Shown here: piece by piece, positions 1 through 64,000 of the stretch
How positions within the stretch are numbered: the stretch's first letter is position 1
How the letters are laid out: every line of letters begins with the position of its first letter
Source: Ignavibacteriota bacterium
GTDB taxonomy: Bacteria > Bacteroidota > Ignavibacteria > UBA10030
Assembly: GCA_963701295.1 (NCBI GenBank)
Contig: OY969585.1
Span: forward strand, 896,001 to 960,000
Direction of reading: 5' to 3'
Length of the DNA: 64,000 nt
Position numbers and translations under genes: made by a program
Notes under the pieces: model-generated
Database searches by the model: none
Seen by the model: only the letters and a program-made list of their open reading frames with translations
Told to the model about the DNA's origin: nothing

Positions 1-176
1 TGACGAACATAGGAAAGCATAGCCGGATTATCATACCCGTATAAACCAAACTTTAACGCACCGGGTGATGCAAGAAGAAAATCGTTTCGGTCATAGTATG
101 GCGAAAAAGTTGATTGGGCAACAGCAGAGCAATAAACACTGAAAATAAAAATTAATACAGCAATACATCGTTTCAT
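1..176 (-). CDS. 5' end of a secreted protein running off the window edge (possibly SppA-like)
   Basis: Not in the ORF track. ATG at 176 follows a GGAGG RBS and reads MKRCIAVLIFIFSVYCSAVAQSTFSPYYDRNDFLLASPGALKFGLYGYDNPAML, with a Sec signal peptide. Family guess is from recollection only. Confidence 0.6.
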   Translation of the reverse strand, partial: MKRCIAVLIFIFSVYCSAVAQSTFSPYYDRNDFLLASPGALKFGLYGYDNPAMLSYVR

Positions 177-266
177 CTTTTCCTCCGGAATGTTAGTGGT
201 AATGGAGTAATTTACGGAAAATGTGGTAAAAAGTTATCCTTTCCGCCGGATTTTTTACGATTGTAA

Positions 267-345
267 AGGCTTCCGATTTCTTCCCCAGCAAATTCATCGT
301 AAGAAATCGGAAGTCTTGCTAGCCCGGCAAAGATATCGGGAATCT
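267..345. repeat. 15-nt inverted repeat pair with 20-nt spacer, plus a third degenerate copy
   Basis: AGGCTTCCGATTTCT (267-281), 20 nt, AGAAATCGGAAGTCT (302-316), then AGATATCGGGAATCT (331-345). Same motif as 4475-4594. Confidence 0.85.
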
Positions 346-437
346 TATTTAAGGATGAATTATATCCAAAATTCAGTACCTTCTATCCACAAAATATTAT
401 TTCTTCAAGAACCTCTCGTTATTTCATCGGAGACCGT

Positions 438-1556
438 ATGACAAAATATAAAATTGCGTGGCTCCCCGGGGACGGTATCGGTGTTGATGTACTCGATGCC
501 GCAAAAATCGTCCTCGATAAAATTCAGCTTGACGCAGAGTACATTCATGGCGACATTGGATGGGAATTTTGGTGCAGGGAAGGAGATGCATTTCCTCAAC
601 GCACCATCGACTTGCTGAAAAATGTCGATGCTGCTGTGTTCGGCGCAATCACTTCTAAACCGGTGAAAGCAGCGCAAGCTGAATTGATTCCTCAACTTCA
701 AACCAAAGGATTAACGTACCGCTCACCCATCGTTCGCATGCGGCAAATGTTTGATCTCTATAATTGCCTGCGCCCTTGCAAAGCTTATCCCGACAATCCG
801 CTCAACTTCAAAGAAGGCATCGATCTTGTAGTCTTCCGCGAAAACACAGAAGATCTCTATGCGGGTGTCGAGTTCGCTCCGCCCCCACAAGAATTGGTCG
901 ATGTCCTCAGCAAGACTTCAAAACCATTTGCGCCATTTGCCAAACTTCCCCTTGATCAATATGCAATCTCATGCAAAATCAACACGAGAACAGGAAGCGA
1001 ACGGATTGTGAAAGCGGCATTCGACTTTGCGCGCACATTCAAGCGAAAGAAAGTTACCATTGTTCACAAAGCGAACGTTGTGCGCGCGAGCGATGGTTTA
1101 TTTCTCGAAGTTGCACAGGATGTCGCCAAACAGTATCCCGAAATTCAAACGGACGATGCCAATATCGACGCGATGACGATGTGGCTGCTGAAGAATCCTT
1201 TTCATTATGATGTGCTTGTCGCACCGAATTTATACGGCGACATCATCTCCGACCTCTGTGCGCAGATGGTAGGCGGACTCGGGTTCGGCTGTTCCGGAAA
1301 CATTGGCACCAAGTTAGCAGTGTTCGAGCCGACACACGGCTCCGCTCCGAAGTATGCCGGACAATACAAAGTGAATCCCATTGCTACCATTCTTGCCGTG
1401 AAGATGATGCTAGATTGGTTGCGTGAGACAGAGAAAAGTGCACGGCTCGAAAACGCCGTCGCTGCCGTCATTCAAGAAGGAATAATACGCACATACGATA
1501 TAGGCGGCACTGCGAGTACGCTCAATATGGCAAATGCAATTGCTGAAAGAATATAG
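438..1556 (+). CDS. Isocitrate/isopropylmalate dehydrogenase family, most like homoisocitrate dehydrogenase
   Basis: Motifs PGDGIG, RENTEDLY, HKANV, NLYGDIISDL and FEPTHGSAP. YRSPIVRMR resembles YSSPIVALR of fungal Lys12. Confidence 0.85.
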   Translation: MTKYKIAWLPGDGIGVDVLDAAKIVLDKIQLDAEYIHGDIGWEFWCREGDAFPQRTIDLLKNVDAAVFGAITSKPVKAAQAELIPQLQTKGLTYRSPIVRMRQMFDLYNCLRPCKAYPDNPLNFKEGIDLVVFRENTEDLYAGVEFAPPPQELVDVLSKTSKPFAPFAKLPLDQYAISCKINTRTGSERIVKAAFDFARTFKRKKVTIVHKANVVRASDGLFLEVAQDVAKQYPEIQTDDANIDAMTMWLLKNPFHYDVLVAPNLYGDIISDLCAQMVGGLGFGCSGNIGTKLAVFEPTHGSAPKYAGQYKVNPIATILAVKMMLDWLRETEKSARLENAVAAVIQEGIIRTYDIGGTASTLNMANAIAERI

Positions 1557-1714
1557 AAAAACCTTCTCGTTTTTACATTTTTCCGATTTCTCATCGGAAT
1601 AATCCGATACTTAAATGAGAATAGAGTACGTAGACATTTACCTTGGAAGTATTTAATTGTATTCCATAAAAAATTTTCCTATTGTATCACAGATCACTTC
1701 AATAATTTAGAAAA

Positions 1715-1723
1715 TGCTATAAT
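1715..1723 (+). promoter_or_regulatory. Extended -10 promoter element
   Basis: TGcTATAAT about 75 nt upstream of the lipoprotein ATG at 1799. Confidence 0.5.
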
Positions 1724-1798
1724 CTGTATACAGCATGTGGCAATATTTTTGTATCATGAAATAATTGTCGATACACTCATTCATTACTTAAAGGAGCA

Positions 1799-2833
1799 AT
1801 GTTTATGAAAAAACTTTTAACATCTTTTTCCATGCTTGCGATCATCATCTGTTTGCTGATGATCGCCGGTTGTGATAAAACAAATACTCAATGCCCTGTA
1901 TGCCCAGCAGGGTCTGGCGTCACAACATATAAGGTAACCGCGACGGTACTCGGACCTTCTGGTGCACCACTAGGAGGTGCGACACTCGCATTGGTGAATC
2001 CTCCCAATCAAACAGGTACATTCTCAACTTTGACAGATAGCGCCGGAAATGGAACCATCGATGCCCCTGCCGGGTCACAACAGTTAATCGCAACATTAGG
2101 AATATTTCAAGCAACAATTAACATAACGGTTAATGTTAATACTACGAATATCCCACAAACTGTTGGAACAATTAAACTCCAGCAAAATACAACGCTTGGA
2201 AAGACCTTAGTGATCTATGCCGGCTGCGAGGAGATAGAGAACGTATTAGCAGACACGAGTATTGCTTACACAAAGTTTGATCACACAACTGTTGATTCCA
2301 TGCGGATACGAGTCGCCGCCGATTCAGTTGCTGTTTTGAACTATCTCAAACAATATGCGATCGTGTTTTCCGATTGCAACTGCGGCGATGAGTATAATTA
2401 CCCGTTGCTTGCGAGAGTGTACGGACAATACGTAAAGCAAGGTGGAAGAATCTATGGCGGACACTACAATTACATGAATTTGCAGAATATTTTCCCCCCC
2501 TATTATCAGACGGAGGTATACGGTTACGGGGATTCGCTGAAAATTATTAATACGACCCTGAGTACCGCTTTAGGATATACTGTCATTCAATTCGATGGCT
2601 TGTCGAGCTATGAGCTCTGGTCCGATTTGCCTGGATCCAGCACTACAACAGTCTATGCTGTCATGACCAGTTCACCTGGATCTGCCTCATCTCCTCAAGG
2701 GATTCCAATTATTGTTGAAAATAGGTTAGGGACTGGCAAATATCTGTGGACGGCATACCATAATCAAGATATTTTAGCTGATCCTCGTTTAGTCAGGATC
2801 GTTCGGTATTTTCTTTACGCCATGGCCCAATAA
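1799..2833 (+). CDS. Lipoprotein with a carboxypeptidase-regulatory-like beta-sandwich and an alpha/beta C-terminal domain
   Basis: AAGGAG RBS, lipobox IAGC, CPVC motif, pattern G.PLGGATLAL...TLTDSAGNGTI. Confidence 0.7.
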   Translation: MFMKKLLTSFSMLAIIICLLMIAGCDKTNTQCPVCPAGSGVTTYKVTATVLGPSGAPLGGATLALVNPPNQTGTFSTLTDSAGNGTIDAPAGSQQLIATLGIFQATINITVNVNTTNIPQTVGTIKLQQNTTLGKTLVIYAGCEEIENVLADTSIAYTKFDHTTVDSMRIRVAADSVAVLNYLKQYAIVFSDCNCGDEYNYPLLARVYGQYVKQGGRIYGGHYNYMNLQNIFPPYYQTEVYGYGDSLKIINTTLSTALGYTVIQFDGLSSYELWSDLPGSSTTTVYAVMTSSPGSASSPQGIPIIVENRLGTGKYLWTAYHNQDILADPRLVRIVRYFLYAMAQ

Positions 2834-2849
2834 ACATCCCTTTCACTTT

Positions 2850-2884
2850 AAAGCCGATTCAAACATCTTGAATCGGCTTTTTTT
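2850..2884 (+). terminator. Rho-independent terminator
   Basis: AAAGCCGATTCAA, 5-nt loop, TTGAATCGGCTTT, followed by a T run. Confidence 0.85.
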
Positions 2885-3070
2885 GTACCTGATTGTATTC
2901 TCCATTTCATAGAATGTCTCTCCGCTTTCCTCTTTCTTTATTCTCCACCAGTGGCAAAATAGAAAACATCTTAATACCTTATTCCACATATATTATTTAG
3001 AGTTATTTTCACATCGGACGATGGAAGAACATAACCCGAGAAATTCATTATTCTAGAGAAGGAATTTTTC

Positions 3071-4003
3071 ATGAAAACCACTACAGTTTTGCGTAAAGCA
3101 ATTATGAAACGCCGCGCTGTTGTTGTGCCCGGTGCGCATGACGCGCTCAGTGCAAGAGTCATCGAACAATGCGGGTTTGAAGCAATTCAGGTCTCCGGCT
3201 ATGGATTAGCCGGATCCATTCTTGCGAAACCGGATGTCGGTCTGGTGCAGATGAAAGACGTGCTCGATATGACTTGGAATATCGTGCAAGCTGTCGACAT
3301 TCCAGTGATGGCGGATATCGATACCGGCGGCGGTAATGCGATAAACGCCGCATGGATTACCAAGAGACTTATTCTTATGGGAGTTGCGGGAATGAACATC
3401 GAGGATCAGGTTTTTCCAAAACGCTGCGGCCATATGTCCGGCAAAGAAGTGATTTCCGCAGAAGAGATGGCGGGAAAAATCCGGGCTTGTGCAGAGATTC
3501 GTAACAAGTTAGACAAAGACTTTATTATCAACGCACGCACCGATGTGTTCGCTCTCGCAGGATTGGATGAAGCCATCCGCCGCTGCAACTTATATATTAA
3601 AGCCGGCGCCGACTTGGCTTTTATCGATGGTATTAAGACAAAAGCTGATATTCAACGTGCCGTCAAAGAAATCAAAGGTCCGCTTTCTGTAAATCTCATG
3701 GATGCGATCTCCGGTATGAAGACCGAGCTGATTTCGATTCCTGAATTAGCTACGATGAAAGTCGGGCGTGTATCGATACCAGTTGCATCGATTATGGTGA
3801 CACACAAAGCGCTGATGACTTTCTTCACCACACTTAAAGCATCGCCGACGGGCATTTTGGCCGGACAAATTCAGTGGGCATCATCATTCGAAGAATATAC
3901 AGATTTCGTCGATCTAAAAGAATACCGCAGCATGGAAAATAAATTCTTGCCTCAAGACCGGCTCGATGGCAAATATCAGGGCGTTAAGAAGATTGTCGAA
4001 TAA
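3071..4003 (+). CDS. Isocitrate lyase/PEP mutase family enzyme (methylisocitrate lyase or 2,3-dimethylmalate lyase-like)
   Basis: Motifs PGAHDALSA, ADIDTGGG, IEDQVFPKRCGH (catalytic loop), INARTD and AGAD. Confidence 0.85.
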   Translation: MKTTTVLRKAIMKRRAVVVPGAHDALSARVIEQCGFEAIQVSGYGLAGSILAKPDVGLVQMKDVLDMTWNIVQAVDIPVMADIDTGGGNAINAAWITKRLILMGVAGMNIEDQVFPKRCGHMSGKEVISAEEMAGKIRACAEIRNKLDKDFIINARTDVFALAGLDEAIRRCNLYIKAGADLAFIDGIKTKADIQRAVKEIKGPLSVNLMDAISGMKTELISIPELATMKVGRVSIPVASIMVTHKALMTFFTTLKASPTGILAGQIQWASSFEEYTDFVDLKEYRSMENKFLPQDRLDGKYQGVKKIVE

Positions 4004-4101
4004 AAATATTTTGAGTTCAGAAAGCGAATATACGGTCGTTGTTGTTATCATTATTTCGCTTTCATTCAATAAGAACTTGCACAAATGCAGGAGACAACGT
4101 A

Positions 4102-4470
4102 ATGGCGGGTGTATACGAACTGGATCATAAAGGCAAAACTATTGTATGTTTGGATATTGCAGGTTTACAATCACAAGATAAGCCGGAGTTCCATAAACTT
4201 GTTGCACAAGCAAAACAGAATATCCGAAAACATCCTCCAAAATCAGCGCTCGTCATTACGAATGTCACAAACACCGGATTTGATACAGAGATATCTGGAA
4301 TAATTAATGAGTATGCACAGCATAACACTCCCTACGTCAAGGCTAGTGCAATCGTCGGAATATCGGGATGGGCAAAAATAATCCTGATAGCAATTAAAAC
4401 TGTAACTGGCAGGGATTTTTTCCTTGCAAACACAATGGAAGAAGCGAAGGAGTGGCTGGTACAACAATGA
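4102..4470 (+). CDS. Small STAS/SpoIIAA-like hypothetical protein
   Basis: ATG at 4102 follows CAGGAG. C-terminal F..MEEAKEWL is typical of SpoIIAA-like proteins. Confidence 0.6.
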   Translation: MAGVYELDHKGKTIVCLDIAGLQSQDKPEFHKLVAQAKQNIRKHPPKSALVITNVTNTGFDTEISGIINEYAQHNTPYVKASAIVGISGWAKIILIAIKTVTGRDFFLANTMEEAKEWLVQQ

Positions 4471-4474
4471 TGAC

Positions 4475-4594
4475 AGGTTTCCGAATTCTATCGGCGCCCG
4501 AACTAAGAAAGAAATCGGAAATCTGACACTGATTGCGACCTGATAGACTTCCGAATTCTTTCAGCGTTTTAACCGGAAGAGAATTCGGAAGTTT
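4475..4594. repeat. Array of four 15-nt quasi-palindromic repeats, alternating orientation, exact 35-nt period
   Basis: Repeats start at 4475 (AGGTTTCCGAATTCT), 4510 (AGAAATCGGAAATCT), 4545 (AGACTTCCGAATTCT) and 4580 (AGAATTCGGAAGTTT). The three spacers are each 20 nt. Confidence 0.9.
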
Positions 4595-4614
4595 TTGTAA
4601 AAAAGGAGTTCTAT

Positions 4615-5907
4615 ATGGGAATGACCGTTGTTGAAAAAATCCTTGCTCGAGCTTCAGGTGTATCATCCGTAAAAGCCGGAGATATCGTTGAGCCAAAAGT
4701 TGATCTCGCCATGTCGCATGAAAATGCCGCACTCGTAATCAACCAATTCCTTGAGATCTATCAAAACACAGGCCTCATGCCAAAAATCTGGAACTCATCG
4801 AAAGTTAGCATCATTTTCGATCACCGTGTGCCGGCAGAATCACCGAAAACGGCGTCGAATCAGAAAAAGATCCGTGAGTTTGTTACTGTGAACAAGATTG
4901 CAAAATTTCATGACGTACGAGGCGATGTAGGCGGAATTTGTCATCAAGTGTTGCCGGAAAATGGATATATAAGACCCGGATTTGTAGTGGTCGGCACAGA
5001 TTCACATACGACGAGTCACGGTGCGCTCGGTGCTTTTGCATTTGGTATCGGCGCAACCGAGATGGCAAGTGTGTGGGCACTTGGTTGTGTGTTGAATGTC
5101 GAAGTGCCGGCAACTATCAAAGTGAATGTTACCGGTAAGTTTAAAAAATTTGTCGGGCCAAAAGATCTTATTCTTCACCTTATTGGCAACTTATCAGCGG
5201 AAGGTGCAAATTTTAAGGTGATCGAATTCCACGGGCCAACCATCAAGAAAATGTCTACCTCCGGCCGTCTTGCCATTTGCAATATGTCGGTGGAAGCAGG
5301 AGCAACGAGCGGTATTGTTCCTGCCGATGATGAAACCGTCCGTTACCTTCGCGAAGAAGCTGGTATGAAAGGAAAGATTCATCTTGTCGTTCCAGATAAC
5401 GATGCAGCCTTTGAACGTATCGTCGACATCGATGTATCGAAGCTTGAACCGCAGATCGCTTGTCCGCATACTGTTGACAATGTGAAACCAATCAAAGAAG
5501 TGAAGGGCACAAAGGTTCATCAGATCGTCATCGGTTCATGCACCAATGGCCGGTTGGATGATCTTGAGATTGCTGCGAAGATCATAAAAGGTAAAAAGGT
5601 GGCACAAAGAGTACGCATGCTTATCTTTCCTGCCTCAGCTCGAATTTATAATCAGGCGCTCGCAAAAGGATATATTGGAGAATTCATGAAAGCAGGTGCC
5701 GTAGTGATGAATTCTGGCTGCGGTCCTTGTCTTGGTATCCACGAAGGTGCACTCGGGGACGGAGAAGTTGCACTCTCAACAACCAATAGAAATTTTAAAG
5801 GACGCATGGGCAACCCGAAATCAGAAGTGTACCTTTGCTCGCCGGCAGTAGCTGCTGCATCGGCAATTAAAGGAGTCATCACTGATCCCACAAAAATAAA
5901 ACTGTGA
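4615..5907 (+). CDS. 3-isopropylmalate dehydratase/homoaconitase large subunit (LeuC/HacA type)
   Basis: Motifs FDH, GICHQ, GTDSHT, IGSCTNGR, GCGPCLG (three Fe-S cysteines) and TNRNFKGRMG. Confidence 0.9.
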   Translation: MGMTVVEKILARASGVSSVKAGDIVEPKVDLAMSHENAALVINQFLEIYQNTGLMPKIWNSSKVSIIFDHRVPAESPKTASNQKKIREFVTVNKIAKFHDVRGDVGGICHQVLPENGYIRPGFVVVGTDSHTTSHGALGAFAFGIGATEMASVWALGCVLNVEVPATIKVNVTGKFKKFVGPKDLILHLIGNLSAEGANFKVIEFHGPTIKKMSTSGRLAICNMSVEAGATSGIVPADDETVRYLREEAGMKGKIHLVVPDNDAAFERIVDIDVSKLEPQIACPHTVDNVKPIKEVKGTKVHQIVIGSCTNGRLDDLEIAAKIIKGKKVAQRVRMLIFPASARIYNQALAKGYIGEFMKAGAVVMNSGCGPCLGIHEGALGDGEVALSTTNRNFKGRMGNPKSEVYLCSPAVAAASAIKGVITDPTKIKL

Positions 5908-5910
5908 AAA

Positions 5911-6004
5911 CACAAATCACAATTATTCATTCGTCATGAGTTTGACTTTTGTAATTTGAATATTTGAATTCGTTTTGGATTTGTGATTTGGAATTTGAGA
6001 TTTC
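5911..6004. repeat. Degenerate heptamer tandem repeats with a long-range inverted repeat
   Basis: TTTGTAA TTTGAATA TTTGAA ... TTTGTGA TTTGGAA TTTGAGA. CAAATCACAA (5913-5922) pairs with TTGTGATTTG (5981-5990). Confidence 0.65.
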
Positions 6005-6028
6005 TTACTCAGGCTAAAGGAGAATTTT

Positions 6029-6529
6029 ATGTCACAGGTTATCTATAAACTTGGCGATAATATTTCAACCGACATTATTTATCCGGGCCGTTATATGGCT
6101 ACAGTACTTCCGACAGAGACACCTCAATTCGCCTTTGCCGACATCAAAGAATTGAATGAAAAATTAAACACGAAACAGATCTCTCCCGGAAGTATTATTG
6201 TCGGTGGAAAGAACTTTGGATGCGGCTCCTCACGTGAGCAAGCGGTCTCGGCGCTCAAGGGGCACGAGATTATTATCATCGCGCGCAACTTTGCTCGCAT
6301 CTTTTTTCAGAACAGCATTAATCTTGGATTACAAACTATTACTTGTCCAGATGTAGAAGCAAATGAAGGAGACGAGCTTGAGATCGCAGCAAGGGAATTG
6401 GTAAACAAAACAAGCGGTAAGTCATTCCAGATCGAACCAATGCCAAAAGCACGCCAAGCCATCATCGAAGCCGGCGGATTGATCGCATATACAAGAAAAC
6501 GAGTCATGAAGAGAGCGAATCTGAGATAG
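6029..6529 (+). CDS. 3-isopropylmalate dehydratase/homoaconitase small subunit (LeuD/HacB type)
   Basis: Motifs DNISTDIIYPGRY, NFGCGSSREQA, FARIFFQNSINLG and GGL. Confidence 0.9.
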   Translation: MSQVIYKLGDNISTDIIYPGRYMATVLPTETPQFAFADIKELNEKLNTKQISPGSIIVGGKNFGCGSSREQAVSALKGHEIIIIARNFARIFFQNSINLGLQTITCPDVEANEGDELEIAARELVNKTSGKSFQIEPMPKARQAIIEAGGLIAYTRKRVMKRANLR

Positions 6530-6593
6530 CAGGCTTGCGGTGCGCTTGTACTTGGCTGTATCTGACGGAAGATATAGCACAAATAGCATATGT

Positions 6594-7019
6594 ATGATCA
6601 TCCAAAAAGAAATAACGCTTCGTGCACAAAACCGCGGATTTTATCTCGTTACTTCTGAAATTGTTTCTCAGATTCCGGAGTTACAGAATATCCAAAGTGG
6701 GCTTCTCCATGTTTTTATCAAGCATTCATCAGCATCACTCACGCTCAATGAAAATGCCGATCCGACTGTCCGAAAGGATTTTGAAAGTCATTTCAACAAG
6801 GCGGTTCCCGAAAATGCTTCCTATTTTGAGCATAACACAGAAGGTTCTGATGATATGCCGGCACATCTCAAAGCATCGATTCTCGGCAGCAGTGTATCGA
6901 TCCCGGTAACGGATGGAAGATTAAATCTCGGCACATGGCAGGGAATTTATTTCTGCGAGCATCGTAATTATGGTGGACCAAGAGAATTAATTTTGACGCT
7001 GATGGGAGAAGAGAAATAA
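6594..7019 (+). CDS. yjbQ: YjbQ/UPF0047 family (secondary thiamine-phosphate synthase-like)
   Basis: Motifs HSSASLTLNENADPTV, DDMPAHLK and LGTWQGIYFCEHR. Start re-set to ATG 6594. Confidence 0.9.
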   Translation: MIIQKEITLRAQNRGFYLVTSEIVSQIPELQNIQSGLLHVFIKHSSASLTLNENADPTVRKDFESHFNKAVPENASYFEHNTEGSDDMPAHLKASILGSSVSIPVTDGRLNLGTWQGIYFCEHRNYGGPRELILTLMGEEK

Positions 7020-7057
7020 AAATTATCCGAAGTACAGATTTAAACGATCGAATATTA

Positions 7058-7609
7058 TTACTTAAGATGTTCTTTAAGATACACTAAACCCATAGCAATC
7101 ATTGCCACCCAACCCATCACTTTTACTTCACGCTGCAAGAGTTTTTGTTCCACTTCTTCAATTGATAATTCAACGAGTTCTATTTCTTCTAAATCATCAA
7201 TTATGGGTTCGCCGATCTTGTGAGTATGGAGTGCAAGAAAGAGATTTCCATTTCCGCCGCCATGATTGCCGTTATTGGGATAACTGCCGAGAGGAATCCA
7301 TTCCGATGCTTCACATCCCATTTCCTCTCTCAACTCCCGTTTTGCAGCTGCGAGAGCATCCTCTCCCCGTTCAAGATATCCGCCTATAGGAGCAAGAGAA
7401 GTTCCCTGAACGGCATACTTGGTTTGACAAAACAAGAAGAGTGTTTTTCGATCTGTCAAAGGAAGGACAAGCACATAATCCGGCGACGCAATCCATGGCC
7501 AGTTATCAATGATTGTACCGTCCGGTAATTCGATCGTATGCTTTTCAACCTTGAGATATTTGCTGTGGTCGAGAATTATTTCTTTTTTCAGAGTCTTCCA
7601 TTGATGCAT
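7058..7609 (-). CDS. NUDIX hydrolase (ADP-ribose pyrophosphatase-like)
   Basis: Nudix box GGYLERGEDALAAAKRELREEMG. Confidence 0.85.
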   Translation of the reverse strand: MHQWKTLKKEIILDHSKYLKVEKHTIELPDGTIIDNWPWIASPDYVLVLPLTDRKTLFLFCQTKYAVQGTSLAPIGGYLERGEDALAAAKRELREEMGCEASEWIPLGSYPNNGNHGGGNGNLFLALHTHKIGEPIIDDLEEIELVELSIEEVEQKLLQREVKVMGWVAMIAMGLVYLKEHLK

Positions 7610-7806
7610 AATTTAATCCTGAGAAAAGGTAGAATTGGTTATCATACACATTCTTCTTATAGTGAATGAAGGCAATTTCAAACTATACGTCCAGGTACAA
7701 ACCATTTCAAGAATAACCTACGAAGAGGCATCGATTAGGAAATCGTTCTAGAGGTGTCTAAGATTTCCGAAAACTCATGCGTACGATAATGTTCAAGTGA
7801 GTTGTT

Positions 7807-8673
7807 CTAGTTCTTTTTCTTTTGTTCTGCCTCTGGTGAGCGGGCTAACTGCACAGAAAGCCATAATTCTAATTGTCTCGGCTTTTCTTTATTCTCCCAT
7901 GCACTACCTCGACGACCGCCATCATTATAGCCGTGACCTTCATGTTCCCCACCTTCCATCTGTGAATCTCCCACCTCGTTCCCACTCGATCCTTCTTTCG
8001 GACGTGTCCCCATTTTCATTTTGTCACGATTGAATTCTTCTGTCTCGAGTCCAATGCCAATACGATTTGCAGAAGTGACTCCGATAGCGAAAGGAGTATG
8101 CGGTGTCTTTCTCAAGGGGACTTGAAGTTCATACACCAATGATTCTTGTGAGCGGCCAATCTTTACACGAATGCCAGGTACATCCAGTGTAGAAAAGCGT
8201 TGAACATTTTCCTTTTGAGCACCGACAATTTCTAATTCCAATAACGCCTGCTCAGGAGCTGAATGTATCTGTTCCTCGTCAGACTCGGGATGAAATTCTG
8301 GGCGTGCGTCTTGTCTGGCCAGCGGATACCGAATACCGAAGGAATGGTCATTGCCGCCATCAGCATCAAACCATACAGTGAAGCCTGCTCTCATCATTTG
8401 CATTTGAGTTGTGCGGTTTTGTGTTTTCAGAAAGAGGTACACATAATCATCATCGTTGCGGATGCTGTACACAATGTCGGATTCTTTGTCGTAATACAGT
8501 CCCCGTTGCCATTCAGTGCCACTGCCATCAATAACAATATCCTCTTGCCGCCAAGTACTTGAGAGTTTAAGCGAACTGCTACAGCCAGAAAAAGCTGCGG
8601 CTCCGATAAGAAATCCACAAAGAAGAACAACTCTCATTTGTCTTCTACGATCAATAGAATTAGTTTTGTCCAC
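7807..8673 (-). CDS. Hypothetical lipoprotein with a Gly/Glu-rich loop
   Basis: GGAGG RBS before a GTG start, lipobox FSGC, IVIDG...EW and YELQVP motifs of a carbohydrate-binding-like beta-sandwich. Confidence 0.6.
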   Translation of the reverse strand: MDKTNSIDRRRQMRVVLLCGFLIGAAAFSGCSSSLKLSSTWRQEDIVIDGSGTEWQRGLYYDKESDIVYSIRNDDDYVYLFLKTQNRTTQMQMMRAGFTVWFDADGGNDHSFGIRYPLARQDARPEFHPESDEEQIHSAPEQALLELEIVGAQKENVQRFSTLDVPGIRVKIGRSQESLVYELQVPLRKTPHTPFAIGVTSANRIGIGLETEEFNRDKMKMGTRPKEGSSGNEVGDSQMEGGEHEGHGYNDGGRRGSAWENKEKPRQLELWLSVQLARSPEAEQKKKN

Positions 8674-8948
8674 TCTTATTCCTCCTGTATTGTCGTTCGC
8701 TTCATGCTATTTTACTGTGGTCACCATGCTCACAGTTTGACGAAAAGACAACGCATTAGTTTCAATAGATGACGAGGAATTGGTTGTGTTCTCAGAATAA
8801 TTTACTAACTTACAATAATATTAGATGATATTCCTAAGATTATAGAAATTCAAATCTTCTCTTCTTGGGGAGAAACATGCATCAGCCAGTTCTTGCATAC
8901 TTTTTTAAATCCCTTTTCAAAATAAATAAACATATGAATGAGGTTTTT

Positions 8949-11090
8949 ATGAGACTTACTCTCTGGAAATTATGTACTGCATCTGTTGTTTTTGCGTTGT
9001 TCTTTCATGGGTGTTCCACTCAACAAGCAATAAAGGGCAACGAATATAATTATATTGATTTCGATACAGTTCACGCAGGACAATATGATACCGGTAAGAT
9101 GTGGACATTTGATTTTCCACCGATAGAATACTTTACTAAGACCTATGGCTTTACTCCAACGAAGGAATGGTTTGAGAAGGTGCGCTTATCTGCCTTGCGC
9201 CTTCCGAATTGCACGGCCTCCTTTGTCTCAGAAGACGGTTTAGTCATGACGAACCATCACTGTGCCCGTTCCGCATTGGATAGTGTGAGCAGGGAAGGCG
9301 AACGATTGGCGGAAGCCGGTTTCTACGCCGCCGCATTAGACTCAGAGCGGAAAGCACCGAGCATCTATGTTGACCAACTTCTTGTCATAGAAGATGTGAC
9401 GAATGAAGTTCAACAGGCATTCAATAGCGGCAGTACAGATCATGAGCAAATTACGAACCGGATTGACAAAATGCGGCAGATCAGTGACCGTTTCTCGGCA
9501 AAATACAAAAGCATCGCACCACAAGATTCTATGATATTTAATGTGCAGTCCTTCTATAACGGGGGACGATTTTCGCTCTATGGATATAAGCGCTACACAG
9601 ATGTTCGTTTGGTCTATGCGCCGGAAGATGCCATGGCATTCTTTGGCGGTGATCCTGATAATTTTACCTATCCGAGGTACGACTTTGATTGCGCTTTCTT
9701 CCGTGTCTACGAGAATGGGAAGCCCCTCAAAACTGAAAATTTTTTCCGCATGAGCCAGGACGGCGCACACGAAGGTGATGCGGTGTTCGTTATTGGAAAT
9801 CCAGGCAGTACAAGCCGATTGAAAACCGTAGTCCAGTTGGAATACTTGCGCGACATCATTTATCCAGCAAATGTTGAAGCGAATGAGAAGGTGGGAACAA
9901 TCTATTCGTCGTATGTCATGATTCACCCGGAGGCCAAGTTGAAGTACCTGAATACTATTTTCGGATTAGAAAATTCACGCAAGGCTGTCACCGGTTATCT
10001 GAGTGGATTGCGCGATCCTCTCCTGATGGCAAGGAAAAAAGATTTTGAGAAAAGGTTTCGGAACACTGTATTCAACACGCCGGAACTCCATTCGCGTATC
10101 GGCGACCCATGGAAAGATATTGCATCTTACCAGAAAGAGCTTTCCGCTCTTTATCCTGAATTCAATGCACTGAGATTTCGCGGCCGTAACTTTGTGAAAT
10201 ATTTATCGCTCGCAGACAGTCTCGTCAGAATTGCAAATGAGTCGAATGATTCAATCACTTTATCCATCAGAGAGAAATTTTACCCTTCGAATCTGGTGCC
10301 TGACATTGAAACCCAGCTGCTTACCTTCCGCTTAGACATAATGAAAAGAGCATTCGACGGGAAGTATAAAGCATTTGACCGCTTACTCTCCGGACGCACA
10401 CCCGCGCAAGCCGCAGAGTACCTATCTGCACACTCAATTATTGCATCGAAAGAGAAAACCAATGCCATGCTGTCCGGATCACCGAAAGCTATACTCCAGT
10501 CGTCCGATCCGCTGATAGCATTCATCGTCGCAACACAAGAGCGTGTTGCCGAGCTTCAGAAGAAATACCGAGAGATCAATGAAAAGATAGAGGCGCGCGA
10601 ACAAGTACTCGGGAGAGCGATGTATGAAATTTATGGAACTCAAATTCCGCCGGATGCAACCTTCAGCCTGCGCATTGCAGACGGCACTGTGAAAAAATAC
10701 GAATACAACGGCACCATCGCACCAGCGGTGACAACATTTTATGGATTATATGACCGGTACTATTCATTCGGGATGAAAGATCCATGGATGTTGCCCGAGC
10801 GATGGGCACATCCTCCCACATTGTTTAAGATGAACACACCGATAAACTTTATTTCAACCAACGATATTATTGGTGGAAATTCCGGCAGCCCGGTGATTAA
10901 TAAAGACTTACAGGTGGTTGGATTAATTTTCGACGGAAATATAGAAAGTCTACCAGGAAACGTCATCTATGACGATATGAAGAACCGTTCTGTTTCCGTT
11001 CATACATCCGGAATTTTGGAAGGGCTGGAACAAATTTATAAAGCGGAGAGAATCACAAAAGAATTACGTGCAGGGAAGATAACGCAGTAA
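8949..11090 (+). CDS. S46 family dipeptidyl-peptidase (DPP7/DPP11-like), probably a lipoprotein
   Basis: Motifs MWT, CTASFVSEDGLVMTNHHC (His), FGGDPDNF, PDATFSLR, DIIGGNSGSP (Ser) and FDGN. Start re-set to ATG 8949 after GAGG. Confidence 0.92.
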   Translation: MRLTLWKLCTASVVFALFFHGCSTQQAIKGNEYNYIDFDTVHAGQYDTGKMWTFDFPPIEYFTKTYGFTPTKEWFEKVRLSALRLPNCTASFVSEDGLVMTNHHCARSALDSVSREGERLAEAGFYAAALDSERKAPSIYVDQLLVIEDVTNEVQQAFNSGSTDHEQITNRIDKMRQISDRFSAKYKSIAPQDSMIFNVQSFYNGGRFSLYGYKRYTDVRLVYAPEDAMAFFGGDPDNFTYPRYDFDCAFFRVYENGKPLKTENFFRMSQDGAHEGDAVFVIGNPGSTSRLKTVVQLEYLRDIIYPANVEANEKVGTIYSSYVMIHPEAKLKYLNTIFGLENSRKAVTGYLSGLRDPLLMARKKDFEKRFRNTVFNTPELHSRIGDPWKDIASYQKELSALYPEFNALRFRGRNFVKYLSLADSLVRIANESNDSITLSIREKFYPSNLVPDIETQLLTFRLDIMKRAFDGKYKAFDRLLSGRTPAQAAEYLSAHSIIASKEKTNAMLSGSPKAILQSSDPLIAFIVATQERVAELQKKYREINEKIEAREQVLGRAMYEIYGTQIPPDATFSLRIADGTVKKYEYNGTIAPAVTTFYGLYDRYYSFGMKDPWMLPERWAHPPTLFKMNTPINFISTNDIIGGNSGSPVINKDLQVVGLIFDGNIESLPGNVIYDDMKNRSVSVHTSGILEGLEQIYKAERITKELRAGKITQ

Positions 11091-11176
11091 GAACAGCACT
11101 CTACTATTGGGTAGAGTGGCCATCTTCCGAAAGCACTTTCAGGTACTATCTCAAGAAATTTTCAGAAAGTTTCTTT

Positions 11177-12154
11177 TTACCCGCGTGGATGGAACGTACG
11201 GTGAACTTCTTTGAGATACTCTCGGTCAATGTGAGTATAGATTTGTGTTGTCGAGATATCGGCATGGCCAAGCATTTCCTGAACAACGCGGAGGTCAGCA
11301 CCTCCTTCCAGCATATGTGTAGCGAATGAATGACGGAATGTGTGCGGATGCACTTTCTTCCCAATCCCTGATGTGAGAGAATATTTTTCCACTAACTTTC
11401 GGATCATATCTCGTGTTAGTTTTGTCCCACGAATATTGAGAAAGAGATAATCCTGTGATTTACCTGCTTTGGCAAGATGAACACGCGATTGTTTCTGATA
11501 TTCCTCTATCCACTGCCGTGCCGAACGACCAATGGGCACTAATCTCTCCTTGGATCCTTTTCCGTAGACAAGAATCAGTCCATCATCGACCATATAATTT
11601 GATTGTTTCAGGAAAACAAGTTCTGACACACGAATGCCAGTGGCATAAAGTGTTTCGAGCATTGCACGGTCGCGAATACCAAGCCGGCTGGAAGTGTTCG
11701 GCTGCTTCAGGATTTCATCTACTTCGGCGATGCTTAAAACCTCCGGCAGATTTTTTTCTTGCCTCGGTGAATCGATGATCTGTGTTGGATCGTCTTTTAC
11801 TTCTTCTTCGCCAAGAAGGTAGCGATGGAATCCGCGTATCGTCGAAAGAATCCTGGCAACGCTTCGTGCTGTAAGGTTCCGTCGATGCAGCGTCGCCAGA
11901 AACTTACCAATGTGTTCCTCCGTTACACCAGATGCTTCATGAACTCCCGAGTGGATAAGGTAACTGCGATATTTAGCGAAGTCAAACTTGTAAGAAACCA
12001 GTGTCTGAGGTGAAAGATTTTTTTCTAGCCGGAGAAATTCAAGATAGTTGCGAATCTGACGATCAAGCCCTGTTGTGGCAGATTTATGTTCAACAGCTTG
12101 CTTTATTATGTGTGATATTTTTTTCATACAAAATAAATTCCCCACTGTTGTCAA
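11177..12154 (-). CDS. xerD: Site-specific tyrosine recombinase XerD
   Basis: Motifs RDRAMLETLYATGIRVSEL, GKGSKERLVP, HTFRHSFATH, QEMLGHADISTTQIYTH and terminal HPRG. The true start may lie downstream of 12154. Confidence 0.92.
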   Translation of the reverse strand: MTTVGNLFCMKKISHIIKQAVEHKSATTGLDRQIRNYLEFLRLEKNLSPQTLVSYKFDFAKYRSYLIHSGVHEASGVTEEHIGKFLATLHRRNLTARSVARILSTIRGFHRYLLGEEEVKDDPTQIIDSPRQEKNLPEVLSIAEVDEILKQPNTSSRLGIRDRAMLETLYATGIRVSELVFLKQSNYMVDDGLILVYGKGSKERLVPIGRSARQWIEEYQKQSRVHLAKAGKSQDYLFLNIRGTKLTRDMIRKLVEKYSLTSGIGKKVHPHTFRHSFATHMLEGGADLRVVQEMLGHADISTTQIYTHIDREYLKEVHRTFHPRG

Positions 12155-12294
12155 AATTAAAAAACAAAGTACATGGATTCTACTGAAGGTGCAAGGCGTG
12201 TTGACAATGATAATGATGTGGTGGACAACAAACTGAAGCAGTTCGTACTTTGAAAATTGAGAATGTTCTTATGTGTAGAACACTAAAATTGCGG

Positions 12295-12627
12295 TCAACT
12301 CTTGACAGCTTTCGCCATAGTGTTATAAATCTGAAATGCGCGATCGAGATGAGAGATTTTGATGAGAGAAAGAACCTTCTTTTGGACACCCACCAGTTTT
12401 ACAATACCTCCATTTTCCCGCATCTTTCGTTCCGCAATGAGTAAGGCACTTAATCCGCTGCTGTCGCAGAATTCCACATCGGAAAGATCAATCACTAATT
12501 CTTTCTGTTGCCGCTTACAGAGAACGAGGAATTCTCCTTTCAATTCTGGTGAGATAGCGGCATCAAGCTTATGCTCATAAATTTTGAGGATCGTTGCTAC
12601 CCCATTCTTCTTAGTTTCAAAACGCAT
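12295..12627 (-). CDS. Anti-sigma factor antagonist (STAS domain)
   Basis: IDLSDVEFCDSSGLSALL with the phosphorylatable Ser. Confidence 0.9.
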   Translation of the reverse strand: MRFETKKNGVATILKIYEHKLDAAISPELKGEFLVLCKRQQKELVIDLSDVEFCDSSGLSALLIAERKMRENGGIVKLVGVQKKVLSLIKISHLDRAFQIYNTMAKAVKS

Positions 12628-12648
12628 ATGCAGACTCCAACAAAAGTA

Positions 12649-13188
12649 TTAAAACATATCGAGACATTTTAGAAAACTTCGGTACGTGTGTGTATTGCCG
12701 GTGGTGCCTTTCGATTGAAACTGAAAGTTATAAAATTGATCACCACCATGTTTGGCAAAGCTGACACGTAGAGGAGCCTTGGATGCCTTACAGAGAAACG
12801 CACTTGGCAGGGAAAGTCCAATATTGAGGTCCAATGCAACATCGAATGTGTTGGTCGTTATTCTTTGGAGCAGTTTCCGTCTTGGCACAAACCACGTATT
12901 GATGTCGTTTGCTGAATAGGTAAGGGTTTTCAACGAAGGGGTAGATGCCATAGAAAAAAGTTGGTCATCTCGAATAAGCACCATCATTCCCTCCAAAGAA
13001 AATTTTCGGAGGAGGTAACGGAAAAGCATCAAGACTGATTCACCATCAAGAGACGATTCAGGAAAGATTATCAGTGCTCGGCGCGATCGAGTCAATGCAT
13101 CTGTGAAGTTCATCATTCGATCGCGATTGTTCCGAAAATGTAGTTGCGAGTAAGATAATCCTACTCGGCGCCGAAAACCCTTCAACAT
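12649..13188 (-). CDS. Hypothetical protein resembling the N-terminal Rossmann half of GT9 heptosyltransferases
   Basis: FDVALDLN...KASKAPLRVSF pattern, only 179 aa. Confidence 0.55.
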   Translation of the reverse strand: MLKGFRRRVGLSYSQLHFRNNRDRMMNFTDALTRSRRALIIFPESSLDGESVLMLFRYLLRKFSLEGMMVLIRDDQLFSMASTPSLKTLTYSANDINTWFVPRRKLLQRITTNTFDVALDLNIGLSLPSAFLCKASKAPLRVSFAKHGGDQFYNFQFQSKGTTGNTHTYRSFLKCLDMF

Positions 13189-13211
13189 TCTTACCCACTT
13201 TCTCTTGCTAT

Positions 13212-13868
13212 CTACTTATGTTTCAATCGATCGCGATAAGTTTCCAGTAATTTTGTGATAAACGACTCATCAAAGAAATAGTACCGGATTTGCAAGCTTA
13301 CCCGGAAAAAACTATCGTTACTAGTATTCACCGGGCCATTGTAATATTGTGAATTTGTCATAACATATTCAGGCAATAGTGTTATGGACCAAAATTCGTT
13401 TGGGAAATAATCAAAGCCTAATCCACCGCCATACTGGATGTCAAAACTGGACACACTGACATTCGAGGGACGTAGTCCAGTTGTTGGATCCTTTGGATCA
13501 TAGAAAACAAGTCCACCGCCGACGAAGGGAAATATGTTAAAGCTGCTATTCGGCATCAAGTCGCCGCTCAAATATCCATTGAGGGACATAAGATCTGTTG
13601 TGATGGATTTGTTGGCCGCATTATTCCAAGAGAGTTGATTCATAGTAAATTTGGAACGGAGACTGAGTCCTTCCATAAGAGATATACTCATATTGACTCC
13701 GCCGCCAAATCCCGGCGAGGCATTCACGGCTCCGGCACCAAGGACATATTGCATGGAGCCGTCAACTCCGATACCGAGTTTTCCGACTCGTGTTTGCCCA
13801 ACAACCGGAGCAACAAGCATGAATATGAGAAGTAGTGATATGTAAAAACTGAACGAAGGTTTCGACAT
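13212..13868 (-). CDS. Outer-membrane beta-barrel protein (OmpA-like, 8-stranded)
   Basis: Signal peptide and alternating beta strands such as PFVGGG, YGGGLGFDY and VSLQIRYYF. Confidence 0.75.
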   Translation of the reverse strand: MSKPSFSFYISLLLIFMLVAPVVGQTRVGKLGIGVDGSMQYVLGAGAVNASPGFGGGVNMSISLMEGLSLRSKFTMNQLSWNNAANKSITTDLMSLNGYLSGDLMPNSSFNIFPFVGGGLVFYDPKDPTTGLRPSNVSVSSFDIQYGGGLGFDYFPNEFWSITLLPEYVMTNSQYYNGPVNTSNDSFFRVSLQIRYYFFDESFITKLLETYRDRLKHK

Positions 13869-13903
13869 TGTACCCTCTCTAGTAAGTGGGTGATGGTGGA
13901 TTA

Positions 13904-16766
<2,863 letters not shown>

Positions 16767-16873
16767 TCTCAGGTATGTCGCTCAATTTAAAGAGGATAGT
16801 AACAATTATTCTGACCACTTTCAAGGGAGCAAACAGGAATCAGAAGTTTTCAACGAACTACAGCCCAGCAAGA

Positions 16874-17245
16874 CTACTTAGAATCAGCATCCCGATGCAC
16901 ATTCTCAGGTGAAAAAGCTGGAATACAGACAGATATATATTCAGCGCCGCCTGTTTCTGGAGTGCTATATTGAATCCATTCTCCTCTGTTAGCAATAAAT
17001 GCTTGTCCGGATACGATATCGATTGTTCCAGATTTTGTTGTAATACGCAGCAAGCCTTGCAAGACCACGGTATATTCATCAAACTCTGGTGTCTGGCCGG
17101 GTTCAGTCCATCCACAAGGACTTTTCATCCGTGCAATACTGACATCGCTTGTGCCACTATTTACTCGACCGATAAATTCTTCGATCATCTTTAGTTTGTT
17201 TCCGGCAGCTTGAACAATAGATGGCGATGAAATAAACGATGACAT
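16874..17245 (-). CDS. Cupin domain protein
   Basis: Motifs IEEFIGRVNSG, GWTEPGQTPEFDEYT and CIPAFSP. Confidence 0.8.
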   Translation of the reverse strand: MSSFISSPSIVQAAGNKLKMIEEFIGRVNSGTSDVSIARMKSPCGWTEPGQTPEFDEYTVVLQGLLRITTKSGTIDIVSGQAFIANRGEWIQYSTPETGGAEYISVCIPAFSPENVHRDADSK

Positions 17246-17300
17246 ATGAAGATATTCCTTTAAAATGAAATCTATTCACTCATCGTGTATGAAAAAGAAA

Positions 17301-18299
17301 TTATCTTGATAATTTTGCTCTTAACCCAGCAAGTTGTTCCGGAGTACCAATGACAACAAGCGTGGTATCTTTCTCAAGTACGGTAGATAGTGGAGGATTA
17401 AAGACAAATTGTTTCTCCGCGCTTTTTCGCATTGATACGAGTACAACACCTGAATCAAGAAGCGCATCACATTTTTTTAATGGTTTGCCACGGTAGTGTG
17501 TCGTTGCTCCTACTTTTACTTCTTCTACACGAAGTGCAGAATTATCGCGCAGCATTGTATTGAGAAACGACGTAGCATCCGGTCGTATCATTTCCGATGC
17601 CATTCGTAATCCACCAATGTACGGAGCAGAAACTGCAGAATCGGCACCGCTGCGGAAGAACTTCTCGCGTACTTCAATGTCATCCACTTTCGCCACTATG
17701 CGCAACTTTTGATTCATTCCACGCGCAGTGATGACGACGAACAAATTATCTTTATCCTCCGGCAACGTAGTAACAAGTCCGACCGCATGATCTATTCCTG
17801 CCGCACGAAGAACAGCATCATTTGAAGCGTCACCCTCAACAGCAGGGATACCGCGATTAAGAAGTTTCTGAACTTTTTGGGGATCCTTTTCAACGACAAC
17901 GACTTTTCGTTTTGTCCGGACAAGTTCTTCCAACACATAATGCCCGTTCTTGCCTGCACCACAGAGAATGTAATGATGTGAAATCTTTTTAACGATTCGT
18001 TCCATTTTCCGTCTCCTGAGAATTCCACCAATGCCCCCTTGTACGATGAATTGTGTTAACTCTGAGATGCCGTAGAGGATGATGCCCATGCCGCCCAGAA
18101 TAAGGAACATCGTAAAGATACGTCCGTAGGTTGTTAGGGGATGCGTCTCTCCATAACCGACAGTGGCAAGTGTAATCACTGACATATAGAGTGAATCAAA
18201 CAGAGACCACCCTTCAATGAAGTGGTAGCCAAGCGTTCCTATGACAAGAATAAACAGAAGCAGATAGACAATCTGAAGTGCATTGCGTGCGGCACTCAT
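17301..18299 (-). CDS. Two-TM potassium channel with RCK (TrkA-N/TrkA-C) domains
   Basis: Selectivity filter TLATVGYG, Rossmann CGAGKNG, GDAS and DKDNLFVVITAR. Confidence 0.92.
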   Translation of the reverse strand: MSAARNALQIVYLLLFILVIGTLGYHFIEGWSLFDSLYMSVITLATVGYGETHPLTTYGRIFTMFLILGGMGIILYGISELTQFIVQGGIGGILRRRKMERIVKKISHHYILCGAGKNGHYVLEELVRTKRKVVVVEKDPQKVQKLLNRGIPAVEGDASNDAVLRAAGIDHAVGLVTTLPEDKDNLFVVITARGMNQKLRIVAKVDDIEVREKFFRSGADSAVSAPYIGGLRMASEMIRPDATSFLNTMLRDNSALRVEEVKVGATTHYRGKPLKKCDALLDSGVVLVSMRKSAEKQFVFNPPLSTVLEKDTTLVVIGTPEQLAGLRAKLSR

Positions 18300-18305
18300 G
18301 CTATT

Positions 18306-20771
18306 TTAGCTTTTTCCTTCATACTTCTTCCAATCATCGGCATAACGTTGAAGTTTTCGGTCCACAAGCGCATTGATGGTGCCGAGCTCGAATGTGTGAT
18401 CCAGCTTTTGTTTTCCCGCTTTCACACCCGTGAGAATTTCTATACCTTCATCAATTGTTTTGATAGCATAAATCTGAAATTGTTTTTTTTGTGCCGCTTC
18501 GTACACCTCTTCACGCAGCATGAGGTCATCTACGTTTTGAATCGGAATGATAACGCCTTGTTTTCCTGTTAATCCGCGTACTTTGCAGACATCGTAGAAA
18601 CCTTCAATTTTGAGATTGACTCCGCCAATCGGCTGAATCTCGCCTTTTTGATTCACTGAACCAGTAACGGCAATGTCTTGACGAATTGGAACTCCCGAGA
18701 GACTGGAAAGGATCGCATAAATTTCTGTGGATGATGCGCTGTCACCATCAATGCCGCCATACGATTGCTCAAACGTGATACTTGCATCCATCACCAGCGG
18801 CCTGTCTTGTGCAAACCGGCTACGAAAATACCCGCTCAGGATGGCGACACCCTTATTATGTGTTGGACCACTTAATTCTGCATCACGTTCAACATTGATA
18901 ACACCATTGCGCCCGAGTGACGTACGAGCAGTGATACGAGATGGCTTCCCGAAGGCATGTTCACCGATATCATAAATGGAAAGACCGTTGACCTGACCAA
19001 TCTCTGCACCTTCCGTATCAATCATAATTCTACCATCGTCGATCATTTCCTGAATCTTTTCTTCCACAAGCTTCACACGGTAGATGCGTTCCTCAATAGT
19101 CTTTTCAATGTGATCGCATGCAACAACAATGGCTTTTTCTCTTCGTGCCCAGTAGCTGGCTTCACGCGCTACATCAGCGATAATATTGAAACGAGTAGAA
19201 ATTTTTTGCTGACGCCCTGCGAGTCGAACTCCGAATTCAATAAGCTGTGCCAACGCCGTGGCGTCAAATGGCAGAAGCTTCTCGTCGTCGCAGAGCATCT
19301 TGACAAAGCGTAAATATTGAGCGACTGTTCCTTTGGTCTTTGACATTTCGAAATCGAAATCGGCCCGTATTTTGAAAATCTTTTTAAAATCATCATCGCG
19401 AAAGTAAAGCATGTGGTATAAATCGGTATCACCGATCATGATTACTTTTACATTAATTTGAATTGGTTCCGGTTTTAAACTTGCAGCCGAAAAACCAAAC
19501 AATGGATCGTACGTCTGAATATCTATGAGACCGGTACGTAGTGTGCGTTTTAAATCTTGCCAAACACCTGGTTCAATCAACGCATCGAGTGCATTCAGAA
19601 CGAGGTACCCTCCATCTGCTCGTAGAAGCGAACCAGCTTTAACCTTGGTAAAGTCAGTACGCCATACACTGCCTTTTTCCATTTCCCGTTCTACTGTACC
19701 GAAGATATTTTTATATTTTGGATTTGTTTCAATGACAATTGGAACATGCTGTGTTTCAGAATTATCTACCAATACATTAACTTGAAATTCTATGTATTCA
19801 TCCTTTTCCTCTTCTTCATCTTGTGATTCCGGTGTTGGAGAAACGACTTGCTGTTTACGAAAGCGATCAAGGTTTTCGCGGACATTGGCCCGAATTTCTT
19901 CGAAGTACGCCCGAAGCTTAGGCTGCTCATAGGTAACCTTCAAAACATTTATAGCATCGTCCACTGCCGGCATCACAAGTTGTTCTTCCAACTCGCTCAA
20001 CGATTGTTGAACTTTTTTCTCGATGTTGCGCAATTCTCGGAAGACAGTTGCCATCTGTTTTTCTAAATCTGTCAGCGCATCACGCATCGTTGCGAATTGT
20101 TCTTTTCCAAATTCACCTTTTTGCACAAGTGCTTCTACTTGATCCAAACTTGTCGGACTGCCATTCACAACCGGGACAATGTCGGGCCGCATCGCACTTC
20201 CTACTTGTACCTGTACTAAATCAAAGCCATGTTCCTTTACACGACGCTCGAAATCTTGCAGTACACTTTTCTGCCTTTCTTGAAAATGTTGAACCAATTT
20301 TTTCCGAGCTTGTTGGTATCGCTGACTTTCATACACGGCGGGAATATCTCTTAGTAATTCTTTTAATAAATTATCCATGTCCTGCTGCAGACCCCGCCCT
20401 CGGCCTGAAGGCAGTGAGATAGCAATAGGCATGTCGGGATGCTTGAAGTTGTAGACGTAACAATGGTCCTTCATCACACCTTGTTTCTTCTCGAAATCCT
20501 GCAATAGCCGTTTGATGGTTGTGGTGCGTCCGGTTCCGGATAGACCGGTCACAAAAATGTTATAACCGAAATGGTTCATCTCCAATCCGACATGCAATGC
20601 ACGCAAAGCACGTTTCTGCCCAATAATCTCTCGTGTCGGTAGAATGTCATCGGTGGATCTGATGCCCAATGATTTGGGGTCGCACTGCCAACGTAGTTTT
20701 TGAATGTGTAACGGTTTATAAGCACGCGCAGGCTTAAAATGATTTGTCGAATCGATAGTTTTCTTTTTCAT
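18306..20771 (-). CDS. Lon-like protease, LonC type (AAA-like domain with coiled-coil insert plus Lon protease domain)
   Basis: IIGQKRA, atypical Walker A GLSGTGRT, catalytic Ser in DGDSAS and catalytic Lys in GGVNLKIEG. Confidence 0.9.
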   Translation of the reverse strand: MKKKTIDSTNHFKPARAYKPLHIQKLRWQCDPKSLGIRSTDDILPTREIIGQKRALRALHVGLEMNHFGYNIFVTGLSGTGRTTTIKRLLQDFEKKQGVMKDHCYVYNFKHPDMPIAISLPSGRGRGLQQDMDNLLKELLRDIPAVYESQRYQQARKKLVQHFQERQKSVLQDFERRVKEHGFDLVQVQVGSAMRPDIVPVVNGSPTSLDQVEALVQKGEFGKEQFATMRDALTDLEKQMATVFRELRNIEKKVQQSLSELEEQLVMPAVDDAINVLKVTYEQPKLRAYFEEIRANVRENLDRFRKQQVVSPTPESQDEEEEKDEYIEFQVNVLVDNSETQHVPIVIETNPKYKNIFGTVEREMEKGSVWRTDFTKVKAGSLLRADGGYLVLNALDALIEPGVWQDLKRTLRTGLIDIQTYDPLFGFSAASLKPEPIQINVKVIMIGDTDLYHMLYFRDDDFKKIFKIRADFDFEMSKTKGTVAQYLRFVKMLCDDEKLLPFDATALAQLIEFGVRLAGRQQKISTRFNIIADVAREASYWARREKAIVVACDHIEKTIEERIYRVKLVEEKIQEMIDDGRIMIDTEGAEIGQVNGLSIYDIGEHAFGKPSRITARTSLGRNGVINVERDAELSGPTHNKGVAILSGYFRSRFAQDRPLVMDASITFEQSYGGIDGDSASSTEIYAILSSLSGVPIRQDIAVTGSVNQKGEIQPIGGVNLKIEGFYDVCKVRGLTGKQGVIIPIQNVDDLMLREEVYEAAQKKQFQIYAIKTIDEGIEILTGVKAGKQKLDHTFELGTINALVDRKLQRYADDWKKYEGKS

Positions 20772-21014
20772 AGTTCACATACATTTATAATGGCAAGTGA
20801 TATATTTCTTCAAGTATACGGAAAAGAAGAATGATTTTCATACGAAGTGAATAGGAAATTACTGAATCAGGTTCTTTTTCATTGTTTTGGTTTAGATCCC
20901 GATCAAACTTAACGAATATATTTTCTGATGAATTGGAATGCCTGTCCACTATTCCTCATAATGGAAGATAACTGAAAGAGAATTGTATGGCAATACAATA
21001 GTGGAGAAACCGCA

Positions 21015-21635
21015 TCATATATGATGGTTATGGTACTGACAAATTTTCTTCAACATACACTTAGTGCATATTGGATCCGTTGGACGGCATAGCTCTCGGC
21101 CAAGATACGAGAAGGACATTCCTGCTGCATGCCAATGCTTCTCTGGAATGATCTTCATAAGTACCTTCTCAATTTTTTCCGGCTTTTCTTCCTTTGTAAT
21201 CCCGAGTCGAGGCACAACCCTCAAAACATGCAAATCTACAAAAATACCTTGTGGCGTTTCACCGGCTTCACGAATAATGACATTAGCAGATTTTCGACCG
21301 ATACCAGGCAATTCTATCAATTCTTCGATAGTGAGCGATAGGTCTTTATGATCAGCCAGAGCTTGCGCAATTCGTACAAGCCAATCTGCTTTTTTCCTGA
21401 ATCCCCGAACAGATTTAACGAACGGAAACAAATCCTCCGGTTTTGCCAAAGCAAGCTGTTTCAAGGAAGGATATTTTTTGAAAAACTCCGGTGCAAGTTT
21501 GTTCACCATAACATCGGTTGTTTGCGCAGAAAGAACTACCATAACGACAAGCTGGTACGTGTTTTTATATTCCAGCGGATGCCGGCGCTTGCCATATTTT
21601 TTGAAAAGCGGTTGAAGATGAAGATACCAATCCAT
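21015..21635 (-). CDS. nth: Endonuclease III
   Basis: LSAQTTD, HhH LPGIGRKSA, VDLHV and a C-x6-C-x2-C-x5-C Fe-S motif. Confidence 0.92.
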   Translation of the reverse strand: MDWYLHLQPLFKKYGKRRHPLEYKNTYQLVVMVVLSAQTTDVMVNKLAPEFFKKYPSLKQLALAKPEDLFPFVKSVRGFRKKADWLVRIAQALADHKDLSLTIEELIELPGIGRKSANVIIREAGETPQGIFVDLHVLRVVPRLGITKEEKPEKIEKVLMKIIPEKHWHAAGMSFSYLGRELCRPTDPICTKCMLKKICQYHNHHI

Positions 21636-21654
21636 ATTAGTTAGTGATTTGTGA

Positions 21655-22572
21655 TTAGGGATGTGAGAAGAGATCGCGTTTTGAAATACTTGAATCGCAA
21701 AAAGATTTCAAATGGGGAAAAGAAGCGAGGAGATTTGTAGGCGCATTCAGTCGTTTTGCCGGATGCAGCACATGTTCGACTTGACGGCCGTTCACGAGAG
21801 AGTACGCCTGACGATCATTGTGGAAAACGATGTATGTCTTATGGGCATTTGCCTGCTTGATTCTCTGAACAAGATCGCGCAGTTCTTCCTCGCTGTAACA
21901 GTACAAGTAACGATCACTGCTCTGAGTATGATTCCGAGCTTCTGCATTTCGTCCCATCATTCTGAAGTATGCAACACCATCCCACGCTAATGAGTTCAAA
22001 GGCATATGGCCAGGCAAATGCGGCAAGTCGACATTGCTGAGATTAAAACCATTTTCACGGCAGAATTGATAAAACGATTTTTCGTTCCACGATATATGCC
22101 GAAGATCAAGAAACAGCCGGTCTTCTGGAAAGAAAGTGCGCAATTTAATGAGATGTGCCTGTCGCTCACTCGTTTTATTGAAGGACGAAGGAAATTGAAT
22201 TACCAGTCCACAAAATTTATTTGCCTCACGTAAAGGATCGAGAAGCCGATGAACTGCACGTGCATCCTTCTGTGTTGCATCAAATGTATGTGTGAATCCG
22301 CGATATAGTTTGACTGTGAACACGAATCTCCGGTTCTCGCTGACATCCATAAGCCAGCGCTGTGCTTGTGCCGCAGAGAGCGATGTGTTATAGAAGGTTG
22401 AATTAACTTCAACGAGGTCAAAGAAACGGCTGAAGTATTCCAGCTTGCGGAATCCTTTCTCTGATTTTGCCGGATAGAATACGCGATTAAATGGCGGCAA
22501 CTCCCATCCGCCCATACCGATCAGAACTTCATTCGTATCTTTACTACTACCGTCAGCCATCATCGCTAGCAA
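21655..22572 (-). CDS. DUF72 family protein
   Basis: Motifs IGMGGW, VEVNSTFY, FTVK, QFPSSF, YFRMMGRN and YLYCYSEEEL. Confidence 0.85.
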   Translation of the reverse strand: MLAMMADGSSKDTNEVLIGMGGWELPPFNRVFYPAKSEKGFRKLEYFSRFFDLVEVNSTFYNTSLSAAQAQRWLMDVSENRRFVFTVKLYRGFTHTFDATQKDARAVHRLLDPLREANKFCGLVIQFPSSFNKTSERQAHLIKLRTFFPEDRLFLDLRHISWNEKSFYQFCRENGFNLSNVDLPHLPGHMPLNSLAWDGVAYFRMMGRNAEARNHTQSSDRYLYCYSEEELRDLVQRIKQANAHKTYIVFHNDRQAYSLVNGRQVEHVLHPAKRLNAPTNLLASFPHLKSFCDSSISKRDLFSHP

Positions 22573-22640
22573 ACTTTATTGGTTGTACCTCTATAAGAAA
22601 AGATGTATGAATTATGAGTCGGACAAATCACTTTTCAGAG

Positions 22641-23990
22641 TTACAATTTTTCGCCATCGTCGCTTGACAACGTAAGTTTCTTAATGCGGATAGATTCGAT
22701 GACATTATCCATAACTTTTCCTATTGTAAACTCTACTCCGTTTGTTCTTATCTGCTCACCTACCATAGGAATATGTCCAAGCTGTTCGATAAGGAATCCA
22801 CTGATAGATCGGATATCCATCGGTGAGAGCTCGATCGCAATGAGTCGTTCAACATCATTCGTCGTAATGCTGCCATCAACGATATATTCATCCTCGCTGA
22901 TTTTAACAACATCTGGGGTCTCACGATCGTATTCATCCTGAATGCTGCCGACAAGTTCTTCCAGCACATTCTCCAGCGTAACGAGTCCTGCTGTGCCGCC
23001 ATATTCATCAGCAAGAATTATCATATGAGTCTTCTTTTGCAGAATCGTTGTCAGCGCCTTTTCAAGCGTTGCAGTTTCAGGCAGAAACGAAGCGTCACGA
23101 AGTACTGAATTCAGTGTGAAGTCCGGCTGCAAGTGTCGATCGTACTTAAAAATATCTTTTGTATAAACGATGCCGACGATGTTATCAATGGTGTCCTTGA
23201 AAACAGGAAAGCGGGAAAACTTATTCTTCCTCATCGTAGCAAGATTTTCCTTTACGGGTACCTGCATGGAAAGTGCCACAATTTCTTTTCGCGGTACCAT
23301 AGCATGCCGTGCTTGCTTTTGATGAAAATCCATAGCGTTGAGCGCAATGCTCCTTGTCGTAGTGGAAACATGAGTATCGTGTGCAAGAATCAAGCGAAGT
23401 TCTTCTTCTGAGTGTGCTAATTCAGAATCCGTGGAGGACTGGAGCCCCAAGAACCGAAGCAGACCATTGGAAGAAGTATTGAGTACCATGATAAGCGGCT
23501 TGAACAGAAAGAAAAAAAACCGCATGGGTGAGGAAACCACAAGAATGGTTTCTCGTGCTTTTTGAATAGCGAGCACTTTCGGCGCTTGTTCCCCGACAAT
23601 GATGTGGAGCGCAGTAATGAACGCGAAGGCAACTGCGAATGAGACACCGTGGATAACGTTCTGCTGTGTCAAACCAATCCATTGAAATATGGGAAGCAAC
23701 ATCTCTGCGGCAAGTGGTTCACCAATCCATCCAAGAATGAGCGATGTCATCGTAATGCCGAGTTGAGCAGCCGATAGATATGTGATGGTATGGGAAAGAA
23801 TCTCACGTGCAATCTTTGCGCGCCAGTTCCCTTTTGCAGCCAATGGTTCGATCTGCGTGAGACGTGCCTTAACGATTGCGAACTCTGCAGCAACAAAAAA
23901 ACCGTTTAGAAAAACGAACAGGAAAATTGTGAAAATATCAAAAAAATACTGCCAAAAACTCATGCATAATCTTTCTAGTGGTCGCACCAA
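22641..23990 (-). CDS. CNNM/HlyC-CorC family membrane protein (DUF21, two CBS domains, CorC)
   Basis: Motifs NGFFVAAEFAIV, QLGIT, GEQAPK, FSRFPV and DEYGGTAGLVTLENVLEELVG. Likely start is ATG 23963. Confidence 0.92.
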   Translation of the reverse strand: MVRPLERLCMSFWQYFFDIFTIFLFVFLNGFFVAAEFAIVKARLTQIEPLAAKGNWRAKIAREILSHTITYLSAAQLGITMTSLILGWIGEPLAAEMLLPIFQWIGLTQQNVIHGVSFAVAFAFITALHIIVGEQAPKVLAIQKARETILVVSSPMRFFFFLFKPLIMVLNTSSNGLLRFLGLQSSTDSELAHSEEELRLILAHDTHVSTTTRSIALNAMDFHQKQARHAMVPRKEIVALSMQVPVKENLATMRKNKFSRFPVFKDTIDNIVGIVYTKDIFKYDRHLQPDFTLNSVLRDASFLPETATLEKALTTILQKKTHMIILADEYGGTAGLVTLENVLEELVGSIQDEYDRETPDVVKISEDEYIVDGSITTNDVERLIAIELSPMDIRSISGFLIEQLGHIPMVGEQIRTNGVEFTIGKVMDNVIESIRIKKLTLSSDDGEKL

Positions 23991-24080
23991 TATAACCGAT
24001 TAAGACCAGTCCTTCAAGGAGATCATCGAAAACGGGAAAGCCCGTGTATTCTCTTGCTCTTATGCAGGTGCTCTGAAGAG

Positions 24081-26946
24081 TTATCGGCGAACTTGCTCCG
24101 ATATCCAACTGAGATACGCTTCAAGTCGTGTGAGGAATTTGAGGTAGGAAGTAGACCAATCGTCAGGATTGTCGGGTTTATTTTTACCAAGCAATTCCTG
24201 AAATACGCGCGCTACCTCCACAGCAATCTTCTTTTTACCTTCTTCAATAGCGGCTTCGACATCTGAAGAATAATACGCATGAAGGTTGCGAATGTCCTGT
24301 CGAATGCGCCCTTCCGGACCTTTACTTGCGAAGAAAGACATATCAGTTTTATTTCCACCGGACATTTCATAAATGATCAGATTCCATTGTTCCATCACAT
24401 CACGAAATTGTATTTCATTTTCACATGTATCCAAAGGCAGTTTCCGCGATGCCTTTTCTGTGGCAAAAGAATTGCGGAAGAGCAAATCTCCACCCACAAA
24501 CTGTGATACAAGATTGACGTCCGTGCGCCAGCCAAGTACACGCTGTACACCAATGTACACTTCTCGTTCAATATTTCGTCCGGCATTAGCGGCAAGTTTT
24601 GATTCCCATGCTCGTGCCATCTTTTTCATTTGTACTTCAAGGTCATGGTCGACCTTTGCTTTCGATGCTTCCATTGGCGTTGCAGGGGCAGTTGCTTTCA
24701 GTTTCTTATGAACCAGCGAGACTATTTCCTCTCGTTCCTTTTGACTCAATTCATCAAATTTCTTTACTGCATCAGCAAATGAAGGTTGCTGTTCGTCTGC
24801 TTCTGCTTGTAGTAACTGCAGCAATCGCGTAAACAGTCGATCCTGGTAAAGAAATTTGAAGTGTGACATGTCCGCAAGAACGTACAAGTCTTCTCCAACG
24901 CACGAAGCAATCGTATTGAAAAGAAGCGCAATTTTATGTTCGCCGACCATCTTATCATCAATTGAGTGCATCGTATAGTCTACACCTGCCATCGTGGTAT
25001 CAAAGATGATCGCTTGCTTCCGCCGGTTACAGAAGCTTTGTGGTGTGCCTACCTCTACATTCTTGATTCCCTGAATCCGCAATTGGAGTTTAGTATGCAA
25101 CGTCGGCCCGATGAAAGGGAGAACGACGCCAATGTCTTGTGTACTTCTTTCAGGTTTCATCAGCGCATGTTTAACACATTCTAGAGCTTGTTTAGTGTGG
25201 AGTTCGTTGTAGAGAAGATTTTTATTCTTGCCGGAATATTGCTTACAACGAGATCGAACCTTGCTCGTGTCAATAAAATAAATTTTACCTCTCGCCTGGA
25301 GTGAAGCAAAAATATCAATTTTATCATCAAACAGCACTGAAGATATAAATAACGACAGCTTCGGTGTTGTAGAATATTGCGATTTCATAAAGATCGACCA
25401 GCGCGGATTTTTCGCTGACCACTCAAATAGCTGATGAAGTTCCGTCGTCTGTGCAACATGCTGGAATATATCGCGTTGGAGCAATGGATCGGATTCCTCG
25501 TCCCTGGAGGCAGATACCGGTTCTACTTCAAATGGATCACCTGCGATGACTAACTTTTCACGTGCTAGAGTTGACAATGCCGCAAGTGTTGGCAGGTTAA
25601 CGCGCTGTGCTTCATGAACAATGACGAGATCGAATTGCTGACCCCGAATTGCAGGATCGATCAGAGCTGCATTAATACCGGTAGCAATGAAGAGCTTCGA
25701 TTGAAGAAGTGCCTGCTCATCCACTGCAACGAAATCTTCTACTGCCTTCGTGACTTTTTCCAAACCACCCAGTTCGTCAATTCTCTTCCCGATTTCTTTG
25801 AACTCCATTTGTTCTTTTGGTGTTACCGGTGCGTTAAGTTCTATTTCCGTAATCTCGTTCGATATTGCTTGTTGGATGGACAACAAACGGTTGTACATTT
25901 GTTGTTGGCGAGTTAATTGATCGTTTGCGGCGTTAAGATCGTTCTTGGAAAATCCTTTCTTCATTCGCTCGATGAATGATGCATTTTCCAAATCGGCAAT
26001 GCTCTGATTTAGTTGAGTTTTTTCTTTAGAAATTTTTTCGATTTGCTTACGAAGATCTGCCAGGCGATCACGTTTTTCCTGCACCTTCTTATAGAAATCC
26101 TCATTGAGTATCTGTTTTATCTTAATTCGCCAGTGAGCGTTCAGGAGAGATACTCGTTCTTGAAATACCTTGCGCTTTTCCTCCTTAGCCGTTTCTACCT
26201 GATGTTCGAACGAATATTGAGCTATTGCTCCGAATGATTCCGGCGACGGGAGATCTACACGTGCTACAAACTTTGTCATTTTTACGCCAAGTTGTTCACC
26301 GATAGTGACGGTTTTCAACAGCACGGCATCTACATCATTATTGGATGGTGAAACGAACAATACCTTTCGACCGGCTTTCATATAGCTAATCGCGGCGAGG
26401 ATAAGCACTTGAGTTGTGCTGGAAAGACTGGGCCCCCACAACATTGTAACCCTGTTTTGCCAAATCTTTTTCACTGCCTCGATTTGTTCGGGCGGCGTTT
26501 TATCTTGTTTTTGCACTTCATAATTTACGATATGACTATTCTGACTATCAGCAGGATTGAAAAGCAGGAATGGGATTAACGATTTTCCATCGAGTTTCTG
26601 CAACAAATTGATGGTCGGCTTTAGTTCATGCTCGATGGTCCCATGAACAGAGAGTCTCTGGCAGTGATTCGCCAAAATCCTGAGGCAAAGCGACCGTGAG
26701 GTATTGATTTTCTATCGCAATGACATTTCCAATTACTTTGATGAGCTGCTGCTGGCCGAATGTAAATGTTGCAAGTTCCGCGGTGTGAAAAAGAATATCT
26801 TCGGGAATCTCAAATCGATAATATGTATTTCCCGCAAAAACACCAAGACGCTCTCCGCTGAACAATCGTATCTCTCGGCGAACAGTTTTTAGTTGTGTAA
26901 GTTCTTTATTCAGTGAATTTGTAAGTTGCATCAATAACTGTTTCAC
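24081..26946 (-). CDS. UPF1/DNA2-like superfamily-1 helicase-fold protein with degenerate catalytic motifs, split by one frameshift near 26640
   Basis: ORFs 26626-26946 and 24081-26675 join if one base is removed at tgg gac cat c gag. SF1 motifs occur in the correct order but are substituted: GPSLSSTT, SNNDVD, IVHEAQ, GDPFEV, SQYST, GTPQSFCN, FNTIASC. Confidence 0.75.
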
Positions 26947-27016
26947 GTTCTTTCGTTTGCCTCTCTACGGGTAGGTACGCTTCAATCCCTTTATAAGCGG
27001 AATTACATGAAACCTA

Positions 27017-27076
27017 TGACTTTTGCGTGTAAAGTCAAGAAATCTACACACCTATGGGTATCTACTTAGGTGTGTA
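27017..27076. promoter_or_regulatory. Two inverted repeats in the divergent promoter region
   Basis: TGACTTT-N7-AAAGTCA (27017-27037, overlapping a minus-strand TTGACT) and TACACACCTA-N12-TAGGTGTGTA (27045-27076). Confidence 0.5.
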
Positions 27077-27133
27077 CAAACACTATCAAGATTTTTACAT
27101 GATATTTTCTTATCCTCAAAATGAAGAAAAATT

Positions 27134-28546
27134 ATGGACAAACTTAACGTTATCATCATCGGCGGTGGATTAAGCGGATTAAGCGCAGCAGTTGAACTCT
27201 GTGCCCGTGGACACAGAACTTTAGTGCTCGAACAACATCAGTACCCAGGTGGACGAACCTATTCCTTCATTAATGCCGCAACGAGCGATTCGATAGACAA
27301 TGGTCAACATTTGATGATGGGATGTTACCACGCAACGCGGCGATATATGCGCATCATAGGAACAGAATACCTTACTTTGCTTCAACCAAGTCTTCGCATC
27401 AGGTTTCTTCATCCATCCAAAAGTTCTATACATCTCACATGTCCTCCACTGCGAGCTCCTTTGCACTTGTTGGGAGGATTAATGAGATTCAAAGGCATTC
27501 CCCTTAAAAACCGCATGGAAATGCTTATTGTAGCAAAGCAATTATTCTACACATCGCTTTCCAAAGAGCAGGAACTTGATAAGCTCAATGTGGAAGAGTG
27601 GCTGGTAAAGCTAGGGCAATCAAATTTAAGTAGAAAATTCTTGTGGGATGTTATTACCATCGGAGCATTAAACAACCATCCCAAAAACGTCTCGGCATTG
27701 ATGTTGTTTCGAGTATTGCGCGCTGCGTTTTTAGGAAAACACGAGCATTCGAGCATTCTTCTTCCCCGTGCCGGCTTAAGTGATGTGCTGGTGAATCCGG
27801 CGGTAGATTTTATTCGGCGAAGCGGCGGTGAAGTTTTATTGAGTACCGAAGTTTCGCAATTTCGCTTTGTAGATGAAGAAATTATCTCGGTATCAACACT
27901 AGATGGAAAAAAATTTCGCGCGCAAGTGTTCTTAAGCGCTATTCCGTGGTTTGGGCTTGATCGGCTTCTTTCCAACAGCGGTATAAGTCCTGAGTTGGTG
28001 ATTAAGACACCATCCAGAGAGATCTGTGATTGGGATCGGTTCAAACCATCACCCATCATTTCAATCCAATTGTGGTTTGATCGGATAATCATGGAAGAAG
28101 AATTTGCCGCTTTAATCGACACACGAGTGCAATGGGTATTTGATAAAAGTTTGAAATTCCGTAGGCATCTGGGTCGTGAAGCATCAAAACAGCAGAAGGA
28201 GAAGGGGCAGCATCTCTCTTTGGTGATCAGTGGAGCGCAGGAATTTGTGGAGTTGAGCAAAGAAGAGTTGCTGACAATCGCAATGAAAGATTTACGGCGG
28301 GTACTGCCGAAAGCAAATAATGCGAATATTGTTCACTCCATTGTGATAAAAGAGAAACGCGCAACATTTTCTCCTGCACCCGGACTCGAAGCGATGCGCC
28401 CTTTCCCGGAAACCACATTTTCTAATTTGTTTCTTGCCGGTGATTGGACCAATACTGGTCTTCCTGCAACTATTGAAGGTGCGGTGTTAAGTGGAAGGAA
28501 AGCAGCGGAATTGATTTGCGAATTTAAAACCACTCACGAAAAATAG
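27134..28546 (+). CDS. hpnE: Hydroxysqualene dehydroxylase HpnE-like FAD oxidoreductase
   Basis: Motifs GGGLSGLSAA, GGRTYS, DNGQHLMMGCY, EKRATF and AGDWTNTGLPATIEGAVLSG. Confidence 0.85.
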   Translation: MDKLNVIIIGGGLSGLSAAVELCARGHRTLVLEQHQYPGGRTYSFINAATSDSIDNGQHLMMGCYHATRRYMRIIGTEYLTLLQPSLRIRFLHPSKSSIHLTCPPLRAPLHLLGGLMRFKGIPLKNRMEMLIVAKQLFYTSLSKEQELDKLNVEEWLVKLGQSNLSRKFLWDVITIGALNNHPKNVSALMLFRVLRAAFLGKHEHSSILLPRAGLSDVLVNPAVDFIRRSGGEVLLSTEVSQFRFVDEEIISVSTLDGKKFRAQVFLSAIPWFGLDRLLSNSGISPELVIKTPSREICDWDRFKPSPIISIQLWFDRIIMEEEFAALIDTRVQWVFDKSLKFRRHLGREASKQQKEKGQHLSLVISGAQEFVELSKEELLTIAMKDLRRVLPKANNANIVHSIVIKEKRATFSPAPGLEAMRPFPETTFSNLFLAGDWTNTGLPATIEGAVLSGRKAAELICEFKTTHEK

Positions 28547-28655
28547 ATCGTTCATATTCTCTCCTTTATATAAATCCATTACTAGCGGCCCGTCTGTATT
28601 CTCTCCGTTAAGCATGCATCATCTTTTTCTATTTGCCACATTCTTTCTTCCACGC

Positions 28656-31202
28656 TTACATCATTCCCTGCGGGTCAACATCGATAATCATTTTGATCTT
28701 CCTGTTCGAGGCAATGGAGGATGTTTCATACTGTGCTTTTGCTTTGAGGAGTGCAGAACGAAGAAACGAGCCGGAAGGATCACTGCTTTTTAGATCTTTC
28801 ACTACGACATGCTTACGATACACATTTTTGATCTTCGGGATGGCGGCATCGGCAGGACCAAGAACAATGAATCGCTTTTGTTGGTTATGCATCGCGAGAA
28901 ACTCGGCAAACTTTTTTGCGTGATGCTGAACTTCATTTTCCCGTTCACCTGAAAATTCCAGAAGCACAATCCGAGAAAATGGCGGATAGTCCAATTCACG
29001 CCGATATTCTAATTCTTCTTTATAGAATCCATGGAAATCATGCAAGATGACATGCTTCAAGCTGTAGTGATCTGGTTGCAATGTCTGGATAACAACTTCA
29101 CCGGCAAGATTACTTCTTCCTGCCCGGCCTGAGACTTGTGTGAGCAATTGAAAAGTGCCTTCGGAAGCACGAAAATCTGGAAGAAGCATTTGCGTATCGG
29201 CAGAAATCACACCCACCAGAGTCACGCGCGGAAAATCCAATCCCTTTGCAACCATTTGTGTGCCGAGGAGAATGTCCGCTTTACCGGATTCAAACTGCTT
29301 CAGAATTTGATTGTGTGCTCCTTTGCCGCTTGTGGTATCACGATCCATCCGCAATATGATTGCCTTTGGAAAGAGTTCCTGTAATTCTTCCTGTACTTGC
29401 TGTGTGCCGAATGCATGCATGCGCAGTTCTATACTACTGCACTTCGGGCAGATTGTCGGCGGCTTCTTCACAAAGCCACAGTAGTGACAGCGAAGATGTT
29501 TTTTCGTGGTATGGAACGTCAGCGAGACTTCACAGTTGTCGCACTTTTCTACGTAGCCGCATTCGTAGCATTCCATAACATGCGAGAAACCGCGCCTGTT
29601 TTGAAGAAGAATCGTTCCTTCTTTACGCTCAAGTCGTTTGACAATTTGTGATTGAAGAAGTTGCGAAATGGAAGAATCTGGCAAACGTTTAGGAAATGGT
29701 TTCGCACTTATCTTGATTTCTTTCTTTAAATCTTCGTACACACGCCGCCGTTCTTTTGCCATATCGACAATATTGATAGTTGGAAGCTGGGCGGTGTCAA
29801 CACGATTGGGAAGTTCAAGAAGTGTGTACTTTTCGTGGATGGCATTGGCATAACTCTCTGCCGATGGAGTCGCTGAACCGAGCACAACCACTGCCTTGAT
29901 ATGCGATGCACGGACAAGCGCAACATCGCGAGCGTTGTAACGCGGCGCGGCATCGTATTGCTTGTAAGAGCCGTCGTGCTCTTCATCAACTACAATCAGC
30001 CCGATGTTTTCCAAAGGTGCAAAGATTGCCGAGCGTGGCCCGATGACGATCCTTGCTTTCCCTTGATGCGCCATACGCCATGCATCATACCGCTCACCAA
30101 TGGACATTTGACTATGCATCACCGTAACGTCATCGCCAAAATGCGCTTTGAATCGTCGAACTGTTTGTGGTGTGAGTGAAATTTCCGGAACCAAAACAAT
30201 CGCTGTTTTACCAAGTGTCATTATATTGCGAATTGCTTCGATATACACTTGCGTTTTTCCGCTGCCAGTGATGCCGTGCAAAAGAAATGCACGGAATGAA
30301 CATGCCAACGTCGCAGCAACAATTTCGTTAAGTGCGTGCTGCTGGTTTGTATTCAACGTGATATTGGATGGCGGTTCGATTGGCTCAAACTCTGAGCGCC
30401 GGAATACTTCGCGCTCGCCCATACGCAGCAGACCGTTTTTTACTAGTGTCTTTAGAGAAGAGAGCGAGCCGTGATGGCGTTGCAAAAAGGAATTGATTTC
30501 GATCGAATCGGCTTCGGAAGATATTTCCTTCCGGAGTGCATCAATAATAAAAAGCTGCTTGGCAGAAAGCGATGCTGTGCTTGTTTTATCCGTAAAAATT
30601 TTCAATCCGCTGGATGCTATGGCAACAAAACGTTCCAACTTCAGTTTCGCTTTCGGCTTTTCGATTTCTTCTGTTATAGAAATCCATCCACGTTGGTGCA
30701 TCTCGCTTAAAATCGCATGAATACTTTTCGTGTGCGATTTCCGTTGGACTTGTGCAAGGTTCACTGGTGCACCATGGGCTAATGCCTGCAGTATAGCGTG
30801 CTGCTGTGGTGCAGATTTCTTCGTTGCCTGAAGAAGAACTTCAATGTCTTGAGTAACCAGGCGGATAATCTGCTTGCTTACCTGTGACAATCCCTGCGGC
30901 GTTGCAGCTCTTAGTACTTCGCCCCAGGGTGTAAAATAGTATTCACTGATCCACTTAGTAAGTAAAAGCATTTCCGGCGAAAATGTCGGTTTCGTATCGA
31001 GAATATCGGTTATTGGTTTGAGTCCCCGGACATCCGTCGTTGCCGGCAGTCCAACGATGACGCCGGTGAGATGTTTTTTTCCGAAGGGAACAAGTACGCG
31101 CTTGCCGGGAAGAACTGACGGCTGAAGTTCAGGTGAAACGAGATATGTGAACATGCGGTCGATGGGAACTGGGAGGGCGATATCGACGAGAAACTGTTGC
31201 AC
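28656..31202 (-). CDS. priA: Primosomal protein N'
   Basis: GITGSGKT, VPEISLTPQ, DEEH, two Cys-rich zinc motifs, GTQMVAKGLDFP and QVSGRAGR. Confidence 0.97.
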   Translation of the reverse strand: MQQFLVDIALPVPIDRMFTYLVSPELQPSVLPGKRVLVPFGKKHLTGVIVGLPATTDVRGLKPITDILDTKPTFSPEMLLLTKWISEYYFTPWGEVLRAATPQGLSQVSKQIIRLVTQDIEVLLQATKKSAPQQHAILQALAHGAPVNLAQVQRKSHTKSIHAILSEMHQRGWISITEEIEKPKAKLKLERFVAIASSGLKIFTDKTSTASLSAKQLFIIDALRKEISSEADSIEINSFLQRHHGSLSSLKTLVKNGLLRMGEREVFRRSEFEPIEPPSNITLNTNQQHALNEIVAATLACSFRAFLLHGITGSGKTQVYIEAIRNIMTLGKTAIVLVPEISLTPQTVRRFKAHFGDDVTVMHSQMSIGERYDAWRMAHQGKARIVIGPRSAIFAPLENIGLIVVDEEHDGSYKQYDAAPRYNARDVALVRASHIKAVVVLGSATPSAESYANAIHEKYTLLELPNRVDTAQLPTINIVDMAKERRRVYEDLKKEIKISAKPFPKRLPDSSISQLLQSQIVKRLERKEGTILLQNRRGFSHVMECYECGYVEKCDNCEVSLTFHTTKKHLRCHYCGFVKKPPTICPKCSSIELRMHAFGTQQVQEELQELFPKAIILRMDRDTTSGKGAHNQILKQFESGKADILLGTQMVAKGLDFPRVTLVGVISADTQMLLPDFRASEGTFQLLTQVSGRAGRSNLAGEVVIQTLQPDHYSLKHVILHDFHGFYKEELEYRRELDYPPFSRIVLLEFSGERENEVQHHAKKFAEFLAMHNQQKRFIVLGPADAAIPKIKNVYRKHVVVKDLKSSDPSGSFLRSALLKAKAQYETSSIASNRKIKMIIDVDPQGMM

Positions 31203-31258
31203 AAATTACTGAAGAGTGATAAATAAACGATTCTCGATGAAGGAAGGATAAATCGATC

Positions 31259-32425
31259 TCAACTGTTCAACTCGCGTTCAAAAATTCGATAAACTTCTGC
31301 AAGAGGAACGTTCTTCTCCGAAGCGATACGTTTACATTCTTCGAACTCTACACGCAGTTGCTCTTTCCCTTCCACGACGATCACTTTGACAGAAACAATG
31401 CCGAACGATGTATTCATCTGTTTGTGAGCACGGAGCAGCTTCTTCCGTTCGACCGGTTGAATGCGCACACCAAGGGTCGTTGTCTCGCGGAAAACAATAC
31501 CAAGGATTCGCTCGATCTTTGCGCGCTCCACAAGCACCGAAAGGAGAATGCCTGGTCGTCCTTTTTTCATCACAATCGGAATAAGATAGGCGTCGTGCGC
31601 ACCGGCAGTTATAAGCTTCTCGATGACGTACGGATAAATCTCTGGATTCATATTATCGATGTTGGTTTCAATGCTTACAATTTGATCGGCAACGTACTCT
31701 GGTTCTAGTTCACCTATGAGAACACGCAGGAGGTTCGGAAGTTGTTCAATCTCGCGTCCCCCTGCGCCATAACCAATCGTGGATACTTGGATTTTTTCTG
31801 TACTCAACACACCCTGCGAAAGCGCTTTGATAATTGCGGCTCCGGTTGGTGTCGTCAGTTCAAACGGAACATCAGTCAATACAATAGGATAGTCTTTGAG
31901 AATTTCCATCGTTGCAGGTGTGGGAACGGGCAGCATGCCGTGCTGGGTTTTCACCATCCCGCCGTTGCCGACTTTCACCGGCGATGAATAAACAGCTTGA
32001 ATGCCAAACTTTTCTAAACAGATCGATGCTCCTACAATATCTACCAATGAATCGATTGCTCCGACTTCATGAAAGTGCACCTTTTCGATACTGCTGTTAT
32101 GAACTTTTGCTTCCGCACTTGCGACTTCATGAAATATTTTCTTTGCGCGTTCTTTTACATTCAGGGAAAGAGCACTCTTATCAATAAGTATTTCGATATC
32201 TTTTAAATGCCGATGGTAATGCGGTTGTTCGGAAATGACGACATCTACTTTAACAGCAACAATACCGTTTCGCGTGATATGTTGTGCCGAAAGCTCGAAT
32301 CCGCTCAGTTTGAGTTTCTGAAGTTCAGAAATCAACTCGTCAATGGAAACACCTGCACTAACGAACGCGCTAAGTGTCATATCACCACTGATGCCAGAGA
32401 TTGTGTCGAAGTATGCTATTTTCAT
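31259..32425 (-). CDS. larC: Nickel pincer cofactor biosynthesis protein LarC
   Basis: Motifs SGISGDM, VHFHEVGAIDS, ELTTPTGAA, ETNIDNM, MKKGRPG and ETTTLGVR. Confidence 0.92.
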   Translation of the reverse strand: MKIAYFDTISGISGDMTLSAFVSAGVSIDELISELQKLKLSGFELSAQHITRNGIVAVKVDVVISEQPHYHRHLKDIEILIDKSALSLNVKERAKKIFHEVASAEAKVHNSSIEKVHFHEVGAIDSLVDIVGASICLEKFGIQAVYSSPVKVGNGGMVKTQHGMLPVPTPATMEILKDYPIVLTDVPFELTTPTGAAIIKALSQGVLSTEKIQVSTIGYGAGGREIEQLPNLLRVLIGELEPEYVADQIVSIETNIDNMNPEIYPYVIEKLITAGAHDAYLIPIVMKKGRPGILLSVLVERAKIERILGIVFRETTTLGVRIQPVERKKLLRAHKQMNTSFGIVSVKVIVVEGKEQLRVEFEECKRIASEKNVPLAEVYRIFERELNS

Positions 32426-32456
32426 GAAAGAATTATTACAAAATTAATTTTTTGTA

Positions 32457-33735
32457 TTATAGAACTTTCGCAAGATGCTCCATGAATCGTTCTGTCGCAC
32501 CAATATTTTCTTTTACTAATTTCAATGCCGCGTTTCCTGCGGTTGTCCTTGCTTTTGTATCACCAAGCAATGCACGGAGTGCTCTATAGCATTCCAGTTG
32601 ATCGTTGATAAGAAATCCACCGCCGCGACGGAGAAGTTCCAGTGCTTCCTGAGAATTTGTATGTCGCGGTCCAAAGATAACGGGAATTCCGTAGACTGCC
32701 GGTTCTAGGTACATTGTGAACACCCTGCCGGAAACTGCCTCCAACATATGCGATATCCGCATACTGGTACAATGCCATCAATATTCCAACGCTGTCGACG
32801 ATAATAATCCGTTCGCGTGAATAATCGTTCAGTAGAGAAAATCGAATAGATTTTGTCTTGAAAGGAAGCTGCTTCTCAATTGCTTCCAGCGCTTCTTCCG
32901 TTGGCTCATGCGGGACAAGAATCGCAAGAACTTTTGGATCGTATTCTAAAAGTTTCTTGATTGTCGGCAAGAGCACTTCTTCATCTTCAGGCCACGTACT
33001 GCCGGCAATGAAAATTTTTTTATCCTTCAAAATAGAGAGCGGAATGAGATGTTTCTTCTTAGCATCGGCACTACGTTGCCAAACCTGATCGTACCGAGTC
33101 TCGCCAATCTCTTGAATAAAGGGATGGGTCAGTCCAAACAGAGAAAATGCTTCAACATCTTTTGCAGAGACGGTAAGGATGGATACGAAATCGTTAAATA
33201 GTAATCGATGGAAACTTTTTATGAATGGATAGAATCTCGCTGATGATGCGCGCATTGTAGCGTTGGCGATAAAGGTTGATATATTTCTTGCACTCAGTTC
33301 CCATAAATGATTCGGCCATACATCGTACCGAACAAAAACTGCAGCTGTTGGTTGAAGCAGATCGAGGAAGCGACGAGCATTTGCTTTTGTATCGAATGGA
33401 ATATATGTAATTATATCGGCAAGTTTATAATTCTTTGAATGATCGTACCCTGATGGAGAGAAGAATGTGACGATGATATCAACGTCGTGGTATTTCTTTC
33501 GTAGAGCGGCAATGATCGGCTTTGCTTGCTCAAATTCACCCATAGAGGATGAATGGAACCATATGCGTCTTTTTGATTTCAGTCTTTTTAGATCATACTC
33601 AATTTTCTCAAACAATCCCTTTCGCCCTTGAATTCCTCGTCTGATTTTGAAGTTGAAAAGTGCAGTAAATTGTAAAAGTATCCAGAATAAGGGGATAAAT
33701 AACCAATTATAAACGATAAACCACAATTTTTTCAT
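32457..33735 (-). CDS. waaA: Kdo transferase with an apparent +1 frameshift at 32708-32709
   Basis: Motifs WFHSSSMGEF, TFFSPSG, GETRYD, AGSTW and YVGGSF. Removing one base in gta ccta gaa restores HNVLEPAVYGIPVIFGP. Confidence 0.9.
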
Positions 33736-33895
33736 ACTACTTTATCATAGATGGATTATTTGAAATTCGGAATTATGGTAGAGAAAGTTTAATGGAAATG
33801 CAAGGAATGTGAAAAGAGAATAGAATTGAACATATACTTCTGAATAACCAAGGTAGTCGCTCTTATCGTTTCTCTTTCCGGTGAATTGCTCAGCA

Positions 33896-34585
33896 CTATT
33901 CTTCTAGGTTCAGCCGATAACCAATTCCGGATTCTGTAAGAAGAATTTTGGGATTGGCAGGATCGTCTTCAATCTTTTTACGCAATTGACCGACATACAC
34001 TCGCGTATACTGGGCTTCCTCTGAAAATGTCGGCCCCCATACTTGCTCGAGAATAAAATTATGCGTAAGAACTCTTCCAGAGTTACGCACGAAAAGTGCA
34101 AGCAGTGAATATTCTGTCGCGGTAAGCTTTACAACTTCGCTTTTCTTTTTTACAATGCGCGCAGACAAGTCTACAGAAAGATTGTGTGTTGTAAAAAGTT
34201 CTTTCTCTTGGTTTCTGGGACGATGCCGAAGAGCTGTGCGAACGCGTGCCAGCAATTCGCCTGTCCGAAATGGTTTTACTAAATAATCGTCCGCACCGGC
34301 ATCTAGACAACCAATGATATCACTTTCCGTATTACGGACCGATAAAATGATGATTGGTATGGTTGCCCATTCACGAATCCTTTTTAATACGGTGATTCCA
34401 TCCGTATCCGGCAGACCAAGATCGAGAATAACGAGATCCGGCCGCTCCGAACTGGCCATAATAATGCCGTTGCTGCCTGTTTCTGCAAACTTTAACTGAT
34501 ATCCATTCGGCTCTAAAGTAAGTTGAAGCAGCCGGCGAATCTGAATTTCGTCATCGATGGCAAGTATTTTCGGCGCCGTTGTCAT
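33896..34585 (-). CDS. kdpE: KdpE response regulator (OmpR family)
   Basis: Receiver DLGLPD, KPF, and winged-helix end TESGIGYR. Overlaps the kdpD stop. Confidence 0.92.
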   Translation of the reverse strand: MTTAPKILAIDDEIQIRRLLQLTLEPNGYQLKFAETGSNGIIMASSERPDLVILDLGLPDTDGITVLKRIREWATIPIIILSVRNTESDIIGCLDAGADDYLVKPFRTGELLARVRTALRHRPRNQEKELFTTHNLSVDLSARIVKKKSEVVKLTATEYSLLALFVRNSGRVLTHNFILEQVWGPTFSEEAQYTRVYVGQLRKKIEDDPANPKILLTESGIGYRLNLEE

Positions 34586-37254
34586 TGTTGTGCTTGTTCA
34601 ATTTCCATGGGAATTTCAATCTTGAATTCTGTCCCCCTCGGCATTCTATTTCGAACAGAAATGGTTCCACGGTGAGCTTCAATAAAACCCTTTGCTATCG
34701 GCAGACCTAATCCTGTTCCACCGGTAGATGTCCCTTCTGCACGGTAGAATTTCTCGAAGACTTTATTAATATCTGATTTTGGAATGCCCGGTCCGTTATC
34801 GGCAACGTTGATAATACAATGATCATTTTCGACAAGAGCCTGGATTTCGATTTGTGTGCCCGGGGGTGTGTGCACAGAGGCATTATACACAAGGTTTGTC
34901 AAAGCTTGTTCCATTAATCCGAAATCTAATTTAACCAGCGGCAGGTCTTCTTGAGTTGTTATTGTTACCTTATGTTGGCCAATTTCCCGTTCAAGTCCTT
35001 TGAGCGTTACATTAATAATGTCCCGTACGTCGCACCAGTCTAATTTTGGCTGTATCATTCCGGACTCCAGCCGTGTCATATCCAGCAAATTTGCGACAAG
35101 CCGGTTTAATCTTTCAGCAGCGATATGAATTTCATTATAAAGTTCAGTCATAGTTGTTGAGACTTGTGTCTGGTTCGCCGCTAGTAGGTTTTCTGAAGCG
35201 CCCATTATGGTAGCAAGGGGCGTTCTCAACTCGTGTGAAATGGAATTGAAAAGTGTTTTATAGAGTTTTTCCGATTCCGCAACGATTATAGATTTTTTAG
35301 TCACTTCATTTAATAATTCCCGTTCAACGGCGGAAGCAATTTGAGCGATAAAATTTTCCAGCAGTATTTCCTGATCAATACCCAGTTTTTCATTTTGACG
35401 GACTCGAACACCGATAACGCCGACAGGATAACGGGGTCCAGACATCGAATAATACGTAGCTTGTGCAAAGGGGAGTGTATCAGTAAATTTTCCAGCTTTT
35501 TTTTCATTCCAGTATGTCCATGCTGCAACACTGAATTCCTTTTCATCCGGTTTCCATGAACTCGCTGTATGTGCTTGATGACTCATATCACCATCTGCAT
35601 CGCCAAGAAAAACGGCAACGTCTGCATCAAAAAACTTCTTAATATTTGCGATTGTTGCCTGAATGACTTCATCCTGGGAATGTGCGGAGGAAAGATCCTT
35701 CGTCAATGCAAACAAAGCGGAAGATCGCATTTCGCGCTGGCGGACGGCTCGTTCTCTTTCACGAACACGGGCGGATAAAGTTCCGGACACAGTTGCTACA
35801 ATAAAAAATACTAAAAGCATTAACACATCTTCAATGTGTCCGATGGAAAATGTATATATGGGCGTAATAAATAAAAAATCCCACGCTAATGCACCACAAG
35901 CTGCTCCCAATAAAACCGGGCCGCGCCCCATTCTTAAAGGCAGTAATGATACTGCGAAAAGAATAATGTACGAAATCGTCTTATATTCAATAAGTCGAGC
36001 GAGAGGAATGCATGCAACCGAGACACCAAGAATTATCATCGCTGCTAAAATGTATTGTAAAAAACCGGATTGGATCTTGGGAATATGATAAAAAAATGAC
36101 CGTCGTTGATTCTCCTCTTCTTCATGACCAACAATATAAATGTCGATATCCTCACTCTTTTGTAAAAGACCATTGATGAGCCGTGTCGATCCAAAGAGTA
36201 CCCGCCGTTTCGACTTCCCGATCAGAATTTGCGTCGCATTCTGCTCGCGTGCAACCCGGAGCAGCGCACCGGCTATATCTTCATCGGAAGTCGTAATGAT
36301 TTCTGCGCCAAGTTCTCTTGCGAGTTTGAAGTTCTTCGACAGTTGCCCTGTTTCCGTCACCGTTGTTTTTTTCGATGTTTCTACATAAACCGCAACCCAC
36401 GATGCATCCATCGTGTACGAAACTCTGCGCGCCCAGCGGATGAGCGAGATGGATTGTGGACTCGCGCTGATGCCGACGACTAGACGTGTTCCAGATTTCC
36501 ACGTTTCTGAAATCCGCTTCGTCTGTTTATATTCCCGTAATTGTTGATCAACACGCTCGGCAGTCAGGCGGAGAGACATTTCCCGAAGCGCGGTAAGATT
36601 TCCCTTTCGGAAAAAACTTTCGACAGCACGCTTTGAGCGTTCAGGTGTGTATACCTTTCCTTCTATAAGCCTCTTCAGAAGTTCGTCTGGAGAAATATCT
36701 ATAACTTCAACTTCATCCGCAGTTTCAAATATTGAATCCGGTACGGTTTCACGAACAATGCTGCCTGTAATTTGAGCGACCGTTTCTGCGCGACTTTCCA
36801 GATGCTGCACATTCAGCGAGGTAAAGACATCAATGCCATTATCGAGCAACTCAAGTACATCTTGATATCGTTTCGTATGTCTGCTTCCAGGTACATTCGT
36901 ATGGGCGAGTTCATCGACAAGGACAAGCTGGGGTTTTCGAGAAATGATCGCATCGAGGTCCATCTCTTCGAGCATTGTTCCTTTGTATTCAATGGTTTTT
37001 CTTGGGATGACAGGCAAGCCAGTAAGGAGAGCTTCAGTTTCTGATCGTTTATGCGTTTCCACATATCCAACGACGACATCAAGCCCATTTGTATTTGCCA
37101 CTTGCGCATCTTTGAGCATGTCGTATGTTTTTCCGACTCCGGCGCACATGCCGAAAAAGATTTTCAACTTCCCCTTTCGCTCCTTTTCTTCTTCTTTCTT
37201 GAGAAGATGAAGAAGCGTATCAGGATCGGGACGATTTTGATCTTCTAAGGACAT
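34582..37254 (-). CDS. kdpD: KdpD sensor histidine kinase
   Basis: RPDPD, GKLKIFFGMCAGVGKTY, DELAHTN, USP domain, four TM helices, GAF, SHELRTPL and GTGLGL. Start set at ATG 37254. Confidence 0.96.
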   Translation of the reverse strand: MSLEDQNRPDPDTLLHLLKKEEEKERKGKLKIFFGMCAGVGKTYDMLKDAQVANTNGLDVVVGYVETHKRSETEALLTGLPVIPRKTIEYKGTMLEEMDLDAIISRKPQLVLVDELAHTNVPGSRHTKRYQDVLELLDNGIDVFTSLNVQHLESRAETVAQITGSIVRETVPDSIFETADEVEVIDISPDELLKRLIEGKVYTPERSKRAVESFFRKGNLTALREMSLRLTAERVDQQLREYKQTKRISETWKSGTRLVVGISASPQSISLIRWARRVSYTMDASWVAVYVETSKKTTVTETGQLSKNFKLARELGAEIITTSDEDIAGALLRVAREQNATQILIGKSKRRVLFGSTRLINGLLQKSEDIDIYIVGHEEEENQRRSFFYHIPKIQSGFLQYILAAMIILGVSVACIPLARLIEYKTISYIILFAVSLLPLRMGRGPVLLGAACGALAWDFLFITPIYTFSIGHIEDVLMLLVFFIVATVSGTLSARVRERERAVRQREMRSSALFALTKDLSSAHSQDEVIQATIANIKKFFDADVAVFLGDADGDMSHQAHTASSWKPDEKEFSVAAWTYWNEKKAGKFTDTLPFAQATYYSMSGPRYPVGVIGVRVRQNEKLGIDQEILLENFIAQIASAVERELLNEVTKKSIIVAESEKLYKTLFNSISHELRTPLATIMGASENLLAANQTQVSTTMTELYNEIHIAAERLNRLVANLLDMTRLESGMIQPKLDWCDVRDIINVTLKGLEREIGQHKVTITTQEDLPLVKLDFGLMEQALTNLVYNASVHTPPGTQIEIQALVENDHCIINVADNGPGIPKSDINKVFEKFYRAEGTSTGGTGLGLPIAKGFIEAHRGTISVRNRMPRGTEFKIEIPMEIEQAQQ

Positions 37255-37516
37255 AGTGAAATATACGAAAGACATATGAAAAAAGCGCTTCGAAACAACA
37301 ATGCTCTAGTGCGACTTTTCTTTTATTATTTCAAGAAAAACTCGGTTGTTGAATCTCTACAAGGGCATTACCGGAGGGGAAGAATGAACAGAATGAAAAA
37401 TGTTCTTTGCCAGAATCTTGAATTATTGTTGCGATTGTGCTTTCACGTTTTTCCTGATTTTAGAGAAATATTAAATTCCCGGACTCATAAAAAATTCAGT
37501 AAAAAAATACATTTAG

Positions 37517-38248
37517 CTAAATATTAATATCCAATTGCATCGTAAAGGTGCTCGGGATATCAGCATTGAAAACGTCCCGTGCAAAGATAACGCTCACGTT
37601 TTTTGAGAACGACCATGCAAAGCCGTAGCTCAATGCACCAAAGCTGCTTTTGCTGCCTTGGTAATCGACTGCAAGCCAGAGATTCTCGCTAATTTCGGGG
37701 ATCATTCTGTCCCATGAAAGCAAGACCCCGGAGTTATCAGCTTTACCGGTTGAAAGATCGACCAACAGTTTCTTGTTCCCAGAAAAGTACCCTACTTCAA
37801 GTCGTCCTATGACCGGAAATGTTCTCCCGATTATTCCATAGGCAATATTAAAGTCCGTTACATTTTTTAGAAACCCGAAATCAAATCCTCCGACGGCGAT
37901 CGCGGGGGACCAGTCGACGAGTACTCCCTCCGGAACACCAACCTTCGCATTCACAAGGAATGGCGATAATTGCGGTGTAAAATAATCGACGCCGATTTCC
38001 GCTTGCACAATGGAATCGGGCAACACTCCGACTGTTAAATTGAGATCCGTCGGGAATGCTGTACCGCTGAATGATTTTCCACTTCTAAAATCGTATGCAT
38101 AATTATCGATGCCAAGATGAAACGATTTATATCCTTGGAAATCAATCGACGGTATCCAAATGATAGTGGACGGGGTTGCAACAGCAGAAAGAGTACTGCA
38201 AACTAACAAAAGGACCAGTGCGACATTTTTTGAAATTCTTGCTTTCAT
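37517..38248 (-). CDS. Secreted, probable outer-membrane beta-barrel protein within the kdp operon
   Basis: Signal peptide MKARISKNVALVLLLVCSTLSAVA, amphipathic beta strands, C-terminus FTMQLDINI. Confidence 0.65.
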   Translation of the reverse strand: MKARISKNVALVLLLVCSTLSAVATPSTIIWIPSIDFQGYKSFHLGIDNYAYDFRSGKSFSGTAFPTDLNLTVGVLPDSIVQAEIGVDYFTPQLSPFLVNAKVGVPEGVLVDWSPAIAVGGFDFGFLKNVTDFNIAYGIIGRTFPVIGRLEVGYFSGNKKLLVDLSTGKADNSGVLLSWDRMIPEISENLWLAVDYQGSKSSFGALSYGFAWSFSKNVSVIFARDVFNADIPSTFTMQLDINI

Positions 38249-38292
38249 TTCTAAACTCTTTATATACATTTCATTAAGGTGAATCATCAACT

Positions 38293-40395
38293 TCATATTA
38301 CTTTCATTGCGACCATCAGCATATCGATTAGCTTGATGCCAATAAATGGAGCAATGACACCGCCGACTCCATAAATAAGCAAATGTCTTCGCAACAATTG
38401 CACGGCGCTTATTGGCCGATACTTTACTCCTTTGAGTGCTAATGGTATTAATGCGACAATAATTAGTGCATTGAAGATTACTGCAGAGAGGATAGCACTT
38501 TCCGGAGTAGCAAGCTTCATAATATTCAACATATTCAGCACAGGATATGTTGTTGCAAATGCGGCGGGAATGATGGCGAAGTACTTCGCGACGTCATTGG
38601 CAATGCTGAACGTCGTCAGTGTCCCGCGCGTCATCAGAAGCTGTTTCCCGATTTCGACGATCTCCATCAGCTTTGTCGGATTGCTGTCGAGGTCGATCAT
38701 ATTTGCTGCCTCTCGGGCAGATTGCGTACCGGTATTCATTGCTACAGCAACATCTGCCTGGGCAAGAGCTGGAGCATCATTCGTGCCGTCACCGGTCATA
38801 GCAACAAGGCGTCCGCCTTTTTGATAATCGCGGATCAATTTCAACTTGTCTTCTGGTTTTGCCTCAGCGAGAAAATCGTCAACACCAGCTTCAGCAGCAA
38901 TAGCAGTAGCTGTCAAGGTGTTATCACCCGTAATCATCACAGTTTTTATTCCCATCTTCCGCAGGTGTGCGAACCGCTCCTTAATTCCGCCTTTGACAAT
39001 ATCTTTCAAATGGATGACGCCGAGAACTTCTTTGTTTTCTGCGACGACGAGAGGAGTGGCACCGACCCGGCTGATTTCTTGTACCGCTTGCTGTACGGCC
39101 GCAGGAAACATGCCGCCCTGTTGTTCAATGTATGCTTTCATTGCGTCCGATGCGCCTTTGCGGATGATTCTTTTTCCATTTTTCCCTTCGGGTTGAATGT
39201 CGGCTCCGCTCATACGCGTCTGTGCACTGAAGGGAACAAAATGTGCTGCAATCTCATGAATATCACGACCGCGCAACCCGTACTTCTCTTTGGCAAGAAT
39301 GACGATGGATCTTCCTTCCGGAGTTTCATCAGCAAGTGAAGCGAGCTGCGCTGCATCCGCCAATCGTTCTTTTGAGATTCCCGGTGCGGGAGTAAATTCT
39401 GTCGCCATACGGTTTCCCAGTGTGATCGTACCGGTTTTATCAAGGAGGAGTACATCGACATCACCTGCCGCTTCGATGGCACGACCAGATGTTGCTATTA
39501 CGTTATGCCGGATCATTCGGTCCATGCCGGCAATACCGATTGCAGAAAGAAGTCCCCCGATCGTCGTGGGAATCAAACAGACAAGAAGGGCAACGAGCAC
39601 CGTTACGGTGACGGGTGCCCCGTGTCCGGCGACCTCAACGCTAAACAATGAGAACGGAAGAAGTGTCATGCACACGATAAGAAAAATAATGGTGAATGCT
39701 GCAAGTAATATATTGAGTGCAATTTCGTTCGGAGTTTTTTGCCGCTTGGCACCTTCAATCAAATGAATCATCCTATCCAGAAATCCACCGCCGGGCTCTG
39801 CCGTCACTTGAATGACCAGCCAATCGGAGAGCACGCGCGTGCCGCCGGTAACAGCGCTTCGATCACCGCCGGATTCACGAATCACGGGAGCACTTTCGCC
39901 TGTAATAGCACTTTCATCTACAGAAGCGATGCCTTCAATAACCTCACCATCTGCGGAAATTATATCACCTGCTTCGGCTAGGAAAACGTCCCTTTTTTGC
40001 AATTCACTGGACGTGACGATATTAAACTGTGAACTCTTTTTAGGTTCACGCAATCGTTTTGCCGTTGTATCCCGGCGCGAGCGGCGTAGCGCTTCTGCCT
40101 GCGCTTTTCCGCGCCCTTCAGCCAATGCTTCAGAAAAATTTGCAAAGAGAACCGTGAACCACAACCAGAGTGATACGAAACCGATATACCACGCAGGCGC
40201 TTCTCCGGTGCCGAGCAATGCTTGAATCCATAACGCGAAAGTGAGTACGCTTCCCACTTCCACGACAAACATAACCGGATTTCGTGCCATCAACCATGGA
40301 TTCAATTTCACAAATGAATCAAATAAAGCACGGCGAAACATTTCGCCGTTAAGTCCTAAAGGTTTCTTTAGTTGCTGCGCAGATGTCGTTACCAT
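38293..40395 (-). CDS. kdpB: K+-transporting ATPase subunit B
   Basis: Motifs [26 protein letters not shown] and [11 protein letters not shown]. Confidence 0.98.
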
Positions 40396-40426
40396 TTTAC
40401 TATCTTCCTTTTTTCTCGTGAGTACG

Positions 40427-42169
40427 TTATTGCATCATCATGAAATGTTCGACAATCGGTCCCAATGCGAGCGCAGGCAAAAAGTTCAGTGCACCCACAA
40501 TAAGAACGACCGCAATAAGCCAGAAAATAAACAGCGGCGTATGCGTCGGCAATGTTCCTTCACTTACCGGAACCAATTTCTTTTTAACAAGAGAGCCCGC
40601 AAGCGCTAGTGTCGGAACAGCAAGCCAATACCGCCCGATTAACATTGCCAATCCGCCGGCAAGATTGTAAAACGACGTGTTGACATTTACACCGGCAAAA
40701 GCGCTTCCATTATTGTTCGCTTGCGATGTGAAGACGTACAATATCTCGCTAAATCCATGCGGACCAGGATTCATGATTCCTGCTTTCCCAGCAGCCGTGA
40801 TCACGGCAATTGCTGTAAGAACGAGAACCGTGATTGGCATAATGAGAATCAGGAGAGATGCCATTTTCATTTCGTACGCTTCTATTTTATGGCCTAAATA
40901 TTCCGGCGTTCGTCCAACGAGCAATCCCGCCACAAATACAGCTACAACCACAAAGATTAGCATTCCGTAAAGGCCCGATCCAACCCCGCCGAAAACAACT
41001 TCCCCAAGATGAAGCATGATAAGCGTTATCATTCCACCGAGTGGAGTGTAAGAATCGTGCATGGAATTCACAGAACCGTTCGAGGCGGCTGTTGTGGCAG
41101 TCGCCCAAACAGCAGAATTGGGGATGCCAAAGCGGACTTCCTTTCCTTCCATATTACCGCCGGGATTGATGGAAGTCGATTGTTGATCCACACCGAGTGC
41201 AGTTAGTTTAGGATTGCCTGAACCTTCAAGACTATACATCCAAAATACTGCTGCGACGAGTATCAGCATCATAGCAGCAAAGATCGCCCACCCCTGGCGC
41301 GTGTCTTTCACCATTTTCCCAAATGTGTGACACAGTGCTGCAGGAATAAGCAAAATTGCAAGCATTTCTAAAAAATTAGCAAGAGGCGTTGAATTCTCAT
41401 ACGGATGCGCTGAATTAACGTTGAAGAAACCTCCGCCGTTGGTTCCTAACTGCTTGATGGCAATCTGCGATGCCGCAGGTCCCATAGCTAGAACTTGATC
41501 CGTCACTTTCACACCGCCGGTGTCGGCTGTCGCTTGGAGAAAAGGTACGGAAACGTATGCAGAATTATTCTGTATGACTCCTTGAGAAACAAGCACAAGC
41601 GATAAGACAATAGCAAGAGGAAGGAGTATATACAGTGTACTGCGTGTCATATCGACCCAGAAATTTCCAAGTGTTTTTGCTGAATGACGGGCGATTCCGC
41701 GGATAAAAAGCGTGAGTACAGCCATCCCAGATGCTGCGGAGACGAAATTCTGTACTGTCAGGGCGAGCATCTGTGTCAAGTAGCTCATCGTTGTTTCTCC
41801 GCCGTAGCCCTGCCAATTGGTGTTTGTGGCAAAACTGACAGCAGTATTGAACGATGAATCCGGTGAGACAGCCCCGAAACCCTGAGGATTCAACAGCAGA
41901 AATTGTTGAACTCGTTGTATAAGATAGACGGCTAACAGCCCTATAAAATTGAAGATGATCAGTGCAATTACATTTGCTTTCCAATCCATCTCTTCGTCAG
42001 GACTGATTTTTATCAGACGATAGATGAGACGTTCGAGCGGGCCAAGAACAGGATCGAGAAATGTTTTTTCCCGTTGGTACACACGAGCCATAAACGCGCC
42101 GAGCGGCTTTGCAAGCAATGTCAGCGCTGCGAGGTAAAACGCGATTTGTAAAATCCCATTGAGTGTCAT
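40427..42169 (-). CDS. kdpA: K+-transporting ATPase subunit A
   Basis: Motifs [28 protein letters not shown] and NNGSAFAG. True ATG at 42169 overlaps the kdpF stop. Confidence 0.97.
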
Positions 42170-42258
42170 TCGAATATCTCCGGTTTCAATAGTGCGACAA
42201 GTAAATACGCCAAGAGACCAATTGCTATAATTCCCGAAATGATATAGAGTAAGCTCAT
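42166..42258 (-). CDS. kdpF: KdpF, 30-aa membrane subunit (absent from the ORF track)
   Basis: [43 protein letters not shown] overlap with kdpA. Confidence 0.92.
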   Translation of the reverse strand: MSLLYIISGIIAIGLLAYLLVALLKPEIFE

Positions 42259-42386
42259 ACGGTGCCTCCTGATTTTTCTTCAACATTTTTATCAGCCCCG
42301 GGCTGAAGGACTTCACACATCTTCAGAAGTCCTAACGTGAGAACAAAAAATACAACGGCGACCCCGATATAGATAATGTCTTCCAT
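42255..42386 (-). CDS. 43-aa single-TM micropeptide upstream of kdpF (absent from the ORF track)
   Basis: MEDIIYIGVAVVFFVLTLGLLKMCEVLQPGADKNVEEKSGGTV. GGAGG RBS lies at the end of kdpC, and the stop overlaps the kdpF ATG. Confidence 0.8.
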   Translation of the reverse strand: MEDIIYIGVAVVFFVLTLGLLKMCEVLQPGADKNVEEKSGGTV

Positions 42387-42388
42387 GA

Positions 42389-42985
42389 TTATTTTCCTCC
42401 AGATAAGGATTGAGTTTCATCGAGTGCAAGATTCAATTTGAGAACATTCACACGAGGTTCTCCAAGAAATCCCAATTGCCTTCCTTCGGTGTATTGAGTC
42501 ACCAGAGACCGAAGATTATCCTGGTTCAGATTTCGGATTCGGGCTACACGAGGAAGCTGATAGAGAGCGGCTGCAACACTGATATGAGGATCAAGTCCGC
42601 TTCCTGAAGCCGTCACAAGATCCACCGGAACAGGCTGCGTATTCGACGAGTCGATAGCTTTCAAGTCTTGGATTCTTTTCTTCACTCCATCGAGATATGA
42701 CTGATTGATCGGCCCATAATTCGATCCGGATGACGCTGCGGCGTTATAAGCAAACGGACCTGTAGCCGATAACCGGCTCCAGAAGTATTTCGGATCGCTG
42801 AACGGTTGCCCGATGAGCTCGGAACCGAAAGTTTTTCCATCCTTTACTATCAGGCTTCCGTTTGCCTTCTTAGGGAAAATCAGCTGTGCAAGACCGGTTA
42901 CCACCAGCGGGTATAATATTCCCGTGAGGGCGGTGAACACGATGATAGCGATGATTGAGGTACGAAGATGTTTAAGCAACATCAT
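42389..42985 (-). CDS. kdpC: K+-transporting ATPase subunit C
   Basis: Motifs [33 protein letters not shown] and [11 protein letters not shown]. Start set at ATG 42985 after GGAGG. Confidence 0.96.
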
Positions 42986-43096
42986 TGTGAATTCCTCCAA
43001 TTGAATTTTTGAGTTTTTGAAACCGCCTCTTTCAACAGAAGCGGTGTGATGATAAGTTCCTGTATCATTGTATTCCTTTTTCATTGTTGCGGTTCT

Positions 43097-43176
43097 AATA
43101 TGGCAAGAGATGGGATACAAAAGCAATCAACAGGGTCTAAAAAGAGAGGTAAGAAGTATAAAAATATTATTAAAAA
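43097..43176 (-). promoter_or_regulatory. Putative kdp promoter with an upstream KdpE-box-like T-rich tract
   Basis: Minus strand TTGCTT-N18-CATATT (TGn extended -10), preceded by TTTTTAATAATATTTTTATACTTCTTAC, which resembles the E. coli KdpE site TTTATACTTTTTTTACA. Confidence 0.45.
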
Positions 43177-43572
43177 CGGTAAATTTTGCTTGATGATTTG
43201 TATTGAGATTGTATGCAAGAAGAGCAAGAGGCGAGCATAGGATTTCTTAGAGCAAGGAGATTGAAGACGGATAAACCCGGACTTGGATAAAAATGTTCGT
43301 TCCAAATTGCTAAATCCCCGAAGGAAAGCAATGAAGAGGAAATAAAATGCGGCATAAGGGACATAAGAAAGACATGAAGACCTGTCATTGAAACCATATA
43401 AAAAGAAGGCTAATATGTATAAAGATTTAATAAAAATATTTTCAAAATCCCCGTTTATTTGCAAAAATCGCAATTTCATTTTACTGGTTTTATAAAAAAA
43501 TCTATTACTTCAAATGATTCCTCAGTACCTTATAGTAAATTTAACTGTCATTTCGAACAACTTGGAAGGAAC

Positions 43573-45621
43573 ATGGAACAAAGCAGCACCGATAGTTCTT
43601 CAGATGTTGATCCCTCATCTATTAGCGATGATTCAGAAAAAAGATTTTTTACTAAAGTAAAACGTGCCATTCTCGGCGCACCGCGCAGTATTAAGGACCC
43701 GGGAGTTTTTCATCAAATTTCCCTCATCGCATTTCTTGCATGGGTTGGCTTAGGTGCAGACGGACTTTCTTCTTCGTCTTACGGACCGGATGAATCATTC
43801 CGAGCCCTAGAAGGCCATGCGTATCTTTGTATTGCATTGGCGTTAGCAACTGCCTTTACAGTGTTTATCATTTCTTATGCTTATTCCCGCATTATCGAAC
43901 ACTTTCCATACGGCGGCGGCGGTTACGTCGTTGCAAGCAGACTACTTGGAAAACATTTTGGCGTTGTTTCCGGATCTGCATTGTTAGTTGATTATGTTCT
44001 GACTATTTCAGTATCTGTTGCAAGCGGCTTGGATCAAATATTCAGCATTCTTCCACCATACTGGCTGCAGTATAAACTTATAGCAGTGGCACTAGTGATC
44101 GGCCTTTTGATGATTCTAAATCTGCGCGGAATTAAAGAGTCAGTAACTATTTTGATGCCTATCTTCTTAGTATTCCTTGTTACGCATGTCATTCTCATAT
44201 TTGGCGGTATCGGATTGCATCTCACCGAAGCAACACAAGTCGCCGGCACAATGCACACAGATTTTTCGAACGGATTGAAAACACTTGGACTTCTTGGCAT
44301 GGCAAGTTTATTTGCACGCGCGTATTCGATGGGTGCAGGAACATATACCGGTATAGAAGCCGTATCCAACGGCATCCAGATCATGCGAGAGCCAAAGATC
44401 GACACCGCCAAGCGTACAATGGCATATATGGCAATATCCCTTGCCGTAACGGCAGGTGGAATTCTGTTATGTTATCTTCTTTTCCATGTTCAACCGGAAC
44501 CCGGTAAAACAATGAATGCAGTTCTATTAAATCGCTTCGCCGGCGGCTGGGTCATTGGAAATATTCCTGTTGGATGGTGGTTCGTTGTTATTACGCTTGC
44601 GTCTGAAGCGGCTTTACTATTTGTTGCCGCCCAAACCGGATTTATCGACGGCCCGCGCGTCATGGGGAATATGGCAACAGACTCATGGCTACCGCGCAGG
44701 TTTGCTTCGCTTTCTGAGCGATTAACAATGCAAAATGGAGTGGCTCTCATTTCAGTTGCGGCTATTCTTACTTTGGTAGTTACCAAAGGCAATACATCTA
44801 CACTTGTGCTGATGTATTCGATTAATGTGTTTTTGACTTTTTCACTTTCGGAAATGGGAATGGTGAGATATTGGATCAAGAACCGCGAAAAATATCCCGA
44901 TTGGTCGAAACATATAATAATTCACTTAATCGGTCTTGTATTGTGTCTTTCAATTTTGACCGTGAGCATATTTGAAAAGTTCGCAGTCGGCGGGTGGGTA
45001 ACATTAGTCATTACAACCCTCCTTATTCTGCTCTGTCTCAGAGTCAAGCGCCACTATAACAAAGTCGGGGATCACCTTAAACGACTTGATGATGTTCTTA
45101 CGGATATTCCTACAATGGAAGGGTGGGTTCAGACAAAAACGATCCCAAACGCAAATACAGCCGTCCTCATGGTGAAGGAATACGGCGGATTGGGAATTCA
45201 TTCATTTCTTTCCATTCAGCGTCTTTTCCCGAACCACTTCAAAAATATGATTTTTATTTCTGTTGTGAGCCTAGATGCAAGCACTTTAAAAGGAAAGAAT
45301 GAATTGGACGAGATGAGAGAAGAGCAGAAAAAACATCTTGAAAAATACGTCAAGTTTGCAAATCAATTAGGGTTTAACTCTGATTACCGAATTGCTGAAG
45401 GAACCGACGTTATAGAAGAAATAGAAAAATTATCGGCGCAGGTTGCAAAAGAATTTCCACATTCCATTTTCTTCGCTGGCAAGCTGGTGTTTGAGCGTGA
45501 ACATTGGTACCAGCGGATTCTTCACAACGAAACGGCATATGCGATCCAGCGGCGCTTACAATTTGCGGCATTAAATTGTATGGTTTTGCCGGTTCGTGTC
45601 TTTGCCACAAACAAAGCATAA
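43573..45621 (+). CDS. APC-superfamily permease, YdaO/KimA-like
   Basis: Motifs ADGLSSSSYGP, GGGGYVVA, DYVLTISVSVASG, NLRG.KES, TGIEAVSNG and DGPR, plus a soluble C-terminal domain. Start set at ATG 43573. Confidence 0.85.
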   Translation: MEQSSTDSSSDVDPSSISDDSEKRFFTKVKRAILGAPRSIKDPGVFHQISLIAFLAWVGLGADGLSSSSYGPDESFRALEGHAYLCIALALATAFTVFIISYAYSRIIEHFPYGGGGYVVASRLLGKHFGVVSGSALLVDYVLTISVSVASGLDQIFSILPPYWLQYKLIAVALVIGLLMILNLRGIKESVTILMPIFLVFLVTHVILIFGGIGLHLTEATQVAGTMHTDFSNGLKTLGLLGMASLFARAYSMGAGTYTGIEAVSNGIQIMREPKIDTAKRTMAYMAISLAVTAGGILLCYLLFHVQPEPGKTMNAVLLNRFAGGWVIGNIPVGWWFVVITLASEAALLFVAAQTGFIDGPRVMGNMATDSWLPRRFASLSERLTMQNGVALISVAAILTLVVTKGNTSTLVLMYSINVFLTFSLSEMGMVRYWIKNREKYPDWSKHIIIHLIGLVLCLSILTVSIFEKFAVGGWVTLVITTLLILLCLRVKRHYNKVGDHLKRLDDVLTDIPTMEGWVQTKTIPNANTAVLMVKEYGGLGIHSFLSIQRLFPNHFKNMIFISVVSLDASTLKGKNELDEMREEQKKHLEKYVKFANQLGFNSDYRIAEGTDVIEEIEKLSAQVAKEFPHSIFFAGKLVFEREHWYQRILHNETAYAIQRRLQFAALNCMVLPVRVFATNKA

Positions 45622-45644
45622 AAATTTCATTCCTTTGATAAAAG

Positions 45645-45678
45645 AAAGGAGCGGGGTTTCCCTTGCTCCTTTTTGTTT
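45645..45678 (+). terminator. Rho-independent terminator
   Basis: AAAGGAGC...GCTCCTTT followed by a T-rich tail. Confidence 0.75.
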
Positions 45679-45709
45679 ATAATCCCACTAGTAATTAATC
45701 ATTCATTCC

Positions 45710-45763
45710 TTGCCATCGGGAACTATCCGTAGTATCTTGCTGTTAAATACTTTGAATTTAAAG
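45710..45763 (+). promoter_or_regulatory. sigma70-like promoter and candidate MarR operator
   Basis: TTGCCA-N17-TATCTT (45710-45738). Near-palindrome CTTTGAATTTAAAG (45750-45763) abuts the RBS. Confidence 0.6.
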
Positions 45764-45771
45764 GAGAAGCA

Positions 45772-46230
45772 ATGAAAACAACGAAACAATACGGAAAGAA
45801 AATCGATCTTGCCCTTTCTCTATGGGTAAAATTGGTACGGGCGCACGCTACATTCAGCCATCTGACTGCTGCGAACATTCATACATTTAATCTCACACCG
45901 GCGCAATTTGGTGTTGTCGAATGCCTCGGCCATCTTGGACCGATGCTCATTGGCGATCTGACCAAAAAGCATCTTGTCAGTGGCGGCAATATGACTGTTG
46001 TCGTGGATAATCTGGAAAAAGAGGGAATCGTACGGCGATCCATCAGCAAAAAAGATAGGCGCGCATTTTATGTCCAATTAACGCTAAAAGGCAAACGCTT
46101 GTTTAACCAGATTTTTATCCAGCATGCGGAATACGTGGCAAAATTGGCATCCGTACTCACAGAAACTGAACAAACCGAACTTGGATCTCTCCTGAAAAAG
46201 CTCGGCACAGAATTAGGAGTTGTTAGCTAA
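45772..46230 (+). CDS. MarR family regulator (MhqR-like)
   Basis: LTPAQFGVVECL, SGGNMTVVVDNLEKEGIV and DRR...LT..G. Confidence 0.92.
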   Translation: MKTTKQYGKKIDLALSLWVKLVRAHATFSHLTAANIHTFNLTPAQFGVVECLGHLGPMLIGDLTKKHLVSGGNMTVVVDNLEKEGIVRRSISKKDRRAFYVQLTLKGKRLFNQIFIQHAEYVAKLASVLTETEQTELGSLLKKLGTELGVVS

Positions 46231-46247
46231 ATTTTTAATATCAGTAG

Positions 46248-46274
46248 TTGAAGTTTGAAACTTTTAAACTTCAA
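46248..46274. promoter_or_regulatory. Perfect 9-bp inverted repeat, candidate operator
   Basis: TTGAAGTTT-N9-AAACTTCAA between marR and the FMN reductase gene. Confidence 0.55.
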
Positions 46275-46308
46275 TCAGTGTTTTACATAGTATACAGAAG
46301 ACAGCAGC

Positions 46309-46899
46309 ATGACAATTCGACCGTTACATATTCTCGCGATCTCCGGCAGCTTGCGAACCGAATCGTTCAACCGGAAAGCACTTCAGATTTCTAAAAGGAT
46401 GGCATCTGAACAGGGCGCGGATGTCCAAGAGATGGATTTAAAAATACTTGCCTTGCCGGTATTCGATGAAGACCTGCGAGCACACGGATTTCCTGAATCT
46501 GTTGTAACACTTAAACAGGCAATTGAAGCGGCAGACGTTCTTCTAATCGCAACTCCTGAATATAATCACTCAATAGCTGGTCCATTAAAAAATGCCATTG
46601 ATTGGGCTTCTGATAAAACAAATCCTTTTTCAGGAAAAACAGCGGCTGTATTCGGTGCATCAAATGGTTTGAATGGCACACTTCGCGCACAGATCCATCT
46701 TCGACAAGTCTTAGCGGCATTGAATGTTGAAGTCGTGCCTCAGCCGCAAATATTTATTCGCTCAGCGCAGGAAGTCTTTTTGCCGGATGGTTCGCTGGTT
46801 GATTCGAAGCTTATGAATCAGTTGCACTTATTGATTCGGGAAACTCTTAAACTGGCCCTGCGTAAAAAAGAAAACAAAATAAATGTTCTCAACAAATAG
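46309..46899 (+). CDS. NAD(P)H-dependent FMN reductase (ChrR/SsuE family)
   Basis: Motifs GSLRTESFN, TPEYNHS and LKNAIDW. Confidence 0.92.
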   Translation: MTIRPLHILAISGSLRTESFNRKALQISKRMASEQGADVQEMDLKILALPVFDEDLRAHGFPESVVTLKQAIEAADVLLIATPEYNHSIAGPLKNAIDWASDKTNPFSGKTAAVFGASNGLNGTLRAQIHLRQVLAALNVEVVPQPQIFIRSAQEVFLPDGSLVDSKLMNQLHLLIRETLKLALRKKENKINVLNK

Positions 46900-46914
46900 A
46901 AAAGGAAATTCTTT

Positions 46915-47286
46915 ATGGAAACGGCACTTTTATACATCGGAAGGATAATATTCGGAGGTTATTTCATTTTTGGGGCCGTTAATCATTTTACAAAGCTTGA
47001 GATGATGTCTGGCTATGCAAAATCCAAAGGTGCTCCATCTCCAAGGTTATCCGTCGCTTTTTCAGGATTGCTCTTATTGATAGGCGGTGCAAGCGTGCTT
47101 TTTAATATATTTTCAACTATTGGATTTCTTTCACTCATCCTTTTTCTTGTTCCGGTTACATTAATTATGCATGCACCATGGAAAGTTGAGGATCCGCAAG
47201 CAAAAACGAGCGAAACAATAAACTTCATAAAAAATTTCGCTTTGGTCGGTGCAGTATTAATTCTCCTTGCATATACACTTGCATAA
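46915..47286 (+). CDS. DoxX family membrane protein
   Basis: GRIIFGGYF, four TM helices, H..W and F.KN.AL.G. Confidence 0.85.
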   Translation: METALLYIGRIIFGGYFIFGAVNHFTKLEMMSGYAKSKGAPSPRLSVAFSGLLLLIGGASVLFNIFSTIGFLSLILFLVPVTLIMHAPWKVEDPQAKTSETINFIKNFALVGAVLILLAYTLA

Positions 47287-47338
47287 AAAAATTTAAGGCG
47301 CAACATGACAAGTGCAATCGTAAAAAAGGTTATTATCT

Positions 47339-47635
47339 ATGAATGAATACATGATCATCGTTAAATTTATCGTAGCGGTTAACGAAGAATTTGCATCTCT
47401 CATTCCGAGTCAGCGGACCGAGGTGAGCCGGTTGATGGAAAAAGGGATTCTGACAAGTTATAGTTTGTCATCGGATCGTGAGACATTATGGATAACACTC
47501 CTTGCAACATCGTCGGAGGCTGTTGAGACAACGCTCAAGATGATGCCATTATACAAATTTATGCAGTACGAAATTGTCGAATTGATGTTCCATAATAATC
47601 CAGTCTATACACCGATGCATTTTTCTATGAACTAA
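47339..47635 (+). CDS. Muconolactone-isomerase-like (YciI-fold) small protein
   Basis: LIPSQR..V..LMEKG.L.SY.LS.DR..LW and .PL..FM pattern. Confidence 0.6.
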   Translation: MNEYMIIVKFIVAVNEEFASLIPSQRTEVSRLMEKGILTSYSLSSDRETLWITLLATSSEAVETTLKMMPLYKFMQYEIVELMFHNNPVYTPMHFSMN

Positions 47636-47696
47636 CTATTCACAAAACTTTAAAAGTATTTCAACCCAATCAATCATTTATTATAGAGGTTCTGCC

Positions 47697-48275
47697 ATGA
47701 AAAGAGTAGTAGTTGTTTTTATTGCCATCTTAGTTGTGACTGCACTTGTAACAGCACAATCTGAGTGGAAGTTTGACAAAGTCCATTCCAGTGTCACGTT
47801 TAGCGTGAAGCATATGGTCATTTCCAATGTATCGGGTAACTTTAAGGATTTTTCGGTTGTCCTGAAATCCGAGAAAGATGACTTCTCAGACGCGACGGTA
47901 GAAGGTACAATTCAAGTTGCAAGCATCAGCACAGACAACGATTATCGGGATAAGCACTTGAAGTCGGATGATTTTTTCAATGCCGAAAAATTTCCGGAGA
48001 TCAAATTCAAGAGCACAAAATTTGAAAAACTCAGCGATAACAAATATAAAATCACCGGTGATCTCACGATGCGCGATGTGACAAAGGAAGTAACCTTCGA
48101 TGCGGTCTTAAACGGAACACTCAAAACAGATAAAGGTTTGCTCTCGGCGTGGAAAGCAACAACGACGATAAACAGGTTTGACTATAATCTAAAATGGAAT
48201 AAAACCATCGAAACTGGCGGTCTTATGGTTGGGCAAGATGTTACGATAACACTCAATTTAGAACTGAACAAGTAG
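47697..48275 (+). CDS. YceI family polyisoprenoid-binding periplasmic protein
   Basis: Signal peptide, WKFDKVHSSVTFSVKHM, RDKHLKSDDFF and GDLTMRDVT. Confidence 0.92.
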   Translation: MKRVVVVFIAILVVTALVTAQSEWKFDKVHSSVTFSVKHMVISNVSGNFKDFSVVLKSEKDDFSDATVEGTIQVASISTDNDYRDKHLKSDDFFNAEKFPEIKFKSTKFEKLSDNKYKITGDLTMRDVTKEVTFDAVLNGTLKTDKGLLSAWKATTTINRFDYNLKWNKTIETGGLMVGQDVTITLNLELNK

Positions 48276-48292
48276 TACCCTCGCCTCACAAT

Positions 48293-48341
48293 GATGGAGT
48301 CCGCCTTTACCTCGTTAGGCGCGGGCTCCATCTCTTTCCTT
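48293..48341 (+). terminator. Hairpin/terminator after the YceI gene
   Basis: GATGGAGTCCGC...GCGGGCTCCATC followed by a pyrimidine tract. Confidence 0.6.
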
Positions 48342-48568
48342 TCTATTCTATCATAAATATCCGAAAGAACTCCTTTTCTCTGTAACCGATAAAACGCCTT
48401 AAACCAATCGGCGGGGTATTGGATCCAAAATGGATAAAAGAAAAGGATATGAGGGGTTGCTATTGCTGTAGCCAATGGTTAATTTCTTCGCAGAGTGTCA
48501 TCGGAAGATTTTATCCCAAAAAGACAATCTTCAAGTGTTTTTCTTGAAGAGAATAAAGGAACTTTGCG

Positions 48569-49678
48569 ATGAAGCGCCTAACGATTAAACGAATTGCTAT
48601 TACTACAGGCGGCGGCGACGCTCCGGGACTCAATGCAGTAATCCGTGCAGTGGTGGTTTCTACAGTCAATCGCGGGTGGGAATGTTTCGGTATTCGCGAT
48701 GGTTACAATGGACTACTGGAACCAAAAAAATATCCCGAAGGTGGGCTAATTCCTTTGCCCAAATCGAAAGTACGAGGCATTACCCACCTTGGCGGAACAA
48801 TTCTTGGCACCACCAACAAAGGCAATCCGTTGCAATGGCCAATGAAAGGAAAAGACGGCAAGCTTCATGAAACCGATCGCACCGACGAACTGCTGAAAGC
48901 ATTCAAAAAAAACAAGATCGATGCGCTTGTTGCCGTCGGTGGTGATGGTTCTCTTGGAATCGCAAATATTCTGGCACAAAAAGGATTGCGCGTGGTCGGC
49001 GTACCTAAGACTATTGACAATGATCTTGATAAAACCGTCATAACATTTGGATTTGATACAGCAGTATCTTTTGCCACAACGTGCATCGACCGCCTGCACA
49101 CAACAGCAGAATCGCATCAACGTGTCATGGTAGTGGAAGTAATGGGTCGATATGCCGGTTGGATCGCATTGGAAAGCGGTGTCTCCAGTACGGCGGATGT
49201 TATTCTCATTCCGGAAATTCCATACGATATTCACAAGATTGCAGAGAAAATTGAAGAGCGTGAAAAGTCCGGTGCAAAATTTTCTATTGTTGTAGTTGCA
49301 GAAGGAGCTAAACCAAAAGGTGGATCATTTTCTGTGGTCTCGAAAGAAATCGGGCGGGCTGAAAAGCTTGGCGGTGCCGGTGAGCGCGTCGCAAAAGAGA
49401 TTTATGAGATTACAGGCAAAGAGACACGTTGTGTGGTGCTGGGTCATTTGCTCCGCGGTGGAACTCCAACAACGTTCGATCGTCTTATTTCACTTCGCTT
49501 TGGAGCTGCTGCAGTGCGCGCTCTGGCGGAAGGACAAAACGGTGTCATGGTCGCACTCGATCCGCCAACGGTTCGCTATGTACCATTGGCCGAAGCCACT
49601 AACCGAATGAAAACTGTTCCGATCAATTGTGATATTATTATGACTGCGCGTGATTTAGGAGTCAGTTTTGGAGATTGA
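48569..49678 (+). CDS. pfkA: 6-phosphofructokinase (PfkA family, mixed-substrate group)
   Basis: Motifs TGGGDAPGLN, GGTILGT, GGDGS, PKTIDND and EVMGR. Confidence 0.93.
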   Translation: MKRLTIKRIAITTGGGDAPGLNAVIRAVVVSTVNRGWECFGIRDGYNGLLEPKKYPEGGLIPLPKSKVRGITHLGGTILGTTNKGNPLQWPMKGKDGKLHETDRTDELLKAFKKNKIDALVAVGGDGSLGIANILAQKGLRVVGVPKTIDNDLDKTVITFGFDTAVSFATTCIDRLHTTAESHQRVMVVEVMGRYAGWIALESGVSSTADVILIPEIPYDIHKIAEKIEEREKSGAKFSIVVVAEGAKPKGGSFSVVSKEIGRAEKLGGAGERVAKEIYEITGKETRCVVLGHLLRGGTPTTFDRLISLRFGAAAVRALAEGQNGVMVALDPPTVRYVPLAEATNRMKTVPINCDIIMTARDLGVSFGD

Positions 49679-49784
49679 ATGCTAAAGTGCAAACAATAAA
49701 TCCCAAAAAACAAAACAAACATTTTTCATATTTTCCATTCGGTATAAATCAGAGAGCCATCAAGCAATTATCGGAGATACTACA

Positions 49785-51362
49785 ATGACGACGCCAACAG
49801 ACAATGCCCGTCCAGAACGTACACAGGCAGATATCATATATGAACAGGCGATCTTGTTGGATTCTGCACTCGATCCCATTATCGTGCGAGATCTAAACGA
49901 TAATCTCGTTTTCTGGAATAAAGCAGCAGAGCATTTGTATGGTTGGACGTTCGAAGAGGCAAAGTCATTGCAAATTCATCAACTGATTGCGATGGAGGAT
50001 CACTCAAAATATGAGCGGGGAAGAAAAGAATTTGCAGAGAAAGGGGAATGTGCGATCGAGCTGCGCCAAAAAGCAAAAAACGGTCGGACAATTATAACAC
50101 ATTCCCGATGGTCTGTTGCACGAAACAGAGATGGAAATCCTTATGGCCGGCTCATTATTACGCGCGATATTACAGAACAGCGGAATCTTGAAGCTCAACT
50201 TCGCCGTGCACAGCGCATGGAAAGCTTGGGAACGCTGGCAGGCGGCATTGCGCATGATCTCAATAATGTGCTGGCACCGATTCTTATGTCCGTCCAAATA
50301 TTGAATACGAAAATTACTGACCCAAATCTAAAAAAACTCATTGCAGCACTTGAAACCAGCACGAAGCGTGGCAGCGATATTATTAAACAAGTGCTAACCT
50401 TTGCGCGAGGTACTGAAAAAGATTTTGCACCTCAACAATTACGATATATTATATCGGAAATCGAAGCCATTATTAGACAAACATTCCCTAAGAATATCCA
50501 ACTCCGCACCGGAGTTTCAAAAGATCTTTCACTGGTGTTAGGTGATGCAACCCAATTGAATCAAGTACTGATGAATCTCTGCATTAATGCGCGCGATGCC
50601 ATGCCTGAAGGCGGTCGTTTAACTGTGACTGCTGAAGATATGTACATGGACGAAAGTTATGCCCATTTGATACTTGATGCCCACCCGGGTCAATATGTTA
50701 TGCTCACTGTTGCGGATACTGGAACGGGAATTCCCTTAGATGTACAGGAAAAGGTTTTTGAGCCATTCTTTACGACAAAGGAGAGAGGGAAAGGTACGGG
50801 ACTTGGTTTGTCTTCCGTCTATACTATTGTGAAATCACACAATGGACTTATTAAATTGTACAGCGAGTATGGCAAAGGGACGGAACTTAAGATCTTTCTG
50901 CCTGCGACCCAACAGAAAGAACGAAAGCTCGAGTCTGCCTCAGATAAAGAACTCTTGAGGGGCCACGGAGAACGTATTCTTGTTATTGACGATGAACTCT
51001 TCGTATTACAGATATCGAAAGAAGTATTGGAGGTTCAAGGGTATAGTGTAGTCACAGCAATGGATGGAGCGGAAGCGACCGCTCTTTATGCCAGCGCAGA
51101 AAAAGGCTCTATTCAGCTTGTTATAACCGATATGAACATGCCGCTCATGGACGGTTCATCGACTATCAGAGCGCTGAGAAGGCTTGATCCGGATCTCAAG
51201 ATTGTTGTGTCCAGCGGCCTTTTAACCAATGTGAATTCCGCAGGATTGGGGGGTCTCGATACTCAAGGGTATCTTACAAAACCTTATACAGCCGAACAGC
51301 TTCTTTTTATGGTGCAGAAAGTTTTAAATGAAAAAAACAGTACAGAACCAAATAAGAGTTGA
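49785..51362 (+). CDS. PAS-domain hybrid histidine kinase/receiver (CckA-like)
   Basis: PAS (WNKAAE.LYGW), [31 protein letters not shown] and a receiver domain with D..MP and KPY. Confidence 0.92.
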
Positions 51363-51419
51363 TATCTTCAAATGTCACAAACCTTTCATAAGAATCAGAA
51401 TGAATATGTAAGGACAACA

Positions 51420-51908
51420 ATGCCGTTAAGAATTTTTATTACAGGCGGAACATTTGACAAAGAATATAATGAGCTGGATGGTAAGCTATTCTTTAAAGAT
51501 ACGCACTTACCGGAAATGCTGAAACTTGGCAGATGCAAAGTTCCAGTGGAGATTCGAACGCTGATGCTGGTAGATAGTCTTGAAATGACCGATACGGATC
51601 GTCAGATCATTGTGGAACAATGCCGAAAATGTAAAGAAGATCGAATTGTCATTACACATGGTACCGACACGATGGAAGAGACAGCAAGGGTTCTTGGTAA
51701 GAGTATCACGGATAAAACCGTTATTCTCACTGGTGCAATGGTCCCGTATAAATTTGGCAGTTCGGATGGACTATTTAATCTTGGCAGTGCGCTCGCATTT
51801 GCCGAGACACTTCCACACGGCGTCTATGTCGCAATGAATGGTCGCTGTTTTATGTGGGATAATGTGAAGAAGAACAAGAAGACCGGTGAGTTTGAAGAAC
51901 TTCGCTAA
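51420..51908 (+). CDS. Short asparaginase-domain protein (N-terminal domain only)
   Basis: Motifs TGGTFDK, HGTDTM, TGAM.P and SDGLFNLG. Confidence 0.85.
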   Translation: MPLRIFITGGTFDKEYNELDGKLFFKDTHLPEMLKLGRCKVPVEIRTLMLVDSLEMTDTDRQIIVEQCRKCKEDRIVITHGTDTMEETARVLGKSITDKTVILTGAMVPYKFGSSDGLFNLGSALAFAETLPHGVYVAMNGRCFMWDNVKKNKKTGEFEELR

Positions 51909-51930
51909 GGTAATTAAAATGAAGTGAAAT

Positions 51931-51957
51931 AGCCCGAGTTATTCGGGCTTTTTTTAT
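51931..51957 (+). terminator. Terminator between the asparaginase gene and the convergent tRNA
   Basis: AGCCCGAG-TTA-TTCGGGCT followed by a T run. Confidence 0.8.
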
Positions 51958-52035
51958 TGGTGGACGCTGTAGGGATCGAACCTACGACCTCCGCCTTGTA
52001 AGGGCGGCGCTCTGAACCAGCTGAGCTAAGCGTCC
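51958..52035 (-). tRNA. tRNA-Val(TAC) with encoded CCA
   Basis: GGACGCTTAGCTCAGCTGGTTCAGAGCGCCGCCCTTACAAGGCGGAGGTCGTAGGTTCGATCCCTACAGCGTCCACCA. Anticodon arm is CCGCC-CT TAC AA-GGCGG. Confidence 0.97.
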
Positions 52036-52050
52036 GATGATTTGTTTTAA

Positions 52051-52079
52051 AATTTACGCAATCTTGTCCCCTATTGCAA
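52051..52079 (-). promoter_or_regulatory. sigma70-like promoter of tRNA-Val
   Basis: TTGCAA-N17-TAAATT on the minus strand. Confidence 0.65.
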
Positions 52080-52265
52080 ATTTTGATTTTTTCTTCAACT
52101 TAACAATTTACGTTGTGAGAGTTGCACAACCTGTCATGTCTGTCGCAGCCCTTAATCGATGGAGTTGCCTTTGTACTCTGCCTTTCTTACTTTACATGCG
52201 CCTTGCAGAGAGTGCTTGCCCGAATGAATAGCATACTTGTATTAAGATAAGAAAAGGAAATACAC

Positions 52266-52670
52266 ATGAACCAAACACAGAACGATGAAACCGGATTATC
52301 TACGAAGATGGCGTTATGTCTTGCGGCAATGACGCTTGTAGGGATTGATGGAGAGTTTACAAAAGAGGAGTTGGAGAAACTCCGGACTCTTATTCATTCC
52401 GATGAAACTGCTTTTCTCAGAGCCTTTAGTTTTTATAACGAACGCCCTCTTGAAGTCTGTATGAAAGTCGTGGCAGCACGGTTGAACGAAGAACAAAAAC
52501 AGATAGCGTATCGCGTTTTATACGATCTTGCGCACGCGGATCAAGACCTTGCGAAGAGTGAGGAAGATCTCTTACAACAGTACGCAGCTGCATTCGGACT
52601 CGCTACTAATTTTATTGCATGGGTAAAGACCAAAAAAGATAAAAATTATGATTTAGCATTGTTTGAATAA
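52266..52670 (+). CDS. TerB-like domain protein
   Basis: IDGEFTKEE and AHADQDLAKSEEDLL repeats. Upstream TTGCCT-N17-TACTTT at 52165-52193. Confidence 0.75.
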   Translation: MNQTQNDETGLSTKMALCLAAMTLVGIDGEFTKEELEKLRTLIHSDETAFLRAFSFYNERPLEVCMKVVAARLNEEQKQIAYRVLYDLAHADQDLAKSEEDLLQQYAAAFGLATNFIAWVKTKKDKNYDLALFE

Positions 52671-52839
52671 CTCGCTTTCTGCATAATTTGAGACGATCCT
52701 TAATCCAAAAAACAAATAACCCCATATGGCATCTATCCCAATTAAACCTGCGTAAAAACGACATGTGTCATGATTGAATAGTTAAAGACAGTTCCTGAAC
52801 ACCGATTTTAGAAGCAAGTAGTAAAAAAATGTTAACACA

Positions 52840-53478
52840 ATGAAAGAACAACCAATACACACATTCATCGATCTCTCGCATCCTATCATTGACCGCATGC
52901 CAGTGTATCCAGGCGATGAATCGGCGCGACTTGAAAAGATCAACGACTTTGCGCGGGATGGATTCAACAATTTCTGCTTTACAAGCGGCATGCATACAAG
53001 CACACACATCGACGGGCCGATGCACATGACGGAATCTGACCGATTCATCGATGAACTTCCTTTGGATGGGTTTATAGGAGCAGGGTGCTTCTTGAATGCC
53101 GTCAGGATGAAGGTTATTCCATGTACTTCGGAGTTTACATCTGTAATTGTCCCGGAATGCATTGTCCTCATCTATACTGGATTCGGGAAACAATTTGGCA
53201 GCAAAGAATATTACAATGATCATCCTGTCATCAGCATGGAATTGGCGCAATTTCTTGTCGAGCAGAGGACCAAAATGATCTGTCTCGATACGCCGTCACC
53301 CGACAAGCATCCTTACGATATCCATACGTATCTTCTGAAGAATAACGTTCTTATCGCTGAAAATTTGACCGGCATGGAAAAACTTCTGACAGTCAAGAAG
53401 TTCGAAATCATAGCATTTCCATTGCGAATTCATGCCGATAGTTCGCCAGCGAGAATTGTTGCACGAATATTAGAGTGA
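52840..53478 (+). CDS. Cyclase family (kynurenine formamidase-like) metallohydrolase
   Basis: Motifs DLSHPI, YPGD, HTSTHIDGP.H, D..SPD and ENL. Confidence 0.88.
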   Translation: MKEQPIHTFIDLSHPIIDRMPVYPGDESARLEKINDFARDGFNNFCFTSGMHTSTHIDGPMHMTESDRFIDELPLDGFIGAGCFLNAVRMKVIPCTSEFTSVIVPECIVLIYTGFGKQFGSKEYYNDHPVISMELAQFLVEQRTKMICLDTPSPDKHPYDIHTYLLKNNVLIAENLTGMEKLLTVKKFEIIAFPLRIHADSSPARIVARILE

Positions 53479-53507
53479 ACCTATAGACAGCAGCACACAA
53501 TCGCGCA

Positions 53508-54173
53508 CTACAGAAGTGAATTGAGATGATTCCATTGCTGTTCGGAAAATTCTCTCAACGATTTTAACTTACTATCTGCAATATCGAATCGCGCCTCGTT
53601 CCACTGTTCTGCCATCGGAATGACGACTGTTTTCATCCGCGCTGCCTTCGCCGCAATGAGCCCGTTGAACGAATCCTCAATGACTAAACATTGTACCGGA
53701 GGAATGTGCAAGTGCTTCGCTGTTGTGAGAAATACTGCGGGATGCGGTTTGCCGTATTCTTCCCGTTCGGCAGAATGAACGACACGAAATGTATTCTCCA
53801 AAGAAAATTTATTCAGTACGGTTTTGATGAGCCGCATGGCTGAGGATGAGGCAAGTGCAGTTTGGATCCGGCGGTTTTTAAAAAAATCCAACACATCTAT
53901 CACGCCATCCAGCAAAACTGCTCGTTCACGAACCCGTAGTTCCACGGCGGTTAAGATTTCGTCGGAAACTCGTTCCATTGATTTTTGTTTCCAGGGATTC
54001 TGGTTATAACGGTACATGACGACATCTCTCACTGGCAAGCCGGTGGTTTCAATACATTGCGCACGTGTCAGGTGAATGCCCACCGTCGCGAAAATTTCTA
54101 TTTCAGCTTCCTGCCAAAAAGGTTCTGAGTTCAGCAACACACCGTCCATATCAAAAATCACTGCGTCGATCAT
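53508..54173 (-). CDS. HAD-family sugar phosphatase (HxpB/YniC-like)
   Basis: Motifs FDMDGVL, ASSS, KPHPAVF and EDSFNGLIAAKAARM. Confidence 0.88.
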   Translation of the reverse strand: MIDAVIFDMDGVLLNSEPFWQEAEIEIFATVGIHLTRAQCIETTGLPVRDVVMYRYNQNPWKQKSMERVSDEILTAVELRVRERAVLLDGVIDVLDFFKNRRIQTALASSSAMRLIKTVLNKFSLENTFRVVHSAEREEYGKPHPAVFLTTAKHLHIPPVQCLVIEDSFNGLIAAKAARMKTVVIPMAEQWNEARFDIADSKLKSLREFSEQQWNHLNSLL

Positions 54174-54264
54174 TATTTCCTCTATCTTAATCTAACAGAG
54201 AATAATCTGAATGGCAAGCGTACAAACATCTCTTGTGTGTTCCTTATGTCAGAGATGAGACAGA

Positions 54265-54293
54265 TTGAAACACTCCAAGTTTTTGCTTACTTT
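54265..54293 (+). promoter_or_regulatory. sigma70-like promoter
   Basis: TTGAAA-N17-TACTTT. Confidence 0.55.
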
Positions 54294-54331
54294 ATCTTTC
54301 ATCAATGTCGATGAAATGGATGGTGAAGCAC

Positions 54332-55549
54332 ATGAAAAAGAATTCGAAACAACTTTCCGTCGCCACACGGGCGATCCATGGCAGTAAACTCTATGCCTAT
54401 AAAGCCCCCGTTACGACACCGATTTATCAGACTTCTACGTTTCGATTTGAAACATCCGAAGATGCCATTCGATATGCAAAAGGAGACCCGTCGGTTTACG
54501 TATATTCGCGGTACCATAATCCCACGGTTCACGATGTAGAAGAGAAGATTGCGCTTATGGAACATGGCGAAACAGCTGCGCTCTTTTCTTCAGGCATGGC
54601 TGCAATTACGACAGCGATTCTTGCTGTAACAAAATCCGGAGACAATATCATTAGCACCTCTGCGCTGTACGGCGGCACGTACCGCTGGATGCGCGACGAG
54701 CTACCGAAACAAAACATTACCGTACATTTCGTTGACGCACAGCACTTGAAGGATATTGAACGAATTACCAACGAACGAACAACCATCGTCTACATCGAAA
54801 CTCCAACCAATCCCACGCTCAGTATTGTTGATATTTCTGAAGCAGTCCGCTGCACGAAGAAAGCAGAAAAGAGACTCGGCCGCCGTATTCTTACGATGAT
54901 TGATAATACGTTCGCTACCCTCCTTAATCAGGATCCGTTTCATTTCGGTGTGGATGTTATTACCGAAAGCGCCACCAAATATCTCGGTGGGCACAGTGAT
55001 ATTCTCTCCGGTGTTGTTATCGGTAAGGAGGAGTACATCAGCCATGTGCGCACACTGAGAAAGTACCATGGCAGCTGTGCTGATCCTTTTGCAGCATTTT
55101 TACTTGGCAGGAGTTTGAAAACTTTTGAACTGCGTATAGGGAAACAAACCGAAAATGCTCTCGTACTGGCACGCGTATTAGAAAAACATAAGAAAGTGAA
55201 TCGTGTTCTCTATCCCGGACTTCCTTCGCATCCACACCACAAGATTGCTAAAAGACAAATGACCGGATTTGGCGGCATGGTAACCATCGAAGTGAAGCCA
55301 TCGAAACGATACTCACCTGTTGAGGCAGCAGCAAAAGTATGCGACACTCTAACCATTGCCGTCAATGCAATGTCACTGGGCAGCGTGGAGACACTTGTCA
55401 GCATTCCGGTCTATTCGTCCCACGTATTTATGTCGGATGAAGAGTTGCAGCGTCAGGGCGTTACAGCTGGAATGATTCGCATCTCTGTCGGTGTGGAAGG
55501 AATTGAAGATTTGATTGCGGATTTTGAAAAAGCATTAGCTGCGATTTGA
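54332..55549 (+). CDS. PLP-dependent Cys/Met metabolism enzyme (methionine gamma-lyase/cystathionine gamma-synthase family)
   Basis: Motifs PIYQTSTF, YSRYHNPT, SSGMAA, ETPTNP, DNTFAT, SATKYLGGHSD (PLP lysine) and IRISVGVE. Confidence 0.92.
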   Translation: MKKNSKQLSVATRAIHGSKLYAYKAPVTTPIYQTSTFRFETSEDAIRYAKGDPSVYVYSRYHNPTVHDVEEKIALMEHGETAALFSSGMAAITTAILAVTKSGDNIISTSALYGGTYRWMRDELPKQNITVHFVDAQHLKDIERITNERTTIVYIETPTNPTLSIVDISEAVRCTKKAEKRLGRRILTMIDNTFATLLNQDPFHFGVDVITESATKYLGGHSDILSGVVIGKEEYISHVRTLRKYHGSCADPFAAFLLGRSLKTFELRIGKQTENALVLARVLEKHKKVNRVLYPGLPSHPHHKIAKRQMTGFGGMVTIEVKPSKRYSPVEAAAKVCDTLTIAVNAMSLGSVETLVSIPVYSSHVFMSDEELQRQGVTAGMIRISVGVEGIEDLIADFEKALAAI

Positions 55550-55604
55550 GCTTGCGAATGGAGTATTGTGCTTTTTATCTATACTACGAATCATCTAAAA
55601 AAAT

Positions 55605-56498
55605 ATGAAGAACCGAATTACCGTGTTTGTTGTTGTTGGCATTCTCTTGCTGCAATGTTTCGCATTGGCTCAGAATGTTGTGATCGTTGTAATCGATGGT
55701 GCGAGATACACGGAGACATTCGGTGCAGACTCTCTTTATATTCCACGTATATGGACACAGTTGCGTCCTCTTGGAACGATCTGGACAAACTTTCGCAATG
55801 ACGGAATCACTGAAACCGATCCGGGGCATGCCTCCATCGCGACAGGCACATGGCAATCCATCGACAACAAAGGGATCCTCAGGCCAACACAGCCAACGAT
55901 ATTCGAATATTTCCGCAAAGCATCCGGTGCGCCGGAATCCGCAACAGCCGTTGTCGTAGGAAAACTCAAATTGGATATTCTTGCTTATAGTACACATCAC
56001 GGCTATGGAACAAAATATAAAGCTTCTACATCCATCGGTATGGACGATACATCGGTTGTCAGAAACTTGAAAACGATGCTCCGACAGAATCATCCGAAAC
56101 TCACGCTCGTAAATCTTCCGAGCACGGATGTGGCCGGCCACTCCGGCAATCGGATTCAGTACCTTTCTGCGATTCACGTTGCGGATTCATTGATTTACGA
56201 TATTTGGCAAACACTTCAGGCAGACTCATTCTATCGCAACAACACAACATTATTTGTAACGAACGATCATGGGAGACATGACAACCTCCATGGAGGCTTT
56301 AAAAATCATGGAGATGATTGTGAAGGATGTCGACACATTATGCTTTTTGCGATTGGACGAGGCTTTCCCGTAAACACAGTCGTAATTAAAAGGCGCACAC
56401 AATGTGATATAGCGCCAACTACTGGAGAGCTTCTTTCTTTCCCAACACTTTATTCTATCGGAACAAGTCTTCTGCGCGATACGGCAGCTGTCCAGTAG
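55605..56498 (+). CDS. Secreted alkaline-phosphatase-superfamily protein
   Basis: Signal peptide, VIDGAR, T.PGHASIATG, D.AGH and TNDHGRH. Confidence 0.8.
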   Translation: MKNRITVFVVVGILLLQCFALAQNVVIVVIDGARYTETFGADSLYIPRIWTQLRPLGTIWTNFRNDGITETDPGHASIATGTWQSIDNKGILRPTQPTIFEYFRKASGAPESATAVVVGKLKLDILAYSTHHGYGTKYKASTSIGMDDTSVVRNLKTMLRQNHPKLTLVNLPSTDVAGHSGNRIQYLSAIHVADSLIYDIWQTLQADSFYRNNTTLFVTNDHGRHDNLHGGFKNHGDDCEGCRHIMLFAIGRGFPVNTVVIKRRTQCDIAPTTGELLSFPTLYSIGTSLLRDTAAVQ

Positions 56499-56540
56499 TG
56501 AATGGTGCTCACTTTTCGTAAGAGGCATATCCATATTTTC

Positions 56541-57128
56541 ATGTTGATTTCTCCTGAACATATTCGGCAATTTTTTGAAACGTTTCAGCGTCAAGAATGC
56601 AACAGCAAGGATCTTTGTCCCGCCGGTGTTTTGGTTCCACTCTTCGAGAGGAACGGCGAGCTACACGTTGTGCTCACTCAGCGAACGGATGAAGTGGAGC
56701 ACCATAAAGGACAGATTTCTTTCCCTGGCGGGGTCAAGAACAAGCAAGATTCAACTATTATTGAAACAGCACTTCGAGAGACAGAAGAGGAGATCGGATT
56801 GCCAAGTGATGCGGTAATCGTGCTTGGCATACTGAACGATTTCCAGACACCAAGCGGTTTTCGTATTACACCGGTCGTTGCGTTTCTCCTTTCTGTTCCT
56901 TCATTTTCCATCAACACAGCAGAAGTCTCTCAAATCTTCGATGTCCCGTTATCATTTTTCCTTGATGCACGCAATGAGCGTGTAGAGAGGCATGAACGTT
57001 CCGGAAAAATGATGAACGTATATTTCTATCGTTATGGACAGTATGAGATATGGGGAGCAACAGCGGCGATGCTGCGTTCGTTCTTGCACGATTTGATGGT
57101 GTGGCTCGATAACAAAAAGACTTTGTAA
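56541..57128 (+). CDS. CoA pyrophosphatase (NudL-like NUDIX)
   Basis: AGVLVPL, LTQR, H.GQISFPGG...ALRETEEEIG and IWGATA. Confidence 0.9.
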   Translation: MLISPEHIRQFFETFQRQECNSKDLCPAGVLVPLFERNGELHVVLTQRTDEVEHHKGQISFPGGVKNKQDSTIIETALRETEEEIGLPSDAVIVLGILNDFQTPSGFRITPVVAFLLSVPSFSINTAEVSQIFDVPLSFFLDARNERVERHERSGKMMNVYFYRYGQYEIWGATAAMLRSFLHDLMVWLDNKKTL

Positions 57129-57151
57129 ATCTGGCAATTCTTGATTATCTT
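57123..57151 (+). promoter_or_regulatory. sigma70-like promoter of rpsT
   Basis: TTGTAA-N17-TATCTT. Confidence 0.6.
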
Positions 57152-57216
57152 TATTTCAGACAGTACTTAAATAACACGCAACAGGTCCTCATTTCGGGAC
57201 AAAGGAGAATGAACGA

Positions 57217-57471
57217 ATGCCGCAACATAAATCAGCAGTAAAACGAACTCGTCAAAGTGCACATCGAGCTGAACGCAATAAAGCACACTTTTCAAAAGTG
57301 AAAACATTGATAAAGAAAGTACGCTCCTCCAAGAACAAGGAAGAAGGGACTGCAGCATTGAAAAGTGCCTTGAAGTACCTCGACCAGCTTGGCACAAAAG
57401 GTATTATTCATAAAAATAATGTTTCCAACCAAAAATCGCGATTGACAAAGTTTGTCAACAAGATAACATAA
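57217..57471 (+). CDS. rpsT: 30S ribosomal protein S20
   Basis: MPQHKSAVKR.RQ and KGIIHKNN...KSRL. Confidence 0.97.
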   Translation: MPQHKSAVKRTRQSAHRAERNKAHFSKVKTLIKKVRSSKNKEEGTAALKSALKYLDQLGTKGIIHKNNVSNQKSRLTKFVNKIT

Positions 57472-57490
57472 AAATCATAATCCGTTTAGC

Positions 57491-57533
57491 AAGCAAAAAC
57501 CCCAAACCGAACAGGCTTGGGGTTTTTGCTTTT
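57491..57533. terminator. Bidirectional terminator
   Basis: AAGCAAAAACCCCAA...TTGGGGTTTTTGCTT between the convergent rpsT and TPR genes. Confidence 0.85.
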
Positions 57534-57558
57534 CAGTCGCAGAAGTGGAAAAAAATCT

Positions 57559-58875
57559 CTATTTACTACTTTGACTTTTTAATTTTTCAAGTTCTTCAAT
57601 CCGTTTTTCAAATCGCTCTTTTTCACTAGGTTTATTGCGTGCAAGTGCTTTATATGCCTTAATGGCGTCATCAAACCAGCCTTGCTTAGCATAGATCTCT
57701 GCAAGTGTAGGTGTCACAAACCCCATACTCACCGGCAGATCTTGCTCGGATGAAGGGGGTGTCTCTTTCTGTGCCAAGTCGATCACGGGTGTGATCTTTC
57801 CAGCACCTTTTAGTTTATTTGCAATTTCTTCAATATTGTTCTGTATGCTGGTAGACATGGGAAGTTCGGGCGGTGGGATTTGTGGCAGAATAATTGTCGT
57901 GTCGGTGGTGTAATCCTCCTTCCTAATAGTATCGTTAACCTTATTTTGCATATCCGTAGGTATGGGAAGTTCAAGCGGCAACTCTTCCGGCAGAACAATC
58001 GCAGCGTTACTAAGATAATCCTCCAATGAAATAGTGTCCTCACCTGTAAGCTCTGCTCTTCGTCGTGATGCATAGAGTGCAAAGGATTCTTCTTCCGACG
58101 GTGATGGTGCCAAGTTTTCTTGGTCGGGAGCTGATAGAGTAAATTCAAATCCGCCTGATGGTTCCGTTGCCGATCTTGGTATGTCAGCAAATGCTGATGC
58201 TTGTGTTTCAGAGAACGATGGTGACTCCGACTCCGGGACATCGAATCCACTAAATGATGAGGGCTCCGGCATATCAGGTGTCTCAACTGCAGGTGCGGCA
58301 AATCCAAGAAGATCATCTGTGGTAGATGCAGCCGGTGTCTCTGTGATCGCATCAAAAAAAGACGGCCCGCTTAAGGAAGTGGGCGCCGACGGCAACTCAG
58401 GCTGTTGTTCTTGTGCAGGCTGATCGAATCCGCTAAAACTATAGCCCGGCTCCGGATGTATTTGGGGCGTCGATGGAATTCTATATTCATTCAAGGAGGG
58501 TGGTATATATTCTGGTCCAATAACTTCCGATTGTGCTTCTTGCTGTGTTGTAGTGATGGTTTCATCTTCGCTCGGCGGTATTTGTTCGAGCAGAGCTGTT
58601 ACCATTTCATTTCGTGGCAGAAACTCAAGCACAAATTCAAATTCGCGGCGTGCTTCCGCTCGCATGTGTAATACGACTAATGCTTTTCCCTTAACGAGAT
58701 GCCCTGTGGTATAAAACGGATAGTGTGCCAGACCGGCATCACACATGCGCAGTGCATCTTCTGCGCGATGTTGTTCAAGATAGAAATTTGCCAACTGCGC
58801 AAATAATGGTGACTTGGCATCCGGTCCAATTTTTTTTTCAAGTGCAGTAATTTGTTGTTGAGCTATTTCGGTCAT
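57559..58875 (-). CDS. TPR protein with a long acidic Pro/Ser/Glu-rich linker
   Basis: N-terminal TPRs (SPLFAQLA) and C-terminal TPTLAEIYAKQG...AIKAY motif. Confidence 0.8.
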   Translation of the reverse strand: MTEIAQQQITALEKKIGPDAKSPLFAQLANFYLEQHRAEDALRMCDAGLAHYPFYTTGHLVKGKALVVLHMRAEARREFEFVLEFLPRNEMVTALLEQIPPSEDETITTTQQEAQSEVIGPEYIPPSLNEYRIPSTPQIHPEPGYSFSGFDQPAQEQQPELPSAPTSLSGPSFFDAITETPAASTTDDLLGFAAPAVETPDMPEPSSFSGFDVPESESPSFSETQASAFADIPRSATEPSGGFEFTLSAPDQENLAPSPSEEESFALYASRRRAELTGEDTISLEDYLSNAAIVLPEELPLELPIPTDMQNKVNDTIRKEDYTTDTTIILPQIPPPELPMSTSIQNNIEEIANKLKGAGKITPVIDLAQKETPPSSEQDLPVSMGFVTPTLAEIYAKQGWFDDAIKAYKALARNKPSEKERFEKRIEELEKLKSQSSK

Positions 58876-58883
58876 TGTGCTTA

Positions 58884-60401
58884 CTAATGAAGTTTCCGCG
58901 CCTCAAGTGCATGTCTCACGGAAAGCCACGAAACGCATGCGAATCCCATAAAGTATAATAGCTGGAATGGCACCGCGGCTATCTCCAGATAGTATAATGA
59001 TGAAATCACACCGAAGAAGCAATAGACAGCAAGAAGAATTTCTATCATTACAACCCATTCGAATTTTTTCTTCTTGCTGATGTACACATTCTTTTTCCAC
59101 GTGTCTTCTTTACCATGAAGAGCAAATTTCGGTGTACGAACAAACTCGCTTTTGCGCTTGAAAAGTCCTTCGAATACTGCGCGGGAATTGTTTACCGCAA
59201 ATCCCATACTGCCTGCCATAAAGAGCGGGAAGAGCATAATCCGTCGGCGCCAATCGGGATAAACGGATTTCTGTGAAATAAGATAGAACAGGAATGATCC
59301 GATGAATGCAATGACAAATATCGACATTATAGCAAAGTACACCTCATGCCCGCCTTGCTGTTTAATAAAGATGAGCGGTACGTTCAGTATACCCGCCAGA
59401 ATGATAAACGGGAAGACAATGTTGTTCGTCAAATGAAAAGTTGAGTGAATTTTTATACGCAGCGGAATATCTGATTTCCACACTTCCGGAATTATTTTGC
59501 GCGCCGTTTCAATAGCACCCTTCGTCCAGCGAAATTGCTGCGACTTCAATGCATTGACCTCCGCAGGTAATTCTGCCGGCGAAGTGACATGTGCAAGATA
59601 TTTGAACTTCCATCCGCGGAGTTGCGCCCGGTAGCTGAGATCCAAATCCTCTGTGAGCGTATCGGATTGCCAGTTTCCTGCATCAATGATCGTGGTCTTC
59701 CGCCACACACCGCCTGTTCCATTAAACTGAATAAAGAATCCTGCCTTGTTGCGCACATCTTGCTCAACGACGAAATGTCCGTCGAGTGCAAACGCTTGTG
59801 TGCGTGTGAGCATCGAATACTCACGATTCAAGTGTTCCCATCGCGTTTGCACAACACCGATTTTTGGATCGGTGAAAAAATACGGAATAGTTTTTATCAG
59901 AAAGTCTTTATTGGGTACAAAGTCGGCATCGAAAACCGCAATGAATTCGCCGCGTGCAGTTTCAAGTCCATGCTTCAGCGCGCCTGCTTTGTATCCTGAA
60001 CGATCTCTACGATGAATATTTTTGATATCGTAACCGAGCGCTCGGTAGTGCGCTGTAGTTTTTTCAACCAGATCTACAGTTTCATCGGTTGAATCGTCCA
60101 ACACCTGCACTTCTAATTTGTCTTTTGGATATTCAAGTGCGCATACTGCGTCAATCAGTCGATTCGCAACATAGAGCTCATTAAATAATGGAAGTTGTAC
60201 TGTTACAACAGGTGTTTGCATTAAAATCGGTTGAATGTGTTCAAGACCTCGTTGTTTCATATAATGGTATACCATCACAAATCCATGGGCGCCAAACGCA
60301 AAGAGGATGAGCAACGAGAAAAAATAGAGATACATGACGATATCTGTAAATACTACGTTTTCGATGAATTTCGGCTGGAAGAAAAGTATTATAAGTGTCA
60401 T
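58884..60401 (-). CDS. Processive GT2 glycosyltransferase (cellulose synthase/CslA-like)
   Basis: QLPLFNE, DDS, KAGAL, FDADF, TEDLDLS and QQFRWTKG (QxxRW), with C-terminal TM helices. Confidence 0.9.
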   Translation of the reverse strand: MTLIILFFQPKFIENVVFTDIVMYLYFFSLLILFAFGAHGFVMVYHYMKQRGLEHIQPILMQTPVVTVQLPLFNELYVANRLIDAVCALEYPKDKLEVQVLDDSTDETVDLVEKTTAHYRALGYDIKNIHRRDRSGYKAGALKHGLETARGEFIAVFDADFVPNKDFLIKTIPYFFTDPKIGVVQTRWEHLNREYSMLTRTQAFALDGHFVVEQDVRNKAGFFIQFNGTGGVWRKTTIIDAGNWQSDTLTEDLDLSYRAQLRGWKFKYLAHVTSPAELPAEVNALKSQQFRWTKGAIETARKIIPEVWKSDIPLRIKIHSTFHLTNNIVFPFIILAGILNVPLIFIKQQGGHEVYFAIMSIFVIAFIGSFLFYLISQKSVYPDWRRRIMLFPLFMAGSMGFAVNNSRAVFEGLFKRKSEFVRTPKFALHGKEDTWKKNVYISKKKKFEWVVMIEILLAVYCFFGVISSLYYLEIAAVPFQLLYFMGFACVSWLSVRHALEARKLH

Positions 60402-60402
60402 A

Positions 60403-60930
60403 TTACCATCCTGCTACTGTATCGTTAAGAATATCTTCTGTTAATTTTTCGACTGCTGTTTGTACGCCCTCATTACGCTGCGTCAATCCGCCGCCTGAAG
60501 GATAATTTCCCCACTCGCTATAACTTTTTTCCCACATTTTTTTGCGAAGCTTCAAATCCTGAAACGCCATTCTTACTGTTACGGTAATTTTTCTCAACGT
60601 AACTTGCTCGCCGCCTTGAAGTACTTCCGGGGCGTCTTTTACATCGGTTACCACACCTTCGAGCATGGAGTCTGCAGAATTGCGGTCTGTTAATTGAAGT
60701 GTATTATCATTTGTGAAGCGTTCTACCAATTTCTGTGTGAATAAATCCCGCAGCGTCGGATCGCCATATCCACTCTGATCTTCCACGATAGGAATCGCAA
60801 CGGTTTTCAAATGCGGAGGAACCGAACCGCCCTTGAACGAATAGGTACAACTAGAGAGCACTATGAAAGCCGAAAAACAAGCTATACTGAAAAAAATACG
60901 TATTGTATATTGTGCATTGTCGTTTTTCAT
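60403..60930 (-). CDS. lptE: LptE-family lipoprotein
   Basis: Lipobox LSSC, YSFKGGS and C-terminal LTEDILNDTVAGW. Confidence 0.85.
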   Translation of the reverse strand: MKNDNAQYTIRIFFSIACFSAFIVLSSCTYSFKGGSVPPHLKTVAIPIVEDQSGYGDPTLRDLFTQKLVERFTNDNTLQLTDRNSADSMLEGVVTDVKDAPEVLQGGEQVTLRKITVTVRMAFQDLKLRKKMWEKSYSEWGNYPSGGGLTQRNEGVQTAVEKLTEDILNDTVAGW

Positions 60931-62045
60931 TGCAACCCATAATCCTTGATTTTTCTATAGAGTGTCCGCTCACTGATATTCAATTCTCTCGCGGCATTAC
61001 GCCTATTTCCTTTGTGCCGATCGAGCGCAGTTGCAACCATGCGCCGCTCCATCTCGTCCATTGTCAGAACACCATTTCCGTTCTGCGATTGAGTGTGGTT
61101 GCTGTTTTGCATATTGGTTCCAGACAGCCGACCTTCCAGTAATTCTTTCATTTCAATGATGTTCGATTTGAGTTCCACAAGTGCACGATAAATCAACTCT
61201 CTCTCGGCCTGTTCTACAGTTCTATTTGATACAACAGGAAGATTTCTGTCTGTCGTTGCGTGTGTTTGATCGCGCAGATACTTCCGCACATCGTACTCAT
61301 TAAGACGTTTCCCGCTTTCCAACACAAGCATGCTTTCGATGGCATTTCGCAACTCGCGAATATTGCCAGGCCAGTGATAGCTCATAAGCAATTCGGTCGC
61401 GTTGTTATTGAATCCACCAAATTGAATCTTGTTTTTTTCTGTCGTTTCCTTCACAAACTGTTCAACGAGTGCCGGAATATCTTCTTTTCGGTTCCGCAGC
61501 GGTGGCAAATGAATGTTCACCGAACGCAATCGGAAATACAAATCGGGGCGAAAGTTTTTTTGTTGGACTTCGTATTCCAATAATTTATTCGTTGCCGCAA
61601 TCACACGTACATCTGTTCTGCGTGCCTCGGATGAGCCAACACGCATGAACTCACCGCTTTCAAGCACACGCAGCAATTTCACTTGCGTTGCTAACGGCAT
61701 CTCTCCAATTTCGTCGAGAAGGATGGTTCCGCCATCAGCAATTTCAAAATAACCACGACGCATATCCGAAGCACTGGTGAATGCACCTTTTTCATGACCG
61801 AACAATTCGCTTTCAATTAATCCCTCCGGAATCGCGCCGCAGTTAACCGATACCATAATTTGCTCTGCTCGTTTGCTTGCCCCGTGAATGGCTTTGGCAA
61901 CGATCTCTTTGCCTGTACCGCTTTCACCAGAGATCAGCACAGTAATATCCGTCGGCGCCACCTGTCGGATGACATCCACAATTTCTTGCATCTCCGGCGA
62001 TTGTCCGATGATGCCGTATAGTCGTTGGAATGCTGCCCGATCCAT
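60927..62045 (-). CDS. Sigma-54-interacting (bEBP/Fis-family) regulator lacking a receiver domain
   Basis: GESGTGKE, ESELFGHEKGAFTSA, DEIGEM, WPGNIREL and a Fis HTH. ATG at 62045 overlaps the upstream stop. Confidence 0.9.
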   Translation of the reverse strand: MDRAAFQRLYGIIGQSPEMQEIVDVIRQVAPTDITVLISGESGTGKEIVAKAIHGASKRAEQIMVSVNCGAIPEGLIESELFGHEKGAFTSASDMRRGYFEIADGGTILLDEIGEMPLATQVKLLRVLESGEFMRVGSSEARRTDVRVIAATNKLLEYEVQQKNFRPDLYFRLRSVNIHLPPLRNRKEDIPALVEQFVKETTEKNKIQFGGFNNNATELLMSYHWPGNIRELRNAIESMLVLESGKRLNEYDVRKYLRDQTHATTDRNLPVVSNRTVEQAERELIYRALVELKSNIIEMKELLEGRLSGTNMQNSNHTQSQNGNGVLTMDEMERRMVATALDRHKGNRRNAARELNISERTLYRKIKDYGLQ

Positions 62046-62765
62046 CAACGTGAAACAACCATGACTGTAAGGTTAAATTTCTTTTTCACTTCCACGGCAA
62101 ATTGTTTTGCCTCATTATACGTCTGAAATTCACCAACCCAGACTTTGTGCAACTTTTTACCATGGCTGACGATCGTAAAAATGTTCGAGGAATATCCTTC
62201 TTTCTCAAATTTTGCTTTTAATTCACCAGCATTTTGCAGCGTTGAGAAAGCGCCAACTTGTATAGTGAAGTTCGTTGCATATTTTTGTACAGGTTCCCTT
62301 CGGTTTTATAACTGCCGGTTTTTCTTTTACTGTTGGCTTCTCTTCTGCCACCAGATTTTTTTCTGTCGCATATGCAGAAAACGGATATTCTTCCTTCAAC
62401 TGTGTCAGTTTCTGATCGGCTGTCTTATAAAGACCGATCGAATAATAATATTGATAGAGTTTATAGAGTGCATCATCTGCCCATTCGCTCTTAGGAAAAT
62501 TATCGACAATATTTTGATATAACTTTGCTGCTTCTGTGCCATCCGTTGTTAATACTGCTTGTAAATACATCAGACCAGGATTATTTTGATAATTTGTCAT
62601 CAGTGCTGGAAGTTCGGCGCGTACTGCTTCTCCTTGCCCTTTTTCAATCATTTCGAGACGGTGATTAATATCCGGTTCCCGGTTGCTTGTCTGAGAACGC
62701 AGTAATGGTGCAAGAATAATGAATTCGAGTATCAAGGCAACAGCAATTGTTCTATGTGCTCTCAT
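62045..62765 (-). CDS. Periplasmic TPR + SPOR domain protein with an apparent +1 frameshift at 62296-62298
   Basis: Removing one G in aag gga gives ...EPVQKYATNFTIQVGAFSTLQNA...HKVWVGEFQTYNEA..., with a TGA overlapping the next ATG. Confidence 0.8.
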
Positions 62766-62771
62766 GGTTTT

Positions 62772-64000
62772 TCAACTCTCTCGTATTATGAATGCAGGGG
62801 GTTGACGAAATACATGTTCCTGTGTGCCAAACAATGTAGCCGAATTTGCCCGCTCGATACGAACACCGATGTAATCGCCAACAGCATCGCCGTTTTTAGG
62901 GAATACAACCATTTTATTTGTATCGGTTCTGCCGCAGAAATCAGCTGCAGATTTTTTGCTTGGACCTTCCACAAGCACTTCTACAGTTTGACCAATCATT
63001 GTCCTATTTCGGTGTAAAGAAATATTGCGTTGAATGTCAATGACTTCGCTGAGGCGACGATTTTTCACTTCCTCCGGCACATCATCATTCATCGACCATG
63101 CTTTTGTATTCTCACGCGGAGAATACTTGAAAGTGTATGCTCCATCGTATTCCACTGTTTGAAGTAATTCGATTGTTCGTTTGTGATCATCTTCCGTTTC
63201 AGTTGGAAACCCGATTATGATGTCGGTCGAAAGACTGATTTCAGGAATTGTCTCCTTGATTCTGCGTACAAGATTGAGATATTGATCGGCTGTATATGTC
63301 CGATTCATTAATTCTAGAATTCTATCTGACCCAGATTGTACGGGCAAATGAATATAATGGCAAATATTGGACCGTGAAGCGATTATAGTAATCAGTGTGT
63401 CCGACATATCTTGAGGATGTGATGTCATGAATCGTATGCGCAAACTTTGATCAACATCGGCAACTGCTGCAAGTAAATCAGGAAAATCATATGTGCCGTC
63501 CCAATACGAATTGACATTTTGTCCAAGTAATGTTACTTCCTTAAAGCCTCTTTGTGCAACTTCTTCAACTTCCTTAAGAACATTTGCTTGCGAACGGCTT
63601 CGCTCTCGACCACGTGTAAATGGCACAACACAGAACGTGCAGAATTTATCACACCCGCGCATAATGGAAATCCAAGCGCTTAAACCCTCGGTACGAAAAG
63701 GAATAATGTCGTCGTATTTTTCTACACGTGAAAGTTTGATGGCGATTCCTTTTTCCCCTCCATGGCAGCTTCGACCAACGCGGGCAACTTGCGATATTCA
63801 TCCGGTCCAACAATAAGATCAATAAAATCTTCAGACACTATCAAATTTCTACGTACACGCTCTGCCATACACCCTAGCACTCCGATAACGACATCCGGAT
63901 TTAATTTTTTATAATGGTTAAAGTCCCCTAATCGACCTATGATTCGTTGCTCTGCATTTTCACGTACAGCACAAGTATTTATCAAAGCAACATCCGCACT
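62772..64000 (-). CDS. miaB: tRNA-2-methylthio-N6-dimethylallyladenosine synthase, 5' truncated by the window, apparent -1 frameshift near 63755
   Basis: NTCAVRENAE, GCMAER, CDKFCTFC radical-SAM motif, RGRERSR, HLPVQSGS and TRAM domain. Adding one G at gag ggg aaa aag joins the two ORFs. Confidence 0.93.

Follow-up and report, generated by a model that had tools for sequence, protein, structure and literature searches.

The window, the whole stretch of 64,000 nucleotides of Ignavibacteriota DNA analyzed here, carries on its reverse strand a gene for a degenerate UPF1-like helicase (Table 1). The main open reading frame (ORF; 24081–26675) is preceded by an overlapping ORF of 106 codons starting at 26946. 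A previous sequence-only reading had counted 864 open codons; 850 of these are genuine, but the first 14 are off-frame, the real start being the GTG at 26946 and the extra base lying at 26634. In Pfam, the window protein matches AAA_11 (E 1.6e-13), the last third having no match, and databases label its homologs, from Ignavibacteria/Bacteroidota, as hypothetical or AAA proteins. The six motif strings quoted in that reading are all present in the main ORF, at confirmed coordinates. Walker A has S-T-T where an active SF1 helicase has G-K-T/S, and Walker B has H-E instead of D-E. The statement that every catalytic residue is replaced was too strong, as the protein retains the Walker B Glu, the Q of the Q-motif, S-N..D of motif Ia, G-D of motif III, T of motif V, and N of motif VI. 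A GC-rich hairpin at 24032–24045, between this gene and the CNNM gene, is a possible terminator. Elsewhere in the window, a 259-aa ORF without a Pfam match (37517–38296) lies between kdpB and kdpD.

Table 1. Position of the gene, its domains and motifs, and two neighboring genes in the window
Feature	Position	Strand	Basis or remark
Whole gene: stalk/beta-barrel, pseudo-helicase and HEPN-like domain	24081..26946	-	~954 aa in relatives; one extra base splits the window copy
N-terminal helix and beta-barrel, putative UPF1-type stalk/1B domain, residues 1-104	26635..26946	-	Secondary structure, Foldseek alignment to UPF1 core, tblastn
Extra base that shifts the reading frame, probably an assembly error	26634..26634	.	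Relatives and public-run contigs lack the base
Degenerate Walker A GPSLSSTT, Lys lost	26412..26435	-	K in 0/7 window-clade and 35/35 other family genomes
Coiled-coil hairpin inserted after Walker A/motif Ia	25728..26210	-	Helices 246-406 of P0003 model
Amphipathic helix conserved at the tip of the coiled coil	25944..25985	-	Hydrophobic moment 0.44-0.64 in 42/42 family genomes
Walker B IVHEAQ, Asp to His, Glu kept	25605..25622	-	Motif alignment
Motif III GDPFEV, Gln to Glu	25524..25541	-	Motif alignment
Motif IV SQYST, Arg lost	25368..25382	-	R in 1/42 family genomes vs 12/12 intact relatives
Start of motif V TPQSFCNR, Thr kept, next conserved Glu to Arg	25023..25046	-	R 41/42, E 0/42; E 12/12 in intact relatives
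Motif VI FNTIASC, arginine finger to Cys	24900..24920	-	R in 0/42 genomes, 0/147 rows
All-helical C-terminal domain, likely inactivated HEPN	24084..24572	-	Motif alignment, predicted homodimer
R-x4-H remnant H-A-Y-Y-S-S	24264..24281	-	Aligned to R-x4-H of intact relatives
CNNM/CorC-HlyC gene, commonest downstream neighbor; context, not shown as partner	22641..23990	-	Pfam; 24/35 family loci
DUF72 gene, frequent neighbor, context	21655..22572	-	Pfam, family loci

The extra base, which is not in a homopolymer, is missing from five of five close relatives, and also from the contigs of four of four public runs, which represent other strains. In the window's assembly, seven of the 168 orthologs of genome G009 are frameshift-split. 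One of these is waaA (Kdo transferase; window 32457–33735), which is split near ~32709; waaA is normally essential. Because of these other frameshifted genes in the same assembly, the break at 26634 is probably an assembly error, an explanation that the compared sequences make quite likely; that only the copy of the window's strain was broken recently, within a functional family, is an unlikely alternative. The locus of genome G008 (L259) has many split genes (PriA, an oxidoreductase, Lon, and the pseudo-helicase), as is typical of an error-rich assembly, and HpnE is split in this genome as well.

If the gene were decaying, the frameshift could mark the start of its loss. The position of the extra base outside a homopolymer and the broken copy in G008 would agree with this, as would a pairwise dN/dS slightly higher in the window's clade (median 0.112; 18 of 21 pairs usable, 3 saturated) than in its sister (median 0.086; 19 of 28 pairs). 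Decay is nevertheless very improbable, given that other relatives have open frames of ~955 aa, that dN/dS is far below 1 in every domain of the gene, and that other genes are split in both assemblies, among them waaA in the one and PriA, HpnE, and Lon in the other. Compared with G009, the gene has a dN/dS of 0.129, rank 72 of 123 orthologs (median 0.115; one saturated pair dropped), so that its value of about 0.11–0.13 is average for the window's genome. The gene is thus under purifying selection despite the loss of its motifs, and the earlier proposal of a maintained rather than decaying gene, for which a dN/dS check had been suggested, is borne out by these values and by its retention in the family.

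The gene was found in 35 of the 36 genomes of its own family, the exception being 77% complete, and in one of the 24 genomes that represent the order's other families. A profile search detected it in 18/18 own-family genomes, 7/11 of a second family, and 0/271 other genomes of the class, and a phylum search in 17/17 own-family genomes; the three own-family counts come from overlapping samples. In the window's genome, there is no second copy or active paralog. The copy in the second family (L051:8162–10969, L254–L258) is more diverged and is mostly found upstream of glycosyltransferase genes.

The neighbors are housekeeping genes, variable upstream; in the window, Pfam identified CNNM, DUF72, Nth, a flavin oxidoreductase, and PriA. 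Of the 35 family loci, 4 are truncated by contig ends and 24 have CNNM/CorC downstream; none of six second-family loci does. Among 69 nonredundant flanking proteins (from 151), PADLOC gave six matches, a Type III restriction-modification pair at one locus and four singles, so that a clear defense pair was seen at only one locus. That pair (L269:12–3900) is inserted beside the gene in one genome. As the flanking genes are housekeeping and variable, the undescribed system suggested by the sequence-only reading finds no support as a multi-gene defense locus.

The fold was predicted with AlphaFold2 (72-row alignment) on P0003, an unbroken homolog 93% identical to the window protein. The model (pLDDT 86.5, pTM 0.86) matches UPF1, SETX, IGHMBP2, and DNA2, with the best E value (1.4e-23) to 2xzo. 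It begins with a helix and beta-barrel (1–117), followed by RecA1 with a coiled-coil hairpin of ~160 residues (about 246–406) and by RecA2, which extends to ~715; a flexible linker then leads to the all-helical tail (about 792–953). In this homolog, two RecA domains and a stalk/1B barrel are therefore predicted, as in the UPF1-like SF1B fold, and the model bears out the UPF1/DNA2-like motif order, the coiled-coil insert, and the helical C-terminal domain read previously from the sequence. Intact relatives have a more hydrophobic version of the amphipathic tip helix (25944–25985), which possibly contacts a membrane or a partner.

Motif states were scored in 42 genomes and compared with 12 intact relatives, and the residues were lost in two steps. 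The first was family-wide: the motif VI Arg occurs in 0/42 genomes, the motif IV Arg in 1/42, and the motif V Glu in 0/42 (replaced by Arg in 41/42), whereas all are found in 12/12 intact relatives. A redundant set of 147 rows agrees, with GK[TS] in 122 and no motif VI Arg among the rows listed. Outside the window's clade, the Walker A G-K (35/35), the Walker B Asp (34/35), and the motif III Gln (33/35) persist; the Walker B Glu is present in only 10/35 and replaced in 25/35. The second step is seen in the window's clade, a single well-supported branch within one genus (seven of the 42 genomes scored, with G008 as an eighth member), in which the Walker A Lys, the Walker B Asp, and the motif III Gln are lost and the Walker B Glu is retained. 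In the second-family members read, G-K-T of Walker A is kept, while motifs III, V, and VI and the HEPN His are lost. The Asn of motif Ia is kept in 7/7 genomes of the window's clade and 27/35 others (34/42). For IGHMBP2, PMC3505976 describes contacts of this Asn with the RNA backbone and of the motif VI Arg with the gamma-phosphate.

The sequence-only reading had held that intact motifs in close homologs would speak for lineage-specific decay. GKT and DEAQ do occur in eight of the 16 genomes of the genus, so the loss of Walker A/B is specific to the sub-clade, but the motif VI Arg is absent family-wide. The term "ATPase-dead" accordingly fits the window's clade with more certainty than it does the family, as G-K is universal and the Walker B Glu sometimes present outside the sub-clade. 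A slow or partner-activated ATPase, with an Arg from a partner, the dimer mate, or the new one of motif V replacing the finger, would fit both the ATP-binding residues kept outside the window's clade and the Glu-to-Arg change in motif V; we give it little credence, since the Walker B Glu is replaced in most of those same genomes. In the window's clade, moreover, hydrolysis cannot be the conserved function, as the Walker A Lys is gone from every member scored and the gene is still under purifying selection.

The all-helical tail is also altered. In the intact relatives, R-x4-H is invariant (14/14 tails), and R, H, and D of R-x4-H-D are three of only five invariant columns among the 14 motif-intact tails. 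Their motif is mostly R-N, a form described for HEPN (PMC3710099). At the homologous site, the HEPN His is found in 0/42 family genomes, and the window tail, with H-A-Y-Y-S-S, is missing both the catalytic Arg and His. By this comparison, the tail is likely a HEPN RNase domain by descent, now inactivated; the assignment rests on the motif, as structural and profile searches gave no significant support. A dead HEPN RNase is probably what the sequence-only reading missed in this domain. In the ESM Atlas, stand-alone clusters of 143–197 aa score 0.92–0.94 to the tail (P0003 residues 775–954) and are possibly solo versions of the domain.

A homodimer of the tail was predicted with a score of 0.42, exactly at the threshold that 20 of 30 solved homodimers and one of 23 monomers attain; the best control scored 0.00 and one of three runs 0.28. 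At least 95% of the contacts are shared between runs, with pLDDT of at least 78. Residues 107–120 of the motif helix are in the predicted contact, and the last-helix-swap geometry is possibly an artifact of excising the domain. If the fold were kept purely for protein–protein or membrane scaffolding, with the tail a generic helical bundle and nucleic acid no longer bound, neither the invariance of R-x4-H-D in all 14 intact tails, nor the retention of the motif Ia Asn/Asp and the motif V Thr, nor the fixation of the new motif V Arg would be expected, and we regard this as improbable.

In rare full-length relatives, none of the helicase motifs is degenerate. P0134, P0136, P0137, P0139, P0154, P0273, and P0276–P0280 combine an intact UPF1-like helicase with an R-x4-H tail; rare and scattered, these fusions are candidates, by sequence, for an undescribed Mokosh-like defense gene in which HEPN replaces the PLD. 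No intact version with the tail was found among the 400 phylum genomes searched. A tail-less, motif-intact relative of ~650 aa is found in Balneolaceae (L071–L077, L166–L172), often beside mutS and a GntR regulator; in the phylum search, one family, by inference Balneolaceae, had such a version in 59 of its 61 genomes. Related helicases have LRR or WD40 tails or are compact forms of ~700 aa with an R-N-x3-H-D tail (P0176, P0178, P0181, P0191, P0344).

Trees were built from the helicase core after removal of the coil (FastTree, 76 rows; IQ-TREE, 31 rows) and rooted on PLD/Zn-ribbon helicases, an outgroup of our choice. The degenerate proteins all group together in a single branch (100/100), which lies within the intact forms. 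Because intact helicase-HEPN forms branch outside the degenerate clade more than once, albeit with long branches and some weak inner nodes, the intact state is ancestral under this root. An active helicase-HEPN fusion would have been fixed in the ancestor of the two related families, would then have lost the RecA2 arginines, the motif V Glu, and the HEPN His, and later, in the window's sub-clade, the ATP-binding residues. From the sequences, the ancestor may have been a defense gene like Mokosh or CoCoNuT CnuH/CnuE, or a housekeeping helicase; a defense ancestry is unproven, since the nearest abundant intact relatives, of the Balneolaceae type, are tail-less and near-core.

The family could also act in anti-phage defense today, as a noncatalytic sensor or decoy signaling to, or restraining, an unlinked effector. 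Mokosh and CoCoNuT helicases are similar to its intact relatives (MkoA E as low as 1e-55 for these and 4e-8 for P0003), and related helicases bear swapped tails (PLD with Zn ribbon, LRR, WD40). Such a role is rather unlikely in view of the near-universal single-copy retention in the family, the average dN/dS, the housekeeping neighbors, and the lack of an intact helicase-HEPN in its own genome or the 400 phylum genomes.

The gene has the appearance of a helicase-HEPN fusion that was inactivated in both domains and became fixed among housekeeping genes. Without the Walker A Lys, both helicase arginines, and the catalytic Arg and His of the tail, the protein likely has a noncatalytic role. We favor, with moderate confidence, a clamp or scaffold on RNA that is gated by ATP in most family members and independent of ATP in the window's clade. 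The protein would be a dimer acting on single-stranded nucleic acid, RNA being likelier than DNA, with the strand held by the two RecA domains and the beta-barrel, the tail dimerizing, and the coiled coil presenting a partner- or membrane-binding tip. Both ATP hydrolysis and RNase activity would be lost; most members would still bind ATP without hydrolyzing it and act as a clamp gated by nucleotide, and the window's version would need no nucleotide. As to its cellular role, our guess is RNA handling or surveillance. More tentatively, an undescribed helicase-HEPN anti-phage enzyme was possibly domesticated into a core protein through the loss of both active sites, becoming first an RNA clamp gated by ATP and later one that no longer needs ATP. 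The living intact, half-dead, and fully dead versions would then be a natural series from defense enzymes to housekeeping factors. The series is graded, from an intact helicase with an RxxxxH tail through ATP-binding-only forms to forms without an ATP site, all with open frames and with selection measured for the last two; it therefore makes both the use of a UPF1 fold without hydrolysis and the taming of toxic defense nucleases into core genes directly testable.

In the literature searched, no earlier description of this family was seen, and bacterial pseudohelicases were few (Deinococcus PriA), with none of the UPF1 type. UPF1, IGHMBP2, SETX, and DNA2 (SF1B) share the overall fold and motif order, but the window protein differs in its replaced ATP-site residues, long coiled-coil insert, and extra helical tail. 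In CoCoNuT CnuH and CnuE (PMC11090510), as here, a UPF1-like helicase with an OB/stalk and a coiled coil after Walker A, both also found in this family, is coupled to HEPN effectors; here, however, a single protein contains the helicase and the HEPN-like domain, each of them degenerate, the gene is core instead of patchy, and no McrB/McrC-like or CnuE-type genes were annotated among the neighbors in the window or the relatives' loci. Mokosh type II MkoC (10.1101/2022.05.11.491447) is likewise a single gene with a UPF1-like helicase and a C-terminal nuclease, and PADLOC Mko profiles match the intact relatives. As that source describes it, Mokosh has a PLD and needs ATP binding for defense, whereas here the tail is HEPN-like, the Walker A Lys is missing, the ATP site is not intact, and no PLD match was found in P0001 or P0003.

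Pseudohelicases and dead HEPN domains are each already known. In Deinococcus PriA (PMC4504706), MUT-15 (10.64898/2026.09.04.749402), and Utp25 (PMC9539457), a helicase fold without ATPase is used for binding or scaffolding; as described there, those are inactivations of a single domain, whereas here the helicase and a fused nuclease both appear dead, in two dateable steps. Among inactive HEPN proteins described in PMC3710099, MtlR and a nematode protein that joins HEPN to an inactive helicase-type ATPase domain have lost Rx4-6H and are proposed to bind RNA noncatalytically; the present family differs in being bacterial, in the fusion to a complete two-RecA SF1B core, and in its family-wide, single-copy presence.
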